A stretch of DNA of 64,000 nt, taken from assembly GCA_026770705.1 (NCBI GenBank), contig JANJGN010000001.1:76198001-76262000 (forward strand), read 5' to 3'. Both the position numbers and the translations under genes were made by a program. The DNA comes from Isurus oxyrinchus (lineage: Eukaryota). This document shows positions 1-64,000 of this stretch, in pieces. Numbering within the stretch: the first letter of the stretch is position 1; every line of letters begins with the position of its first letter. Under the pieces are notes generated by a model. The model did not search any database. It was not told the origin of the DNA and saw nothing but the letters and a program-made list of their open reading frames with translations.

Positions 1-232
1 TGTGACTCTAGCAGGGAAGAGAGTGCTGCTATGGGCTGTAACAGCTTCCAGCAATAACTATTTACAGTTCAGGTCTCTCAGGAGGCCTTCTTTGACAGCT
101 TGAGCATCATAGCCCAACAACCTCGGCTGGTGTTTCCGAGACCACGTTTTCGGGGCAGTTGCCCACTATGTCTCTCAGTGGATGATTTCACCATCTTCGG
201 GTGCAGTCACATTCACTCCTGCTGCCCTTTCA
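1..232 (-). mobile_element. Harbinger DNA transposon remnant: start of the Myb/SANT-like second gene (runs off the window)
   Basis: Minus-strand translation near 1-60 gives LLLEAVTAHSSTLFPA. This resembles the LLEAV..RR..LFP helix of Harbinger Myb/SANT proteins and the equivalent segment of the element at 36871-39786. Confidence 0.5.
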
Positions 233-329
233 CTCCAAGCTGAAAACCAGAAAGGGAGTTATAAAGGGTGAGGATAGAAAAGGAGGAAAAAGAAAGAGAG
301 AGACGCTAGTAGTGGAGGAAGGACTTATT

Positions 330-1080
330 TCCAGATCAGAACCCATTGGAGACATGTTTAAATTTGTACAAGCTCCTCCGAAGTTTGAGGAAAGAGATGT
401 AGAAGCATTCTTTATTTCATTTGAAAAGATAGCTCGACAAATGAAGTGGCAAAAAGAAATCTGGACATTACTTTTATAGTCTAGGTTGGTAGGTAAAGCT
501 CATCAGGTTTATGCTTCACTTTTAGAAAAGGTATCGGTGGATTACGATGCAGTAAAAAATGCTAATCTGAGTGCATGTGAATTAGTCCCCGAGGCATACA
601 GGCAGAAATCTTAGAATATAAGAAAACAGCCTGGGCAGACCTATATTGAATTTGAAAAGGTAAAGCAAAGGAATTTTGACCATTGGATAAGGACATTAAA
701 GGGTGGAGACAAAGTATGAAGTTCTTAAGGACATAATTCTCTTGGAAGAAATTAAAGATTCACTTCATCTTGCAGTTAGAACCCATGTTGAAGACCAGAA
801 GGTTAAAACAGCTAGACTGGCAGCAGACATGGCTGATGATTATGAATTGGTCCACAGATCTAAACCCTTTTTCTCTCATCCCCATCAATTTGAGAAGGAT
901 AGTAGATGGGAAGGTGAAAGGAAGGCAAGTAATCAGGGGAGAAGGGACAGTTGGGAATTCTCAGGAAATTTCTCCTCAGACCATAAGGAAGGTGCTGAGG
1001 GTGGAAATGACATTGAACGCCTAAGTTTTCATTATAACAAGGTAGGACATGTTAGGGCAGATTGCTGGAAATTAAAGTAG
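330..1080 (+). pseudogene. Gypsy/Ty3 LTR-retrotransposon gag (SCAN-like capsid plus decayed zinc knuckle), disrupted
   Basis: PPKFEERDVEAFFISFEKIARQMKW...ELVPEAYRQK...LKDIILLEEIKDSL...ADMADDYELVH; knuckle remnant FHYNKVGHVRADCWKLK; in-frame stops at 477-479 and near 612. Confidence 0.9.
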
Positions 1081-1269
1081 ACCTATTGCAGTAGTAAGAA
1101 CTCCTAGGGAATCCTCAGGAAAAGTTGTGTCAGCAAAGCAAATGGTTGTTAAAACTGTAGCAGTAGTACAGATGAAACATGTTCCCTCAGAACATACAGA
1201 AAAGGGGGATATGGTTCACAGTAATCTTTGATTACTGGTGAAGGAAGTCAGGCTAACAGAGGGTCTGGC

Positions 1270-1575
1270 TGTTTTGTGTCAAGGGGAGAAGTGTTCCTTT
1301 GCTCCTCCAACAAAATAAGTAAGCAGATTAAAATTTTGAGAGATACAGGGGTGAACCAATCATTGATGGTGGCTGATGATACAATTTGTGTTCTGGATAG
1401 TTTTATGAAGGAACAAGTATTAATAAGAGGTAATAATGGAATTTATGAACATGTTTCTTTGTGTAAAGTTAACTTACAAAGTCACTTTGTACATGGAATT
1501 TTTATGTGGGAACAAGTTCTAAATCACCTATTGAAGAGGCGGATTTTATTCTGGGTAATGATTTGGCTAGTGGAG
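1270..1575 (+). pseudogene. Gypsy aspartic protease, one frameshift near 1504
   Basis: IKILRDTGVNQS active-site motif, then VSLCKVNLQSHFVHG and, after the frameshift, the C-terminal FILGNDLASG motif. Confidence 0.88.
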
Positions 1576-1586
1576 ACAGTAATGTG

Positions 1587-2065
1587 GTAACGACTGTATT
1601 GCAGCAGGCAGTTGATCATGTTGATCTTAACAAACTTCAGGAAGCTACTGTGGCCAAAAATGAAACACTTATTGCAGATAACAAGCAATTGAAGGAAAAC
1701 CTGATTAAAGTAGAAAACCAACCAAGGAGTTTGCTAATGAAAGAAGAGATTTGGTGAGAACAATTGAGAACCTGTCACAGAAAATAGAACACTTGACTGA
1801 GGACTTAAAATGTCTAAATGAGAAACTTATAGAAGCAAACTTAACAAAGACCAATCTTCAGTTAAATCTTGATGAACTTCAAGCATCACCAGTTGCTATG
1901 ATATACCAGGGAAAATGCCTTGCAATAGAAAAGGAATTGTTGGTGAATCAGAATAGTTGGTTGAATGCAGAATTAAAAACCAAGACTAACGAACTGTTAG
2001 AACTTCGTTGAGAAACGAGCAATAAGATTCTCGAACTTTGAAGCAAACTGAACGAAAGGGAAAAT
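1587..2065 (+). pseudogene. TPR: Captured intron-less N-terminal fragment of nucleoporin TPR, fused in frame to the protease
   Basis: VTTVLQQAVDHVDLNKL matches TPR MAAVLQQVLERTELNKL. After a frameshift near 1720, [56 protein letters not shown]...[36 protein letters not shown] matches recalled human TPR [57 protein letters not shown]...[37 protein letters not shown]. Confidence 0.9.
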
Positions 2066-2638
2066 ATGTGTGATATGGAGTTTCACAGTTCCAAAATTGT
2101 TCCTGTGAATAAAAACTCTTTGCTGAATTGTGGTCCAGTCGAGCAAAGAACTGACCCAAGTAAAATTATTGATGTATCAACCTTAGTAATGGACAATATG
2201 AAAACAGCTAAAGTGTCTGCAGAATTGTAAATCAAGAATTGCCAACAAAAAGGACTGAAATTGCAAAATGTTCTGGAAAATTCACTGACCAGAGAGACAG
2301 ATTTCCAAGTGCTTGCTGATAATAATATACAAAATACAGCAGTTGGAATCCGAGGCAAGTGGACAGTTTGCAAAAGACCATTCAAAACCTGGAATGGAGT
2401 GGAATGATATAGTTCGTGGATTATGTATAAGAATTGAAATTAAAGAGAAGACAGAAATATGGGTCAGTGCTACCAAAGAAAGGACATGCAGGAAGAAAAA
2501 GAGAAATCATTGACATTCCTCGGAAAGAAAAGCAAAAAGATTTCTTTTTGCCTTTTCTTCTTTCTCCTGACACATCATGTAGCTCATCGTTGTCTTGTTT
2601 TTTTTTGCTTGTTGTCCTTTATCTGTTTCAGCTTGGAG

Positions 2639-2888
2639 CAATAGCTAGACAAATGGCAGCCTCTGCAATGGCTGCCACGCTCCCTTTAAATTGGGTCCAC
2701 TCCTGACCTGGTCTCACCTCCCTCCTGTGTCCACCAATGCTAATTGGGCAGTGAATGGGAATTCATGGCCAATTAGCAGATTTGCATCCAGAAATCGCAT
2801 TGGATGCGTGTTCTCCCATTAGTGTGGGACCGGGTCCTGGAAGTCTTTGTGATTCCAGGTTCCTGACCCAGGAACTGAAATCTAGCCC
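2639..2888. mobile_element. Harbinger right terminus
   Basis: Ends GAAATCTAGCCC followed by TTA; same TIR type as the GGGCTGGATTTT...AAAACCAGCCC ends of the element at 36871-39786. Confidence 0.55.
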
Positions 2889-4004
2889 TTATAAACTTGA
2901 CAGTTATGCTGCTTTATGTATGTAGTTGGTGCTGAAAATGGATGCAAAAATAATGTTGTAAATATCCCTTCAGCTCTTTACTTGTGAGTTTTATTCAGCA
3001 TGGCTCTTTTATCAGGTAAAAGATAAATGATAGGTTCAGTGTGCTACGGCTATCTGGATAAAGCTATTAAGATGTATTCTCCAGTTCACTTTCAAATGTT
3101 TTGGCAAGGCAATTGCTTAGGGACCTTGTTCCACGATAAGATGAACACTGACAATCATAGTGAGAGAATTATGCTGCTGCAAGTAGGAAAATATTGCACA
3201 TCACGGAGTCATCCAGGGAGTTGCAGGCACAGAGAGAGCTCAAGAAAAATAATCAACTACACGCTTTTGAGTGCAGGAGGCCTTGAAGGTGGTCAGACAC
3301 AAAGGACAATTTTATTCAGTTTCAAATGGTATTGTGAAATAAGTTTTTAATGCCTGTTTTATATTACTAATCCTAATTTAGATCTTTAATTGGTACACTG
3401 GGAAGGAATAAATAGCACCTGAAAATATTTCCATGTATAAAGCCTTGATTTGCCTTCTTTATTAGATTCCATGATTTACGTTTCCAAACCAGTTCCTTTC
3501 ATAGGTCCGTTTTAGTGTAAGGCAATACCTAGTGCTATCCTTACTTTAATTTATGTTCACTCCCTCTTGTGAAATAGGCCACAAGACTTCCTGATCAGTG
3601 GCATTTATTTTTCTATCACTTCTTGAAACTGATACTTGAACACTGTGAATGTTGTCTACTGAGCACACTTACACTTGGTGCATGCGCATAAACTAACACC
3701 AAATGGAGTATAAATGATGCGCAGTAATAAAAATGTCATAAATGATGTATGCAAGCATGGTTTGAAGGCTGTAATAAAATTTTGGGGTTCAGATGGCTGT
3801 TATTCAGTGCATGAGTTTTGCTCTAGAGGTTTGCAATGTCATCCAACTGTTTCCTTTATTACATGTTGTATCTTGGCTCTATGTAAAGCTTATGTTGTTA
3901 AAACCACATCACTTAAGATACAAACAGACCTGAATGATTTGCCACAAGATCATGTACTGAGAGTTTTCTAAAAATAAACAAGATAGCTCTAATAAGTGAA
4001 GGAA

Positions 4005-4440
4005 AAGAAAGACACGCATTCATATAACATTCTTCACGATCTCAAATTGCTTTACAGTCAATGAAATACTTTTGAAGTGTTGTCATTGTTTTAGCGCAGG
4101 CAAAACAGCAGCAATTTGTGAACAGCAAGCTCCCATAAACAGCATTGTGATAATGACCAGATAATCCATTATGATGATGTTGACTTAGAGATGACTAGGC
4201 CACTGGAAATAACTCATCTGCTCTTCTTCAGACTAATGTCATGGAATCTTTTATGTCTACCTGAGAGGCAAATGGGATCTTAGTTTAACATCACATCTGA
4301 AAGATTACACCGCTAATCATGCAGCACTTCCTCTACTGCACTGGAGTGTCAGCCTAGATTTTTGTGCTCAGGTCCTGGAATGGGACATGAACGCACGACC
4401 TTCTGACTCAAAGTTGAGAGTGCTACCAACTGAGCCACAC
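4005..4440 (-). mobile_element. tRNA-derived SINE, DeuSINE/SacSINE1-like, near full length
   Basis: On the minus strand, A box TGGCTCAGTTGGTAGC and B-box-like GTTCATGTCCC. Central and tail sequence resembles the recalled Deu-domain SINE. Tail fragments recur near 24400-24475, 41015-41120 and 63880-64000. Confidence 0.75.
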
Positions 4441-5480
4441 TGATGTTCTATATTTGTGTACGCTCATGTGGTTAAGTTTCATATCTTGCCTTTTATCAAC
4501 TTTTGAATGTAAGGGATTAAATAAATGGAAATTGTTAACCCCCATAAAGGATCCTTTCATCAATTTACAGTCACAAATGCACTTTGTTTGATAGTTGATA
4601 GTCATAGTTGTTTGATAGCAAGTGGCATTGAGACCCCTGAATGATTTTCCTATCCTCCCCATAGCTTGGAAATTCTGATGTGAATTATAGGCCTCACCAT
4701 TTCCCACCTAAGGTCTGTTAACTTAGAGCAAGGTGATAATCATTACTAGGTCCAGCTTGATTTGTTTGACTTGGTACCAAAGTACATGGCACATTTGCTC
4801 ACTGAGTTATTGAGGGAAACCAGTAATTGCATTCTGTTTTGGCAACTTAAAAGAAAATGAACTTTAAGAAATTGGAAGAAGTAAAGAAATAGTACTGGAG
4901 AAATGAGTGGAACTAAGTGGTGACAAAAAACCTGAACCTGATGAACTACATCCTAGGGTTTTAAAAGAGGTAACTTCAGAGATAGTGCTTGTATTAGCTT
5001 TGAGCTTCATGAATTCCTTAGATTCTAGAACAGTTCTCAAGAACTGGAAGGTAGTAATCATAACTCTTCTATTTAAGAAAGGAAGAACAGGGAAAAGAGG
5101 AGGAACGATAGGCTAGTTAGCCTGACATCATGTGGAGAAAACTTGCTTGAATCTAATGTTAATGGGGTGCTTAGAAAATCATCATGTTTTTAAGCAGAGT
5201 CAACATGGGTTTATGAAAAGGAAATTGTGCTTGAGGATTAAACTAGTGTTTCTGATGTATTCAGACTATCAAAAAGCATTCAAAAAGGTACTGCACAAGA
5301 GGTGATTACACAAAGGTAGAACTCTCAGGATTGGGGAGGTAATCTACTTGCAAGGATTGAGGATTGGCTAATGGACAGAGGACAGAAATAAACATGGTAC
5401 TTTCAGGTTGGCAGGCCATAAGATATAGGGGTACTGCTAGGATCAATGCTTGGGCTGAACTATACACAATCTACATTAAT

Positions 5481-7840
5481 CACAGAATCACAGTGCAGAA
5501 GAGGCCCTTCAGCCCATCGAGTCTGCACTGACACATGAGAAACACCTGACCTACCTATCTAATCCCATTTACCAGCACTTGGCCCATAGCCTTGAATATT
5601 ATGGTGTGCCAAGTGCTCATCCAGGTACTTTTTAAAGGATGTGAGGCAACCCGCCTTCACCACCCTACCAGGCAGTGCATTCCAGATCGTCACCACCCTC
5701 TGGGTAAATAAGTTTTTCCTCACATCCCCCCTAAACCTCCTACCTCTCACCTTGAACTTATGCCTCCTTGTGACTGACCCTTCAACTAAGGGGAACAGCT
5801 GCTCCCTATCCACCCTGTCCATGCCCCTCATAATCTTGTACACCTCGATCAGGTTACCCCTCAATCTTCTCTGCTTCAATGAAAACAACCCAAGTCTATC
5901 CAACTTCTCTTCATAACTTAAATGTTTCATTAGGCAACAGCCTGATGAATCTCCTCTGCACCCCCTCCAGTGCAATCACATCCTTCCTATAATGTGGCGA
6001 CCAGAGCTGCACACAGTACTCCAGCTGTGGCCTCACCAAGGTTCTATACAACTCCAACATGACCTCCCTACTTTTGTAATCTATTCCTCGATTGATAAAG
6101 GCAAGTGTCCCATATGCCTTTTTCACCACCCCACTAACGTGCCCCTCTGCCTTCAGAGGTCTATGGACACGTGTCAAGGTCCCTTTGTTCCTCAGAACTT
6201 CCTAGTGCCATGCCGTTCATTGAATACTTCCTGGTCAAATTACTCCTTCCAAAGTGTATCACCTCACACTTCTCAGGGTTAAATTCCATCTGCCACTTAT
6301 CTGCCCATTTGACCATCCCGTCCATATCTTCCTGTAGCCCAAGACACTCAACTTCACTGTTAACCACCTGGCCAATCTTTGTGTCATCTGCAAACTTACT
6401 AATCCTACCCCCCACATAGTCTATGTCGTTTATATAAATGACAAATAATAGGGAACCGAGCATAGATCCCTGTGGTATGACACTGGCTTCCAGTCACTAA
6501 AGCAGCCTTCTGTCATCACCCTCTGCCTCCTACAACTAAGCCAATTTCGTATCCACCTTATCAAATTACCCTGTATCCCATGTGCATTTACCTTCTTTAT
6601 AAGTCTCCCATGTAGTACCTTGTCAAAGGCTTTGCTGAAATCCATATAAACTACATCAACTGCACTACCCTCATCTACACACCTGGTCACCTCCTCAAAA
6701 AATTCAATCAAATTTGTTAGGCATGACCTCCCTCTGATAAAGCCATGCTGATTATCCCTGATCAAACTTTGCCTCTCCAAGTGGAGATAGATTCTCTCCT
6801 TCAGAATTTTCTCCAATAGTTTCCCTAACATTGACATGAGACTCACTGGTTTGTAGTTCCCTGGCTTATCTCTACAACCCTTCTTAAATAGCGGAACCAC
6901 AGCTGTTCTCCAGTCCTCTGGCACCTCCCCCATGGCCAGAGAGGAATTAACGATTTGGGTTGGAGCCCCTGCGATCTCCTCCCTTGCCTCTGTCAGCAGT
7001 CTGGGACGCAAATCATCCAAACCCGGGGATTTGTCCACTTTTAAGTGTGCCAACACCTCCAGTACCTTGTCATTCCCTATATCAATTTGCTTAAGAACCT
7101 CGCAGTCTCTCTCCCCAAGTTCGATACCTTCATCCTCATTCTCTTGTGTGAATACGGACGTGAAGTATTCATTCACCACTCTAGCGATGTTCTCTGGATC
7201 CACCCATAGATTGCCTCCTTGGTCCCTTACGGGCCCTACTCTTTCCCTGGTTATCCTCTTTGCATTAATATACTTAAAGAATATCTTGGGATTTTCCCTA
7301 CTTTTACCAGCCAGAGCTTTCTCATATCCCCTCTTTGCTCTCCTAATTGCTTTCTTAAGCTCCACCTTGCACTGTCTGTACTCCACTAATGCCTCTGCTG
7401 ATTTGCTTCCCTTGTACCTGCTAAAAGCCTCGCTTTTCCTTCTCATCGTAACCTGAATATCTCTGGTCATCCATGATTCTCTGGGCTTGTTCTTCCTTCC
7501 TATCGCCCTTGAGGGAACATGTTGAGCCTGTACCCTCCCCATTTTGAACACCCCCCACTGTTCTTCTGTAGATTTCCCCACAAGTAATTGTTCCCAGTCT
7601 ACCTTGGCCAGATCCTGCCTTATTTTACTAAAATCCACTCTCCCCCAATCCAAAAAATTTTTTTGCAACTTGTCAATTTCTTTGTCCATAACAAACTTAA
7701 ACTGTACAATGTTGTGGTCACTGTCGCTAAAATGCTTGCCCACCACCTCAGCCACCCGTCTGGCTTCATTCCCCAGAGTTAGGTCCAGCAAAGCACCGTC
7801 CCTTGTTTGACTCTCTACATATTGACCTAAAAAGTTCTCT
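5481..7840 (-). mobile_element. Younger 5'-truncated CR1 LINE (ORF2 reverse transcriptase)
   Basis: 453-aa ORF with PLFKKG, QHGFIRGRSCLTNL and YMDFSKAFDKV; then FADDTK and LVRPQLEYCVQLWSP; repeat tail at 5481; TTAAT duplicated at 5476-5480 and 7841-7845. Confidence 0.95.
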
Positions 7841-8140
7841 TTAATGACTTCGATGTATCAAAATTATGGGGGAAAGTAAGTGGTGAGGAGACTGAGTGGG
7901 TGATCAGGCAAGATGGAAAGCAATGTGACATAGTGTTAAGGTATCCAGTTTTGGACAGAATTTTTTTTTTTTTAAAAATCAACACTTTTTGAATAATATG
8001 GGACTGGGAATTGTGTGCATTCAGAATGATCTTGGTGTTCTTGTACCTGAATCATGGAAAATCAACATGCAGGTACAGAAAACCATTAGGGACGCAAATG
8101 GAATCTTGACTTTTGTTATAAAGAGCACAAGGATAAAGAA

Positions 8141-8835
8141 ACAAAAACAAAAATACCTGGAAAAACTCAGCAGATCTGACAGCATCTGGAGAGAGGAATA
8201 CAGTTAACGTTTTGAGTCCATATGACATTTCATCAGAACTAAGAAATATAGAAATGAGGTGCAATATAAGCTGGTTGTAGGGGGGTGGGACAGGTAGAGC
8301 TGGATAGAGGGCCAGTGATAGGTGGAGGCAAAGAAGAGATTGCCAAAGACCAAAGGACAAATGGGTGTTGACGGTGGATGATATTAGCTGAGGAATGTGC
8401 TAATGATGACATTATGGGTAGAAAGCAGAACGAAAAAGTGACAGCCCTAGTGGGGGTGGAATGGGGGGAAGTGATCGAAATAGGCTAAAAGGTAGAGATA
8501 AAACAATGGATGGAAATACATTTAAAAATAATGGAAAAAGGTGGGAAAAGAAAAATATATATAATATATATAATTATAAAATATTGGAAAAAGGGGGATT
8601 GGAAAAAGGGTGGGGATGGAGGAGAGAGTTCATGATCTAAAGTTGCTTAACTCAATATTAAGTCCAGAAGGCTGTAAAATGCCTAGTTGGAATATGAGGT
8701 GCTATTCCTCCAGTGTGTGTTGAGCTTCACTGGAACATTGCAGCAAGCCAACAATGGCATGTGGGCATGAGAGCAGAGTGGTGTGCTGAAATGGCAAGCG
8801 ACAGGGAGGTCTGGGTCATGCTTGCGGACAGACCG
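8141..8835 (-). mobile_element. Penelope-like element 3' end (GIY-YIG tail plus pLTR with canonical hammerhead CTGATGA)
   Basis: 12-bp TSD AAGGATAAAGAA at 8129-8140 and 8836-8847; sequence matches the Penelope copy at 33998-35409. Confidence 0.9.
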
Positions 8836-9164
8836 AAGGATAAAGAAGCCTTGCTAGAATTATACAGAGAATTGCTAAGGCCACACCTGGAGCACTGCAT
8901 GCAGTTTTAATCTCCTTTCCTAAGGAAGGATATATTTGCTGTGGAGGGAGTGCAATGAAAGTTCATTAGACTGAATCCTGGGATGAGAAATTCACCTGGG
9001 ATGAGGGGATTGACACATGAGGAAAGATTAAGTAGGCTAAGTTTACAATCCCTGGAGTTCAGAAGAATGAGAGGTAATCAAGTTGAAACATATAAAGTTC
9101 TTAAGGGGCTTGACAGGGTCGATGTTGAGAAATTGTTTCCCTGGCTGTAGAATCTAGAGATCCC

Positions 9165-11320
9165 ATATGCTTTACTAACTACTCACTCAATATGTGCTGC
9201 TACCTGCAAAGATCTGTGCACATGAATCCCCAGATTGCTCTTTTGCTGCACATTCTTTAAAATTGTGCTATTAAGTATATACTGCTTATCTCTATCCCTT
9301 CTGCCAGAATGCATCATTTCATACTTCTCAATATTAAGTTCCATCTGCCAATTATCTTCCCATTGTGCTAGACAATCTTTGTCCTGTTGCAGTTGCTTGA
9401 TATCACCCTCTTTGTCTGCCAAAGACTCTTGGGCAACACCACTGCCTATCATCCTTCAGTGTCAATTTTTAAAATATTTTTTCACAGGACATGGGTGTCA
9501 TTGGCAAAGCCAGCATTTGTTCCATGCCCTTAATTGCCCTTGAGAAGGTGGTGATGAGCTACCGCCTTGAATTTCTGCAGTCCCTCTGGTGTAAGTACAC
9601 ATGAAGTGCTGTTAAGAAGGGAATTCCAAGATTTTGATCCAGGGGACAGTGGAAAAAGTCAGGATGATGTGGAGCTTGGAAGGGACCTTGCAGGTAATGG
9701 TGTTGCCATTTGCTGCCCTTGTCCTCTAGGTCTAGGATTGCAGGTTTGCAAGGTGCAGTTGAAGGAGCCTTGGTGAATTGCTGCAGTGCATCTTGTATAT
9801 AGTACACACTTCTGCTACTGTGCACCGTGCTGGAAGGAGTGAGTGAATGTTTAAAATAGTGGATGGGGTGCCGATCAAGTGGGCTGCTTTGTTCTTGGAT
9901 GGTGTCAAGCTTGAGTGTTGTTGGAGCCGCAATCGTCTGGGCAAGTGGAGAGTATTCCTTCACACTCCTGACTTGTGCCTTGTAGATGTGGACAGCCTTT
10001 GGGGAGTTAGGAGATGAGTTACTCGCCTCAATTCCTGGCCTCCGACCAGCTCTTGTAACCACAGTATTTAAATGGCTGGTCCAGCTCAGTTTCTGATCAA
10101 TGGTGAGCCCCACTGTGTTGATAGTGGGGGAATTCATTGATAGTAATGCCACTGAATGTTAAGGGAGATGGTTAGATTCTCTCTAGTTGCAGATGGTCTT
10201 TGTTTGGCACTTGTGTGGCCTGACTATCACTTGCCACTTAGCAGCAGCCCAAGCCTGAGTGTTGCCTAGGCTTTGCTGCATATGAACACAGACAGGAGTT
10301 GCAAATGGTGCTGAACATTGCATAGTTATCAGCAAACAAGCCCACTTCTGACCTTATGATGGAGGGAAGGTCATTGAAGAAGCAGCTGAAGATCATTGGG
10401 CCATGGAACTCTTTGGGATTGAGATGATAGCCTCCAACAACCATAACCACCACCTTTTGTGCTAGGTATGACTCTAACCAGTGGAGAGCTTTCCCCCTGC
10501 TTCCCATTGACTTAATTTTGCCAGGGCTTCTTTTTCCACACACATCACATTAGATGTCAAGGGCAGTCACTCTCATCTCTCCCTTTGAGTTCAGCTCTTG
10601 TATCAATGTATGGACCAAGACTGTAATGAAGTCAGAAGCCAAGCTGCCCTGGTGGAACCCAAGCTAAGCATCAGAAAGCAGGTTATTGTTGTGTAAGTGC
10701 TGCTTGATAACACTGTCAACGACACCATCCAACACTTCGCTGATGATCGAAAGTAGGTGGGGTGGTAATTGGTCAGATTGGGTTTGTTTTGCTTTTTGTG
10801 GACAGGACGTAGCTGGGCAATTTTCCACATTGTCAGTTAGAAGCCAGTGTTGTAGCTGTACTGGAACAGCTTGGCTAGTGCATGGCTGATGCTGGAGCAC
10901 AAGTTTTCGATACTAGATACTATTGCTCGATGTTGCCAGGGCCCATAGCCTTTGCAGTATCCTGTGCCTTCAGCCATTTCTTGATATCATGTGGAGTGAA
11001 TCGAATTGGGTGAAGACTGGCATCTGTAATGCTGGGGACCTCAGGAGGAGGCTTAGACGGACCACCTGCTCGACACTTCTGGCTGAGATGGTTGCAAATG
11101 CTTCAACTTTGTCTTTTGCAGTGATGTGCTGGGCACCTCCATCATTGAGGATGGGGATATTTGTGGAACTACCTCCTCTGGTTAGTTGTTTGATTATCCA
11201 CCATCATTCATGACTGAATGGACAACGCTGCAGAACTTCGATCTGATCTGTTGGCTGTGGGATCGCTTAGCCCTGTCTTTACACACGCTGCTTCTGCTAA
11301 TTGGCATGCAAGTAGTCATG
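9165..11320 (-). mobile_element. CR1 fragments: short piece at 9165-9470 and a decayed second CR1-clade family at 9480-11320
   Basis: WKIAQLRPVHKKQ, FFNDLPSIIRSEVGLFADN and YKAQVRSVKEYSPLA motifs on the minus strand. Confidence 0.85.
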
Positions 11321-11329
11321 TTACCATGA

Positions 11330-12260
11330 CTCTTTACTTTTAGTACTTAGCCCAGTGTTTTATCCAAGCTAACGCCAACCTTCCTGTTCCATGAACCACC
11401 TTTTTATGTGGCTTCTGAAGGGACCGTCCCTCCACAGCACCCTGGTCCACTCCTGAGCCACCTCAATATTCTCTCCCAGGGCGCCTTATCCATGCAAATT
11501 CAGGAAATGCATCGCCTGCCCTTTTACTTCCTCCCTTCCTCACAGTCCAAGGCCAAACAGATTACTTCCAGGTGAAACAGCTATTTACTTATACTTTTTC
11601 AAATAGTTATGCTGTATTCGCTGTGCACAAGCAGTTTGCTCTGCACGGGGAGACCAAACACAGATTGGGTGACCACTTTGTAGAACACCTCCATCAGTCC
11701 ACAAGCTTCCAGTCGCCTGTCATTTTAATTCTCTGCTTTGCTCTCAGGCTGAAATCTCTGGCCTTGGCCTACTATAGTGTTCCAATGAAGTTCAATGCAA
11801 GTTGGAGGTACAGCAACTCAACTTTCATTTAGGCACTTTAGAGCTTTCTGGACTCTCATTAAATTCAATAATTTCAGATTGTAATCTCTGACTCCAGTTT
11901 TGTTTCCTTTTCTTTGGAGATTTCGGTCTTAATTTTGTTTTCTCTTGTTTTCACATGGCAGCTGTTCATTGTTCCCCTTTGGACACATCTTTTGTTTCTT
12001 TACAGGTCCCATTACTATTCCATTTGGCTCTGTTTCCTTTTGTCCTTCCCACACTGCTACTACCCCCCCACCCCCCAATTCCATTTGACCAGCTTAAAAC
12101 CTATTTCTAACTTTTCCCCAGTTCTGATGAAAGGTCATTGACCTGCCACATGAACTGCTTTTCTCTCCACAGTTGCTGTCTTACCTCCTGAGCATTTCCA
12201 GCATTTTCTGGGGTTTTTTTTTTCAGATTTCCAGCATCTTTAGTAGTTTACTTTTGCTTT
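11330..12260 (+). mobile_element. Old Penelope-like element 3' part
   Basis: HGETKHRLGDHFVEHL GIY-YIG motif; pLTR with CTGATGA hammerhead remnant near 12124. Confidence 0.8.
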
Positions 12261-12900
12261 CTTAAAATCCACATGGACAACATCCACTGCAATCCCTTCC
12301 TTAACCTTCTCTGTTACTTCATCAAAACATTCAAATAGATCAGTCAAACATGACCTTATTACAAATCCATGCTGGCTCCCCTTAATTAAGTCAAACCTCT
12401 CCAAGTGCCTGCTAAAATTTTCCCTGATTTCGATTTCTCAAAAGTTACCCACCACTGATGTTAAGCTGACCAGCCTGTAGTTACTAGGAATGTCCTTATA
12501 TCCTTTTTTGAACAAGATTGTCACTTTTGCTACTTTCCAATTCTCTGACACCTCCCCTCTATCTTGGGAAGATTGGAAGATTTTGGCAAGCACTCCTGCC
12601 ATCTCTATCCTCAGTTCCCTGAACAACCTGGGATGCAGGTAGCATCCTAAACATAACCAGCCTTTCCAGTACATATTGCTTACCAAGTTTCCACCCCATC
12701 CAAGACTTAGACTATCTCCATCTCTACTGATGTTTTACCAACATTCTCTTCTTTAGTAAACACAATACAAAGTACTCACTAAGTATCTGTATTCTAGTCT
12801 TGCCCTGTGCCTTTAAGCACATATTATCTTTGTTGAACCTAATAGGCCCCACCTTACTATTTACATTCTGGTAGAAGATTTTTGGGTTACCTTTTCTGTT
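12260..12900 (-). mobile_element. CR1 ORF2 fragment
   Basis: LHPRLFREL...WKVAKVTILFKKG..D.PSNYRLVSLTSVVG. Confidence 0.85.
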
Positions 12901-12904
12901 AACT

Positions 12905-14590
12905 AATGTATAAATAGAAGGGTCACTGAGAGCAGCTCTAACTAGTTAATTAGTTAGCTAGCTTAAATTGGTTTCTGAGCTTTAACAGAGCTGACTCATC
13001 ATTGTTTTTCAGTGAATATATAACTATAAGGGTCTCTTGAGTACTGTTTGTCTGTGCTGAGTGCTGATGAGTGAGGGGATCATTAGGGTTAATCTCTCAA
13101 GTCTAGTTTTTGTTTACATTTAGCAATTAACTAAAAATTAATGTTTAAGTTAAGAGGTAAGTTAAATTTATTCTAGCCTTAAACAGGAGTATAAAAACTT
13201 TCTGAGAACAGCTGTAACTAGTTAATTAGGTATCTAACTTAAACTGGTTTCTGAGCTTTAGCAGAGCTGACTCATTATTGTCTTTCAGAGAATATTTAAT
13301 ATAAGGATCTGAGTGCTGCTTGACTGCGCAGAGAATGAGGCTGGGAGTTTGATGAAGGGTGGCACCATAAATTAATTAAGAAAAATAAATTTAATTGACA
13401 CAAAGATGGCTAGACAGGTGATGTATCACAGCTGCATCACATGGGTTTCCTGGTTGCCATGGCAACCACATCTATAGTCAGTGTCTGTGGCTTGAGGAGC
13501 TTTGACTCAGAGCTAATGAGATGAAGACTGAGCTACAGATATTGCGATGCATCAGTTACCTGGACACTGTTCCATAAGGCAGTCACATTCCATAGGGTCA
13601 GTATCGTCTGATTTGGTGGGGGACAGGAAGATGTGACTGCGAGTCAGGCAGGTAAGGGAATTGAGAAGGTGGGAGTGAAGTAACCTCTGCCCTTGTGATT
13701 GAACAACAAGTTTGAGGTTCTTGCAGCTTGTATGGACAAGAGCAAGGGCTGTTGATTGGATGAACAGACTGACCATGGTACAGGAAGCCATTCAAGTTGG
13801 TGGGGGAGTTAAAAGGAACGTAGTGATTGTAGGGAACAGTATAGTCTGGGAGATAGAACACTGTTCTCTGTAGTCAAGAGCGTGAATCCAAATGGCTGTG
13901 TTGCCTGCCCAGTGCCAGGGTTGAGGATATCTGCTCAGGGTTGGAGAGGAACTTGCAGTGGGAGGGGGCGAATCCAGTTGTCATGGTCCATGTAGATACC
14001 AATGACATAGGTAAGACTAGGAAAGAGGTTCTGCACAGGGAGTATAAGGAGCTGGGCACTAAATTAAAAAGCAGAACCTCACAGGTAATAATCTCTGGAC
14101 CCACCATGCAAATTGGCATATGGTAAATAAGAATAGAAAGATGAATGCGTGTCTCAAAGACTGGTGTGGGAGAAGGGGGTTCTGGTTTGTGGGGCACTGG
14201 CATCAGTACTTTGGCTCAGATTTCATCTGAACTATGCTGGGACCAGTGTTCTAGCGAGTCGTGTAACTAGGGAAGTTGAGAGGGCTTTAAACTGAAGAGT
14301 AGGGGGAAGGGACCGTGTAGGGGGAAGGTTGAGTAAATTATAGGGAAATGATAAGGTAATAGATCAAAATAGGAATAAAGGAAATGATAATCAGTGTATG
14401 GCAGGAAGGGTCAGTGGTTGCAAACTTAGAGCGTGTGAACAGATAGGACCAGAGTTTACAAAAACGGTAAAGAGAAACAATTAAGGGTTCTGTATCAGAA
14501 TACCCACAGCATTTGTAATAAAACGGATGAATTGTCAGCTCAAATAGAAACTCGTACTATGATCTGATAGCCATTACAGAGACATTGGCC
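12905..14590 (+). mobile_element. CR1 5' region: tandem-repeated 5'UTR, ORF1 (zinc finger plus SGNH esterase), start of ORF2 endonuclease
   Basis: ORF1 starts MARQVM at about 13406; esterase motifs VVIVGNSIV and VVMVHVDTNDIG; endonuclease start DLIAITET near 14560-14585. Confidence 0.85.
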
Positions 14591-15530
14591 AAACCATCTT
14601 CAGCTGCTTCATCAATGACCTTTCTGCCATTATAAGGTCAGAAGTGTGGATGTTCGCTGATGATTGCACAATGTTCAGCACAATTTGCGGCAACTCAGAT
14701 ATTGAAGCAGTCCGTGTCCAAATGCAGTGAGACCTGGACAATATCCAAGCTTGGACGGACATGTGGCAAGTAACACTCGTGCCAGGCAATGACCATCTCC
14801 AACAAGAAAGAATCTAGCCATTGCCCTGTGACATTCAATGGCATTACCATCACTGAATCTTCCACTATCAACATCCTGGAGGGGTTACCATTGGCCAGAA
14901 ACAACTGGAGTAACCATATAAATACTGTGGCTACAAGAGCTGGTCAGAGACTAGGAATCCTGCGATGAGTAACTCACTTCCTGACTCCCCAGATCTAGTC
15001 CACTATCTACAAGGCACAAGTCAGGACTGTGATGGAATACTCCCCACTTGCCTGGAAGAGTGCAGCCCCCACAACACTCAAAAAGCTTGACACCATCCAG
15101 GACAAAGCAGCCTGCTTGATTGGCACCACATCCACAAACATTCACTTCCTCCACCACCGATGTGCAGTAGCAGCAGTATGTACCATCTACAAGATGCAAT
15201 GCAGGAATTCAACAAGGCTCCTTAGCACCTTCCAAACCCACGACCACTACCATCTAGAAAGACAAGGGCCACAGATAGATGGGAACACCACCACCTGGAA
15301 GTTCCCCTCAAGTCACTCACCATCCAGACTTGGAAATAAATCGCCGTTCCTTCACTGTCACTGGGTCAAAATCCTGAAACTCCCTTGCTAACAGCACTGT
15401 GGGAGTACCTACATTACATGAGCTGCAATGGCTCAAGAAGGCAGCTCAGCACCATCTCAAGGGCAACTAGAGAAGGGCAATAAATGCTGGCCCAGCCAGC
15501 AAAACCCACATCCCATGAATGAATAAAAAA
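14590..15530 (+). mobile_element. Second CR1-clade family, 3' end
   Basis: FINDLSAIIRSEVWMFADDC and MEYSPLAWKSAAPTTLKKLDTIQDKAACLI; tail ending GAATGAATAAAAAAA. Confidence 0.9.
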
Positions 15531-15570
15531 ATGACTCATATGGTCTTCTCCTGCTCCTGTTTCTTTTATT

Positions 15571-15990
15571 CTAATGTTCATTGGTGCCATGGCCTATTCT
15601 GCGCTCCCTCAAGGTGATGGCACTCCCAGTGCACTCCAGTGCTGAGTACCTTTTTGAGAGAGGCATGCACCATGAAGATTCTTGCACCTCCTGCCCCTTC
15701 GTACTCTTTTGGATGGCCATCAGTTTACTATCTTGAACTCTATCTGCCTGTGGAGTGGCCACCTGCTAGAACATACAATCCATGAAACTCTCAGCCCCCC
15801 TTAGGCTCTGCAATGACGCTAGCTGTCCCTCAAGCTTGGAAGCCTTGAGCTCATGTCACTGGAGATACTTTCTACTCACATGGCCCCCAAATCACATGCA
15901 GTGTCCTGAAGTTCCCACATGGTACAGGAATTGCAAACAACAGGACTCATCTGCCCATCCATGATCTTAAATCAAAACCTATTTCCTCTT
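15571..15990 (-). mobile_element. CR1 ORF1 N-terminal fragment
   Basis: QESSWCMPLSKRYSALE resembles the PLxNRFxxL linker of the other ORF1 copies in the window. Confidence 0.6.
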
Positions 15991-16189
15991 TTAGAATCTG
16001 GTTAATAACTTGCTTAAAACATTCATTTTAATTATTGCATTATTGGACCTTAGCCCTTTGGCCTCGCTGACGCCCACTGTCTCTGTTGTCCTGGTCCTTG
16101 TTTTTGAAAATATCAGAACTACACCTCTTCCTCCACATATTCCAGAGTTTAGTACTCTGTAGAAGCAGTGCTCTGTAGAACGTTTCTGT

Positions 16190-16430
16190 AACTTATGATT
16201 AGGATCATTTCAGTGTAGTTGCAAAGCAGAAATCTGATTGGAGAGGTTCAAATATAGAACTGCAGGAACAGTGGGCATTGATTTGGGAGGTGGCAATCCA
16301 TTTAAGGCATTTGGAGAGGGAATGGAAATTGGAGGTGAGGTGATACTTTGCCACGAAACGGGTTGTAGGTGGGATTTTAGGGGAGGACGGTAATGGCTGT
16401 TTTGAAAAGAAGGGCCAGTAACTGAGAAGT
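16190..16430 (-). mobile_element. L2-type LINE fragment
   Basis: Reverse-complement similarity to the L2-like RT segment at 53765-54710 (TTGAACCTCTCCAATCAG motif). Confidence 0.55.
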
Positions 16431-17026
16431 CATTGATTGTGTTGTTTCATTTGGCTGCTTTCACCAAGTATGGAAACTATACTGGTGCCTGTGAAAATGT
16501 AGTCCAGCAAGAATCACAACCTTCAGAAATTTGGGTTAGTGCAACAATAGTAATCTTGAGGGAGGGAAGGGAGAGAATAAGAAATGAATTATATTGCTCA
16601 CTTTCAGAAGCAATATTGTTAATTAAGAAAATTATGCAATTCCCACTGCTTATAATGGGGCCATTGGTCCTATCGTGATTTGTCTCCTATAATGTTGGCA
16701 GAATTGAGAAGTGCCAAAATACGAGTGCTCGTCATGCTCTTGTACCTAGCTCAAAACTGCATCATGGTAGAATTTTAAGCAGTACCAACATCCTGAAGAA
16801 GAGAGTCAAGACAGTAAAACTGAGGTCCTTTCAATGAGTAGATTCTGTTGCTCAGCTCCTATGTCACCATGCTCTTGATGCCATCAGAATTTAACAAGCA
16901 CTTTAATTTGTTTCAAATTAGCGTACCTTTGAAAGCAGTAAGTAGAGAGGATTATATTTACTAATGTAAACTGTGGTAAGCTGGCCAAGAGTTAGTCATA
17001 TGCAAATTACAATAAATTAAGTTTTT

Positions 17027-18570
17027 GGGTAGAATTTTTGACCTGAGGTGGTGGGACGGAACTAGAGTGGAGTGAGAGTCGGATCCCATTGTGGCATGCT
17101 GGCCCTCCAACATGGTCCTGCCTTAAAGAAGGCAAGCTGCACCAATGCAGCGGTTGAGCATTTCAGCACTTAAGTGAGGCATTTAGTAGTTAAAGAGTGG
17201 AAACTCATTCTTCGATTGTAGGCACAGGGACAACAGTGGGTCATGACCCTTTTCCCAAGTAGGAGCTGGAATTACAATGGGGCACCAGTCATGGATGCTG
17301 GGCATTTAGCATCAGTGCGTTAAAGGAGAATGGCTTAGAGAGCTGTGAAGGTAGTAGCACACACTGGCCATTGAGAGTGCAATGGTACCATACAGGAACA
17401 CTTGTAGACACTGGAGTAGTTGTCAGAGAGCGGAGGGATGGGGAGTGACCCTACAGCATAGCACATGTCCAGACTGTTGTCACATTGCTTCTAGAGGTAA
17501 GGGAGCCAAAATGTGGAGATGGGATGAGCAGCAACGAGGAGCAAACACTTCCAGTGCCACTGCATGCTATTGTACCTGAGGCATGCAGAGATGTTGCTCG
17601 AGGGGCAGGGAGAGAACATGGGCAATATCGTCCACATAAGGTATGCTGATAATGAATTATGTTCCTCCATCTAACAAAGTATCAGTGTTGCTGAAGGATA
17701 TGTTTTTCAAGGTAGATGGTAGAGTTATGTGCACTGGTGCACCTTCTTTGTCATTGATCACATTGGCACCCCTGCCAGTAGCAGTCCAAGTGAATATGGC
17801 TCTGAACATCTTTGCCTCTGAATCCTTCCAAGGGCTGGCAGTTGACCTCACTGGCATCTCACAGTCGGCTGCCCATAACAGCACAAGGGAGGTGATGGGT
17901 GCCCTGTTTGAGGGGGTGTTGGATTGCCTTGAGTTCACTAATGATATGGCCACACAGGGACAGAGGAAAGTGGGATTTGTGTCCCTTGCAGGATTCCTTC
18001 AGCTGCAGGGTGTTGCCCAGTGCACACACGTGGTCATTAAAGCATCAGCAGAGCAGTCAGGGGTGTTCATTAACAGGAAGGGTTTCCATTCAATTTTCAG
18101 CAGGTGTTTGGCCACCAGAAGCATTTCCTCCAGGTCAGTGCACAGTATCCAGGCAGCTGTCATGACTCCTTCATCCTTTGGCAATTGCAGGTGCTGCAGA
18201 TTGAGAGACTATATAGATGCCTGCTCAGGGACAGCAGCTATCCGTTGATGAGATGGCTGCTGACAGCTATATGCAACCCTTTGACAGAAGCACAAAAGTG
18301 CTACAACCCCTCTCATCTCAGCACAAGGACCACCATGAAACAGCCCAGTGGACTGCTCAAGATGTGGTTCCACTGCCTGGATTATTTGGGGAGTGCTCTC
18401 TGGTGTGCTTCTTCAAGGATGGCTTGGATAATGTGACCTGTTGTGCTCTTCAAAATATGGCCCTCCAGAGAGGCATGAGCCTCAAAGAGAAGTGAAGGAG
18501 TGGTACATTTCCTCAGAGGAGGAGGAATAGCGTGACTCCATAGCTGGTTGTGTTAGCAACACAGAAGTGT
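17027..18570 (+). mobile_element. Harbinger transposon, left TIR and decayed HARBI1-like transposase, 3' truncated
   Basis: Starts GGGTAGAATTTT. LPVAVQVNMALNIFASESFQ..DLTGISQSAAH, FINRKGFHS, YPGSCHDSFIL, LLRDSSYPL, GLLKMWFHCLD and CCALQNMA motifs across frameshifts. Confidence 0.9.
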
Positions 18571-19049
18571 AGTATGAAGGGCCATAATTGTTTTTAACAA
18601 GGTAAAATTTGTTTCTTTATGGCAATTTGACGAACACTAATCCAGGTGGTGCACTTACAATTTTAAATACATACTTCAGAAAGATATAGACAAGTTAGTG
18701 AAATCAATAGGCATTTGGCATATGCAGTTTAACATGAAACATAGAAATTGGAGTAGGCCATTCAATGCCTTGAGCCCCTTTTGCCATTGAACTAAATCAT
18801 GGTCAAACTGCATCTTGACTTAATCTGTCCACTTGGTTCAATAATTTTCAATGCCTAACAAAAATTTTCAATTTTCCTAGGCCCAACAGCTTTTTGGCTG
18901 AGTTTTCTGGGTTACCACCAGTGTTCGTCTTCATAATCGAAAATGACTGTGACATCAAGTAAAATTAATTGAGTTAACTTTCAGGTGTGATGTGTTTGAA
19001 GATGAATTATCAGTCAAATTTGAGCACAAAAAAATTGTTTCATGTTTTA

Positions 19050-19930
19050 CACATTTGTTGTTGGTCTGGGAGAAGTGCTTTGCAGCTCTTGACTTGTGAA
19101 GCTCATGTCTCTTGTTGTTAATGGAGCTCTTCTGTTTATAGGAGGTGGCACCTTTGCTAATGAGACTGAGCCATATATAGGGATCCTATGCAAGACTTTC
19201 CCATGTTTCGGGGTGATATTGAAACTCTTCACTGTGACCTTCAGGATGCCTTAGAAGTGCTTTTTCTGGCCTCCATGTGAAAGTTTCCCTTCATATTGTT
19301 TGCCGTAGAAGATCATCTTTGGCAAGTGTTCATCAAGCATTCTGGTAACATGCTTTTGCCAACCTTATCTGAGCTCTCTTCAGCAGGATGTGGATGCGAG
19401 ATCTTATCAGTCTAGAAAGAATTTCAGTATTAGGAACCTTATCTTGCCATCTGACCTTGAGTAGTCTCAACAAGCAAGTCATGTGGAAGTGATGTAGCTT
19501 GTTTGTCTGCTTGGAGTAAACTGTAAATGTCTCACAAGCATATAAGAGAGTGGGAAGGGCAATATCTCTTTATACCTTCACATTTCTCTTTGCTCCCGGA
19601 ACGCTTTTCGTATCTTGCCAAAGGCAACCCTGGCCTTAGCTAATCTGGTGTTGACTTTGTTGTCAATATAAGCTGCTCTGGAAAGGCTGCTGCCAAGGCA
19701 GGTAAACTTGTCAATTGCTTCAAGCCTTTGACCATTGAGTGAAATAGTTGGTTGGCTTTTCATCCTGCTTTTGTGGGTCAGATTGGTACATGACTTCAGT
19801 CTTTTTGGTGCTGATGGTGAGACCGAAGCTATCACATGCAGATGAGAAGCAGTGCATGCTATGTTGCATTTCTAGGTCTGAACAGATATTTAGGGCACAC
19901 TCATCAGCGAAAAGAAAGTCATGAACTCAT
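19050..19930 (-). mobile_element. RTE (BovB-like) LINE 3' part
   Basis: HDFLFADECAL and LEAIDKFTCLGSSLS...RLAKARVAFGKI motifs. Confidence 0.85.
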
Positions 19931-20139
19931 GAGGTTAATCCTATGCAAACCTACCAGAACAAATAGTATACCAAAGAAAACCCCATCTTGCCATGGAAGA
20001 CGAAACCAAAGCTAATCCCAAACTCCAGACTGCAAACTAGAAAGAACCTACAAACAATAATCACAGACTTCAAACAGTCATGCTTTTGTCTGAGAAATGT
20101 TGATTTTTCCAACTTTTTTCAAGCATGATAAATAAATCT

Positions 20140-21900
20140 GTGGGCGATGGAAGGAAATGGTGGGGCACAGTTCAGACAAGATCAGATAAACTCATGATCC
20201 TTCGTGATTTCAATGACAGAGTTTGCACAGACCATCAGACCTGAGAGGGTAGGGAAAGACAAAGTTGGTAATAATAATTACCACCTTCTGCAAAAGACAT
20301 GTGCAGAGAATGGCCTCATTACCAACACTGTGTTCCACCTGCCAAACTGAAACAAGACATCCTGGATTCATATTCACGCTAAGCACCGGAATCTAATTGA
20401 TCTCGCTGTTGTTAGAAGGGCAGGAAAGATGTCATCAGAGTGACCAAAGCCATGCATGGAGCAGATTGTTGGACTGACCACAGACTCATTGGCTCAAAGC
20501 TCAACATCCCATATTCAACCAAGAGACACCCCAGGGGAAAAAGTCAATAAAAGAGATTTAACATTGATACTCAAAATGGATACTGAGAGGCAAAACTTCT
20601 CAGAAGATCTGGATTGCCAACTATTTATCTCACAATATGGAGGATGACTGAATAGCCTTCAGAAACCTGATGCACTCTAATGCCTTAGAATATCTGGGAA
20701 CAACCACTCATTAGCACCAGGGCTGGTTTGATGAAAACGATGAGGTGATTCACACTCTGCTGGATAAGAAACACCATTTATTAGCTTAAAAAAAAAGTCT
20801 GCCTTCAACAACACCTGTAAAATCATCCAATCAAAGCTCAGAGATGTAGGATCGCTGGCTAAGCAAAAAAGCACAAGAAATACTATCACATGCAGATATT
20901 AAATGCTTTCATTATGCTTGCAAGACAATCTAAGGTCTATAGGCTTCCAGAAATTTCTCTAACCTTGGCATTGCCGAAATCAAACTGATTACAGAGAAGG
21001 CCAGAACAGAATGGCATATCTCATCCAGCAGATTCAAAATCATCCCATTATTTTTAACAAACCAGCCGTGGTGCTTATGAATGTTAGGTCCCAGATGTGT
21101 TGTGAATTGACTCTCAATGATGAGGTTAATTGTCTGCTTGCCCCAAACTGATGTTAACATATAATTTGCCAATACTCTGAACAAAGCTGAGATCATGATC
21201 AGTCTCCTGTCGAGCGGCAAAGTACCATGGTCAGATGCAATACCAGGTGAAATATACAAGCCAGGAGGCACAATACTCAATGACAAACTCACCTAACTAT
21301 TCCAGGTGATGTGGAACTAGGAAGTAATCCTCAAAGTCTAAGATACATCAACTGCCCACCTTCACAAAAGGAAGGGAAATCGTTGAGCTTTCGGCAGCCA
21401 TTGAGGAATCTCCCTACAGTACATTGCTTGGAAAAACTTGGAAGAATCCTGCAAAATTGTTTGATGCGGCATCTTTTACCAGAGAGTCAATGTGGCTTTA
21501 GAAAAGGTTGCGTTACAGTTGACATGGTGTTTGCTGCCTGTCAGCTGCCAGAGAAATGCCAAGAGCAGAACTGTAACTTGTACTCAGTATTTGTGGATTT
21601 GCCGAAAGCCTTTGACACTGTTAGTTGTGAGGGCCTATGGAAAATCATGGCAAAATATAACTGTCCAGAAAAATGTATCACTGCACTACGGCATTTCCAC
21701 AATGGCATGCTTGCTTGTGTCCTGGATATTGGAGAGTCTTCTGATGCCTTCCCAGTGAAGCAGGGCTGTGTGTTTGCCCCTACCTATTCAGCATGATGTT
21801 CTCTGCCATCGCCTCTGAAGCAATGTGTTAGCAAAAGCAGCATTCATATTGGATATCTCACAGTCTTCAATTTGTGGAGACAAGAAGCCAAAACCAAAAT
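20140..21900 (+). mobile_element. RTE LINE 5' part (endonuclease end and RT start), inverted relative to its 3' part
   Basis: ADCWTDHRL, LPESQCGFRKG...DMVFAACQL.EKCQEQ...VFVDLPKAFDTV and VKQGCVFAPT motifs; ends RRQEAKTK. Confidence 0.88.
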
Positions 21901-23521
21901 GGTGAGCTTTCTGTAGTTGGAAATGTCTTGGAGTGCCATTTTGTCTTCGACTTAAATTATATTTTTTTCATGTACTTTAGAAATAGCTAGATATATTGCA
22001 AGTAATCTTCCCTTTCCAAATTTCAAAATGAAAGATGGGAAGCAAATTGCCTATCGGCATCAGACTAGGCTGGTTGGTCTGAAAATTAGTTTGGATACGG
22101 GAATCCTTTTGCAGGTTTGTACGTGGTCAAGTCATTAGCAGGCACTTGGAATCACGACAGCGTGCAAGTACCTGGTTATTAATATTTTATGTCCTGATCC
22201 CTGTCTTTGATTCTGGATGATTGGCAATTCTAATGAAGCCATTAGACTGAATAAGTACTTGAAATTTCTTTTTCAGTCTTTAGATTTAGCAGAAAACCTG
22301 AAAGTGGATGAACTTAAATTATCTGTTGCACATGAACATGTGGAGTGTGCATCGAGACAAATCTGACTGTTTCATCTAAGTGTCTTTTTGCACACTAAAC
22401 TCTAAGAAATATCTTGCAAGTACAGTACTTTAACCTGTATGGATTAATTCAGGGGTCGGAAAGTACTTCTCACAAAGGTTAGAGGAAATGTTGAACTCTT
22501 TTCCTCACTGCCCGCACTCCTCGCTCCCCTCTCCCCCACCCACCCACTGCAGTGCAAAAGCTGCTGAGGCTATGTCAATTAAAAATGTCAAGACTGAAAT
22601 AGATTTTCATTAGACAAGTATGTTAAGGGACATTGAAACAAGGCAAGTAAATGGAGTGAAGATACAGATAAGACATGGTCTATTCTAATTGAATGTTGGA
22701 AGAGGCTCAAGAGGCATTCTTCTGTTCTTGTGTTCCTATGATTCTAATATCATTGTTTTTAGTATTACATTGATATACTGTCTTGCTTCATTATTTAGTT
22801 TCTGTGCATTAGCTCATATGAAAATAAGTGTAACTAGTACTTTCAGTCTGTAAAAGGACCTGTATACAGTGTCTTTCGGGGTGAGAAACCTCTGCACAGC
22901 AGGCCCCACATTTTCTTGGTGGGGCATTGCTTGGTATCAATAATTAGGTGGGCATGTATAATTGAGGACAAGACACTCCTGCAACCTTTCGTCCACCTTC
23001 ACAGCTTCTTGTCCTTGACCTGTTGGATTCGCCATTCACCATTAAAGGATTTTGTTTTAGCCTGTAAACAATAGTCAGCAGTGATGGTATTTACAAACAT
23101 TCTGGAGAAAGCAGAATGGACATTCTGTGTCATCTCCTCAGTTGTTATCATGTGTTATTGGTCTGTTGTTTATTTTGTTTTAAATGCTGTGCTCAAAATG
23201 GAAAGCAACCTGATCAATTTAAAAACTCCTTTACAAACTTTTACATCTACAAAATTCAAACAACCAGTGAGTCAAGAAGGAAACATAAATAGAGTTCAGT
23301 TGCTTGTGCATGCTAATTAGAATTCAGGTTGCATGTTTGGATTTCTGCCCGTAGGAAGGTCGGTCTGTTTGTGGAAGTTGCCTTTGAGCCAAAATCTTAT
23401 GAGAAAAAAATCCTAATGATAGGTGTTGCAGTGTGAGGCGGATGCATCAAAGCAATATTTTGTAATAATTAGCATTGTACTGTAAATTATGTACATGTAA
23501 AATGATTATGCTCACAAGGCT

Positions 23522-23878
23522 AAAAGCAAAAAACTGCGGATGCTGGAAATCCAAAACAAAAATACCTGGAAAAACTCAGCAGGTCTGGCAGCATCTGTGG
23601 AAAGGAACGCAGTTAACGAGTCCGAATGACCCTTCAACAGAATTAAGTAAAAATAAAGAGAGGTGAAGTATAAGCTGGTTTAAGGTGGGGGAGGGGGAGG
23701 AGGAGGAGGAGGGGGGATGGGAAAGCTCCACTTGTCCCATCCTCTCTTAAACCAGCTTATATTTCACCTCGCTTCTATTTTTACTTAGTTCTGTTGAAGG
23801 GTCATTCGGACTCAACGTTAACTGTGTTCCTCTCCACAGATGCTGCCAGACCTGCTGAGTTTTTCCAGGTATTTTTGT
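23522..23878. mobile_element. Fold-back mini-Penelope made of two inverted pLTRs
   Basis: Inverted arms at about 23554-23684 and 23746-23880; 16-bp TSD TTATGCTCAC(A/G)AGGCT at 23506-23521 and 23879-23894. Confidence 0.9.
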
Positions 23879-24550
23879 TTATGCTCACGAGGCTGTTGGC
23901 TAGGCTGGTTATATTGATAGCTGTGCAATATAGACATGGGAGGTTCCAAATTCAAACTTTGTCTGCATTGAGTTCTTTCATCTCAGCTGGGATTACAGCA
24001 CGTGCTATAGTTGGCTTCTGTGAAGGGGGAAGTCGATCAGTATTCCAATTTCTGCTCACTGCCCAGTGACCATGCTTGGAAGTCTGTTCATGTAGCTGTC
24101 TGCTGAGCAAATGACCTCTTTTAGTTGTGATAATTCCCAAGGTTATACTGCCGTTTTGGCTCCCTACCCAAGTTCAGCCCTGAAGATTGGTGAACAGAGT
24201 GAGGTGCTAGAGGGTGCCTGGCATCTGTGAAATTGTAACTCAGTAAGGAGTGAAAAACTTCAGAAGGGGAGCAAAGTAAGCATAAAATCAGGAACTATTT
24301 TTCGGAAAAAGTACTTGCAACATGGAAAACTGTTCAACCTGCTTTTAAAATGCAAAATTGCCATACTCATACATCTCGAGGTATTCAGTTCAAAAAGATG
24401 GAAATATCTTACATTTATACGGCACCACAGGACATTCAAAGTGCTTTATATTGAAGTGTAATTACTGTTATAATGACAGTAAGAGGTGCATGGTCACTGA
24501 GGGGAGACTTCGGCTTGAGTGAGACAGAGTCTGAGTGAGTATATTTGGGA

Positions 24551-24629
24551 CAAAAACAAAAAATGCTGGAAAAAATCAGCAGGTCTGATGGCATATGTGG
24601 AGAGAGAGACAGAGTTAACGTTTCAAGTC
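24551..24629 (-). mobile_element. 79-bp Penelope pLTR terminal fragment
   Basis: Matches the pLTR end; 15-bp TSD TGAGTATATTTGGGA at 24536-24550 and 24630-24644. Confidence 0.75.
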
Positions 24630-27286
24630 TGAGTATATTTGGGAATTTGCTTCAAAGTGGGAATTCGGCGTATAGGGGCAAAGAGGTGCTTTAGGTAAGG
24701 TTTACTGCAAGAAGTAAAGCGTACTGAATGAAGAGTTCAGTGAAGGGCAGGGAGGAGGTGCTTTTTTTTTTTTGCTTCTACTCTTTTTCAGCCCCTAGTA
24801 TTTGATTTCCACTTTGCAGCAGAAGGAGCAGGTAAACCAGTAACTAGTATTATTAGTTTTATCAGTATTATAAGTACTGTATTGTTTTATCAGTGTTGTA
24901 AAGTTTACTGGCAGTGCCAAAACCTATTGGGAAGTATAAGTTTTATTAATATTAATTAATTAACAAATTAATTAGCACATATTGGAGATCGCAGGGCAAG
25001 TGATGTGTTGCGATTGCAGAATGTGGGAACTTTTGGATACCAGTGTGATCCAGGGCAAACGCATCTGCAGTAAGTGTTTATGGCTATAGGAACTTCAACT
25101 CTGAGTTATTGAGCAGGAGGCTGAGCTGCAGACACTGCAGCATATTAGGGAGGGGGAAAGTTACCTGGACACTTTATTCCAGGAAGTGGTCATACCCCTT
25201 AGGATGGAGTCTTTTGATTTGGTCAGTGGTCAGGGATAGGAGAGTATGACTGCAAGTGAGGCAGGTAAGAGGACCCAGAGGGCAGGGGTGCAGGAGCCTC
25301 GGCCCTTGCAATTGTCCAATAGGTTTGAAGATTTTTTCAGCTTGTTTGGATGAGAGTGGAAGCTTCAGGGTGGGTGAGCTAACTGGCCATGGCACTGTGG
25401 TACAGGAAGCCATTTCAGCAGGGGAGAGTTACAAGGAATGTATTGGTAGTAGGGGACAGTGTAGTCAAGAGGGATTGACACCGTTCTCTGCAGCAAAGAA
25501 TGAAAGTCCAGACAGCTGTGTTGCCTACCTGGTCCCAGGATTCATGACATCTGCTCGGGACTGGAGATGAATTTGCAGTGGGAGGGGGAGGACCCTGTTG
25601 TCATGGTCCATGTTGATACCAATAACATAGGCAAGGCAGAGAAGGAGGTTCTGCGTAGTCAGCATGAAGAGCTTGGCACCAAAATAAGAAGCAGATCCTC
25701 AAAGGCCATTACCTCTGAATTATTACCTGAACCACATGCAAATTGGCATAGGACAAATGAGATTACAGAGGTGAATGCGTGGCTCAAAGCTAAGTTGTGG
25801 GGGCAAGAGTACAAATTTGGGAAGATGTGGTAAACCAAAGAGTAGAGACAAGGCAAAGAGAAAGGTATAATTATGGGAAATGGAAAAACAGACCATGACT
25901 GGAAGGGATAGAGAGTACAAATCTAACAGTAAATCAACAAATGAGACTAGAGGTTATCAAAAGAATACCAGGATAAAACTCAAGACTCTATCTGAATGCA
26001 CGAAGCATTCAAAACAAAGCAGATGAACTGAGAGTGCACACAGAAATAAATAAGTATGATTTGATAGCCACTGCAGAGACATGGCTGCAGGAGGACATGG
26101 ATTGGGACCTGAATATTAAAGGGTATAGGACATTTAGGAACAACAGGAAGTGAGGAAAAGGTGAAGAGGTGACCCTATTAGATAATGATGGTATTAGCAC
26201 AATACAGAGGGATGACCTCAGTTCAGGAAACCAGGATGTGGAAACGGATTGGGTAGAGATGAGAAATGGTAAAGGCAAGAATTCACTTGTGGGAGTCGTG
26301 TATAGGCCCCTAATAGTAACCACATGGTAGAATGGAACATATACAAAGAAATAAAGGGAGCTTGTCCGAAAGGCACGGCGATAATCATGATTTTAATCTA
26401 CATATAAACTGGAAAAGTCAGATGGGCAAATATAGCCTAGGTGAGGAGCTCCTAGAATGTTTCTGGGATAGTTTCTTAGAACAGCATGTTCTGGAGCCAA
26501 CCAGAGACCAGGCTATACTAGACCTGGTATTGTGCAATGAGATGGGATTAATTAATGATCTCACAGTGAAGGTGCCCCTAGGTAGCAGTGACCATAATAT
26601 CCTTGAGTTTTACATACAGCTTGAGGGAGTGAAGAGTGGATCCAAGACTATATTGTTAAGCTTAAATAAGGGCAGTTATGAGGGCATGAATGCAGAGCTG
26701 GCTAAAGTGAATTGGCAAATTAGGTTAAGGGGGGATCGGTCAATAGAGGTGCAGTGGCAAACATTTAAGGTGATGTTTCAGAATACACAGAATGGATACA
26801 TTCCAACGAGCAAGAAAATGCCCAAGGGATAGAAAGTGGGAAACAACAGGCCAGTTAGCTTAACATCTGTCATATAGAAAATGGTAGAACCTCACATTAA
26901 AGAAGCTATAGTAGGGCACTTGGATAAATTCATGGTATTCAGGCAGTGTCAACATGGCTTTATGGAGGGAAATCATGTTTAACCAACTTACTGCAGTTCT
27001 TTGAGGGAGTAACATGTGCTGTGTGGAGCGGGGAACAGATGGACGCACTGTACTTAGATTTCCAGGTGACATTTGATAAAGTGTTGCGTCTAAGGTATTG
27101 TGGAAAATAAAAACTCATGACATAGAGGGTGACATACTGGCATGGATAGAAGATTGGCTGCTAACAGGAAGCAGAGAGTAGGCATAAATGGGTCCTTTTT
27201 CAGGTTGGCAAGATGTAACGAATGGTGTGCCACAGGGATCAGTGTAGTGACTTCAACTGTTTACAATTTGTATAGATGACTTGGAT

Positions 27287-28194
27287 TGTGATGAAAGTAT
27301 AATAATTTTCATAATTTTCTGGTTTATTGTGAAGTAGGTATATGGGGGTAAGTATAGTTGGGTCTGTGTGTGATCTAATTACATTTGGAGTCAAGTAGAC
27401 TGCAAGTTTGAAATCATCAAAAGAAGCTAAGTGCTTGACATGCTAATGAGTAAACATGGATGCTGGCTTAGCACGTAAAGTGCGAAAGAAATTTGTATTT
27501 TAGGTAAATGAAGAGATTTGGATTTTAAAGGGATCTTAGTCTATTTACAACTAGCCAGATAAGCAAGGCTAAGGAATGTGTTTATTTTTTGCAAAGGTTA
27601 CTGACTATATATTGGCAACATGAAAGTTTTTATATTATGAGGAAGATACAGTTTCAAAGACATATGGAACAATAGAATTTACATATTAAAAAGAGAGAAA
27701 CATATATAAAGGAGAATGAAAGGCTATGTGTCTGAAGGCCATGTAAGGTCTAACAGGAGTGTGTGACATAGTCTTAATGAAGCGTCCAATATTTGTGCAT
27801 AAGTCTATATAACAAAACTGAAGTTGGGAAAAAGCCATTTGGGATTCCGCTGTAAAGTGGTCATCGTGTTAATTTGCTGGTTCTGTTTTAAATCTAAAAC
27901 CTATTTTGGGCCATTGCCTTGAAGTGGGTGCAACTGGGGGTCAGGTTAATTAGGAATTTTAGGAGCTATTTTGGTAGTAAGTAATTCTAGTCTTAAATGT
28001 GTGCTTGACATATTTCATTTTGATAAAGTAATTTAATTCTTAAAATCTTTAAAGGTCTTGGTGCACTTATTACTTCTGAATTCAGCACACACATTTCATA
28101 ATAAATACAAATTGCAAAACCGTTGTGATAGTGCGATCAAGTTTCCCTTGTGGACTTGGTCTGCCTGGCACATGTCATCTGTCGCGTCATAACA
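27287..28194 (+). mobile_element. Solo LTR (908 bp) inserted in CR1
   Basis: TGTGATGA...TCATAACA termini; 4-bp TSD GGAT at 27283-27286 and 28195-28198; CR1 RT resumes across the insertion. Confidence 0.9.
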
Positions 28195-30009
28195 GGATGA
28201 AGGATGGAATGGTTACCAAATTTGCCTCTTGGCACAAAGATGAGTAGGAAAGTAACTTGTAAAAAGGACATAAGGAGGCCACAAAAAGATATAGATAGGC
28301 CAAGTGAGTGGACAAAGATCTGGCAAATGGAGTATTATGTGAAAAAATGTGAAATTGTCCATTTTGGCAGGAAGAATAAAAGAGAAGCAAATTTAAATTG
28401 TGAGAGATTACAGAGCTCTGAGATGCGGAGGGACTTTGGTGTCTCAGTGCATGAATCGCAAAAGGCTAGTAGGTAGGTACAGCTTGTAATTGGGAAACCT
28501 AATGGAATGTTACAATTTATTGCGAGGGGAATTGAATACAAAAGTAGGGAGGTTATGCTTCAGTTACACAGAGCACTAGTGAGACCTCATCTGGAGTATT
28601 GTGTACAGTATTGGTCACCTTATTTAAGGATGGATGTAAATGCATTGGAAACAGTTCAGAGAAGGTTTACCAGGCTAATACCTGGAAATGGTTGGCTTGT
28701 CTTAAGAGGAAAGGTTGGACAGGCTAGGCTTGTATCCGCTGGGGTTTAGTAGAGTAAAAGGCAAGTTGATTGAAACATATAAAATCCTGAGGGGACTTGA
28801 CAGGGTAGATGTGGAGAGGATGTTTCTTGTTGTTGGAGACTCTAGAACTAGGGGTCACGACTTAAAAATAAGGGGTCACCCATTTAAAATAGAGATGAGG
28901 CGAAATTGATTCTCTCAGGGTCATGAGCCTTTGAAACTTATTTCTTGAAAAAGTGGCGGAAGCAGTCTTTGAATATTTTTAAGATAGAGGTGGAAGACTT
29001 TTGGTAAGCAAATGGCTGATAGGTTATCGGGGGTAGGTGGGTTGCAGATTTGAGGTTACTATCAGATCAGCCATGATCTTATTAAAAGGCAGAGCAGGCT
29101 CGAGGGGATGAATGGCCCACACCTGTTCCTTGTTCCTATGTATCGTATGTCATTTTGTATAATATAATAAGCTATCTCACCTGGCATAATGAATGGCACT
29201 TAATAGAAGTGCTAACATACTGCCAGTGTTGTGCATATCACTAACTAGAATGGATGAATTGACTGCAAAATGTGAGCACCATAAAAGAGAAAAATATAAT
29301 CACTTGGTGCACTTTTATTACGTGGATTCAATTGTATCTTATATGTACAGTTCTCTTTTTTTGATTTGTTGATGTAAGATAATGAGATTCAAATATGGCA
29401 TGAAACATTTCTGAATCACATCAATTTACAATTTAGTAATAGGTATGAATTTATTGACTCAGTTAATTGCATCTAACAACCCATCTCTCTGAAGTGCTAA
29501 AGTATGATTTCCGGCACTTTAGCAACATTAGTGGTCATGTCTGAGGCTTTTAGCTTGTTTTTTCAGTACCACTGGGAGATGGCTACCTCAGCCCTTTATA
29601 TATTGCACATCAAATTGTTTTATTGTTCTTGTAATGTGTGTACATACAGTGTTGAAGTATTAAATTAGTCATGAAAGACATTGACCATTAAGCTCTTCCA
29701 GGGCGATTAAAACTCACTTAAGGTTTGATTCAACTAAGGTTTATTTGGAAGTTGTTTAGTCTAGGGTGTTCCTTGGTAATTGTGTGTGAAGTGGATAATG
29801 CTAAATTATATCATGATAAATGTGTTTTATTCTCTCTTTCAGCAATTTTTATCTTCACTAAATTATAAAGTAAAGATTTGTAGCAAACGCCAGTCAATTG
29901 ACAGTGATGGTGTGAAGGCCATGGACCATATGGATCACATGGCAACCAGATTTATTTCTGTTTCATTTGGGAAGAACTCTCTGATTTTTTTTTCCAATTT
30001 TTATTACAG

Positions 30010-30074
30010 GAATGGCAGAACTCCATTCAGAAAAATGCTGGTCTTGCATTTATTGAGCTTGTTAATGAAGGAAG
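30010..30074 (+). CDS. LRBA: LRBA (BEACH-domain protein) internal coding exon, 65 bp
   Basis: [21 protein letters not shown](R); polypyrimidine tract and acceptor ttacag, donor AG|gtaatg. ELVNEGR is the LRBA rather than NBEA reading as recalled. Confidence 0.95.
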
Positions 30075-31870
30075 GTAATGTTGTTTTAATATTTTTTATT
30101 CTAAGAGGTAGATCTTTGTTAAATTAAGCTTTTAGTTACCAAAGAGTTTGCAGTATATTCCAATATGTCCATATGCACATGGATGACTGATGCAAGATTT
30201 CCAACTTCAGAATTCAAAGGTTCATAACACCTGTGTTAGTGAGCAAATGCCACTGTGATCTATGTCTCAAGGTCACTGCTGCCAAACTTTTCAGCTGTAG
30301 GGTAGTTTTTCAGTGAAGAAATTTGTTACCCTCTGAAAAAAAGCATTACATCATGTATTGTGCCACTAAGAATTTAGCAGAGGTTTTGACTTTTTTTCAA
30401 TACCTGTTTTTTCTCCTGTTCTATAATTATGTACAAGTAAACATGATAGTTATTTTGGATAGAGAAATGCCTATTGAAAGAACTTCAGATAAGCAAATCC
30501 ATTCTTCAGGCCCAATTAAGAATGCAAAGACAAAATAATACGTCAGCAATGTTTATTCACTTAAATCCTGTGAAACTATTTGGTCGGTATCATGTACTAT
30601 ATAATATCTATGAAACATGCGTTGAGTATACATTTATGAATTGTAATAGTTTGTAGATTGTCCTACCCCTGAGAATTGACTTTTTTTAAAAAGGTCTGAT
30701 TCTTGTGTTTATGCAACATCAGTTTTGGTTTTCCTTTTACAAAGCCATGTTACATAAATTTGGTGGAAAATAAAACTACTTTGCAAGGAAATTGTTTAAA
30801 TATATTAAGTTTGCAGAAGGTTTATGATAATACTTGGAAAAACATTTTTGTTGTGTAAGGGAAAACTAGAAGTTTTGCTACTGAATTTGATCCCAGGGGC
30901 CAGTGTAAAGTAACAAGGGTATTAGGTTACACTGGAAGGACCTGGCCTGTTGTTTTTTCTCATTATATGGTTCTGACCTGCTTTGACCTCTTGGAACAGA
31001 ATGGTTGCTCTGAATTTGGCCCTTGATTAATATTTTATGAGCCCTGATAACACTAGGATTCTGTGCAACCATAAGAGAGTTGGTAAGGTCTATCTGGATT
31101 AGATGTTAATCATTAACAAATCAATTAGTGATGTAGAAGTGTAAGCAATTACCAGCCCTTTTTTTTTAGATGTTATGTGCTAAGGGAGCACAGCAAGGTC
31201 TTCCACAAAGTTTGTGGTTAAATAATCCAGTCTGAAATTTTTAACTGCACTAATGGGATGGTATCATAATTCCTAATTTCACATATTCCATATATTGATG
31301 AAGTATAACCTAGCTTAAAGTGTAGGGAAATCATGTGATAAGCATGCATTTGTAAATGTCATCATGCAATACATTGCCTGCTTCAAAAACAAATCAGGTT
31401 TTTATTTGTTCGTTCGTGAGATGTGTACACATGTCAAGGCCAGCATTTATTTCCCAACCCTTGAACATGATGGTGAACAGCCTTCTTGGACCACTGTATT
31501 TAAAGAGCCTTTAGCTATGCAGATATGGGGCCCAACAACATCTTGTGCTGAAGACTTGTGCTCTAGATCTAGTTATGCCTCATCCCAGCTGTCCTAGTAC
31601 ATACGGGACATCATCTAATAAAAGTTGATAGCACAAACTGGTCTACTCAATTGGTTGGGCCTAATGTGTTGATGCCACACATAACACAAAACATCTCTAA
31701 TATGTGTTTGCATAAAACTTGGCCCTGTTTAGGTTTGTGTTGCATCCCTTCTTGTGTGCTCACTTGCATTTGGAACATTAAGGAATAATTTTTTTTTAAA
31801 ACAAGCTGTATGGAAGTTGTATCAACTAAGCCTGCACTAGTTCCCACTCACTTTAGTTCCTAGTAAATTT

Positions 31871-31871
<1 letters not shown>

Positions 31872-31916
<45 letters not shown>

Positions 31917-31925
31917 ATATATGTA
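31872..31925. repeat. (TA)n microsatellite
   Basis: Direct inspection. Confidence 0.9.
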
Positions 31926-32289
31926 TGTTTTTTGGACTTTTTCAAATTTATATATTTTAAGTGTTTTCCTTGGACAATTGCATTAGTTTAGGCACCCAGA
32001 ATTGGGCAGCTGCAAGGACTTATTGTAGATTAATCATATTTGATGTAGCATTCTGACAAGATGGTCATTGTGTCACACCAATAGATTTTGCCTAAGGCCA
32101 TTTCCCGGTTGCCTTACTTTATCTTCTGCCACTGAATTCATAACTGGAATGTAATTTTCTCTTTGTGGATGCTTGCAGAATCCTAAGCTATTATCACTTT
32201 TGCAGAGATATTTGTTTCTTGGAGTGCAAGAACCTGAAGAATGCTGATAACTGAGCAGTAGATAACCAAATGTATGGTTGGGTAGAATG

Positions 32290-35200
32290 AAAGCAGAGTG
32301 CTGGAAATACTCCAGGTCTCACAACATCTGTGGAGAAAGAAAGTTAAATGTTTTGAGTCGAATATGACTTCAGAACTGAAGGAAGGCAGAAATGTGTTGG
32401 GTTTTATGCCATTGAAAGGGGGGTGGGGAAAGAAGAACATAACATAAGAAATAGGAGCAGGAGTAGGCCATTCTGCCCATCAAACATGCTCTGCCATTCA
32501 GTAAAATCATTGCTGATCTGATTGTGGCCTTAACTCCACTTTCCTACCTTCCCCAATAACCCTTTATTTCTATGTCAATCAAAAATCTGTCTAACTCAGC
32601 CTTGAATATATTCAATGACCCAGCCTTTACTGCTCCTTGAAGAAGAGAATTCCTGAGGTCAACAGCCTTCTTAGAGAAGAAATTCCTTCTCATCTCCATT
32701 TTAAATAGGAGATCCTTTATTTTTAAACTGTGCCCCCTAATTCTGGATTTCCCCCATGAGAGAAAACATCGTCTTATCATCTACTCTGCCAAACCCCCTC
32801 AGAATCTTGCATGTTTCAACAAAAAGGAATGTATGGGTTAGGATAGAAGATGGGAGAGATTAAATGATGAAGATGTCATGGAACAAAAGGCAAATGGAGT
32901 GGTAATGGTTGTAGTAAAGAAAGAAAGCATTTGTCCAGAGTGTGAATGGCAGAAAGAACAGCTCTGACGGAAAGCTAAAACAAAATTAAACAGGCACATG
33001 GCAAAAAAAAATATAAATGGGGTCAGAGTCCTTGGAAATTGTTGAACTTAGTGCGAGTCCAGAAACTTCAAATGCTGAATTAGAAGATGAGGTGCTGTTC
33101 CTAGAGTTTGAGTTGAGCTTCACTGGAACACTGTAGCAGGCTGAGGACAGAAATGTGAATGCGAGAGCAAGTTGATGAATTATAATGGTAAGTAACTGCA
33201 AGCTCAGGGCCATGCATATGTACTGAGTGGAGGTGTTCTGTAAAACAGTTCTCCATTCTGCATTTGGTCTCCCTAATGTAGAGTAGACCACATTGTGAGC
33301 AGCGAATACAATATGCTAAATTGAAAGAAGTGCAAGTAAATCGCTCCTTCACCTGGAATGAATGTTTGGGGCCTTGGATAGTGAGGTAAAAGAGCAGGTG
33401 TTACAGCTCCTGTGACTGCATGGGAAGGGGACAAGGTGTTGGGGATGATTGAGGATTGGATCACTGTGTTATGGAGGGAATGGCCCCATCTGAATGCTGA
33501 CAAGGGAGGGAAGGGGCAGATGTTTTTGGTGGTGACATCATGCTGTAGGTGGCAGAAATGGTGGAGGATGATCTTTTGAATGTGGAGGCTAGTGGGGTGG
33601 AAAGTAAGGACAAGGGGAATCCTATCATGGTTCTGGGATGGAGGGGACAGGCTGAAAGCAGAAGTGCAGTAAAGGGGTCAGTCATGTTTGAGGCCATGTC
33701 ACCCACAGTAGTTTTGGGAGGAGGGGAATCCTTGATTGAGAAAAAGGAAGACATATCAGAAATGCATCAAAACAGATGCGACAGAGATGCATGGCGATCT
33801 CGCGGAAGGCAGTGTGTGATGAAGCATAGTTGAGATAGCTGTGGAAGTCTGTGGGCTTACAGTGAATATTAGTAGATAGCCTATCCCCAGAAATAGAGAT
33901 AGAGAAGTCGAGGAAGGAAGGGAAGTGTTGGCTATGGACCATGTGAAGGTGAGAGAAGGGTGGAAATTAGAAACAAAGTTGAAGCTTACTTACAAAGTTG
34001 AACCGCCTCCTCTTCACCACGGACATCCAATCCCTGTACACCTCCATCCCCCTCCGGGATGATCTGATTGGTCTCTGTTTCTTCCTCGAACAGAGGCCCA
34101 AACAATCCCCATCCATCACTACTCTTCTTCGTATGGCTGAACTTGTTCTCACGCTGAACAATTTCTCCTTTGACTCCTCTCACTTCCTCCAAATAAAAGG
34201 AGTGGCTATGAGTACCCGCATGGGCCCCAGCTATGCCTGTCTCTTTATGGGGTATGTGGAACATTCCTTGTTCCAGTCCTACTCCAGCCCCCTTCCACAA
34301 CTCTTTCTCCGGTACATCGATGATTACTTCGGTGCCGCTTCATGCTCTCATCGGGACTTGGAAAAATTTATTAATTTTGCCTCCGCATTCAAAGGATCAT
34401 CCTCCGCCATTTCCGCCAACTCCAGCATGACGCCACCACCAAACACACCTTCCCTTCACATTCCCTGGCGGCATTCTGCAGGGATCGTTCCCTCCGGGAC
34501 ACCCTGGTCCACTCCTCCATCACCCCCTACACCTCAACCCCCTCCCACGGCACCGTCCCATGCAACCGCAGAAGGTGCAACTCCTGTCCCTTTACTTTCC
34601 GTCTCCTCACCGTCCAAGGGCCCAAACACTCCTTTCAAGTGAAGCAGCATTTCACTTGCACTTCCCTCAATTTAGTCTGCTGCATTCGCTGCTCCCAATG
34701 CGGTCTCCTCTACATTGGAGAGACCAAATGCAGACTGGGTGACCGCTTTGCGGAACACCTTTGGTCTGTCCGCAAGCGACCTCTCTGTCGCTTGCCATTT
34801 CAACACTCCATCCTGCTGTCATGCCCACATGTCCATCCTTGGCCTGCTGCATTGTTCCAATGAAGTTGAACGCAAACTGGAGGAACAGCACCTCATCTTC
34901 TGACTAGGCACTTTACAGCCTTCCAGACTGAATATTGAGTTCAACAATTTTAGATCATGAACTCTGTGCTCCATCCCCACCCCCTTTCCAATCCCCTTTT
35001 TTTCCAATAATTTATAAAGATTTTTTCTTTTCCCACCTATTTCCATTATTTTTAAAAGTATTTCCATCCATTGTTTTATCTCTACCTTTTAGCCTATATC
35101 GATCCCTTCCCCCCACACCACCCCTACTAGGGCTATCTGTATCTTTATTATCACATTCCTTAGATAATATCACCAGCTTCAACACCTTTTGCCTTTTGTC

Positions 35201-36390
35201 TATGACATCTTTAAGTTATCTCCACCTATCACTGGCCCTCTATCCAGCTGTACCTGTCCCACCCCCCCTTAAACCAGATTATATTTCACCTCTTTTCTAT
35301 TTTTCCTTAGTTCTGTTGAAGAGTTATACAGTCTCAAAACGTTAACTGTGTTATTCTCCGCAGATGCTGTCAGACATGCTGAGTTTTGCCAGGTATTTTT
35401 GTTTTTGTTTTGAAGCTTACCAGTTCTTGGCGCCAGTACAGTCTTCAATGTACCGGAACAAGAATTGAGGGAGGAGGGCTGAGTAGGACAGGAACAAGGG
35501 ATGTTCCACGTAGCCCACAAAAAGATGGGCATAACTAGGAACCATGCAGGTACCCATAATGACGCCTTTTATTTGGAGGAAGTGAGACAATTTAAAGGAT
35601 AAATTGATCCATGAGCGAACATGCTCAGCCAGGTGGGGGAGGGTGGTGGTGGATGGAGAGTGGTTTGGACACTGGTCAAGGAAGAGAGGAGAGCCCTCAG
35701 ACCACCCTGGGGTGGGTGGGAGGTGTAGGGAGTTTGGATGTCCATAGTAAAGAGGAGGTGGTTAGGGTCCGGGAACAGGAAATGGTTGAAATGACATAGG
35801 GTGTCAGAAGAGTCATGGATGTAGATAGGAAGAGACTGGACAAAGGGAGAAAAATGGTGTCAACATAGGAAGAGATAAGTTCGGGGGGGGCAGGAACAGG
35901 CTGAAAAGATAGGTCTACTAGGACAGTCCTGTTTGTGATTTTGGAAAGGAGGTAAGAAGCGGTCTTGGTGTTGGGGGACTATAACGTGAGAATCTGTGGA
36001 GGGAAGATCTCCAGAGGAAATGTCAGTGATAGTCCTGAGAACTGTGGCTTGATGTTCGGTGGTGAGGTCATAGTCCAGGGGGAGATGGGAAGAAATGTCT
36101 GAGAGTTGGCACTCAGCCCCTGCAAGGTAGAGATCAGTATGCCAGACAACAACAGCACCAACTTTGTCAACAGGTTTGATAGCAATGTCTGTGTTAGACC
36201 TGAGAGAATAGAATGCAGCAAGTTCAGAGAGAGAGACAGTTAGTGAGAGAAATTAATATGGCTGATGTGATGCCAACAATTCTCAATGTAAAGATCAAAA
36301 GCGGGTAAGAGGCCAGAGGGAGGGGCTCAGATGGAGGGAGAATACTGGAGGTGGGTGAAAGAGTCTACTGGTCTGGGGGATGATTACTAG
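32290..36390 (-). mobile_element. Old Penelope-like element (RT plus GIY-YIG) with a CR1 tail (about 32437-32820) and a younger Penelope nested inside
   Basis: YCIRCSQCGLLYIRETKCR and FLDFSISISGDRLSTNIHCKPTD motifs; upstream RT region resumes after 35420. Confidence 0.88.
33998..35409 (+). mobile_element. Younger Penelope element, 5' truncated and internally deleted
   Basis: DIQSLYTSIP, GVAMSTRMGPSYACLFM and FLRYIDD RT motifs; CIRCSQCGLLYIGETK GIY-YIG motif; 11-bp TSD TTGAAGCTTAC at 33979-33989 and 35410-35420. Confidence 0.93.
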
Positions 36391-36870
36391 TTAAGGCAAT
36401 GCTGGATGATTGCTTGCAGAGGAGAATCACATTGGGAATGTTAAGGATTAAAGAAATAATAACAGCAACTTATATTTGTATGGTTCCTTTAACATAATGA
36501 TATGCTCCAAGAATAAGGGGTATAGCAGGAAGGCAGACAGATGGGATTGGGACAACTGCTCATGTGAAGCATAAATATTGATACAGTTTAAGGAATAAAA
36601 GCCTGCAGCTGTGTGTCTCCTTTGCAGTCCATTGATTCCACATTGGTGCATCCCTCTGCTGAAGGGCCTAAAGTCGATGGACATTTCCAGTGCTTCCACA
36701 GCAAGTGGCTATAGATCTTGTGAGATTCTTGAATGGGTAAGGATGTGATAGCAGCACTTTGAAATTCACTGGTATTTAGAAAAGCTAGGCGTAGAAATGT
36801 TTCTTGTAGAAAGTTTGGTTGAAAATAATCTTGAAAATCATCATGACACATTCTTCCAGACTGAGATAAT

Positions 36871-39786
36871 GGGCTGGATTTTTGGTTCCAGCCAAGGACG
36901 GGAACTGAGCGACTGGGAGTCCAAGTTAGCAGTGATAGCCAGCATTCCAATTTCCTAATGTTGTTCCCAGGGCCAGCCACATTCACTAAGGTAGGGGGAA
37001 GGAAGTCCTGGGATCCTGTCTGGTCCTTGATTAAGGCCAGTAAAGCTGATTTAAGGAGCTTGTAAATGAGGAATGTTTTGATGTTCGTCAAGATGCACTG
37101 GCTCCTCACACTGTCTGGGGAAGATCAGGGAAGGGAGGTGGCTATACATGGGAACCAGCCAAGTCTGCCCCAGGGAATTCCCTGGGCCCCATAAAAGGGT
37201 GAGCGGTGCAGAGGGAGCCTTAACCATTGACAAACAGGAGCCCTTGGCACAGCACAGGCAGCATAGAGAGTGGGCAGTAAGCACTTGGGCAGTGCAGGGG
37301 TTTGTCACCCTCATCGGGGCCTAAAACAGGGAGGAATGCTGCCAGGGATGTTTGGGTGGTTACCTGGCCACAAGGAAAACAGCAGCTGGCAATGGGAGCA
37401 GAACTCTCAGATTTTGGGCCCAGTGGCGATGCGGTCATGCCCTCAGGATCATCTGGCAAAGATGGAGCTACCTGGCGATGACCAAGAACCAGTGCTGCAG
37501 GAGATTGCGATTCCCAGGCATTCACTATTATCTGTGCCTCTGTTGCAGAAGACCTCACATCTCGCATGACTAGCTGTCATGCCATCCCAGTAGCCATTAA
37601 AGCCTCTGTGGCCTTGAACTTTTTTGCCTCTTGCTCCTTCCAATGATCAGTTGTGGACCTTGAAGGCATTTTCCAAAAGGTAGCATACCACTGCATCTCA
37701 CAGTTTTACTGATGCCTCTGCCAGAGCTGGACAGTACATTCATTTCATGACATATGTGGCCTCACAGGTCAGTTGGTTTCTCCACTGTGGCTGCATTCCC
37801 CCAGGAACAGGGCAACATCAAGACATCGAGTGACTGTTCATCAATAGGAACGACTTCCACTTCCTCAATATTCAGCTGATCTTCGATCAGGACAAAAACT
37901 TCCTCTCTGTGTGATTTCGCTTTCCTGGCAGCTGTTGTGACTCCTTCATCATCTTCCAGTCGGTAGCTGCACTCCAAATCCAAACTCCAAGGATGTATTG
38001 TAGGGGATAAGTGGTATCTCCTGAAGAGATGCTACTCATCCCTCTGAGAGCCTAAGAGACACAGAGGCAATGCAACCAAAGCCATCTGTTCACCAGGACT
38101 AACATTCACTGAGTTGGTAATTGGGTTTCTCAAGGTGTGGTTCCAGTACTTGGACAGGTGACACCCTGCAATACACTCCCTAAAGGGATCTAGGTTGTTG
38201 TGGTCTGCTTTGGTCACCATAAATGGCCCTCTGGAGGGGTATTGGAACTTGACGATGGTCAGGCCTTGTAAGGAGACAGCTCTTCGGGAGAAGAGGAGGA
38301 GCAGGGTGAGGAGGCAGATGGTGAAGGATACAGAACACCGTGGCTGCGCAGGGAGGTGATTGGACACAGCATGGTGCTTGAAGGTCTTGTCAAGACACCA
38401 TGAATGTCAAGGGTCACTTGATTCCAGAACGTTTCAACTGAACCCCTCTGTCCCAGGATGAATGGTATGGAACTCACTCTGAAATGTTTGTGCTAACACT
38501 TCCATTGAAGAGCAGCCTGGAACATGTGAAGTCTTACCACCAATCAGTCTGGAAGTTTCACCATCACCACTATTGATGGACCCTTGCTCTCCTTCAATGT
38601 TTCATACCTCCTTTTATTAATGGTGGGACAGAAAAAAAGTGTCTCATGTGTGGCTTCATGTCATTATTTGAATTGTATGCAGAAAGGAAAATAGTGCACA
38701 ATTGCAGCAAGAAGAAACCCTAGTCGCCCACTCAGTGCTCTGGTTGACGAGGTGGCCTTCATACTTGGCAATGCAGTGCTACCTTTGTGGCCTTGAAGGA
38801 TGCGGAGGCAGCCATGTGAACTGGAGCACAGTAGCAGCGGCAGTGCTGAGGCTGCCCATTGCAGCTGAGCATCTGGCATGTTGTTAGATGGGTGAAGTGC
38901 AATCCACCCCCTTAATAAGCACATTACCCTTTGCAATCACCATCTCAACATGAATGCACGCTTCACCATAGCGGACTTCCTCGTGGTCTGTGATCTGACT
39001 ATTTCCATTGCTCTCTTCATTGATGCAACAATCTCAAGGCACGGTACCTCTCCACCTGTTTGGACCCTCTCTCATGCATTATGGGCCTGTTTCTCCTGCA
39101 AGATCAAAAGAGAGTTATAAGCCACTGCTGTCCTCAATGGAGGCTTCTCCAATTCATTGGAGGATGCATGTTTCATTGCTGGCACCTCTATGGCTCTGAG
39201 GAATCTGAGAGGCCAGTAAGTGCCCTGAGCACATTTCCCATCAGCTGCTCAGGCTCCTCAGCCGATGTGTCTGCTGGAGGGTGAATACCCAGAGGCCTGT
39301 CCTGAGGGTTGGGGTAGCACTCAGAATGTATCGGGCCATTGAACCTTTACCTGTACTGAATCCAAGTTCTTCTGGCCACTCTTCTGCTGCTGATAGATCT
39401 TTGTGGCAGGCCTCCTCCTGCACCCACCCCCCCCCCCCAAAGTAGCTCCCTCCTCACCCTCGTAGCCTCCATCGTCACCTCCACGCCTGAAAGTAGAGGG
39501 GTTGCACTGCCCTGTGTTCCAGGCCTCTGGCTCTTGAGACATTGTGGAAATGATGTTTTCTCTGATTCTTCAGTGTGCATTTACAGTTGAGAAAGGCTCT
39601 GTGGTGAATTTAAATCGGACATGCACTTGTTTTGGCCCACCTCCACTCCCACCCAAATGGCTATTAATTGACCACCAAACCTGTCTCCACCCACCCATGA
39701 AACTTGGGGCCCATTTCCCTGGAGCATGCTTGGACCCAGAAATGGTCCAAGTTCTATTTCCTGCCTCTGCAATGAAAAACCAGCCC
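36871..39786. mobile_element. Full-length decayed Harbinger: transposase on + (about 37330-38230), Myb/SANT gene on - (start about 39250-39580)
   Basis: TIRs GGGCTGGATTTTT and GAAAAACCAGCCC; 3-bp TSD AAT at 36868-36870 and 39787-39789; AIPVAIKASVALNFFASCSFQ on +; RRTWIQYR*RFN on -. Confidence 0.88.
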
Positions 39787-40138
39787 AATGGGTTTGAGAT
39801 TCATAGAAATTTTAGTTTACAAGAGGGAGATGAATGTGTGACACGAACTGCCCAGGATTTCAGTGGAAGCAATGCAACACAATTTGAGGGAGAAATGGTT
39901 AGATATTTCAGAGAGTGAATGATTGTAAGTATTCATCTTTTTGGAAATAGTTAAGTTGTCTGCCTTGACTTTTCAAGTCCTGTACTTTCCTAAGTTTCTC
40001 ACTATGTTTAATAGTTCCTCTCATAATCTAGAACTGCAAGAAAGCAGTTGTCATTGTGGAATTCCTTTAGAATGTTAAAAGAATGTTTGTATGGGTTTAA
40101 GTAATGTTTTCTTGGTTTGAGCATGTAAGCTGCAGGAC

Positions 40139-40561
40139 AAAAACAAAAAAACTGCGGATGCTGGAAGTCCAAAACAAAAACAAAAACAGAATTACCTGGA
40201 AAGACTCAGCAGGTCTGGCAGCATCGGCGGAGAAGAAAAGAGTTGACGTTTCGAGTCCTCATGACCCTTCAACAGACCTTGAGTTCGAGTCCAAGAAAGA
40301 GTTGAAATATAAGCTGGTTTAAGGTGTGTGTTTAATTGACTGCCACTGCTCTTCAAGAAATGCCTACCTCCTTGAAGAAGTTCTGTTCTTTTCTGCGACA
40401 AGATTTCCGTTCCTCTCTTTTGCCCTGCTCATCTTCCTTGCTTTCCATTTCCCTCCTGGTGTTTGACAAGGTGTTTACTAAAACCCGCTTTCACAGCCAT
40501 ATCTCCTTTCTCAGTGACTGTCTTCCCTACAACCACACCCCCCCCCCCCCCCCCCCCCCCA

Positions 40562-40593
<32 letters not shown>

Positions 40594-40716
40594 CGCCCCC
40601 CCCCCACACACACACCTTAAACCAGCTTATATTTCAACTCTTTCTTGGACTCGAACTCAAGTTCTGTCGAAGGGTCATGAGGACTCGAAACGTCAACTCT
40701 TTTCTTCTCCGCCGAT
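40139..40716. mobile_element. Fold-back mini-Penelope: inverted pLTR arms around the ORF 5' start
   Basis: Arms at about 40218-40330 and 40609-40721; 10-bp TSD GCTGCAGGAC at 40129-40138 and 40717-40726; loop encodes TRFHSHISFLSDCL, resembling a Penelope ORF N-terminus. Confidence 0.88.
40660..40698 (+). ncRNA. Minimal type I hammerhead-ribozyme-like motif in the Penelope pLTR (variant core)
   Basis: AGTT-CTGTCGA-A-GGGTC/GACTC stem-GAAAC-GTC-AACT: stem I AGTT/AACT, stem II, GAAA and palindromic ACGT stem III. An antisense copy lies at 40241-40279. Confidence 0.65.
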
Positions 40717-41569
40717 GCTGCAGGACCTGCTGCTTTTAATCATTCTTGATTTCAAGAAGGAGCTAATGTTCCTTAAAGGCCCAGTGGGAAGCAAAGAATT
40801 TTACTGAACTGTTGATTATGTATTTTGTTTGGTGGGCTTTATATCAAGAGATTTGACATGATTTTAAGATAGCAGCCAATGTAGGCCTGTGAGCACATGG
40901 GTAATGTATGACCGTGTTTTGATGTCACTGTGTCAAACTGTTTGTATGATTATGGACTTGCTTGAAACTAGATAATTCTCATTGTGGTTTTATTCATCAT
41001 AGCTTTAGGTTCAAGAAAGAAAGAACTAACATTTTCATGGTGTGTTTCATGACCTCAGGGTGTCCAAAAGTACTTTACAGCCAATAAAATATTTTAAAAG
41101 TTTAGACATTGTTCTAATAGAGGAATTAAAGCATTAAGTTTTAATTTCTAAAGTTCATAAAATGATGAGTGTCAGCAGACTATCTCTGAACTATAAATGA
41201 GTGAGAATCTTTGGTGATTCCTCACTTTTTTTTCCTCCCACACAACCCCACTAACTTTCCAAGTTGGGGATGCTTAGGAAATATGCCTTACTGATAACCC
41301 TCCTAAGACCCTCTAACTGAGCATAGATTTGTGATTAAACATAACCACATTCTTGGTCCTTATACATTTGTATTGAATGCCACAGTATATTTCCAGGTTT
41401 AAGATAATATGAAATTGATATCTTTTTGGAGAAAGTGAGCTGAAATGCATAAACACAGTATTTCCAGATTGCCGTGTATCTGTACGAAAGAGAGATGATG
41501 GCAAGCAGTAGAAAGTGTGACTTATCCCAATCATGGGAATTAGTTTTTCAAAGATTTAAGTTTTCCTAT

Positions 41570-43980
41570 ATGAGCGAGATGAAGGAAGTGGAGGATGCAT
41601 AAGAGGCCAGAGTTTGAGGAATGCAGAGTTCTTGGAAGGTTGTAGGCCTGGAGGAGGTTAGAGAGATTGGGAAAGGTTTGAACACAAAGATGAGAATTTT
41701 AAAATGGAGGCATTCAGAGTTCTATAGCCGATGTTGGCCAGTTGAGCACAGGTGATGGGTGACCTGGATTTGGTTTGAATTGGTATACAGACAGCAGAGA
41801 TTTGGATGTGCTTCTTAAAGGGACTTCAACTCAATAGGCAAAGTATGTCAGCTGAGTTCAATGTGGGGAAGTGTTAAGTCATCCACTTTGGATCTGAGAG
41901 GCAAATTGGAATATTTTCTTGAAGGCATGAGACTAGGAACTCTGGAAGAGCAAAGAAGCTTCAGGCTCTGTGTGCACATCACAAAGCAAGTCTGCAGGTA
42001 CAAAAACGAATGTGAAAAAAGCCAATGGAATGTTGGCGTTTATTTCAAGGATGTTGGAACACAAAAATTAGGAAATGGTTCCTTCAGTTGTACAGAGTCA
42101 TGGCCAGGTCTCATCTGGACTACTGATCACAAAAGATAAATTGGCTTTTCAAAGGATACAGCACAGGGACAACAGAATGATACCTGGGCTGAAAGGATTA
42201 AATTATATGGCTAGGTTGCATACACTTCATTTGTATTCCCTTAAGCTTGGAAGGTTGAGGAACAATTGATTGAGGTTTTAAAATAATGAAGAGATTCAAA
42301 GAATTACATTGAATTTTATAGCATAGAAACCGGCTATTAGGCCCAACAGATCTATGTTGGTGTTTCACAAACCTTCTCCTACCTTGCTTCAGTGCTATCA
42401 GCAAATAATTCTATTTTCCCTCATATTCATCTAGCTTCTCCTTAAATGCATCTATGCTATTCACAACAATCACTCCATGGGATAGCGAGTTCCACATTCT
42501 CACCACTGTCTGAATAAAGGAACTTCTCTTAAGATTCTGTATTGGATTTTCAAGTTTCTTCATATTCATGGCCCTTAGTTCTGGACTTCCCCACAAGTGA
42601 AAACCTCCTCCCTAATAGTATCCTATCAAACTTCTTCATAATTTTAAAGACTTGTTTCAGGTTATCTCTCAGGTCCCAGCCTGGTCACCATTTCCTGATG
42701 GTTATAACCTCTTAGTTCTGGTATCATCTGTCCAAATCTTTTTTGCATATTCCGAGTGCTTTTGGGCTGTAACTTCCAAGCTCCAAGATGTCGTGCCTGG
42801 GGGTGTACCCCAAAGATACGCTGGGGAACCCACCATGGAAGTTCCCAGGTAAGGTTTGCATGGCAATTGTCTGACAAGTGCAAACTTCCCATGGGCAATT
42901 ATCCTGCACTGAGAACCATCTGAAAATGCAATTTAAATTGCAAACTTTGGATTGTTCCAAAGTTGCCCAGAAAAACTTGAAGAATTAAATCACTTCTAGC
43001 TTCTGGATAACTATTGTACAGGCATACACTGAATATGCATAGGACTCCCCTCACACCCAAGAACCCCCCAGGGGACTCCCCCCACCCCCGACTACTCCCC
43101 CACCCTCCTTCCGTGGGACACCCCATGTACCTCCCTCGAGACTTTCCCTGACCACTCCCTCAGGCCTGACCCCCCCCCCCCCTTCCCCACCCCACCTCTT
43201 CCCCACGCATAAAATTGTACCCACATACCTTATACACTTATCTTGTCAAAGACCTTTTAACCTGGCTGGACATTTAAACTTACCTGGTTTATGGCAGCTA
43301 GTGCTTGTGCATAAAGGGGGATGTGGCTTATTTATCTTCAACTCTGCAGCCGGACACTAGGCCTGGAGATAGGCTCCGCTGCCCAGATCTTGCCTGGCCT
43401 GAGTCGGAAGGTTGGCGGGTTAGGATCACCTGGATTTCAAGGTAAGAACTTTCGAGTGGAGTGGTAATCTGACTTGATTGCCACTTCTTCAAAAGTTATG
43501 GCCATTTGTATCCGTTTCATAATATGGAGACCAAAACTGTGCACGCTATTCCAAATGTCGCCTCACCAAGGTCCTTTATGAGTATAACATTAACCTTCGG
43601 CTTTGAAATCTATTCCTGCAGAGATGAAACCCATACTTCGATTGCTGTTTTTGTGGCTTTGATAACCTGTGTTGCTACTTGTAATTCTTTGTGAATCTGT
43701 AACCTGAGACCCCCTTGTGTTCCAACCCTATATTAACTCTTATTTTATAAGTGCTCGTTATTTCTTGTCCCAAATACATGACCTCAGATTTATCTACATG
43801 ACCTCAGATTTATCTATAGTGCAATTAATTTACCATTTTCATGTTCTTTCTGCAAGTTTATTAATATCTTCCTTTTTTGTCATAATCTCGCTCGGATTAG
43901 CTATACTCTCCAATTTGGGGTAATTGCTAATTTTGATATTGTATTCCTAATTCCTGAATCTAACTCCTTTAATATTCAAT
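41570..43980. mobile_element. Cluster of decayed L2 (-, about 41570-41810) and CR1 fragments (+ 41815-42300; - 42320-43980)
   Basis: CR1 3' motifs such as RMIPGLKGLNY and VVRMWNSL. Confidence 0.75.
42764..43504. mobile_element. Non-autonomous Harbinger-type element (MITE) in CR1
   Basis: Imperfect TIRs GGGCTGTAACTT and AAGTTATGGCCA; TTT on both flanks; CR1 sequence rejoins across it. Confidence 0.6.
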
Positions 43981-44469
43981 AGGGTAAATGCAGAGACACT
44001 TTTCACTGGTGGAAACCAGAACAAAGGGGTGAACTTGGATATACCCAAAAATGGGAGCAGGAATTGTGATGTGGGATTAACCATGCCCATTGCCTCCGAT
44101 GCAGACAGCATGTAAACTTTGTGCTACTTGCTAATTTAAACTGTTGTAGCATACAACCAGTGCTAATGGTGCTACATGCCTGAGCAGGGGTTGCAAAATC
44201 ATGGAAGGCTAACACCAGTTAAAGCTAACTTGCAAAAATTTAAAACCAGCCTACACCACCTAAAGGGAAGTTGCATGGTGGCTTGAGCCAATGCTGGAAG
44301 CCACCTCCACAACTTCCTCTTGCTCTTCCTGCAACTCTTCCTCAAAACATCATGATATATATTTTAGGTAATGCCACCATAGATTGAATGAAAAGTTCCC
44401 TGTTATCTTTGGACAAAAGTTTATAATCAATTTTATAATATCCCCCACTGCCAGCTGATTAGTTCATCT

Positions 44470-47205
44470 TGGCCTCCTGAGGTTCCCAGCATCTCATATG
44501 CCAGTCTTCAGCCAATTAGTTTCACAACACATGATATCAAGAAACAGCTGAGCACACTGGATGCAGCAAAAACTTTGGATCTCAACAACATCCCTGTTGA
44601 AGACCTGTGCTCCAGTACTAGCCACACAGCTAGCAAAACTGTTTCAGTACAGCTGCAACACAGGCCATCTACCCAGAATCACAGAATTGTTACAGTGCAG
44701 AAGGAAGCCATTCAGCCTGTTGTGTCTGCACCAGCCCTCCGAAGGAGCAATTCTTGTACCACTCTGTGATCTTCTCCCCGTAGCCCTGCACGTTCTTCCT
44801 TTTGAGATAATAATTCAATTTCCTCTTGAATGCCTCGATTGAACCTATCTCCACCAAGCTCTCAGACGGTGCATTCCAGATCTCAACCACTCACTGCATG
44901 AAAAAGTTTCTCCTCCTGTCACCATTGCTTCTTTTACCAACTACCTTAAATCTGTTCCCTCTTGTTCTTGATCATTCCACCATTGGAATAGTTTTTTGCT
45001 TTCTACTCTGTCCAGACCCCTCATGATTTTGAATAGCCCTATCAGATCTCCCCTCAACCTTATCTTCTCCAAGGAAAACAGTCCCAACTTCTGCAATCTA
45101 TTTATGTAATTGAAGTTCCTCATCCTTGGAACCATTCTCTCTCATGCCTTCAAAGCTTAAATTGTGGTGCCCAGAGCTAGGTGCAATTGTCCAGTTGAGG
45201 CTGAACTAGTGTTGTATACAAATTTAACATAACTTCCTTGCTTTTGTAGTCTATGCTCCTATTAATAAAGCCTAGGATGCTGTATGCATTATGAACCGCT
45301 CTCTCCACCTATCCTACCACCTTCAATGAGTCATGCACATGTACACCTAAGACCTTCTGCTCCTGCACCCCCTTTAGAATTTTACCCTTTTTTATATTGC
45401 CCCTCCACGTTCTTCCTACCAAAATGAATCACTTCATACTTCTGCATTGAATTTCACCTGCCACCTGCCTGCCCATTCCGCCAACCTAACTACGTCCTTT
45501 TGAAGTTCAATACTGTCCTCCTGATGGGTCACAGTATTTCCAAGTTTCATATCATTCTCAAATTTTGAAATTGATGTACACCAAGGTCTAGGTTATTAAT
45601 ATATTTCAGGAAGAGAAAGGGTTTATACACCAACTCCTGGGGAACCTGAACCTTCCTCGAGTCCCAAAAACGAACATCAACCACTACTCTCCATTTACTG
45701 TCAATTTTGCATCCATGTTGTCCTTTTATTCCATAAGCTATAACTTTGCTCACAAATCTGTGATGCGGCACTTTCTCAAATGCCTTTTGGAAGTCCATGT
45801 ACACCACATCAACAGCATAACCCTAATTAATCCCCTCTGTTACCTCATCAAAAAACTCCAACTTCGTTAGACATGATTTTCCCTTAACAAATCTGGCTTT
45901 GCTGGCTTTCCTTAATTAACCCGCATTTTCCCAAACGACTATTAACTTTGTCCTGAGTTATTGTTTCTAGAAACTTCCCCACCACTGAAGTTAAAGCAAC
46001 TGGCTTGTAGTTGCTGGGCTTATCTTTGCACCTTTTTTTTGAACAATGGTGTAACATTTGCAATTTGCCAGTCCTCTGGCACCATCACGAGTCAAAGCAA
46101 GACTGGAGATCATGGCCAGGGGCTCCACAATTTCCACACTCACTTCCCTCTATATCCTTGGATGCGTCCCATCCGGACCTGGTGCCTTATCAACTTTAAA
46201 CACAGACAGCTTACCCAAGCTACCTCCTCATCGATTTTAGACCCTTCAAGTGTCTGAACTACCTCCGCTTTCACCATGGCCTATGCAGCAGCATCATCCA
46301 TTGTAAAGTAATCATTTAGTGCTTCAGCCACTCCTCCTGCCTCTATGCATAAATCCCCTTTGTGGTCCCTAATCCCTTTTATGTTAGCTGCTAGTCTCTT
46401 TTCATACTCTCTTTGCTTCTTTTACTTGCTTTTTCACTTTCCCTCTGAACCTTCTGTGTTCAGCCTGGTTGTATTACTTCCCCGGCATCTGTCATAAGCA
46501 CACTTTTTCTTCATCTTAATCTCTATCTCTTTTCATCGTCCAGAGAGCTCTGTATTTGTTTGCTCTACCTTTCCCCTTCATGAGATTATACCTTGACTGT
46601 GCTGAACAATCTCTTCTTTGAAGGCAGCCTATTGTTTAGTTAGTATTTTGCTTGCTATCCTTGGTTCCAATTTATCTGGTCCTGATCCAATCATACCTGA
46701 CAAAGTGGAACATTGCCTAGGTGTGTCCTGAGCACAAAAAGCAACCCAATTCAATCACTTAGACCCCATCTGTCTACTCTCAATCATCAGTAAAGTGATG
46801 GAAGGTGTTGCCGATGGTACTTTCATGCAGTACTTAAACTGCAATAACCTACACATGAATACTCCATTTGGATTCTGCCAAGACCACTCAGTTCCAGACC
46901 ACATTATAGCCTTGACCTAAATGTGGACTGAAGAGTTGAATTCTAGAGGTAAGTTGAGAAGTGGGTGACAAGACAACAACTCTTGATGTGTATCATCAAG
47001 GTGCCCAGGTAAAATTGAAGTCAATGGGAATCGGGGGTGGGGGGAGCTCTTTCTGCCATACCCATCACAAAGGATGATGGCTGTGGTTGTCAGATTCCAA
47101 TCATCTCATCCCCAGGATATTGCTGCAGGAATTCCTCGTTTGTTCTAGACCAAACATCTTAAAAGCTTCTTCATCAATGACTCTCCGACATCATTAGCTC
47201 AGGAG
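44470..47205. mobile_element. Second-family CR1 (+; 44470-44675 and 46700-47205) split by a minus-strand CR1 (44676-46700)
   Basis: LKTCAPVLATQLAKLFQYS on +; VYMDFQKAFEKVPH and LQKLGLFSLEKIRLRGDLI on -. Confidence 0.85.
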
Positions 47206-47569
47206 TGTTAACATGTGTACAAGTTTTTGCTGTTTTGATACATTTGTATCTAAGCAATTGGAAAAAAAATATTTACAAGTGTTGTATTTTTTCTGCTCAC
47301 TTTTTCTGCTCATGTATGCGTATTTATGTTCGGTTGTCTATTAAAGACAATGAAAATACTTTTTTGCACAGAATTTTAAAAATCTGCACATATTTCCTCT
47401 GAACGTTGTTTTTGCTATTTTATACAAGACAGACTACTCACGATGGAAGAACGTTCATAGAATTTTGCTTGTTTATTTTCAATGCCAGAAATATTCAGAA
47501 CTGAAAGTTTATATTTTTATATTTTTACTACCTGAGAATTTGCTTCTGAGTTGTTGGTTTCCTCCATAG

Positions 47570-47678
47570 ACTGCTATGTCATACCATGAAAGACCACCTG
47601 GTGAGGGTAGCAAATGAGGCTGAGTTTATCCTGAGCAGACAACGGGCAGAGGATATACATAGACATGCTGAGTTTGAG
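47570..47678 (+). CDS. LRBA: LRBA internal coding exon, 109 bp
   Basis: (R)[36 protein letters not shown]; acceptor ccatag, donor GAG|gtaagc; phase 2 joins the 30010-30074 exon (AG+A = Arg). Confidence 0.96.
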
Positions 47679-48639
47679 GTAAGCTGACGTTTGCTGGATA
47701 CATGCTATAGTTTGCCATTTGTCTAAACAAAACTCTACATAGTTTGCTCCACAGAGATGGTGACTGGTCTTTTCAGGATTAACAATTCTACGTGATAGTT
47801 TTCTTGTATAATTTTGCAAGCAAAATTCTAATTGTATTTTAAAATGCATATGACCACTCTTTCTCGGGCAAGTTTGACTGCTGCTCTGTGTTAATGACTG
47901 TAAATGGAGATATGGTGCTGCATTGAAACAAAGTCACATTCATCTTGTTGATCTGTGATGCCAATTAAGATATTTTATGTGGAGGAGATTCTAATGATTC
48001 AGAGTTGTAGGTAATTAATTACAGATACTTGAAGGAAATGCTGCTTGTATGGTTTCTGTAGATTTATTTTTTCCTTATCTTTATTTCTTCCTTATCTTTA
48101 TTTCTCTATTCTTGGCTATTTTTCCTATTCCACTATCCTCCTTCTTCTTCTGGGTACATTTTTTTCATATTTACAAGACTTTGTCCAGTTAACCATTGTA
48201 AGTACCTGCATATTACCGGTACTATTTGTGACATGTTCCTGTTGCCACAATATATTATGGATGTAAAGATTGTTTGAGCATTACCAAGATCCACTTTTGC
48301 CCCATATGTATTGAGGCAAGTTTATAAACCATTCGTTTAATATGTAGATTATCTGAAATTATAAACACCATTGTTTTGGTTGGGGCACCTTAGAAGAGAA
48401 GCCTGAATCAAAGATAAACAAGAATTGGAATGGTATTTTCTGAAAGATAAATATTGCATTTGGAAAACTGCATTTGAAAGTACACGTGGTATGTGGTCTG
48501 CTTCTAACGCACAAGCTTTTTTGTTTAAATACTGTTTTTAGCTTCTGCGGTATTGTTTTTTTTGTTGTTTCCTTGTGGCACCAGTTATTGTTTTATTGTA
48601 GTCTCCTGTTTGTGGTATAAGAGTGAGTCCAGTAACCAA

Positions 48640-49923
48640 TGTGAAGAATTGCAGTGTGTTAAGAAATAGAGATAGTTTAAGTAAGTTGTATTGGTATTTG
48701 TAGATGTTAGGAATGAGTTTTATCTTTAAAATTTGATTGATTTGTATTCCTGTATCTGTGTATTAAGAAAGCTCAAATTGAGTTTTAGTTTCACTTTATA
48801 AAGGTGCCTGCATTTTAATGAGGTTTTTTACAACTGTAAGCTAAGTTAAATAAACAAGGGTAGAAGAATTAGACTAGAAACGGGGCTAGAGAGGCAAGTC
48901 CCTTCCACAGACACAAAAACTAGAAACAGCAGTTTTAGTTTGTTTGAAGCCAGGACTCCAGAGAGACTGGACACTGGGAGAGGGAGCTGCAGATTTCCCA
49001 AAAGAACCAGAAGGTCCCAAGGCCAAAGGAGTGAGACAGAAACTGGGGAAAGTCCAAAGAAGACCTTCTAGTCAAAGAAAGGACAGGAACCTGGAAAAAG
49101 TCCTGTTAATGAAGATGAGTGAGGAGTAGAGAGAGAGGCTCCAAGCTTCTGATTTAAAGAGACAAAAGCTGCAGGAAGCAGATTTAAAGCGAGAACAGGA
49201 AAGAAGGTCGAAAGAGACAAATGAAGGCATGTAACTCTTTGCTAAGGGCATGTGAAACAGTGGTACTGTTGATGCCTGAGTTGGTGAGAGAGAGTGCGTG
49301 GAAGATGGCTTGAGTGCATATGGTGACCCAGGGGAGAAGAACATCGGAAAGAGAGTTTGAAACCCTGGAGGGTGAAGCCTTGCAGAAGACGTCTGAGAGG
49401 AAGTGTCAATTTGGGAGAAGATTCCAAAGCGAGGCCTTGGAGAGTGAAGATTGGAAACCCTCGTGTGAAAAATGGAGTGCAGTGAAACAGGTTGGCTCAT
49501 GGTGTGATAAGCTGCTGGGGGAGAGTTGAGGGGAGATCCATAGCATCAGGTTGAGGTGGTATCTGTCACTTGGTTTCAGAGCATGGTGTGTCCGACAACA
49601 GGCTGCCTATTGGTTTACATGGACTGGTATTTACTGTATACATTAAAGTATAAGATGTATTATGTAACTTTTGCTATCCTTACAAATCTGTATACATCTA
49701 TAAAGGTATAGTTGTGGGTGAAGGAGTATTGTAATATGGCTCATCTTTTCTTGTTTAATAAACGTTATATTCTTTTGTTAAAAGCTCATCAGCTGACTTC
49801 TGTGACTCTGTTCAGTAGCTATGCTCCATGTATCTAAACAAACTAATAAAAGTAGGATCTAACAAATGGGTTCCACTCTGGGATTGGGCTTGTCCAGGGG
49901 TAACCTCAGCTGGAATCATAACA
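48640..49923 (+). mobile_element. Probable solo LTR (about 1.3 kb)
   Basis: Ends TCATAACA like the LTR at 27287-28194, with AATAAA near the 3' end. The 5' end TGTGAAGA and the TSD (CAAT/CATT) are imperfect, so the left boundary is uncertain. Confidence 0.65.
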
Positions 49924-50129
49924 CATTGTGATAGTCTTAATGGCATGATATTAATATGAATCTCCCTTCCCTGTTGCTACAAAAACAGGAAAACAGAAAG
50001 TACTAGGAATGCAGGCAGGCCAGGCACTATCCAAAAAGATGTTAGTGATTCAGACAGAGAGTGATCATCTGAACTGAGTATGGAAGGCAGCTAAGCCCTT
50101 CCTTTGACTTGACCAAAATCAAATGGGAA

Positions 50130-51330
50130 GCACAAGAATCGACGGTCACAAATCAGAAGTGCAAACTGCTATTTCAAAAGAGCAAGCAGGTAGAGCAATG
50201 TTGTGGCAAACTTGTGGCAATCAGGTCACCATGCTTGCCAAGTTGCAAACGTATGCAATATTCATAAAACAAATGCACAATCTTTTGAAAGTAGGGTTGA
50301 GGTTTTAAACCATCAGCATTCAAGACCAAAACACTGCCAGAAACAGAAGAACAGCTTCAAAAGAGTCTTCCAATCACACTTCCATAAAGCAAGCCTGCTG
50401 TCTATTGTTGCACCTGCCCTGACGGGAGTGGGTGTGGTGATGTTGTGTTTATCAAAGTCACTGTAGTCAGTAGTTGAATACGATAGGCTATAGGACCATG
50501 TGGTATCCCATTCCTTGAGGAGATGGTTTGAAGCTCAGACCTCGCATTGTCCAGCTAAAATCTTTGCCATCCTAGCAGATAATTCACTGGGCACTAGATG
50601 ATTTTATTCATCACAGTCTCTAATGCCATCTGATACTAATATTTTTGTACGTTAATCCCATCTTCATCGCGAAAAGCTGTTACATATTGAGAAGAATTTG
50701 TAAAAGACAGATAGACATCAAGAAGACCAGAACACAATTTTAATGACATCATGATGCACTGGGCAAGCTCAGCACATGAACACATTGAAAAACTTTAAAG
50801 GGGAAACAGTGTAATAACTTATACAACTTCAAAAACAAGTAATCAAATCCCTGTGAATGTTCAAGTTTTTGTGTAGATATTGTATCCTTTCAATAACTGC
50901 AGGATTATACATTTCACCTGAACCTTTGAGAAGAGTGACTGCATATTTTCCAGAAGACTGGCAAGATTCTGTTCACAGTATCCCATTACCAGGAAAATGC
51001 TGAATAAGTGGTTTCCCACCACTACTACTTTTAGCTCCAAGGTATTAGGGCACCACGATTTAAGGAGCGAGTTAATCTCTCAAACGACTGATGGGGATTC
51101 CTATTTAACACACCCTTTATCAGTCATTAGCAAGTTGGACACCTTAAGGTTTCTGAATATTCATACTTGGCAGAATTACAACTTGCTCTTTTTCTTTTTA
51201 AATTATAAATATAAATGAAGACTAACCACGATTAATATCTTCTATGCCTGATCTGCTGGAAACTTTAGCACTGTGGCTAAATGTGGGGTGATTTCTTGGG
51301 GGTCTCTCAAAATATTCTGAGCGTGTCGGC
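50130..51330 (+). mobile_element. Possible highly decayed hAT (Charlie-like) transposase remnant
   Basis: Only faint motif echoes (e.g. CQVANVCNIHKTNAQSFES); no clear TIRs found. Confidence 0.25.
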
Positions 51331-51954
51331 AAACTGTCAACTGAAATGTTCTGTTTTTACAGCATTCTTCAGTTTATTTTGTAAAAATGAACTTATTCAA
51401 CAGTAAACTGTCTATTTTATTAGAATTTATCTAATAGAAGACTCGGAGACGGAGAAGAATTGACAAATCTCCAAGTATTGGCACCTGTGCTCTGACTCTT
51501 GCCTTGCTTATACTCTGTCGCCTGCCATTTCCGAACACAGCGACTGGACATTTAATAGACCTTTGTCTCATGGCCAACCTCCTGTAATCTCCTTTTATGC
51601 CAATAGTGCCCTATTCCTTTCAACCACTCAACAGATCTATTAAGATAAAGGCTAAGCACATTTGGATGTTGCTGCGCTGCCCCAGATTGCCAAAATTGCA
51701 CATTTCAGCACTGCATGAGCACTCGTGCAGCATTTTTTTTGCTCATGCAACTCAACTATTTTGTGAAAATTGCCAACTGCCAGCTAAACAAACCAAGTTA
51801 GCACCCCTCGTGCCACTGGAATTTTCAAGAAAATTTCGAGAGCAATCAGACCACTTGCACTCTGAAGGCTGATTCTGCTTTCACAGCTCTTCATAGAGCA
51901 GTACCATAGATCTAAACATATCGTCATTTGAGGCACCCAGAGAAAATAGGAACA

Positions 51955-53065
51955 AGCAACTTGCTTGAGTTTTTCGATGAAGCAACAGTGAGAGTTAATG
52001 ATGTTAAAGCAGTTGTTATTGTGTACATGGACTTTCAAAAGGCATTTGATAAAGTGCCACACAAAGGCTTGTCAACAAATATAAATCATATGTATTAAAA
52101 GGGACATTGGCAGCATGAATATAAAGCTGGCTGAGTGACAGAAAACAGTAGTGGTGAACAGTTGATTTTCAGACTTGAGGAAGGTATATAGTGGGGTTTC
52201 TAGAGGTTGGTATTAGGAAATAGGCAGGCTGGTGGAATGGTGGGCACGTGGAAGATGAAATGTAATGCAGAGAAGTTTGAAGTGATTTGTTTTGGTAGAA
52301 AAAATGAGAAAAGGCAATATAAAATAAAGTATGCAATTATAAAGGGGGTGCAGGAGGTGTTAGACCTGGAGTTATATATGTGAGAAAATTGTTCAAGGTG
52401 GCAGGACAAATTGAGAAAGCAGTTAATAAGTTATACACTAGGATGCTGGGCTTTATAAACAGAGCCACGGAGCTCAAAAGCACGGAAGTTATGGTGAACC
52501 TTTATAAAACACTGGCCGTGCTTCAAATGTTGTGTCTAATTCTGGGCAACAACACTTAAGGAAGGATGTGAAGGCATTAGAGAGGGTTCAAAAAAGCTTC
52601 ATAAGAATGGTTCTGAGAATGAGAGACTTCAAAGACATGGATAGATTGGAGAGGTTGGGGCTGTCCTCTTTAAAATAAAAGGTTGAGAGGAGATTTGATA
52701 GAGTTGTTCAAAATTATGAAGGTTCTGGACAGAGTAGATAGGGAGAAACTCTTCCTATTGGTGGAATGGACAAGAACCAGAGGGGACAGATTTAAGGTGG
52801 TTGGCAAAAGAAGCACTGGCAACATGACAAAAAACATTTTTATGCAGTGAGTGTTTAGAATCTGGAATGCACTGCCTGAGAATGTGGTGGAGGCAGATTC
52901 AGTTGTGACTTTCAGAAGGGAATTGGATCATTATCTGAAGAGGAAAAATAATCGCAGGGTGACAGGCAAAAGTGAGATACTGCGTGGGCTGTTCTTCAGA
53001 GAGCTGGCGTGGACACGACAGGTTGAATGGCTTTCTTCTGTGGTATAACCATTCTATGATTCTAA
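51955..53065 (+). mobile_element. CR1 LINE 3' part
   Basis: VYMDFQKAFDKVPH and RIWNALPENVVEADS motifs; CATTCTATGATTCT tail. Confidence 0.9.
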
Positions 53066-53764
53066 CTCAGCTACATTTAAAATTACTCAATCTTTTGCAG
53101 TAGTTTGGCTGATTTGATGCAAATTATGCTGATAGAGGAGCAGAAACTTTATGTCAATATTGGATTACTTAAAGAATCTACTTGGAGAAAGAAGAAATGT
53201 GATGAATGATATACTGAAGAAACTTCACTCGGGCTCCGAAGGAACATTTGAAAGCAAAAGGTTGACTAAAATAACTACTATAGAAAGAAATGAAGTGAAA
53301 TAGGAATTAATAGGAAAATAGGCATGACAGTTAAGATCAGAAGTTACTGAAGTATATGTTTGGATTTTAAACCTACACAGTCTTCCCTATTCATCTCTGA
53401 TGAAAGACCTGTACTCAAAAAGTTCACCCATCTTTTCAGTGTAAGCGATCTGTGTGTTTCCAGTATTTTCTGGCTTTTGTACCTGCAAAAGTTAAAATTC
53501 CTTTCCTGTTGTTTTCTCTGTTAGCTAGCTTTTGCTTTGTCCTCTGGGTTTGCCTGAATTACTTTGAATTTTTAATGTGTTTCTTGAAAATAGGATTTTA
53601 AAAATCTGGCTGCTCATGGCCTTTCTTGGGCCTTGATGGACCCTCTGAATTCTCTTATTTTGCAGTGAATGTAACATTCATCTCTTCAGACCTTCTAACC
53701 CGACTCACTGGGACTGTCTCATGATCTTGCAGGTTATATTGCCAGGTAACTAATCCTGCAAAAT

Positions 53765-54710
53765 TCACACCCTTGGCTTTGCTGTCATCTGCTAAAGCTG
53801 CTTACTATTCCCGGATCATCCTGGAATGCAAAGATAACTTCTTTTCTTGACTGAAATAGTCGTCTTAAACCCCTCCCCCTTGTCTCCTCCACCCTCACCT
53901 CCAATGATGTGTGTGGAGCTCACTGACTTCTTTGTCTTTGAGATTGAAACCATTGAATCAACGGGCTCTGCCACTTCCTTCCCTTCCTAAAGCCCACTGG
54001 CCGAACTTCCTCAAGTTCTCTACTGTCCTAGCCCTAAACTTGCATCTTTCTGTAGTTCCTCTCCAGTTCCCCTGATGCCTGCCTTCTCTGAGCTCAGCTT
54101 GTCCATGAGACCCACCTCCTGTTCTCTTGATGCTATTCCCACTAAACTGCTGATCACCCAACTTCCCCTCCTGGCCCCAGGTTAGCTGATATTGATAACT
54201 GTTATCTCTCTCTTTAGGTACTGCCCTTTTCTCCTTCAAAACTGGCATCGCCAACCCTCTGCTCAAAAAACCAAGCCTTGATCCCCAACATCCTTGCAAA
54301 TTGCCATCTCATCTTCAACTTCTCATTCTTCTCCAAAGTCCGAGAACATGTTGTTGCCTCCCAAATCCATGCCCATCTTTCCTGGAACTCCCATGTTTGA
54401 ACCCCTCCAATCAGGTACCCCTGTCACTGTACCGAAATGGCACTTACTAAACTCTCAAATTACACCGGATGTAACTGTGGCAAAAGTAAGCTGTCCCTTT
54501 TCAACTTGTCTGTAAGCGTTTGGTGGTTAACCACACCATTTTCCTAAAATACCTCTCCACTGTTATCCAGCTGCGTGGGACAGCACTGACCTGGTTCCAT
54601 TGTCATCTAATTGTACCCACTGTGCTGCCTGCAATGGCTTCCTTTCCCACTCATGCACCGTTAACCTCTGGTTCCCCCAAGGAATAATCCTTGGCCCCCT
54701 CTTATTTCTG
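53765..54710 (+). mobile_element. L2-type LINE RT fragment
   Basis: SCSLDAIPTKLL, PLLKKPSLDP, FEPLQSG and PQGIILGPLLF motifs. Confidence 0.8.
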
Positions 54711-56746
54711 AAGAAAAGAGTTGACTTTTCGAGTCCTCATGACCCTTCAACAGAACTGAGTGAATATAAGGAGAGGGGTGAAATATAAGCTGGTTTAAGG
54801 TGGGGGTGGGGTGGTGTGGTTGTAGGGACAAGCAAGCAGTGATAGGAGCAGATAATCAAAAGATGTCACAGACAAAAGAACACAGAGGTGTTGAAGGTGG
54901 TGATATTATCTAAACGAATGTGCTAATTAAAAATGGATGGTAGGGCACTCAAGGTACAGCTCTAGTGGGGGTGGGGTGGAAAGACTAGCAGGGCATAAAA
55001 GGTTTTTAAAATAATGGAAATAGGTGGGAAAAGAAAAATCTATATGAATTATTGGAAAAAACAAAAGGAGGAAGAAACAGAAAGGGGGTGGGGATGGAGG
55101 AGGGAGTTCAAGATCTAAAGTTGTTGAATTCAATATTCAGTCCAGAAGGCTGTGAAGTGCCTAGTCGGAAGATGAGGTGCTGTTCCTCCAGTTTGCGTTG
55201 GGCTTCACTGGAACAATGCAGCAAGCCAAGGACAGACATGTGGGCAAGAGAGCAGGGTGGAGTGTTAAAATGGCAAGCGACAGGGAGGTTTGGGTCATTC
55301 TTGCGGACAGACCGCAGGTGTTCTGCAAAGCGGTCGCCCGGTTTACGTTTGGTCTCTCCAATGTAGAGGAGACCACATTGGGAGCAACGAATGCAGTAGA
55401 CTAAGTTGGGGGAAATGCAAGTGAAATGCTGCTTCACTTGCAAGGAGTGTTTGGGCCCTTGGACGGTGAGGAGAGAGGAAGTGAAGGGCAGGTGTTGCAT
55501 CTTTTGCGTGGGCATGGGGTGGTGCCATAGGTGGGGCCCTCAACCGTGTCTGGCCCATCTCCCGTGCATCTGCCCTCACGCCTTCTCCTCCCTCCCAGAA
55601 ATTTAATAGGGTCCCCCTTGTCCTCACTTATCACCCCATCAGCCTTCACAGTCAAAGGATCATCCTCCGCCATTTCCGCCAATTCCAGCATGATGCCACC
55701 ACCAAACACATCTTCCCTTCACCACCCCCCCGGCGGCATTCCGTAGGGATCGTTCCCTTCAGGACACCCTGGTCCACTCCTCCATCACCCCCTACTCCTC
55801 AACCCCCACCTATGGCACCTCCCCATGCCCACACAAAAGATGCAACACCTGCCCCTTCACTTCCTCTCTCCTCACCGTCCAAGGGCCCAAACACTCCTTT
55901 CAAGTGAAGCAGAATTTCACTTGCATTTCCCCCAACTTAGTCTACTGCATACGTTGCGGTCTCCTCTACTTTGGAGAGACCAAACGTAAACTGGGCGACC
56001 GCTTTGCAGAACACCTGCGGTCTGTCCACAAGAATGACCCAAACCTCCCTGTCGCTTGCCATTTTAGCACTCCACCCTGGTCTCTTGCCCACATATCTGT
56101 CCTTGGCTTGCTGCATTGTTCAGTGAAGCCCAATGCAAACTGGAGGAACAGCTCCTCATCTTCCCACTAGGCACTTTACAGCCTTCTGGACTGAATATTG
56201 AATTCATCAACTTTAGATCTTGAACTCCCTCCTCCATCCCCACCCCCTTTCTGTTTCTTCCCCCTTCCTTTTGTTTTTTCCAATAATTTATATAGATTTT
56301 TCTTTTCCCACCTATTTCCATTATTTTTAAATCTTTTATGCCCTGCTAGTCTTTCCACCCCACCCCCACTAGAGCTGTACCTTGAGTGCTCTACCATCCA
56401 TTCTTAATTAGCACATTCGTTTAGATATCAACACCTTCAAAACCTCTGTGTTCTTTTGTTCTTTTGTCTGTGACATCTTTTGATTATCTGCTCCTATCAC
56501 TGCTTGCTTGCCCCTACAACCACCCCTCACTTCCCTCCCCCCACCCCACTGCACCCTGTCCCCCACCTTGCACCAGCTTATATTTCACCCCTCTCCTTAT
56601 ATTCACTCAGTTCTGTTGAAGGGTCATGAGGACTCGAAATGTCAACAACATCTTCACCTCCGATGCTGCCAGACCTGCTGAGTTTTTCCAGGTAATTTTG
56701 TTTTTGTTTTGGATTTTCAGCATCCGCAGTTTTTTGTTTTTATCTT
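54711..56746. mobile_element. Penelope element with inverted duplicated 3' portion (- 54711-55530, + 55531-56746)
   Basis: The GIY-YIG region (YCIRC..GLLY.GETKRK.GDRFAEHLRSV.KNDPNLPVACHF) and the pLTR are present on both strands. Confidence 0.92.
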
Positions 56747-57849
56747 AAGGTTATATCCTTGGCGGTTGGAAGGGTGAAAGTGATGTTTTCACAATAGTGG
56801 CAGGCAAAAGTTTTTGAAGAGTGAAACTATTTGGTCAGTTATCCTGTCACATAAATATACTGAACTCTATTACAAGATCTAACTACTTCTGAATAACTCC
56901 AGACATTTCGCTCTAACTAACTTACGCAGCATACCATCCCAGGTATTCATCACTTATTGCGTAACGAAGTGCATTCTGATATCGGGCCTGCAATTTGATT
57001 TTACTGTTATACTTATGTACCCTTATCTTGTGACAGTGGTTTAATCTGAAAGAGTACTCAAGGCTAACCTTTTTCCTTCCACTGAACATATTGCATGTTT
57101 TAAGATGTTCTCCCATTTTCCTCTTCCTAAAGTTGGATAATTTAAGTTTTTCCCTAGAATTCAGTTCCCTGACAGGAGGGATCACATGGGCTGCTTCTTA
57201 AAGCTTGGATTTTTCCTTTATGTTTCAAAGATCAGCTCTGTGCATAGTAATCAGGATGTCGCCTGACCAAAGTACTATGAAGGTTCAACATGGTGGCTTT
57301 AAACTCATTCTGTATGAATTTGGCAGTGTCATTCAACATAACTGTTTTGTTTATTGATTGTTGTGCTGGATGACAGGATGTGCTGAGCCTATCACTTGGA
57401 GACCTCTTGGCCTTTATCTAAGCATATTCATTAATTAATGCTGTTCATTAGGTGAATAACTTAGTAAGTAACTTTGCCACCTACCTTTTCTTTCAGTGTA
57501 TAAGACTTAGCACCTTGCCCTTGAATTTTAATTGCCACCCACTTGCAAACATTATCCAGGACCTTCTGTAAGACCTTGTCTGTGCCTTCGTAATTTACTG
57601 CAATCACCAGTAATTTTATTATTTTGCCAACTGTGTTCTGTAATTGCCCAGGTTTGTTTCTGACCTGACTTGAAAGTCGGTAAGGAAGTTGCATTTTCAA
57701 TTAAATCTGCAATGTGTTCACCATCATCATGAGGGAATTTTGGGACTTCAGAGCACCTGTGCTAATGTCAGTTGCCTCTCCCCAGGCTTGATGCTCATTT
57801 ATCAGCTTGGAAACCTGCTAGCCACTTTTTATAGTGTTCATAGTACATA

Positions 57850-58980
57850 TAATAGACTTAGTTCCTGCATCTAAAGCAGCATGCAACAGACAAAGCACTC
57901 CATTCTCTCCTGTCCACAGCCAATGTTCTCATGCCCATCCAGTGTCTGTTAACCAGCTGGAGATCTCTACTGACAGTATGGTGCCAGCTCTTGGGTTGCC
58001 CTCTTCTTCCACATTCAAAAGGAGCCCACTGCATGATGAAGTTGGGTGACATGGCCTAGCCAGCTGAGCTATCTTTTGCAGATGATGGATGAAATGGGAG
58101 GCTGTTCTGAGCATTTTTTAAATTCAGTTTTGGGTATAAAATCCCACCAGTGCATGCCTAGAATTCTTTAAAGATGTGTGGCATCAAAGGCATCCAGTTT
58201 CCTTTCTTGGCAGGTTTTTAGTTTTCAAGTTTCACAACTGAACAGGAAAGTCTAAAACACGTTTGCATTGTAGAACCTAAACTTTGTTATCGTGGAAAGC
58301 TTTTTACTGTTCCAATTCTTTTTCGGTTGTGAAAGCTGCTGATATTTTACCTTTTCTCACATTAACTCCTTTGTCTATTGCCTATGGCTCCCTGTATATT
58401 AATGGAACTACCCAGAGGGGTGACAGTATTTTACAATATCAACTTTGTTTTTATTGACTGAAACATCTGTTGTTTGGTTTCCCATTACCCTAATCTTTGT
58501 TTTCTTGGTGTTTATGGTGAGTCCCACTCTCTCAGCCTGATTGCTGATTGAGTTAATGAGCTGTTGCAACCCCCCCTGTATTGTCTGACAGGGCAGTGAT
58601 GTAATCAGCAAAGACCAAATTGGTAAGTTAACATAATTGATCCTTTTCAGTCCAAGGTTATCCTTGGTTGACTTCCTTAATACCCAGTCAATGGTGACAA
58701 CAAATAGAAGAGGGGAGAGGATGCAACCTTGCATGACCCTTGATAGCAATGGAACGAATCACTGTAGGCATCCTCTGCCCTCACACCATTTGGAATTCTC
58801 AAAGATCTTCTCAATAGTTGTAACCATCCTTGTTGGGATGTCATATGAAGAGAGAATTTTCCAGAGTGAAGGCCGATATAGAATATCAAAGGCTTTGGTG
58901 AAATCAATAATACTGATGGAAAAGGGGCTGGCGGGGGTACTTGATGCACTTGATAGTTCTCAACCACGCACCATAGTATA
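57850..58980 (-). mobile_element. Decayed RTE-clade LINE RT fragment
   Basis: VMQGCILSPLLFVVTIDWVLRK and VGLTINTKKTK motifs. Confidence 0.75.
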
Positions 58981-59149
58981 AAAATTTGTAAGTACAGTAC
59001 ATCCACCAGTTCCCCTTTATCCGTAGCACATGTGACTCTTTCAAAGGAACTGGAATAATGAGAGGATAATGGGAGAATGGACGGGTTGGTGACAAAAGAT
59101 GCTCGGTGAAATCTCCTAGAAGCATATAATTAGCAACTAGGAACCTGGT

Positions 59150-59595
59150 ATAGAATCATAGAATAGCTTAAGCACAAAAGGTGACCATTAGGCCCATTGT
59201 CTCCTTGCCAGCAGAGTGCAAGAGCAACTCACCTCGTTCCACTTTCCCACCTTTTCCCTATGGGCCTTCAGTTTTTTTTCCTTTCAGGTAATTATCCAAT
59301 TCCCTTTTCAAAGCCACAATTGAATCTGCCTCCACCAGACACTCGGGCAGCATATTCTAGATTCTAACTACTCGCTGCATAAAAATGCTTTTCCTTGTGC
59401 TGCCTTTGGTTCCCTCGCCATTTACCTTAAATCTATGTCCTCTGGTTTTTGACCCTTCTGCCAATGGGAACAGTTTCTCCTTATCTACTCTTTCCAGAAT
59501 CCATATGATTTTGGACACTTTATCAAATCTCCTCTTAATGTTCACTTCTCAAAGGAGAACAGCCCTAGCTTCTCCAATCTATCCACATAATTGAA
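59150..59595 (-). mobile_element. CR1 3' tail
   Basis: RVDKEKLFPLAEGSKTRGHRFKV; ATAGAATC-repeat tail. Confidence 0.88.
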
Positions 59596-59697
59596 ATACA
59601 ACAAAACAGCTAGAAATTCAATTTGTTTAATGGTTTACATAACTTTTAAATGTAACAATTTTGATTGGGAAAGGGAAGTAATTAGAATTGCAGAGTC

Positions 59698-60751
59698 TGT
59701 TACAATCTGGTTAGGGACCAGTAACTTTTTGTTTGAAGTAGACAAAGTTTGAAATCCCAAGTACTTGCTAAGAGAATAAAGCCACAAGATTCCACGGTTT
59801 TGAATAAACAAAATAAACATTACTTATACAAAGTCAGCAAAGTAAAACAATCTACAATATCTATCTTATACTCTAGCATTCAGAATTGGCATGAGGCAAA
59901 TGTGATTTAACAGGCAAGCTGTGGTCGAACACACACTCTGCATACTAAATGGCAGATGCAACCAAGATAGATACCACCGATTTTTCAGCAACCCACCCAG
60001 ATATTAGTAACTATTTTGAGTCACAATATTTTGTTAAAATTCTGTCTCCCTCATGAGGGATTTCAACTTTTCACTGTCAAAGATTTAGCCTCTGTATTCC
60101 CTCAAAAGCTGCTCCGACTCAGAATGCCACAATGACTGCTCACCTCCTGATAGTTCATTCTCCTCCTGAGACTGTGTTCCATGGGATTCACAAAGCTGCT
60201 CTCCTGCCTCTAATTAATTACTGGCTCATTTCCAACTCTTTTGCAGACCACTAGCTTCACTAAGCTGGTTTCTTGGAACTCCAGTCTCCTGGCTGCACCA
60301 AGTTATAAATAGCTCCCAGGACTTCTCTCTAAGCTGCTAATCACACAAGGTCCGAACTGCAACCAATTCTGTCTCCCAGCAAGCACATAGATAAATTGAA
60401 ACCAGAGAATCGCCTTAAGCTCCACCCATCTCCGTGACGGCATAGCCTTTCAGGGTTCATTGAATGCTTTTAAACTAATTTAGCTCTAACTTCTGGGAAA
60501 AAAAATCTCTTTGGACTGTGCTTCAGTTCTTCACCTAAGTAAGCCCACCTGCTGTTTTATGGCTCCCTCTCTTTTCCATTCTGACTATTAAACAAACATG
60601 TGTATCCTTCTGGACTGCCATTTCCCTTTAGGTGTTAAGGCAATCTCTAAACCCAGTTTTTTAGTTACCTTATCTTCACAACAACAGGCTTCCATAACTA
60701 TACATTACCTCCAAAATATTAACATGAACCATGAGCTAGATATTTGTCACA
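59698..60751 (-). mobile_element. Solo LTR (1054 bp)
   Basis: TGTTACA...TGTCACA termini; flanks AGTC and AGTT (4-bp TSD, one mismatch). Confidence 0.75.
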
Positions 60752-60824
60752 AGTTCAAAACTTAATATCAGAATCTATATATACTTCAAAGTCCTGGAAA
60801 ATGCAACAAAAAGTGTGAAAAAGA

Positions 60825-61130
60825 GTATTTTCTCGGGTGGCGAGGATAGCAAGGCCAACATTTATTGCCCACCCTAATTGCCCTCGACAATGGTGGTGGG
60901 CTTCCTCCTCGAATAACTGCGGTCTGTGTGATGAAAGAACTCCCACTGCAATGAGAGGTAGGGAGTTCCAGGACTTTGACCCAGCGGTGTCGAGGGATTA
61001 GCGATATATTTCCAAGGCTGCATGGTGTGCGACTTGGAGGGGAACTTCAGAAGTGGTGGTGTTCTCATGCGCTTGATGCCTTTGTCCTTCTAGGTAGTTG
61101 AGATTGAGGGTTTGGGAGGCGCTGTTGAAG
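60825..61130 (-). mobile_element. Second CR1-clade family 3' tail
   Basis: Reverse complement of the tail seen at about 15220-15510. Confidence 0.8.
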
Positions 61131-61573
61131 AAAATGTCCCATATCATAAATATATAAATCCACTGCTGCAAAATTACACATTTGTGTACTTCAGTTTTCC
61201 CCTTTTAACAAGTTCATGCTCCACTTTACACCTATTGTAATATTGTAATTAATTCTTTTCACATGTTACAACTTGAGGGCATTAAATTTAAACTTTCACA
61301 GAAATACATTGACATGTGAACATGAGCCAAAGCACATGTAAAATATTTGAAATCCAATATAATAAACTGAATTTAACTTATTTAGTTGCTCTGAATTTGT
61401 GGTCTTGACCATAGAATTTATTCAGCGCTGCTCTTCAGTTGTACGTAGTTTTGAGTTGTCAGATTTTTAAAAATTGTGAGCTTTTCTGAGTTTTATAACT
61501 TGACATGCATTTATTGTTTTACAAATCCTTTCTTCAATCTGGGTGTGATGGTCTTTGGTATGTATTTATACTC

Positions 61574-63478
61574 AACAAAAACAAAATTACCTGGAAAAAC
61601 TTAGCAGGTCTGGCAGCATCGGCGGAGAAGAAAAGAGCTGACGTTTCGAGTCCTCACCACCCTTCCACTGAACTGAGTGAATATAAGGAGAGGGGTGAAA
61701 TATAAGCTGGTTTAAGGGTGGTGGGGGGGGTGGTGGGGGGGGTGGGGGGAGGGGGGGGGGGAGGGGGGGGGCGGTGGTGTGGTTGTAGGGACAAGCAAGC
61801 AGTGATAGGAGCAGATAATCAAAAGATGTCACGGACAAAAGAACAAAAGAACACGGAGGTGTCTAAACGAATGTGCTAATTAAGAATGGATGGTAGGGCA
61901 CTCAAGGAACAGCTCTAGTGGGGGTGGGGTGGAAAGACTAGCAGGGCATAAAAGATTTAAAAATAATAGAAATAGGTGGGAAAAGAAAAATCTATATAAA
62001 TTATTGGAAAAAACAAAAGGAAGGGGGAAGAAACAGAAAGGGGGTGGGGATGGAGGAGGGAGTTCAAGATCTAAAGTTGTTGAATTCAATAGTCAGTCCA
62101 GAAGGCTGTGAAGTGCCTAGTCGGAAGATGAGGTGCTGTTCCTCCAGTTTGCGTTGGGCTTCACTGGAACAATGCAGCAAGCCAAGGACAGACATGGGCA
62201 AGAGACCAGGGTGGAGTATTAAAATGGCAAGCGACAGGGAGGTTTGGGTCATTCTTGCGGTCAGACTTCAGGTGTTCTGCAAAGCGGTCACCCAGTTTAC
62301 GTTTGGTCTCTCCACTGTAGAGGAGACCGCATTGGGAGCAATGATTGCAGTAGACTAAGTTGGGGGAAATGCAAGTGAAATGCTGCTTCACTTGAAATGA
62401 GTGTTTGGGCCCTTGGACGGTGAGGAGAGAGGAAGTGAAGGGGCAGGTGTTGCATCTTTTACATGGGCATGGGGAGGTGCCATAGGTAGGGGTTGAGGAG
62501 TAGGGGGTGATGGAGGAGTGGACCAGGGTGTCCCAGAGGAAATGATCCCTATGGAATGCTGCCGGGGGCGGTGGGGGTGGGGGGTGGGGGGGTGGGGGGG
62601 GGGTGAAGGGAAGATGTGTTTGGTGGTGGAGTTGGTGGAAATGGCGGAGGATGATCCTTTGAATGCGAAGGCTGGTGGGGTGATAAGTGAGGACAAGGGG
62701 GACCCTATTAAGTTTCTGGGAGGGAGGAGAAGGCATGAGGGCGGATGCGCGGGAGATGGGCTGGACACAGTTGAGGGCCCTGTCAACGACCGTGGGTGGA
62801 AAACCTCAGTTAAGGAAAAAGGAGGACATGTCAGAGGAACTGTTTTTGAAGGTAGCATCATCAGAACAGAAGCGAAGGAACTGAGAGAATGGGATGGAGT
62901 CCTTACAGGAAGCGGGGTGCGAGGAGCTGTAGTCAAGGTAGCTGTGGGAGTCGGTAGGCTTGTAATGGATATTGGTGGACAGTCTATCACCAGAGATTGA
63001 GACAGAGAGGTCAAGGAAGGGAAGGGAAGTGTCAGAGATGGACCATGTGAAAATGATGGAGGGATGGAGATTGGAAGCAAAACTAATAAATTTTTCCAAG
63101 TCCTGATGAGAGCATGAAGCAGCACCGAAGTAATCATCGATGTACTGGAGAAAGAGTTGTGGAAGGGGGCCGGAGTAGGATTGGAACAAGGAATGTTCCA
63201 CATACCCCATAAAAAGACAGGCATAGCTGGGGCCCATGCAGGTACCCATAGCCACACCTTTTATTGGGAGGAAGTGAGAGGAGTTGAAGGAGAAATTGTT
63301 CAACGTGAGAACAAGTTCAGCCAGACGGAGGAGAGTAGTGGTGGATGGGGATTGTTCGGGCCTCTGTTCGAGGAAGAAGCTAAGGGCCCTCAGACCATCC
63401 TGGTGGGGGATGAAGGTGTAGAGGGATTGGACGTCCATGGTGAAGTGGAAGTGGTTGGGGCCAGGGAACTGGAAAAAA
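61574..63478 (-). mobile_element. Young 5'-truncated Penelope element (RT, GIY-YIG, pLTR)
   Basis: 210-aa ORF MDVQSLYTFIP...GVAMGTCMGPSYACLFM...QYIDD...FLDLSVSISGDRLSTNIHYKPTD; GIY-YIG YCNHCSQCGLLYSGETKRKLGDRFAEHL. Confidence 0.95.
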
Positions 63479-64000
63479 TTATTTCATTTGTGTTCAAGTG
63501 ACGTTTTACTGAGGATTGCCTTGCAGTTGATCCCAGATCATGTCAAATTTGGTTATGTTGTGATTGCTGTCTTCAGCTTATCACATCAAAGTTGTTGTTC
63601 CCCAGCTGTACCACTACTTATATTGCCAGAATGCTGTCTTTTTTAGCCATTATCATGCTCAGATGAGAGTTACCGTTCATGAATCTCAAACGAACTGGTT
63701 GAGAAAGTAGTCATATATTATAATTATGAGCTCTGATTCTGGACTGGTTGGGTAAAGATCCCATTAAAATTGTATTTCTGTTTGCAGATAATTTCTTTAC
63801 CATGTCATCTATCCTGTTTAATGTGATCTGGTGGGGTGTAGCAAGCCTCTGTAATTAGCTTTCTTTTCCTTTACAATTCATGCTTACGGCCTTACTACCT
63901 TTTGAAGTGTAGTTTCAGTTGATACTTAGCACCCAAAATGCATGCGCAGCTCCCACAGAAACAACAAATGTGCTGTATTGTAATGATCCCAGCTGATGTT

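Follow-up and report, generated by a model that had tools for sequence, protein, structure and literature searches.

Acute transforming retroviruses are defective and helper dependent, with host mRNA fused in frame to gag and pol replaced, and the N-terminal coiled coil of the nucleoporin TPR dimerizes oncogenic TPR-kinase fusions. In LTR-mediated retroposition, as described in the available text of Tan 2016 (PMC5131818), pieces of spliced host mRNA replace part of the internal open reading frame (ORF) between two LTRs, short shared sequences lie at the joints, several genes can be combined, capture proceeds by template switching in the particle, and the retrocopies can move again as nonautonomous elements. 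Maize Bs1, in the account of one review (PMC13317346, in part), transduced three host-gene segments and has a chimeric ORF in an LTR element. Gmr1-like elements are given as a known source of the SCAN domain in the available part of a preprint (bioRxiv 10.1101/2025.03.03.638093).

We lean toward reading a locus of the shark Isurus oxyrinchus as a nonautonomous Gmr1-type element in which spliced, in-frame TPR sequence replaces integrase and reverse transcriptase and likely serves as a dimerizing coiled-coil rod of the element's own polyprotein. As in acute transforming retroviruses, a host piece is fused in frame to gag in the place of pol; unlike them, the element is germ line, lacks env, carries what is probably a structural rod and not a signaling protein, and is fixed and old. 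As in TPR-kinase fusions, the TPR coiled coil is joined to an enzyme that needs to pair (here a putative protease), with the differences that TPR stands behind the enzyme, that the partner is a retroelement protease, and that about amino acids (aa) 32 to 104 are mostly deleted. With LTR-mediated retrocopies the element shares lost introns and a host piece lying between LTRs with neither poly(A) nor a target duplication of its own. The cases in the available text of Tan 2016 (PMC5131818) are young or few-copy and mostly decay, whereas the shark case has at least 164 loci spread over four families, a single long frame fused to gag, and purifying selection while the elements were replicating. Unlike Bs1 as reviewed, it is found in a vertebrate, its three captured pieces are all coiled coils, and its TPR cassette appears to have moved between two Gypsy backbones. 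The SCAN-type capsid, zinc knuckle, and putative protease are like those described for Gmr1-like elements, whose integrase (IN), reverse transcriptase (RT), and RNase H (RH) are here replaced by host TPR and an extension; SCAN co-option is so reversed, the shark element having taken host exons.

In the literature searched (mostly open papers), we found no description of a TPR-, UACA-, or ninein-bearing element and no earlier vertebrate case of a selected, serially shuffled, high-copy capture. Host-mRNA capture by LTR elements, including multigene chimeras, is known; what is new is a capture that is high-copy, selected while mobile, serially shuffled, and in a vertebrate. Host genes are often built of retrotransposon parts; the opposite case, in which an element retains host exons under selection in its own protein over repeated cycles of copying, has rarely been documented for vertebrates. 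In the shark elements a single cassette is traceable over four families and two backbones, with two further host rods joining it. Such elements document from nature which features a defective Gag polyprotein requires in order to travel with a helper, and they are a naturally occurring counterpart of the pairing that TPR forces in cancer fusions.

Gag and a putative protease in the window copy

The window is a 64,000-nucleotide stretch of the I. oxyrinchus genome; all features named below lie on its forward strand. Positions 299 to 2438 are a decayed internal fragment of a multicopy, ~6-kb Gmr1-type LTR element of the nonautonomous family A, with both ends and both LTRs missing. The fragment matches dispersed copies continuously at 80 to 95% identity. 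Apart from a solo LTR of the same family at 48657 to 49923 (with a 5-bp target duplication, 1 mismatch), which lies 46 kb from the fragment, no LTR was found within 8 kb upstream or in the rest of the window. One copy, L041 (G000:C1:75802200-75812199), lies ~390 kb away and is 95% identical to the fragment (other copies, 80 to 85%), possibly through local duplication or conversion; its 5′ LTR is partly doubled.

Decayed gag occupies 348 to 1080 and includes a capsid/SCAN-like region (SCAN E = 0.0097 in the window by Pfam) and a zinc knuckle at about 1030 to 1070; in sister copies, SCAN (L045) and zf-CCHC (L049) score above the Pfam cutoff. The region at 1270 to 1573 is a putative protease, a label based on motifs and position: we take LRDTG (about 1333 to 1350) and FILGND (1545 to 1562) to be aspartic-protease motifs. 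The Asp at the catalytic position is kept in 30 of 38 copies, and the region is 34% identical to its counterpart in an element that carries pol. It has no match in Pfam, among PDB sequences, or by fold, and its predicted model is of low confidence (pLDDT 58). In the model of L041, the first TPR residues (window 1584 to 1598) form a predicted beta strand, also at low confidence, at the site taken by the last strand-like protease motif in pol-bearing relatives.

Spliced TPR sequence behind the putative protease

The earlier note, made from the letters of the window, claimed that the frame of the protease enters the N terminus of TPR four codons past FILGNDLASG, and this can be read directly at 1545 to 1635 (frame 3), as FILGNDLASG-DSNV-VTTVLQQAVDHVDLNKL, with VTTVLQQ four codons past FILGNDLASG. 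That the piece is TPR was borne out in three ways. The TPR family profile PF25481 matches window 1712 to 2008 (Pfam, E = 1.7e-10). In a protein search with the protease (PR)-TPR frame of a sister copy, every named top match was TPR or a TPR fusion, with a TPR-RAF fusion (P0014) among them; structures of human TPR 1 to 141 were found as well. We also located the host TPR gene, from G000:C16:74249790 onward (74.25 to 74.27 Mb), which is the genome's best PF25481 match. Its exons 1 to 12 were traced; their splice sites are canonical and their frame is open for 465 codons.

Comparison with this host gene defines the capture. Positions 1574 to 1679 hold about 10 bases of 5′ untranslated region and exon 1 codons 1 to about 31, with the TPR start-codon position at 1584 to 1586. 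Exon 3 is represented at 1680 to 1715 by two short pieces left after in-frame deletions (breakpoints read by eye) that take out about aa 32 to 86 and 93 to 104; the internal deletion suspected earlier is thus real and amounts to a net 201 bases. Exon 4 (1716 to 1799), exon 5 (1800 to 1903), exon 6 (1904 to 2065, PF25481 region), and the first codons, about 5, of exon 7 (2066 to 2079) follow, so that the element contains spliced exons 1 and 3 to 7. Across 1681 to 2079, 291 of 388 aligned bases are identical to host TPR coding sequence. Intron sequence is absent at the junctions 1715|1716, 1799|1800, 1903|1904, and 2065|2066, where the host gene has introns of 2,271, 1,240, 8,476, and 755 bases; this clean removal of four introns upholds the claim of intron loss, and the loss is exact at these junctions in 49/50, 57/62, 60/63, and 44/54 scored family A copies and is seen at six junctions in family B. 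The earlier note correctly saw a colinear coiled coil but ended it near 2065, whereas the capture spans 1574 to 2079. Capture through splicing at the exon 6 donor was considered and ruled out, since the 3′ end sits within exon 7.

The earlier picture of a frame that stops after TPR does not hold, as full copies run on for about 260 further codons, of which the window retains the first half (2080 to 2438). This extension consists of a disordered part and then a long predicted helix. No host source for it emerged from Pfam, the ESM Atlas (best 0.83, no verdict), a search of 1.84 billion proteins, or a fold search, and Pfam found no pol domain in it. The 1.84-billion-protein search returned 5 matches, namely 2 element-like pieces from the catshark Scyliorhinus torazame, which are its only real relatives, and 3 weak, unrelated ones.

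A multicopy element with a once-open frame

The junction region matches at all 40 scored places (82 to 100% identity; 35 span nearly the whole query) on many chromosomes, out of 1,238 candidates, and a PF25481 profile search matches at all 150 scored places (149 nonhost, 1 host) out of 1,646; neither candidate total is a copy number. The junction, whose count the earlier note had left to be made, is therefore multicopy. Among 208 nonhost loci, at least 164 are distinct (66 of family A, 33 of B, 34 of C, 13 of D, and 18 without a family), a sample shaped by the queries, from which family sizes cannot be taken. Sister copies, viewed in 10-kb stretches, are ~6-kb elements with ~1.3-kb LTRs ending in TG...CA, a site after the 5′ LTR that resembles, and is presumably, a tRNA-Pro primer site, and a purine tract. 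Both ends could be called in 22 copies, of which one at a locus edge was dropped; 8 of the 21 usable copies have a 5-bp target duplication (at most 1 mismatch) outside the LTRs. The two LTRs of a copy diverge by a median of 0.134 for family A (12 pairs), 0.28 for family C (5 pairs), and 0.24 for family D (3 pairs). In L092, several tandem family A units share LTR parts.

All copies examined are decayed, and the evidence for an ancestral ORF is therefore drawn from copies taken together. FILGN and the LQQ of TPR are separated by a length divisible by three in 42 of 49 scored family A copies and 11 of 11 family B copies. Across 38 family A copies that include most of the internal region (alignment positions 145 to 3,250), a frame of ~1,035 codons covering gag, PR, TPR, and extension has no codon column with ≥40% stops, whereas the other two frames over the whole internal region of the same copies have 89 and 132. 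The PR-TPR part of family B (20 copies) is likewise free of such columns. Families C (26 copies) and D (11 copies) have long stretches free of stops in which the phase drifts, perhaps only from noise in the alignment, and every column with ≥30% stops in B, C, and D is CpG prone. Single natural copies remain open across joints for 266, 345, and 382 aa. The consensus check proposed earlier thus gives one formerly open frame, flanked by LTRs in sister copies.

Within the window, this picture of a decayed, continuous Gag-PR-TPR frame needs amending: it applies across the family, but the TPR part of the window copy is itself broken by a private 13-base deletion near 1722 that shifts the frame (anchor-to-anchor distance, 86 bases versus 99 in 32 of 48 scored family A copies) and by stops at 2009 and 2039. 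These two stops are common to only 3/35 and 8/36 copies, and such sparse sharing fits decay after insertion, as had been proposed. With LTRs around sister copies, many copies, and introns lost, the central claim of the earlier note, that an LTR element took up spliced TPR mRNA in place of pol, stands, and past the protease we find no match to pol-bearing relatives, in line with its report of neither RT nor integrase.

Four families on two Gypsy backbones

Four element families, built on two kinds of Gypsy backbone, carry the TPR piece. Family A, that of the window, has a SCAN-type gag, the protease, TPR to codon ~238, and the extension. Family B has the 5′ joint and deletions of A, continues in TPR to about codon 462, and has two further in-frame TPR deletions of 96 and 186 bases. 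Family C (L110, L107, L133, and L225 to L244) consists of about 4.2-kb elements with ~250-bp LTRs that run from a short gag-like start through UACA aa ~680 to 1210 with deletions and ninein aa ~1160 to 1256 into TPR; capsid, protease, and pol were not seen in them. UACA and ninein are coiled-coil proteins linked to the nuclear envelope and centrosome. Carcharodon UACA matches the UACA piece at 60% identity (E = 5e-73). For ninein, the host exon was found, and the element piece recurs at 149 further places. The TPR part has both family B deletions plus one of 117 bases. Family D (L096, L090, L111, and L257 to L264) consists of about 3.1- to 3.5-kb elements, also with ~250-bp LTRs, that carry a different, non-SCAN gag-protease, which we take to be Mag-like, then a piece of the family B gag start and TPR codons ~107 to 240 (exons 4 to the start of 7). 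All four families retain the exon 5-6 core of TPR.

A single capture, after which the TPR piece was shuffled between families, is suggested by the common 5′ joint and by the deletions that A has in common with B and B with C. A tree groups C, D, and most of A, places host TPR within a family B grade, and does not prove a single origin; only 1 derived residue is shared. Family A looks like a recombinant: its LTR parts and PR-TPR region are those of family B, whereas its gag is like that of another family, one with pol. These pol-bearing Gmr1-type relatives are abundant, have the order PR-IN-RT-RH, and are 70 to 83% identical in gag DNA to family A, and their ILGND motif continues into integrase where family A turns to TPR. 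As helper candidates they have gag, but not LTRs, in common with family A, and no pol-bearing direct parent of family A was found.

A decayed full Gmr1-type element (gag, PR, IN, RT, and RNase H) lies on the strand of host TPR, about 27 kb upstream of it (G000:C16:74218400-74222750; L065, L064), with a gag 69 to 75% identical to that of family A. We considered it as the capturing provirus, an idea left unsupported because its family is abundant (40 scored of 4,592 candidates) and because the gag differs in family B, the family closest to the root.

Selection on the TPR codons

We placed a change on an element branch where one family departs from a host state that another family shows, and took as baseline the differences of single copies from the commonest codon of their family, which are mostly postinsertion decay (N/S = 2.73). 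The 72 distinct element-branch events (S, 36.5; N, 44.5) give a relative omega of 0.45 (P = 0.0004), and masking of CpG-prone codons gives 0.48 (P = 0.008). For all six family pairs the TPR frame has a lower N/S than shifted frames do, with only A-B and A-D reaching significance individually, and shifted frames have no replacement deficit. Between A and B, N/S is 1.36 in the protease (P = 0.08) and 1.30 in TPR (P = 0.008), about equal constraint. Family A changes avoid sites conserved among vertebrates (23/102 versus 23/53, P = 0.009), which was not seen in families B, C, and D. Within family A, where a comparison of 33 with 3 copies has weak power, only the capsid has a deficit, and TPR, protease, and extension do not. 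Several in-frame deletions sit at short repeats (read by eye), which favor in-frame loss without selection.

By this codon comparison, the TPR codons have been under moderate purifying selection after capture (relative omega, 0.45 to 0.48), and the selection test that the earlier note had suggested for the TPR branch thus yields a replacement deficit. That note had also listed outcomes contrary to its reading (a best match other than TPR, a single-copy junction, and a consensus out of frame and evolving neutrally); instead, the match is TPR, the junction has many copies, and the sequence is in frame and selected.

What the captured piece may do

A generic pairing rod fits these data best, because the docking sites of TPR are missing, a plain coiled coil is left, and family C adds two further host coiled coils. 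A long helix is predicted directly behind the beta domain in the structure model of L041. We envision that reverse transcriptase switched templates onto copackaged TPR mRNA inside a particle and so made the capture, and that the enzymes of the abundant pol-bearing Gmr1-type relatives would copy the product. The rod would replace the pairing formerly given by the lost pol domains, and paired Gag-protease molecules could be processed and coassemble with helper particles around element RNA; in family C, with neither capsid nor protease visible, the longer UACA-ninein-TPR rod may multimerize alone. In the available part of one study (PMC3291649), a zipper placed after HIV-1 protease raised Gag-PR multimerization and cleavage and lowered particle yield. 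The analogy cuts both ways, since forced pairing lowered yield, and by it a rod after a protease can affect processing in either direction.

The TPR piece might instead be a passenger, an in-frame filler that spread with a successful element and was kept open for the translation and stability of the RNA with little demand on protein sequence, which we regard as fairly unlikely. In its favor, relative omega is no lower than about 0.45, large stretches of TPR were freely lost, family A has changed 46 of 155 scored TPR residues, and young LTR-mediated retrocopies are often in frame and retropose again, as the available text of Tan 2016 (PMC5131818) reports. A need for an open frame would, however, act against stops and frameshifts and not against amino acid change, whereas the replacement deficit is significant with CpG-prone codons masked and absent in shifted frames, and the exon 5-6 core is retained in four families.

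A specific tie to the nuclear pore seems improbable. The captured TPR could be a docking module or a decoy that loosens the retention of unspliced RNA by host TPR, or the three rods could steer Gag to the nuclear envelope or centrosome: what remains of the first TPR coiled coil might pair with host TPR, TPR is the sole piece common to all four families, and both UACA and ninein have links to those sites. Human TPR, in the available part of a preprint, binds ZC3HC1 at site 1 (aa 29 to 88) and site 2 (386 to 481) and has its NPC-binding domain at 450 to 606 (bioRxiv 10.64898/2026.10.08.757499); a second preprint, in the part available, places the TPR sites at 40 to 60 and 390 to 660 (10.64898/2026.02.20.707084). 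On this map, which is human and not shark, families A and B have lost site 1 through their deletion of aa 32 to 86, families C and D lack it, and the deletion of aa 356 to 417 in B and C cuts into site 2. Both ZC3HC1 sites are deleted or cut in all four families, and the NPC-binding domain is absent throughout, the longest capture ending near aa 462. With all three mapped basket-binding sites deleted or absent, the pore-docking idea of the earlier note is weakened.

Chance insertion of a processed TPR pseudogene into a single gag-protease relic, for which lost introns alone would speak, is a negligible prospect. The same junction occurs at all 40 scored places, which lie on many chromosomes; the elements holding it have LTRs on both sides, their target duplications lie beyond the LTRs, and the 3′ end of the TPR piece is in exon 7, followed by coding sequence and no poly(A). 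A LINE-made processed pseudogene was likewise ruled out, as the TPR piece is present many times and has neither poly(A) nor a target duplication of its own.

Beyond the pairing-rod reading, we tentatively entertain a broader scenario, at somewhat short of even confidence, in which shark Gypsy elements domesticated host genes, exchanging their polymerase for selected rods (TPR, then UACA and ninein) that functioned within their own polyprotein and passing the TPR cassette between two Gypsy lineages, so that high-copy families parasitize intact elements and the rods may gather at the nuclear envelope or centrosome.

Age, range, and neighboring sequences

Contigs from sequencing runs of a second organism contain the window copy with its private deletion (1693 to 1813 and 1693 to 1817, one difference and no gap), and its flank there has 9 differences in 658 positions. 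Contigs also cross the PR-TPR joint of another copy in run X24, which is RNA only by presumption, and are no evidence of expression. Three S. torazame proteins match family A, one of them across the TPR-extension joint, at 51 to 57% identity, and we infer that they belong to elements. The host ninein exon is itself only 79 to 81% identical to its catshark and houndshark orthologues, so that family A likely predates the split from the catshark/houndshark lineage or moved sideways. One S. torazame gene model (P0111, scyTo_0012307) opens with a family A-type TPR piece joined to a PF13270 protein, either through exonization of an element copy or through a mistake in annotation. Element copies swamp shark-genome searches for TPR, UACA, and ninein and, as P0111 illustrates, have entered gene models.

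Elsewhere in the window, ARAGORN found no tRNA genes. From their translations, we tentatively labeled many decayed RT fragments of LINE-like and other retroelements at 5559 to 8000, 21284 to 21796, 26320 to 26832, 33273 to 36252, 55108 to 56170, and 61942 to 63483 and, in the same way, Harbinger-like nuclease fragments near 17640 to 18436.
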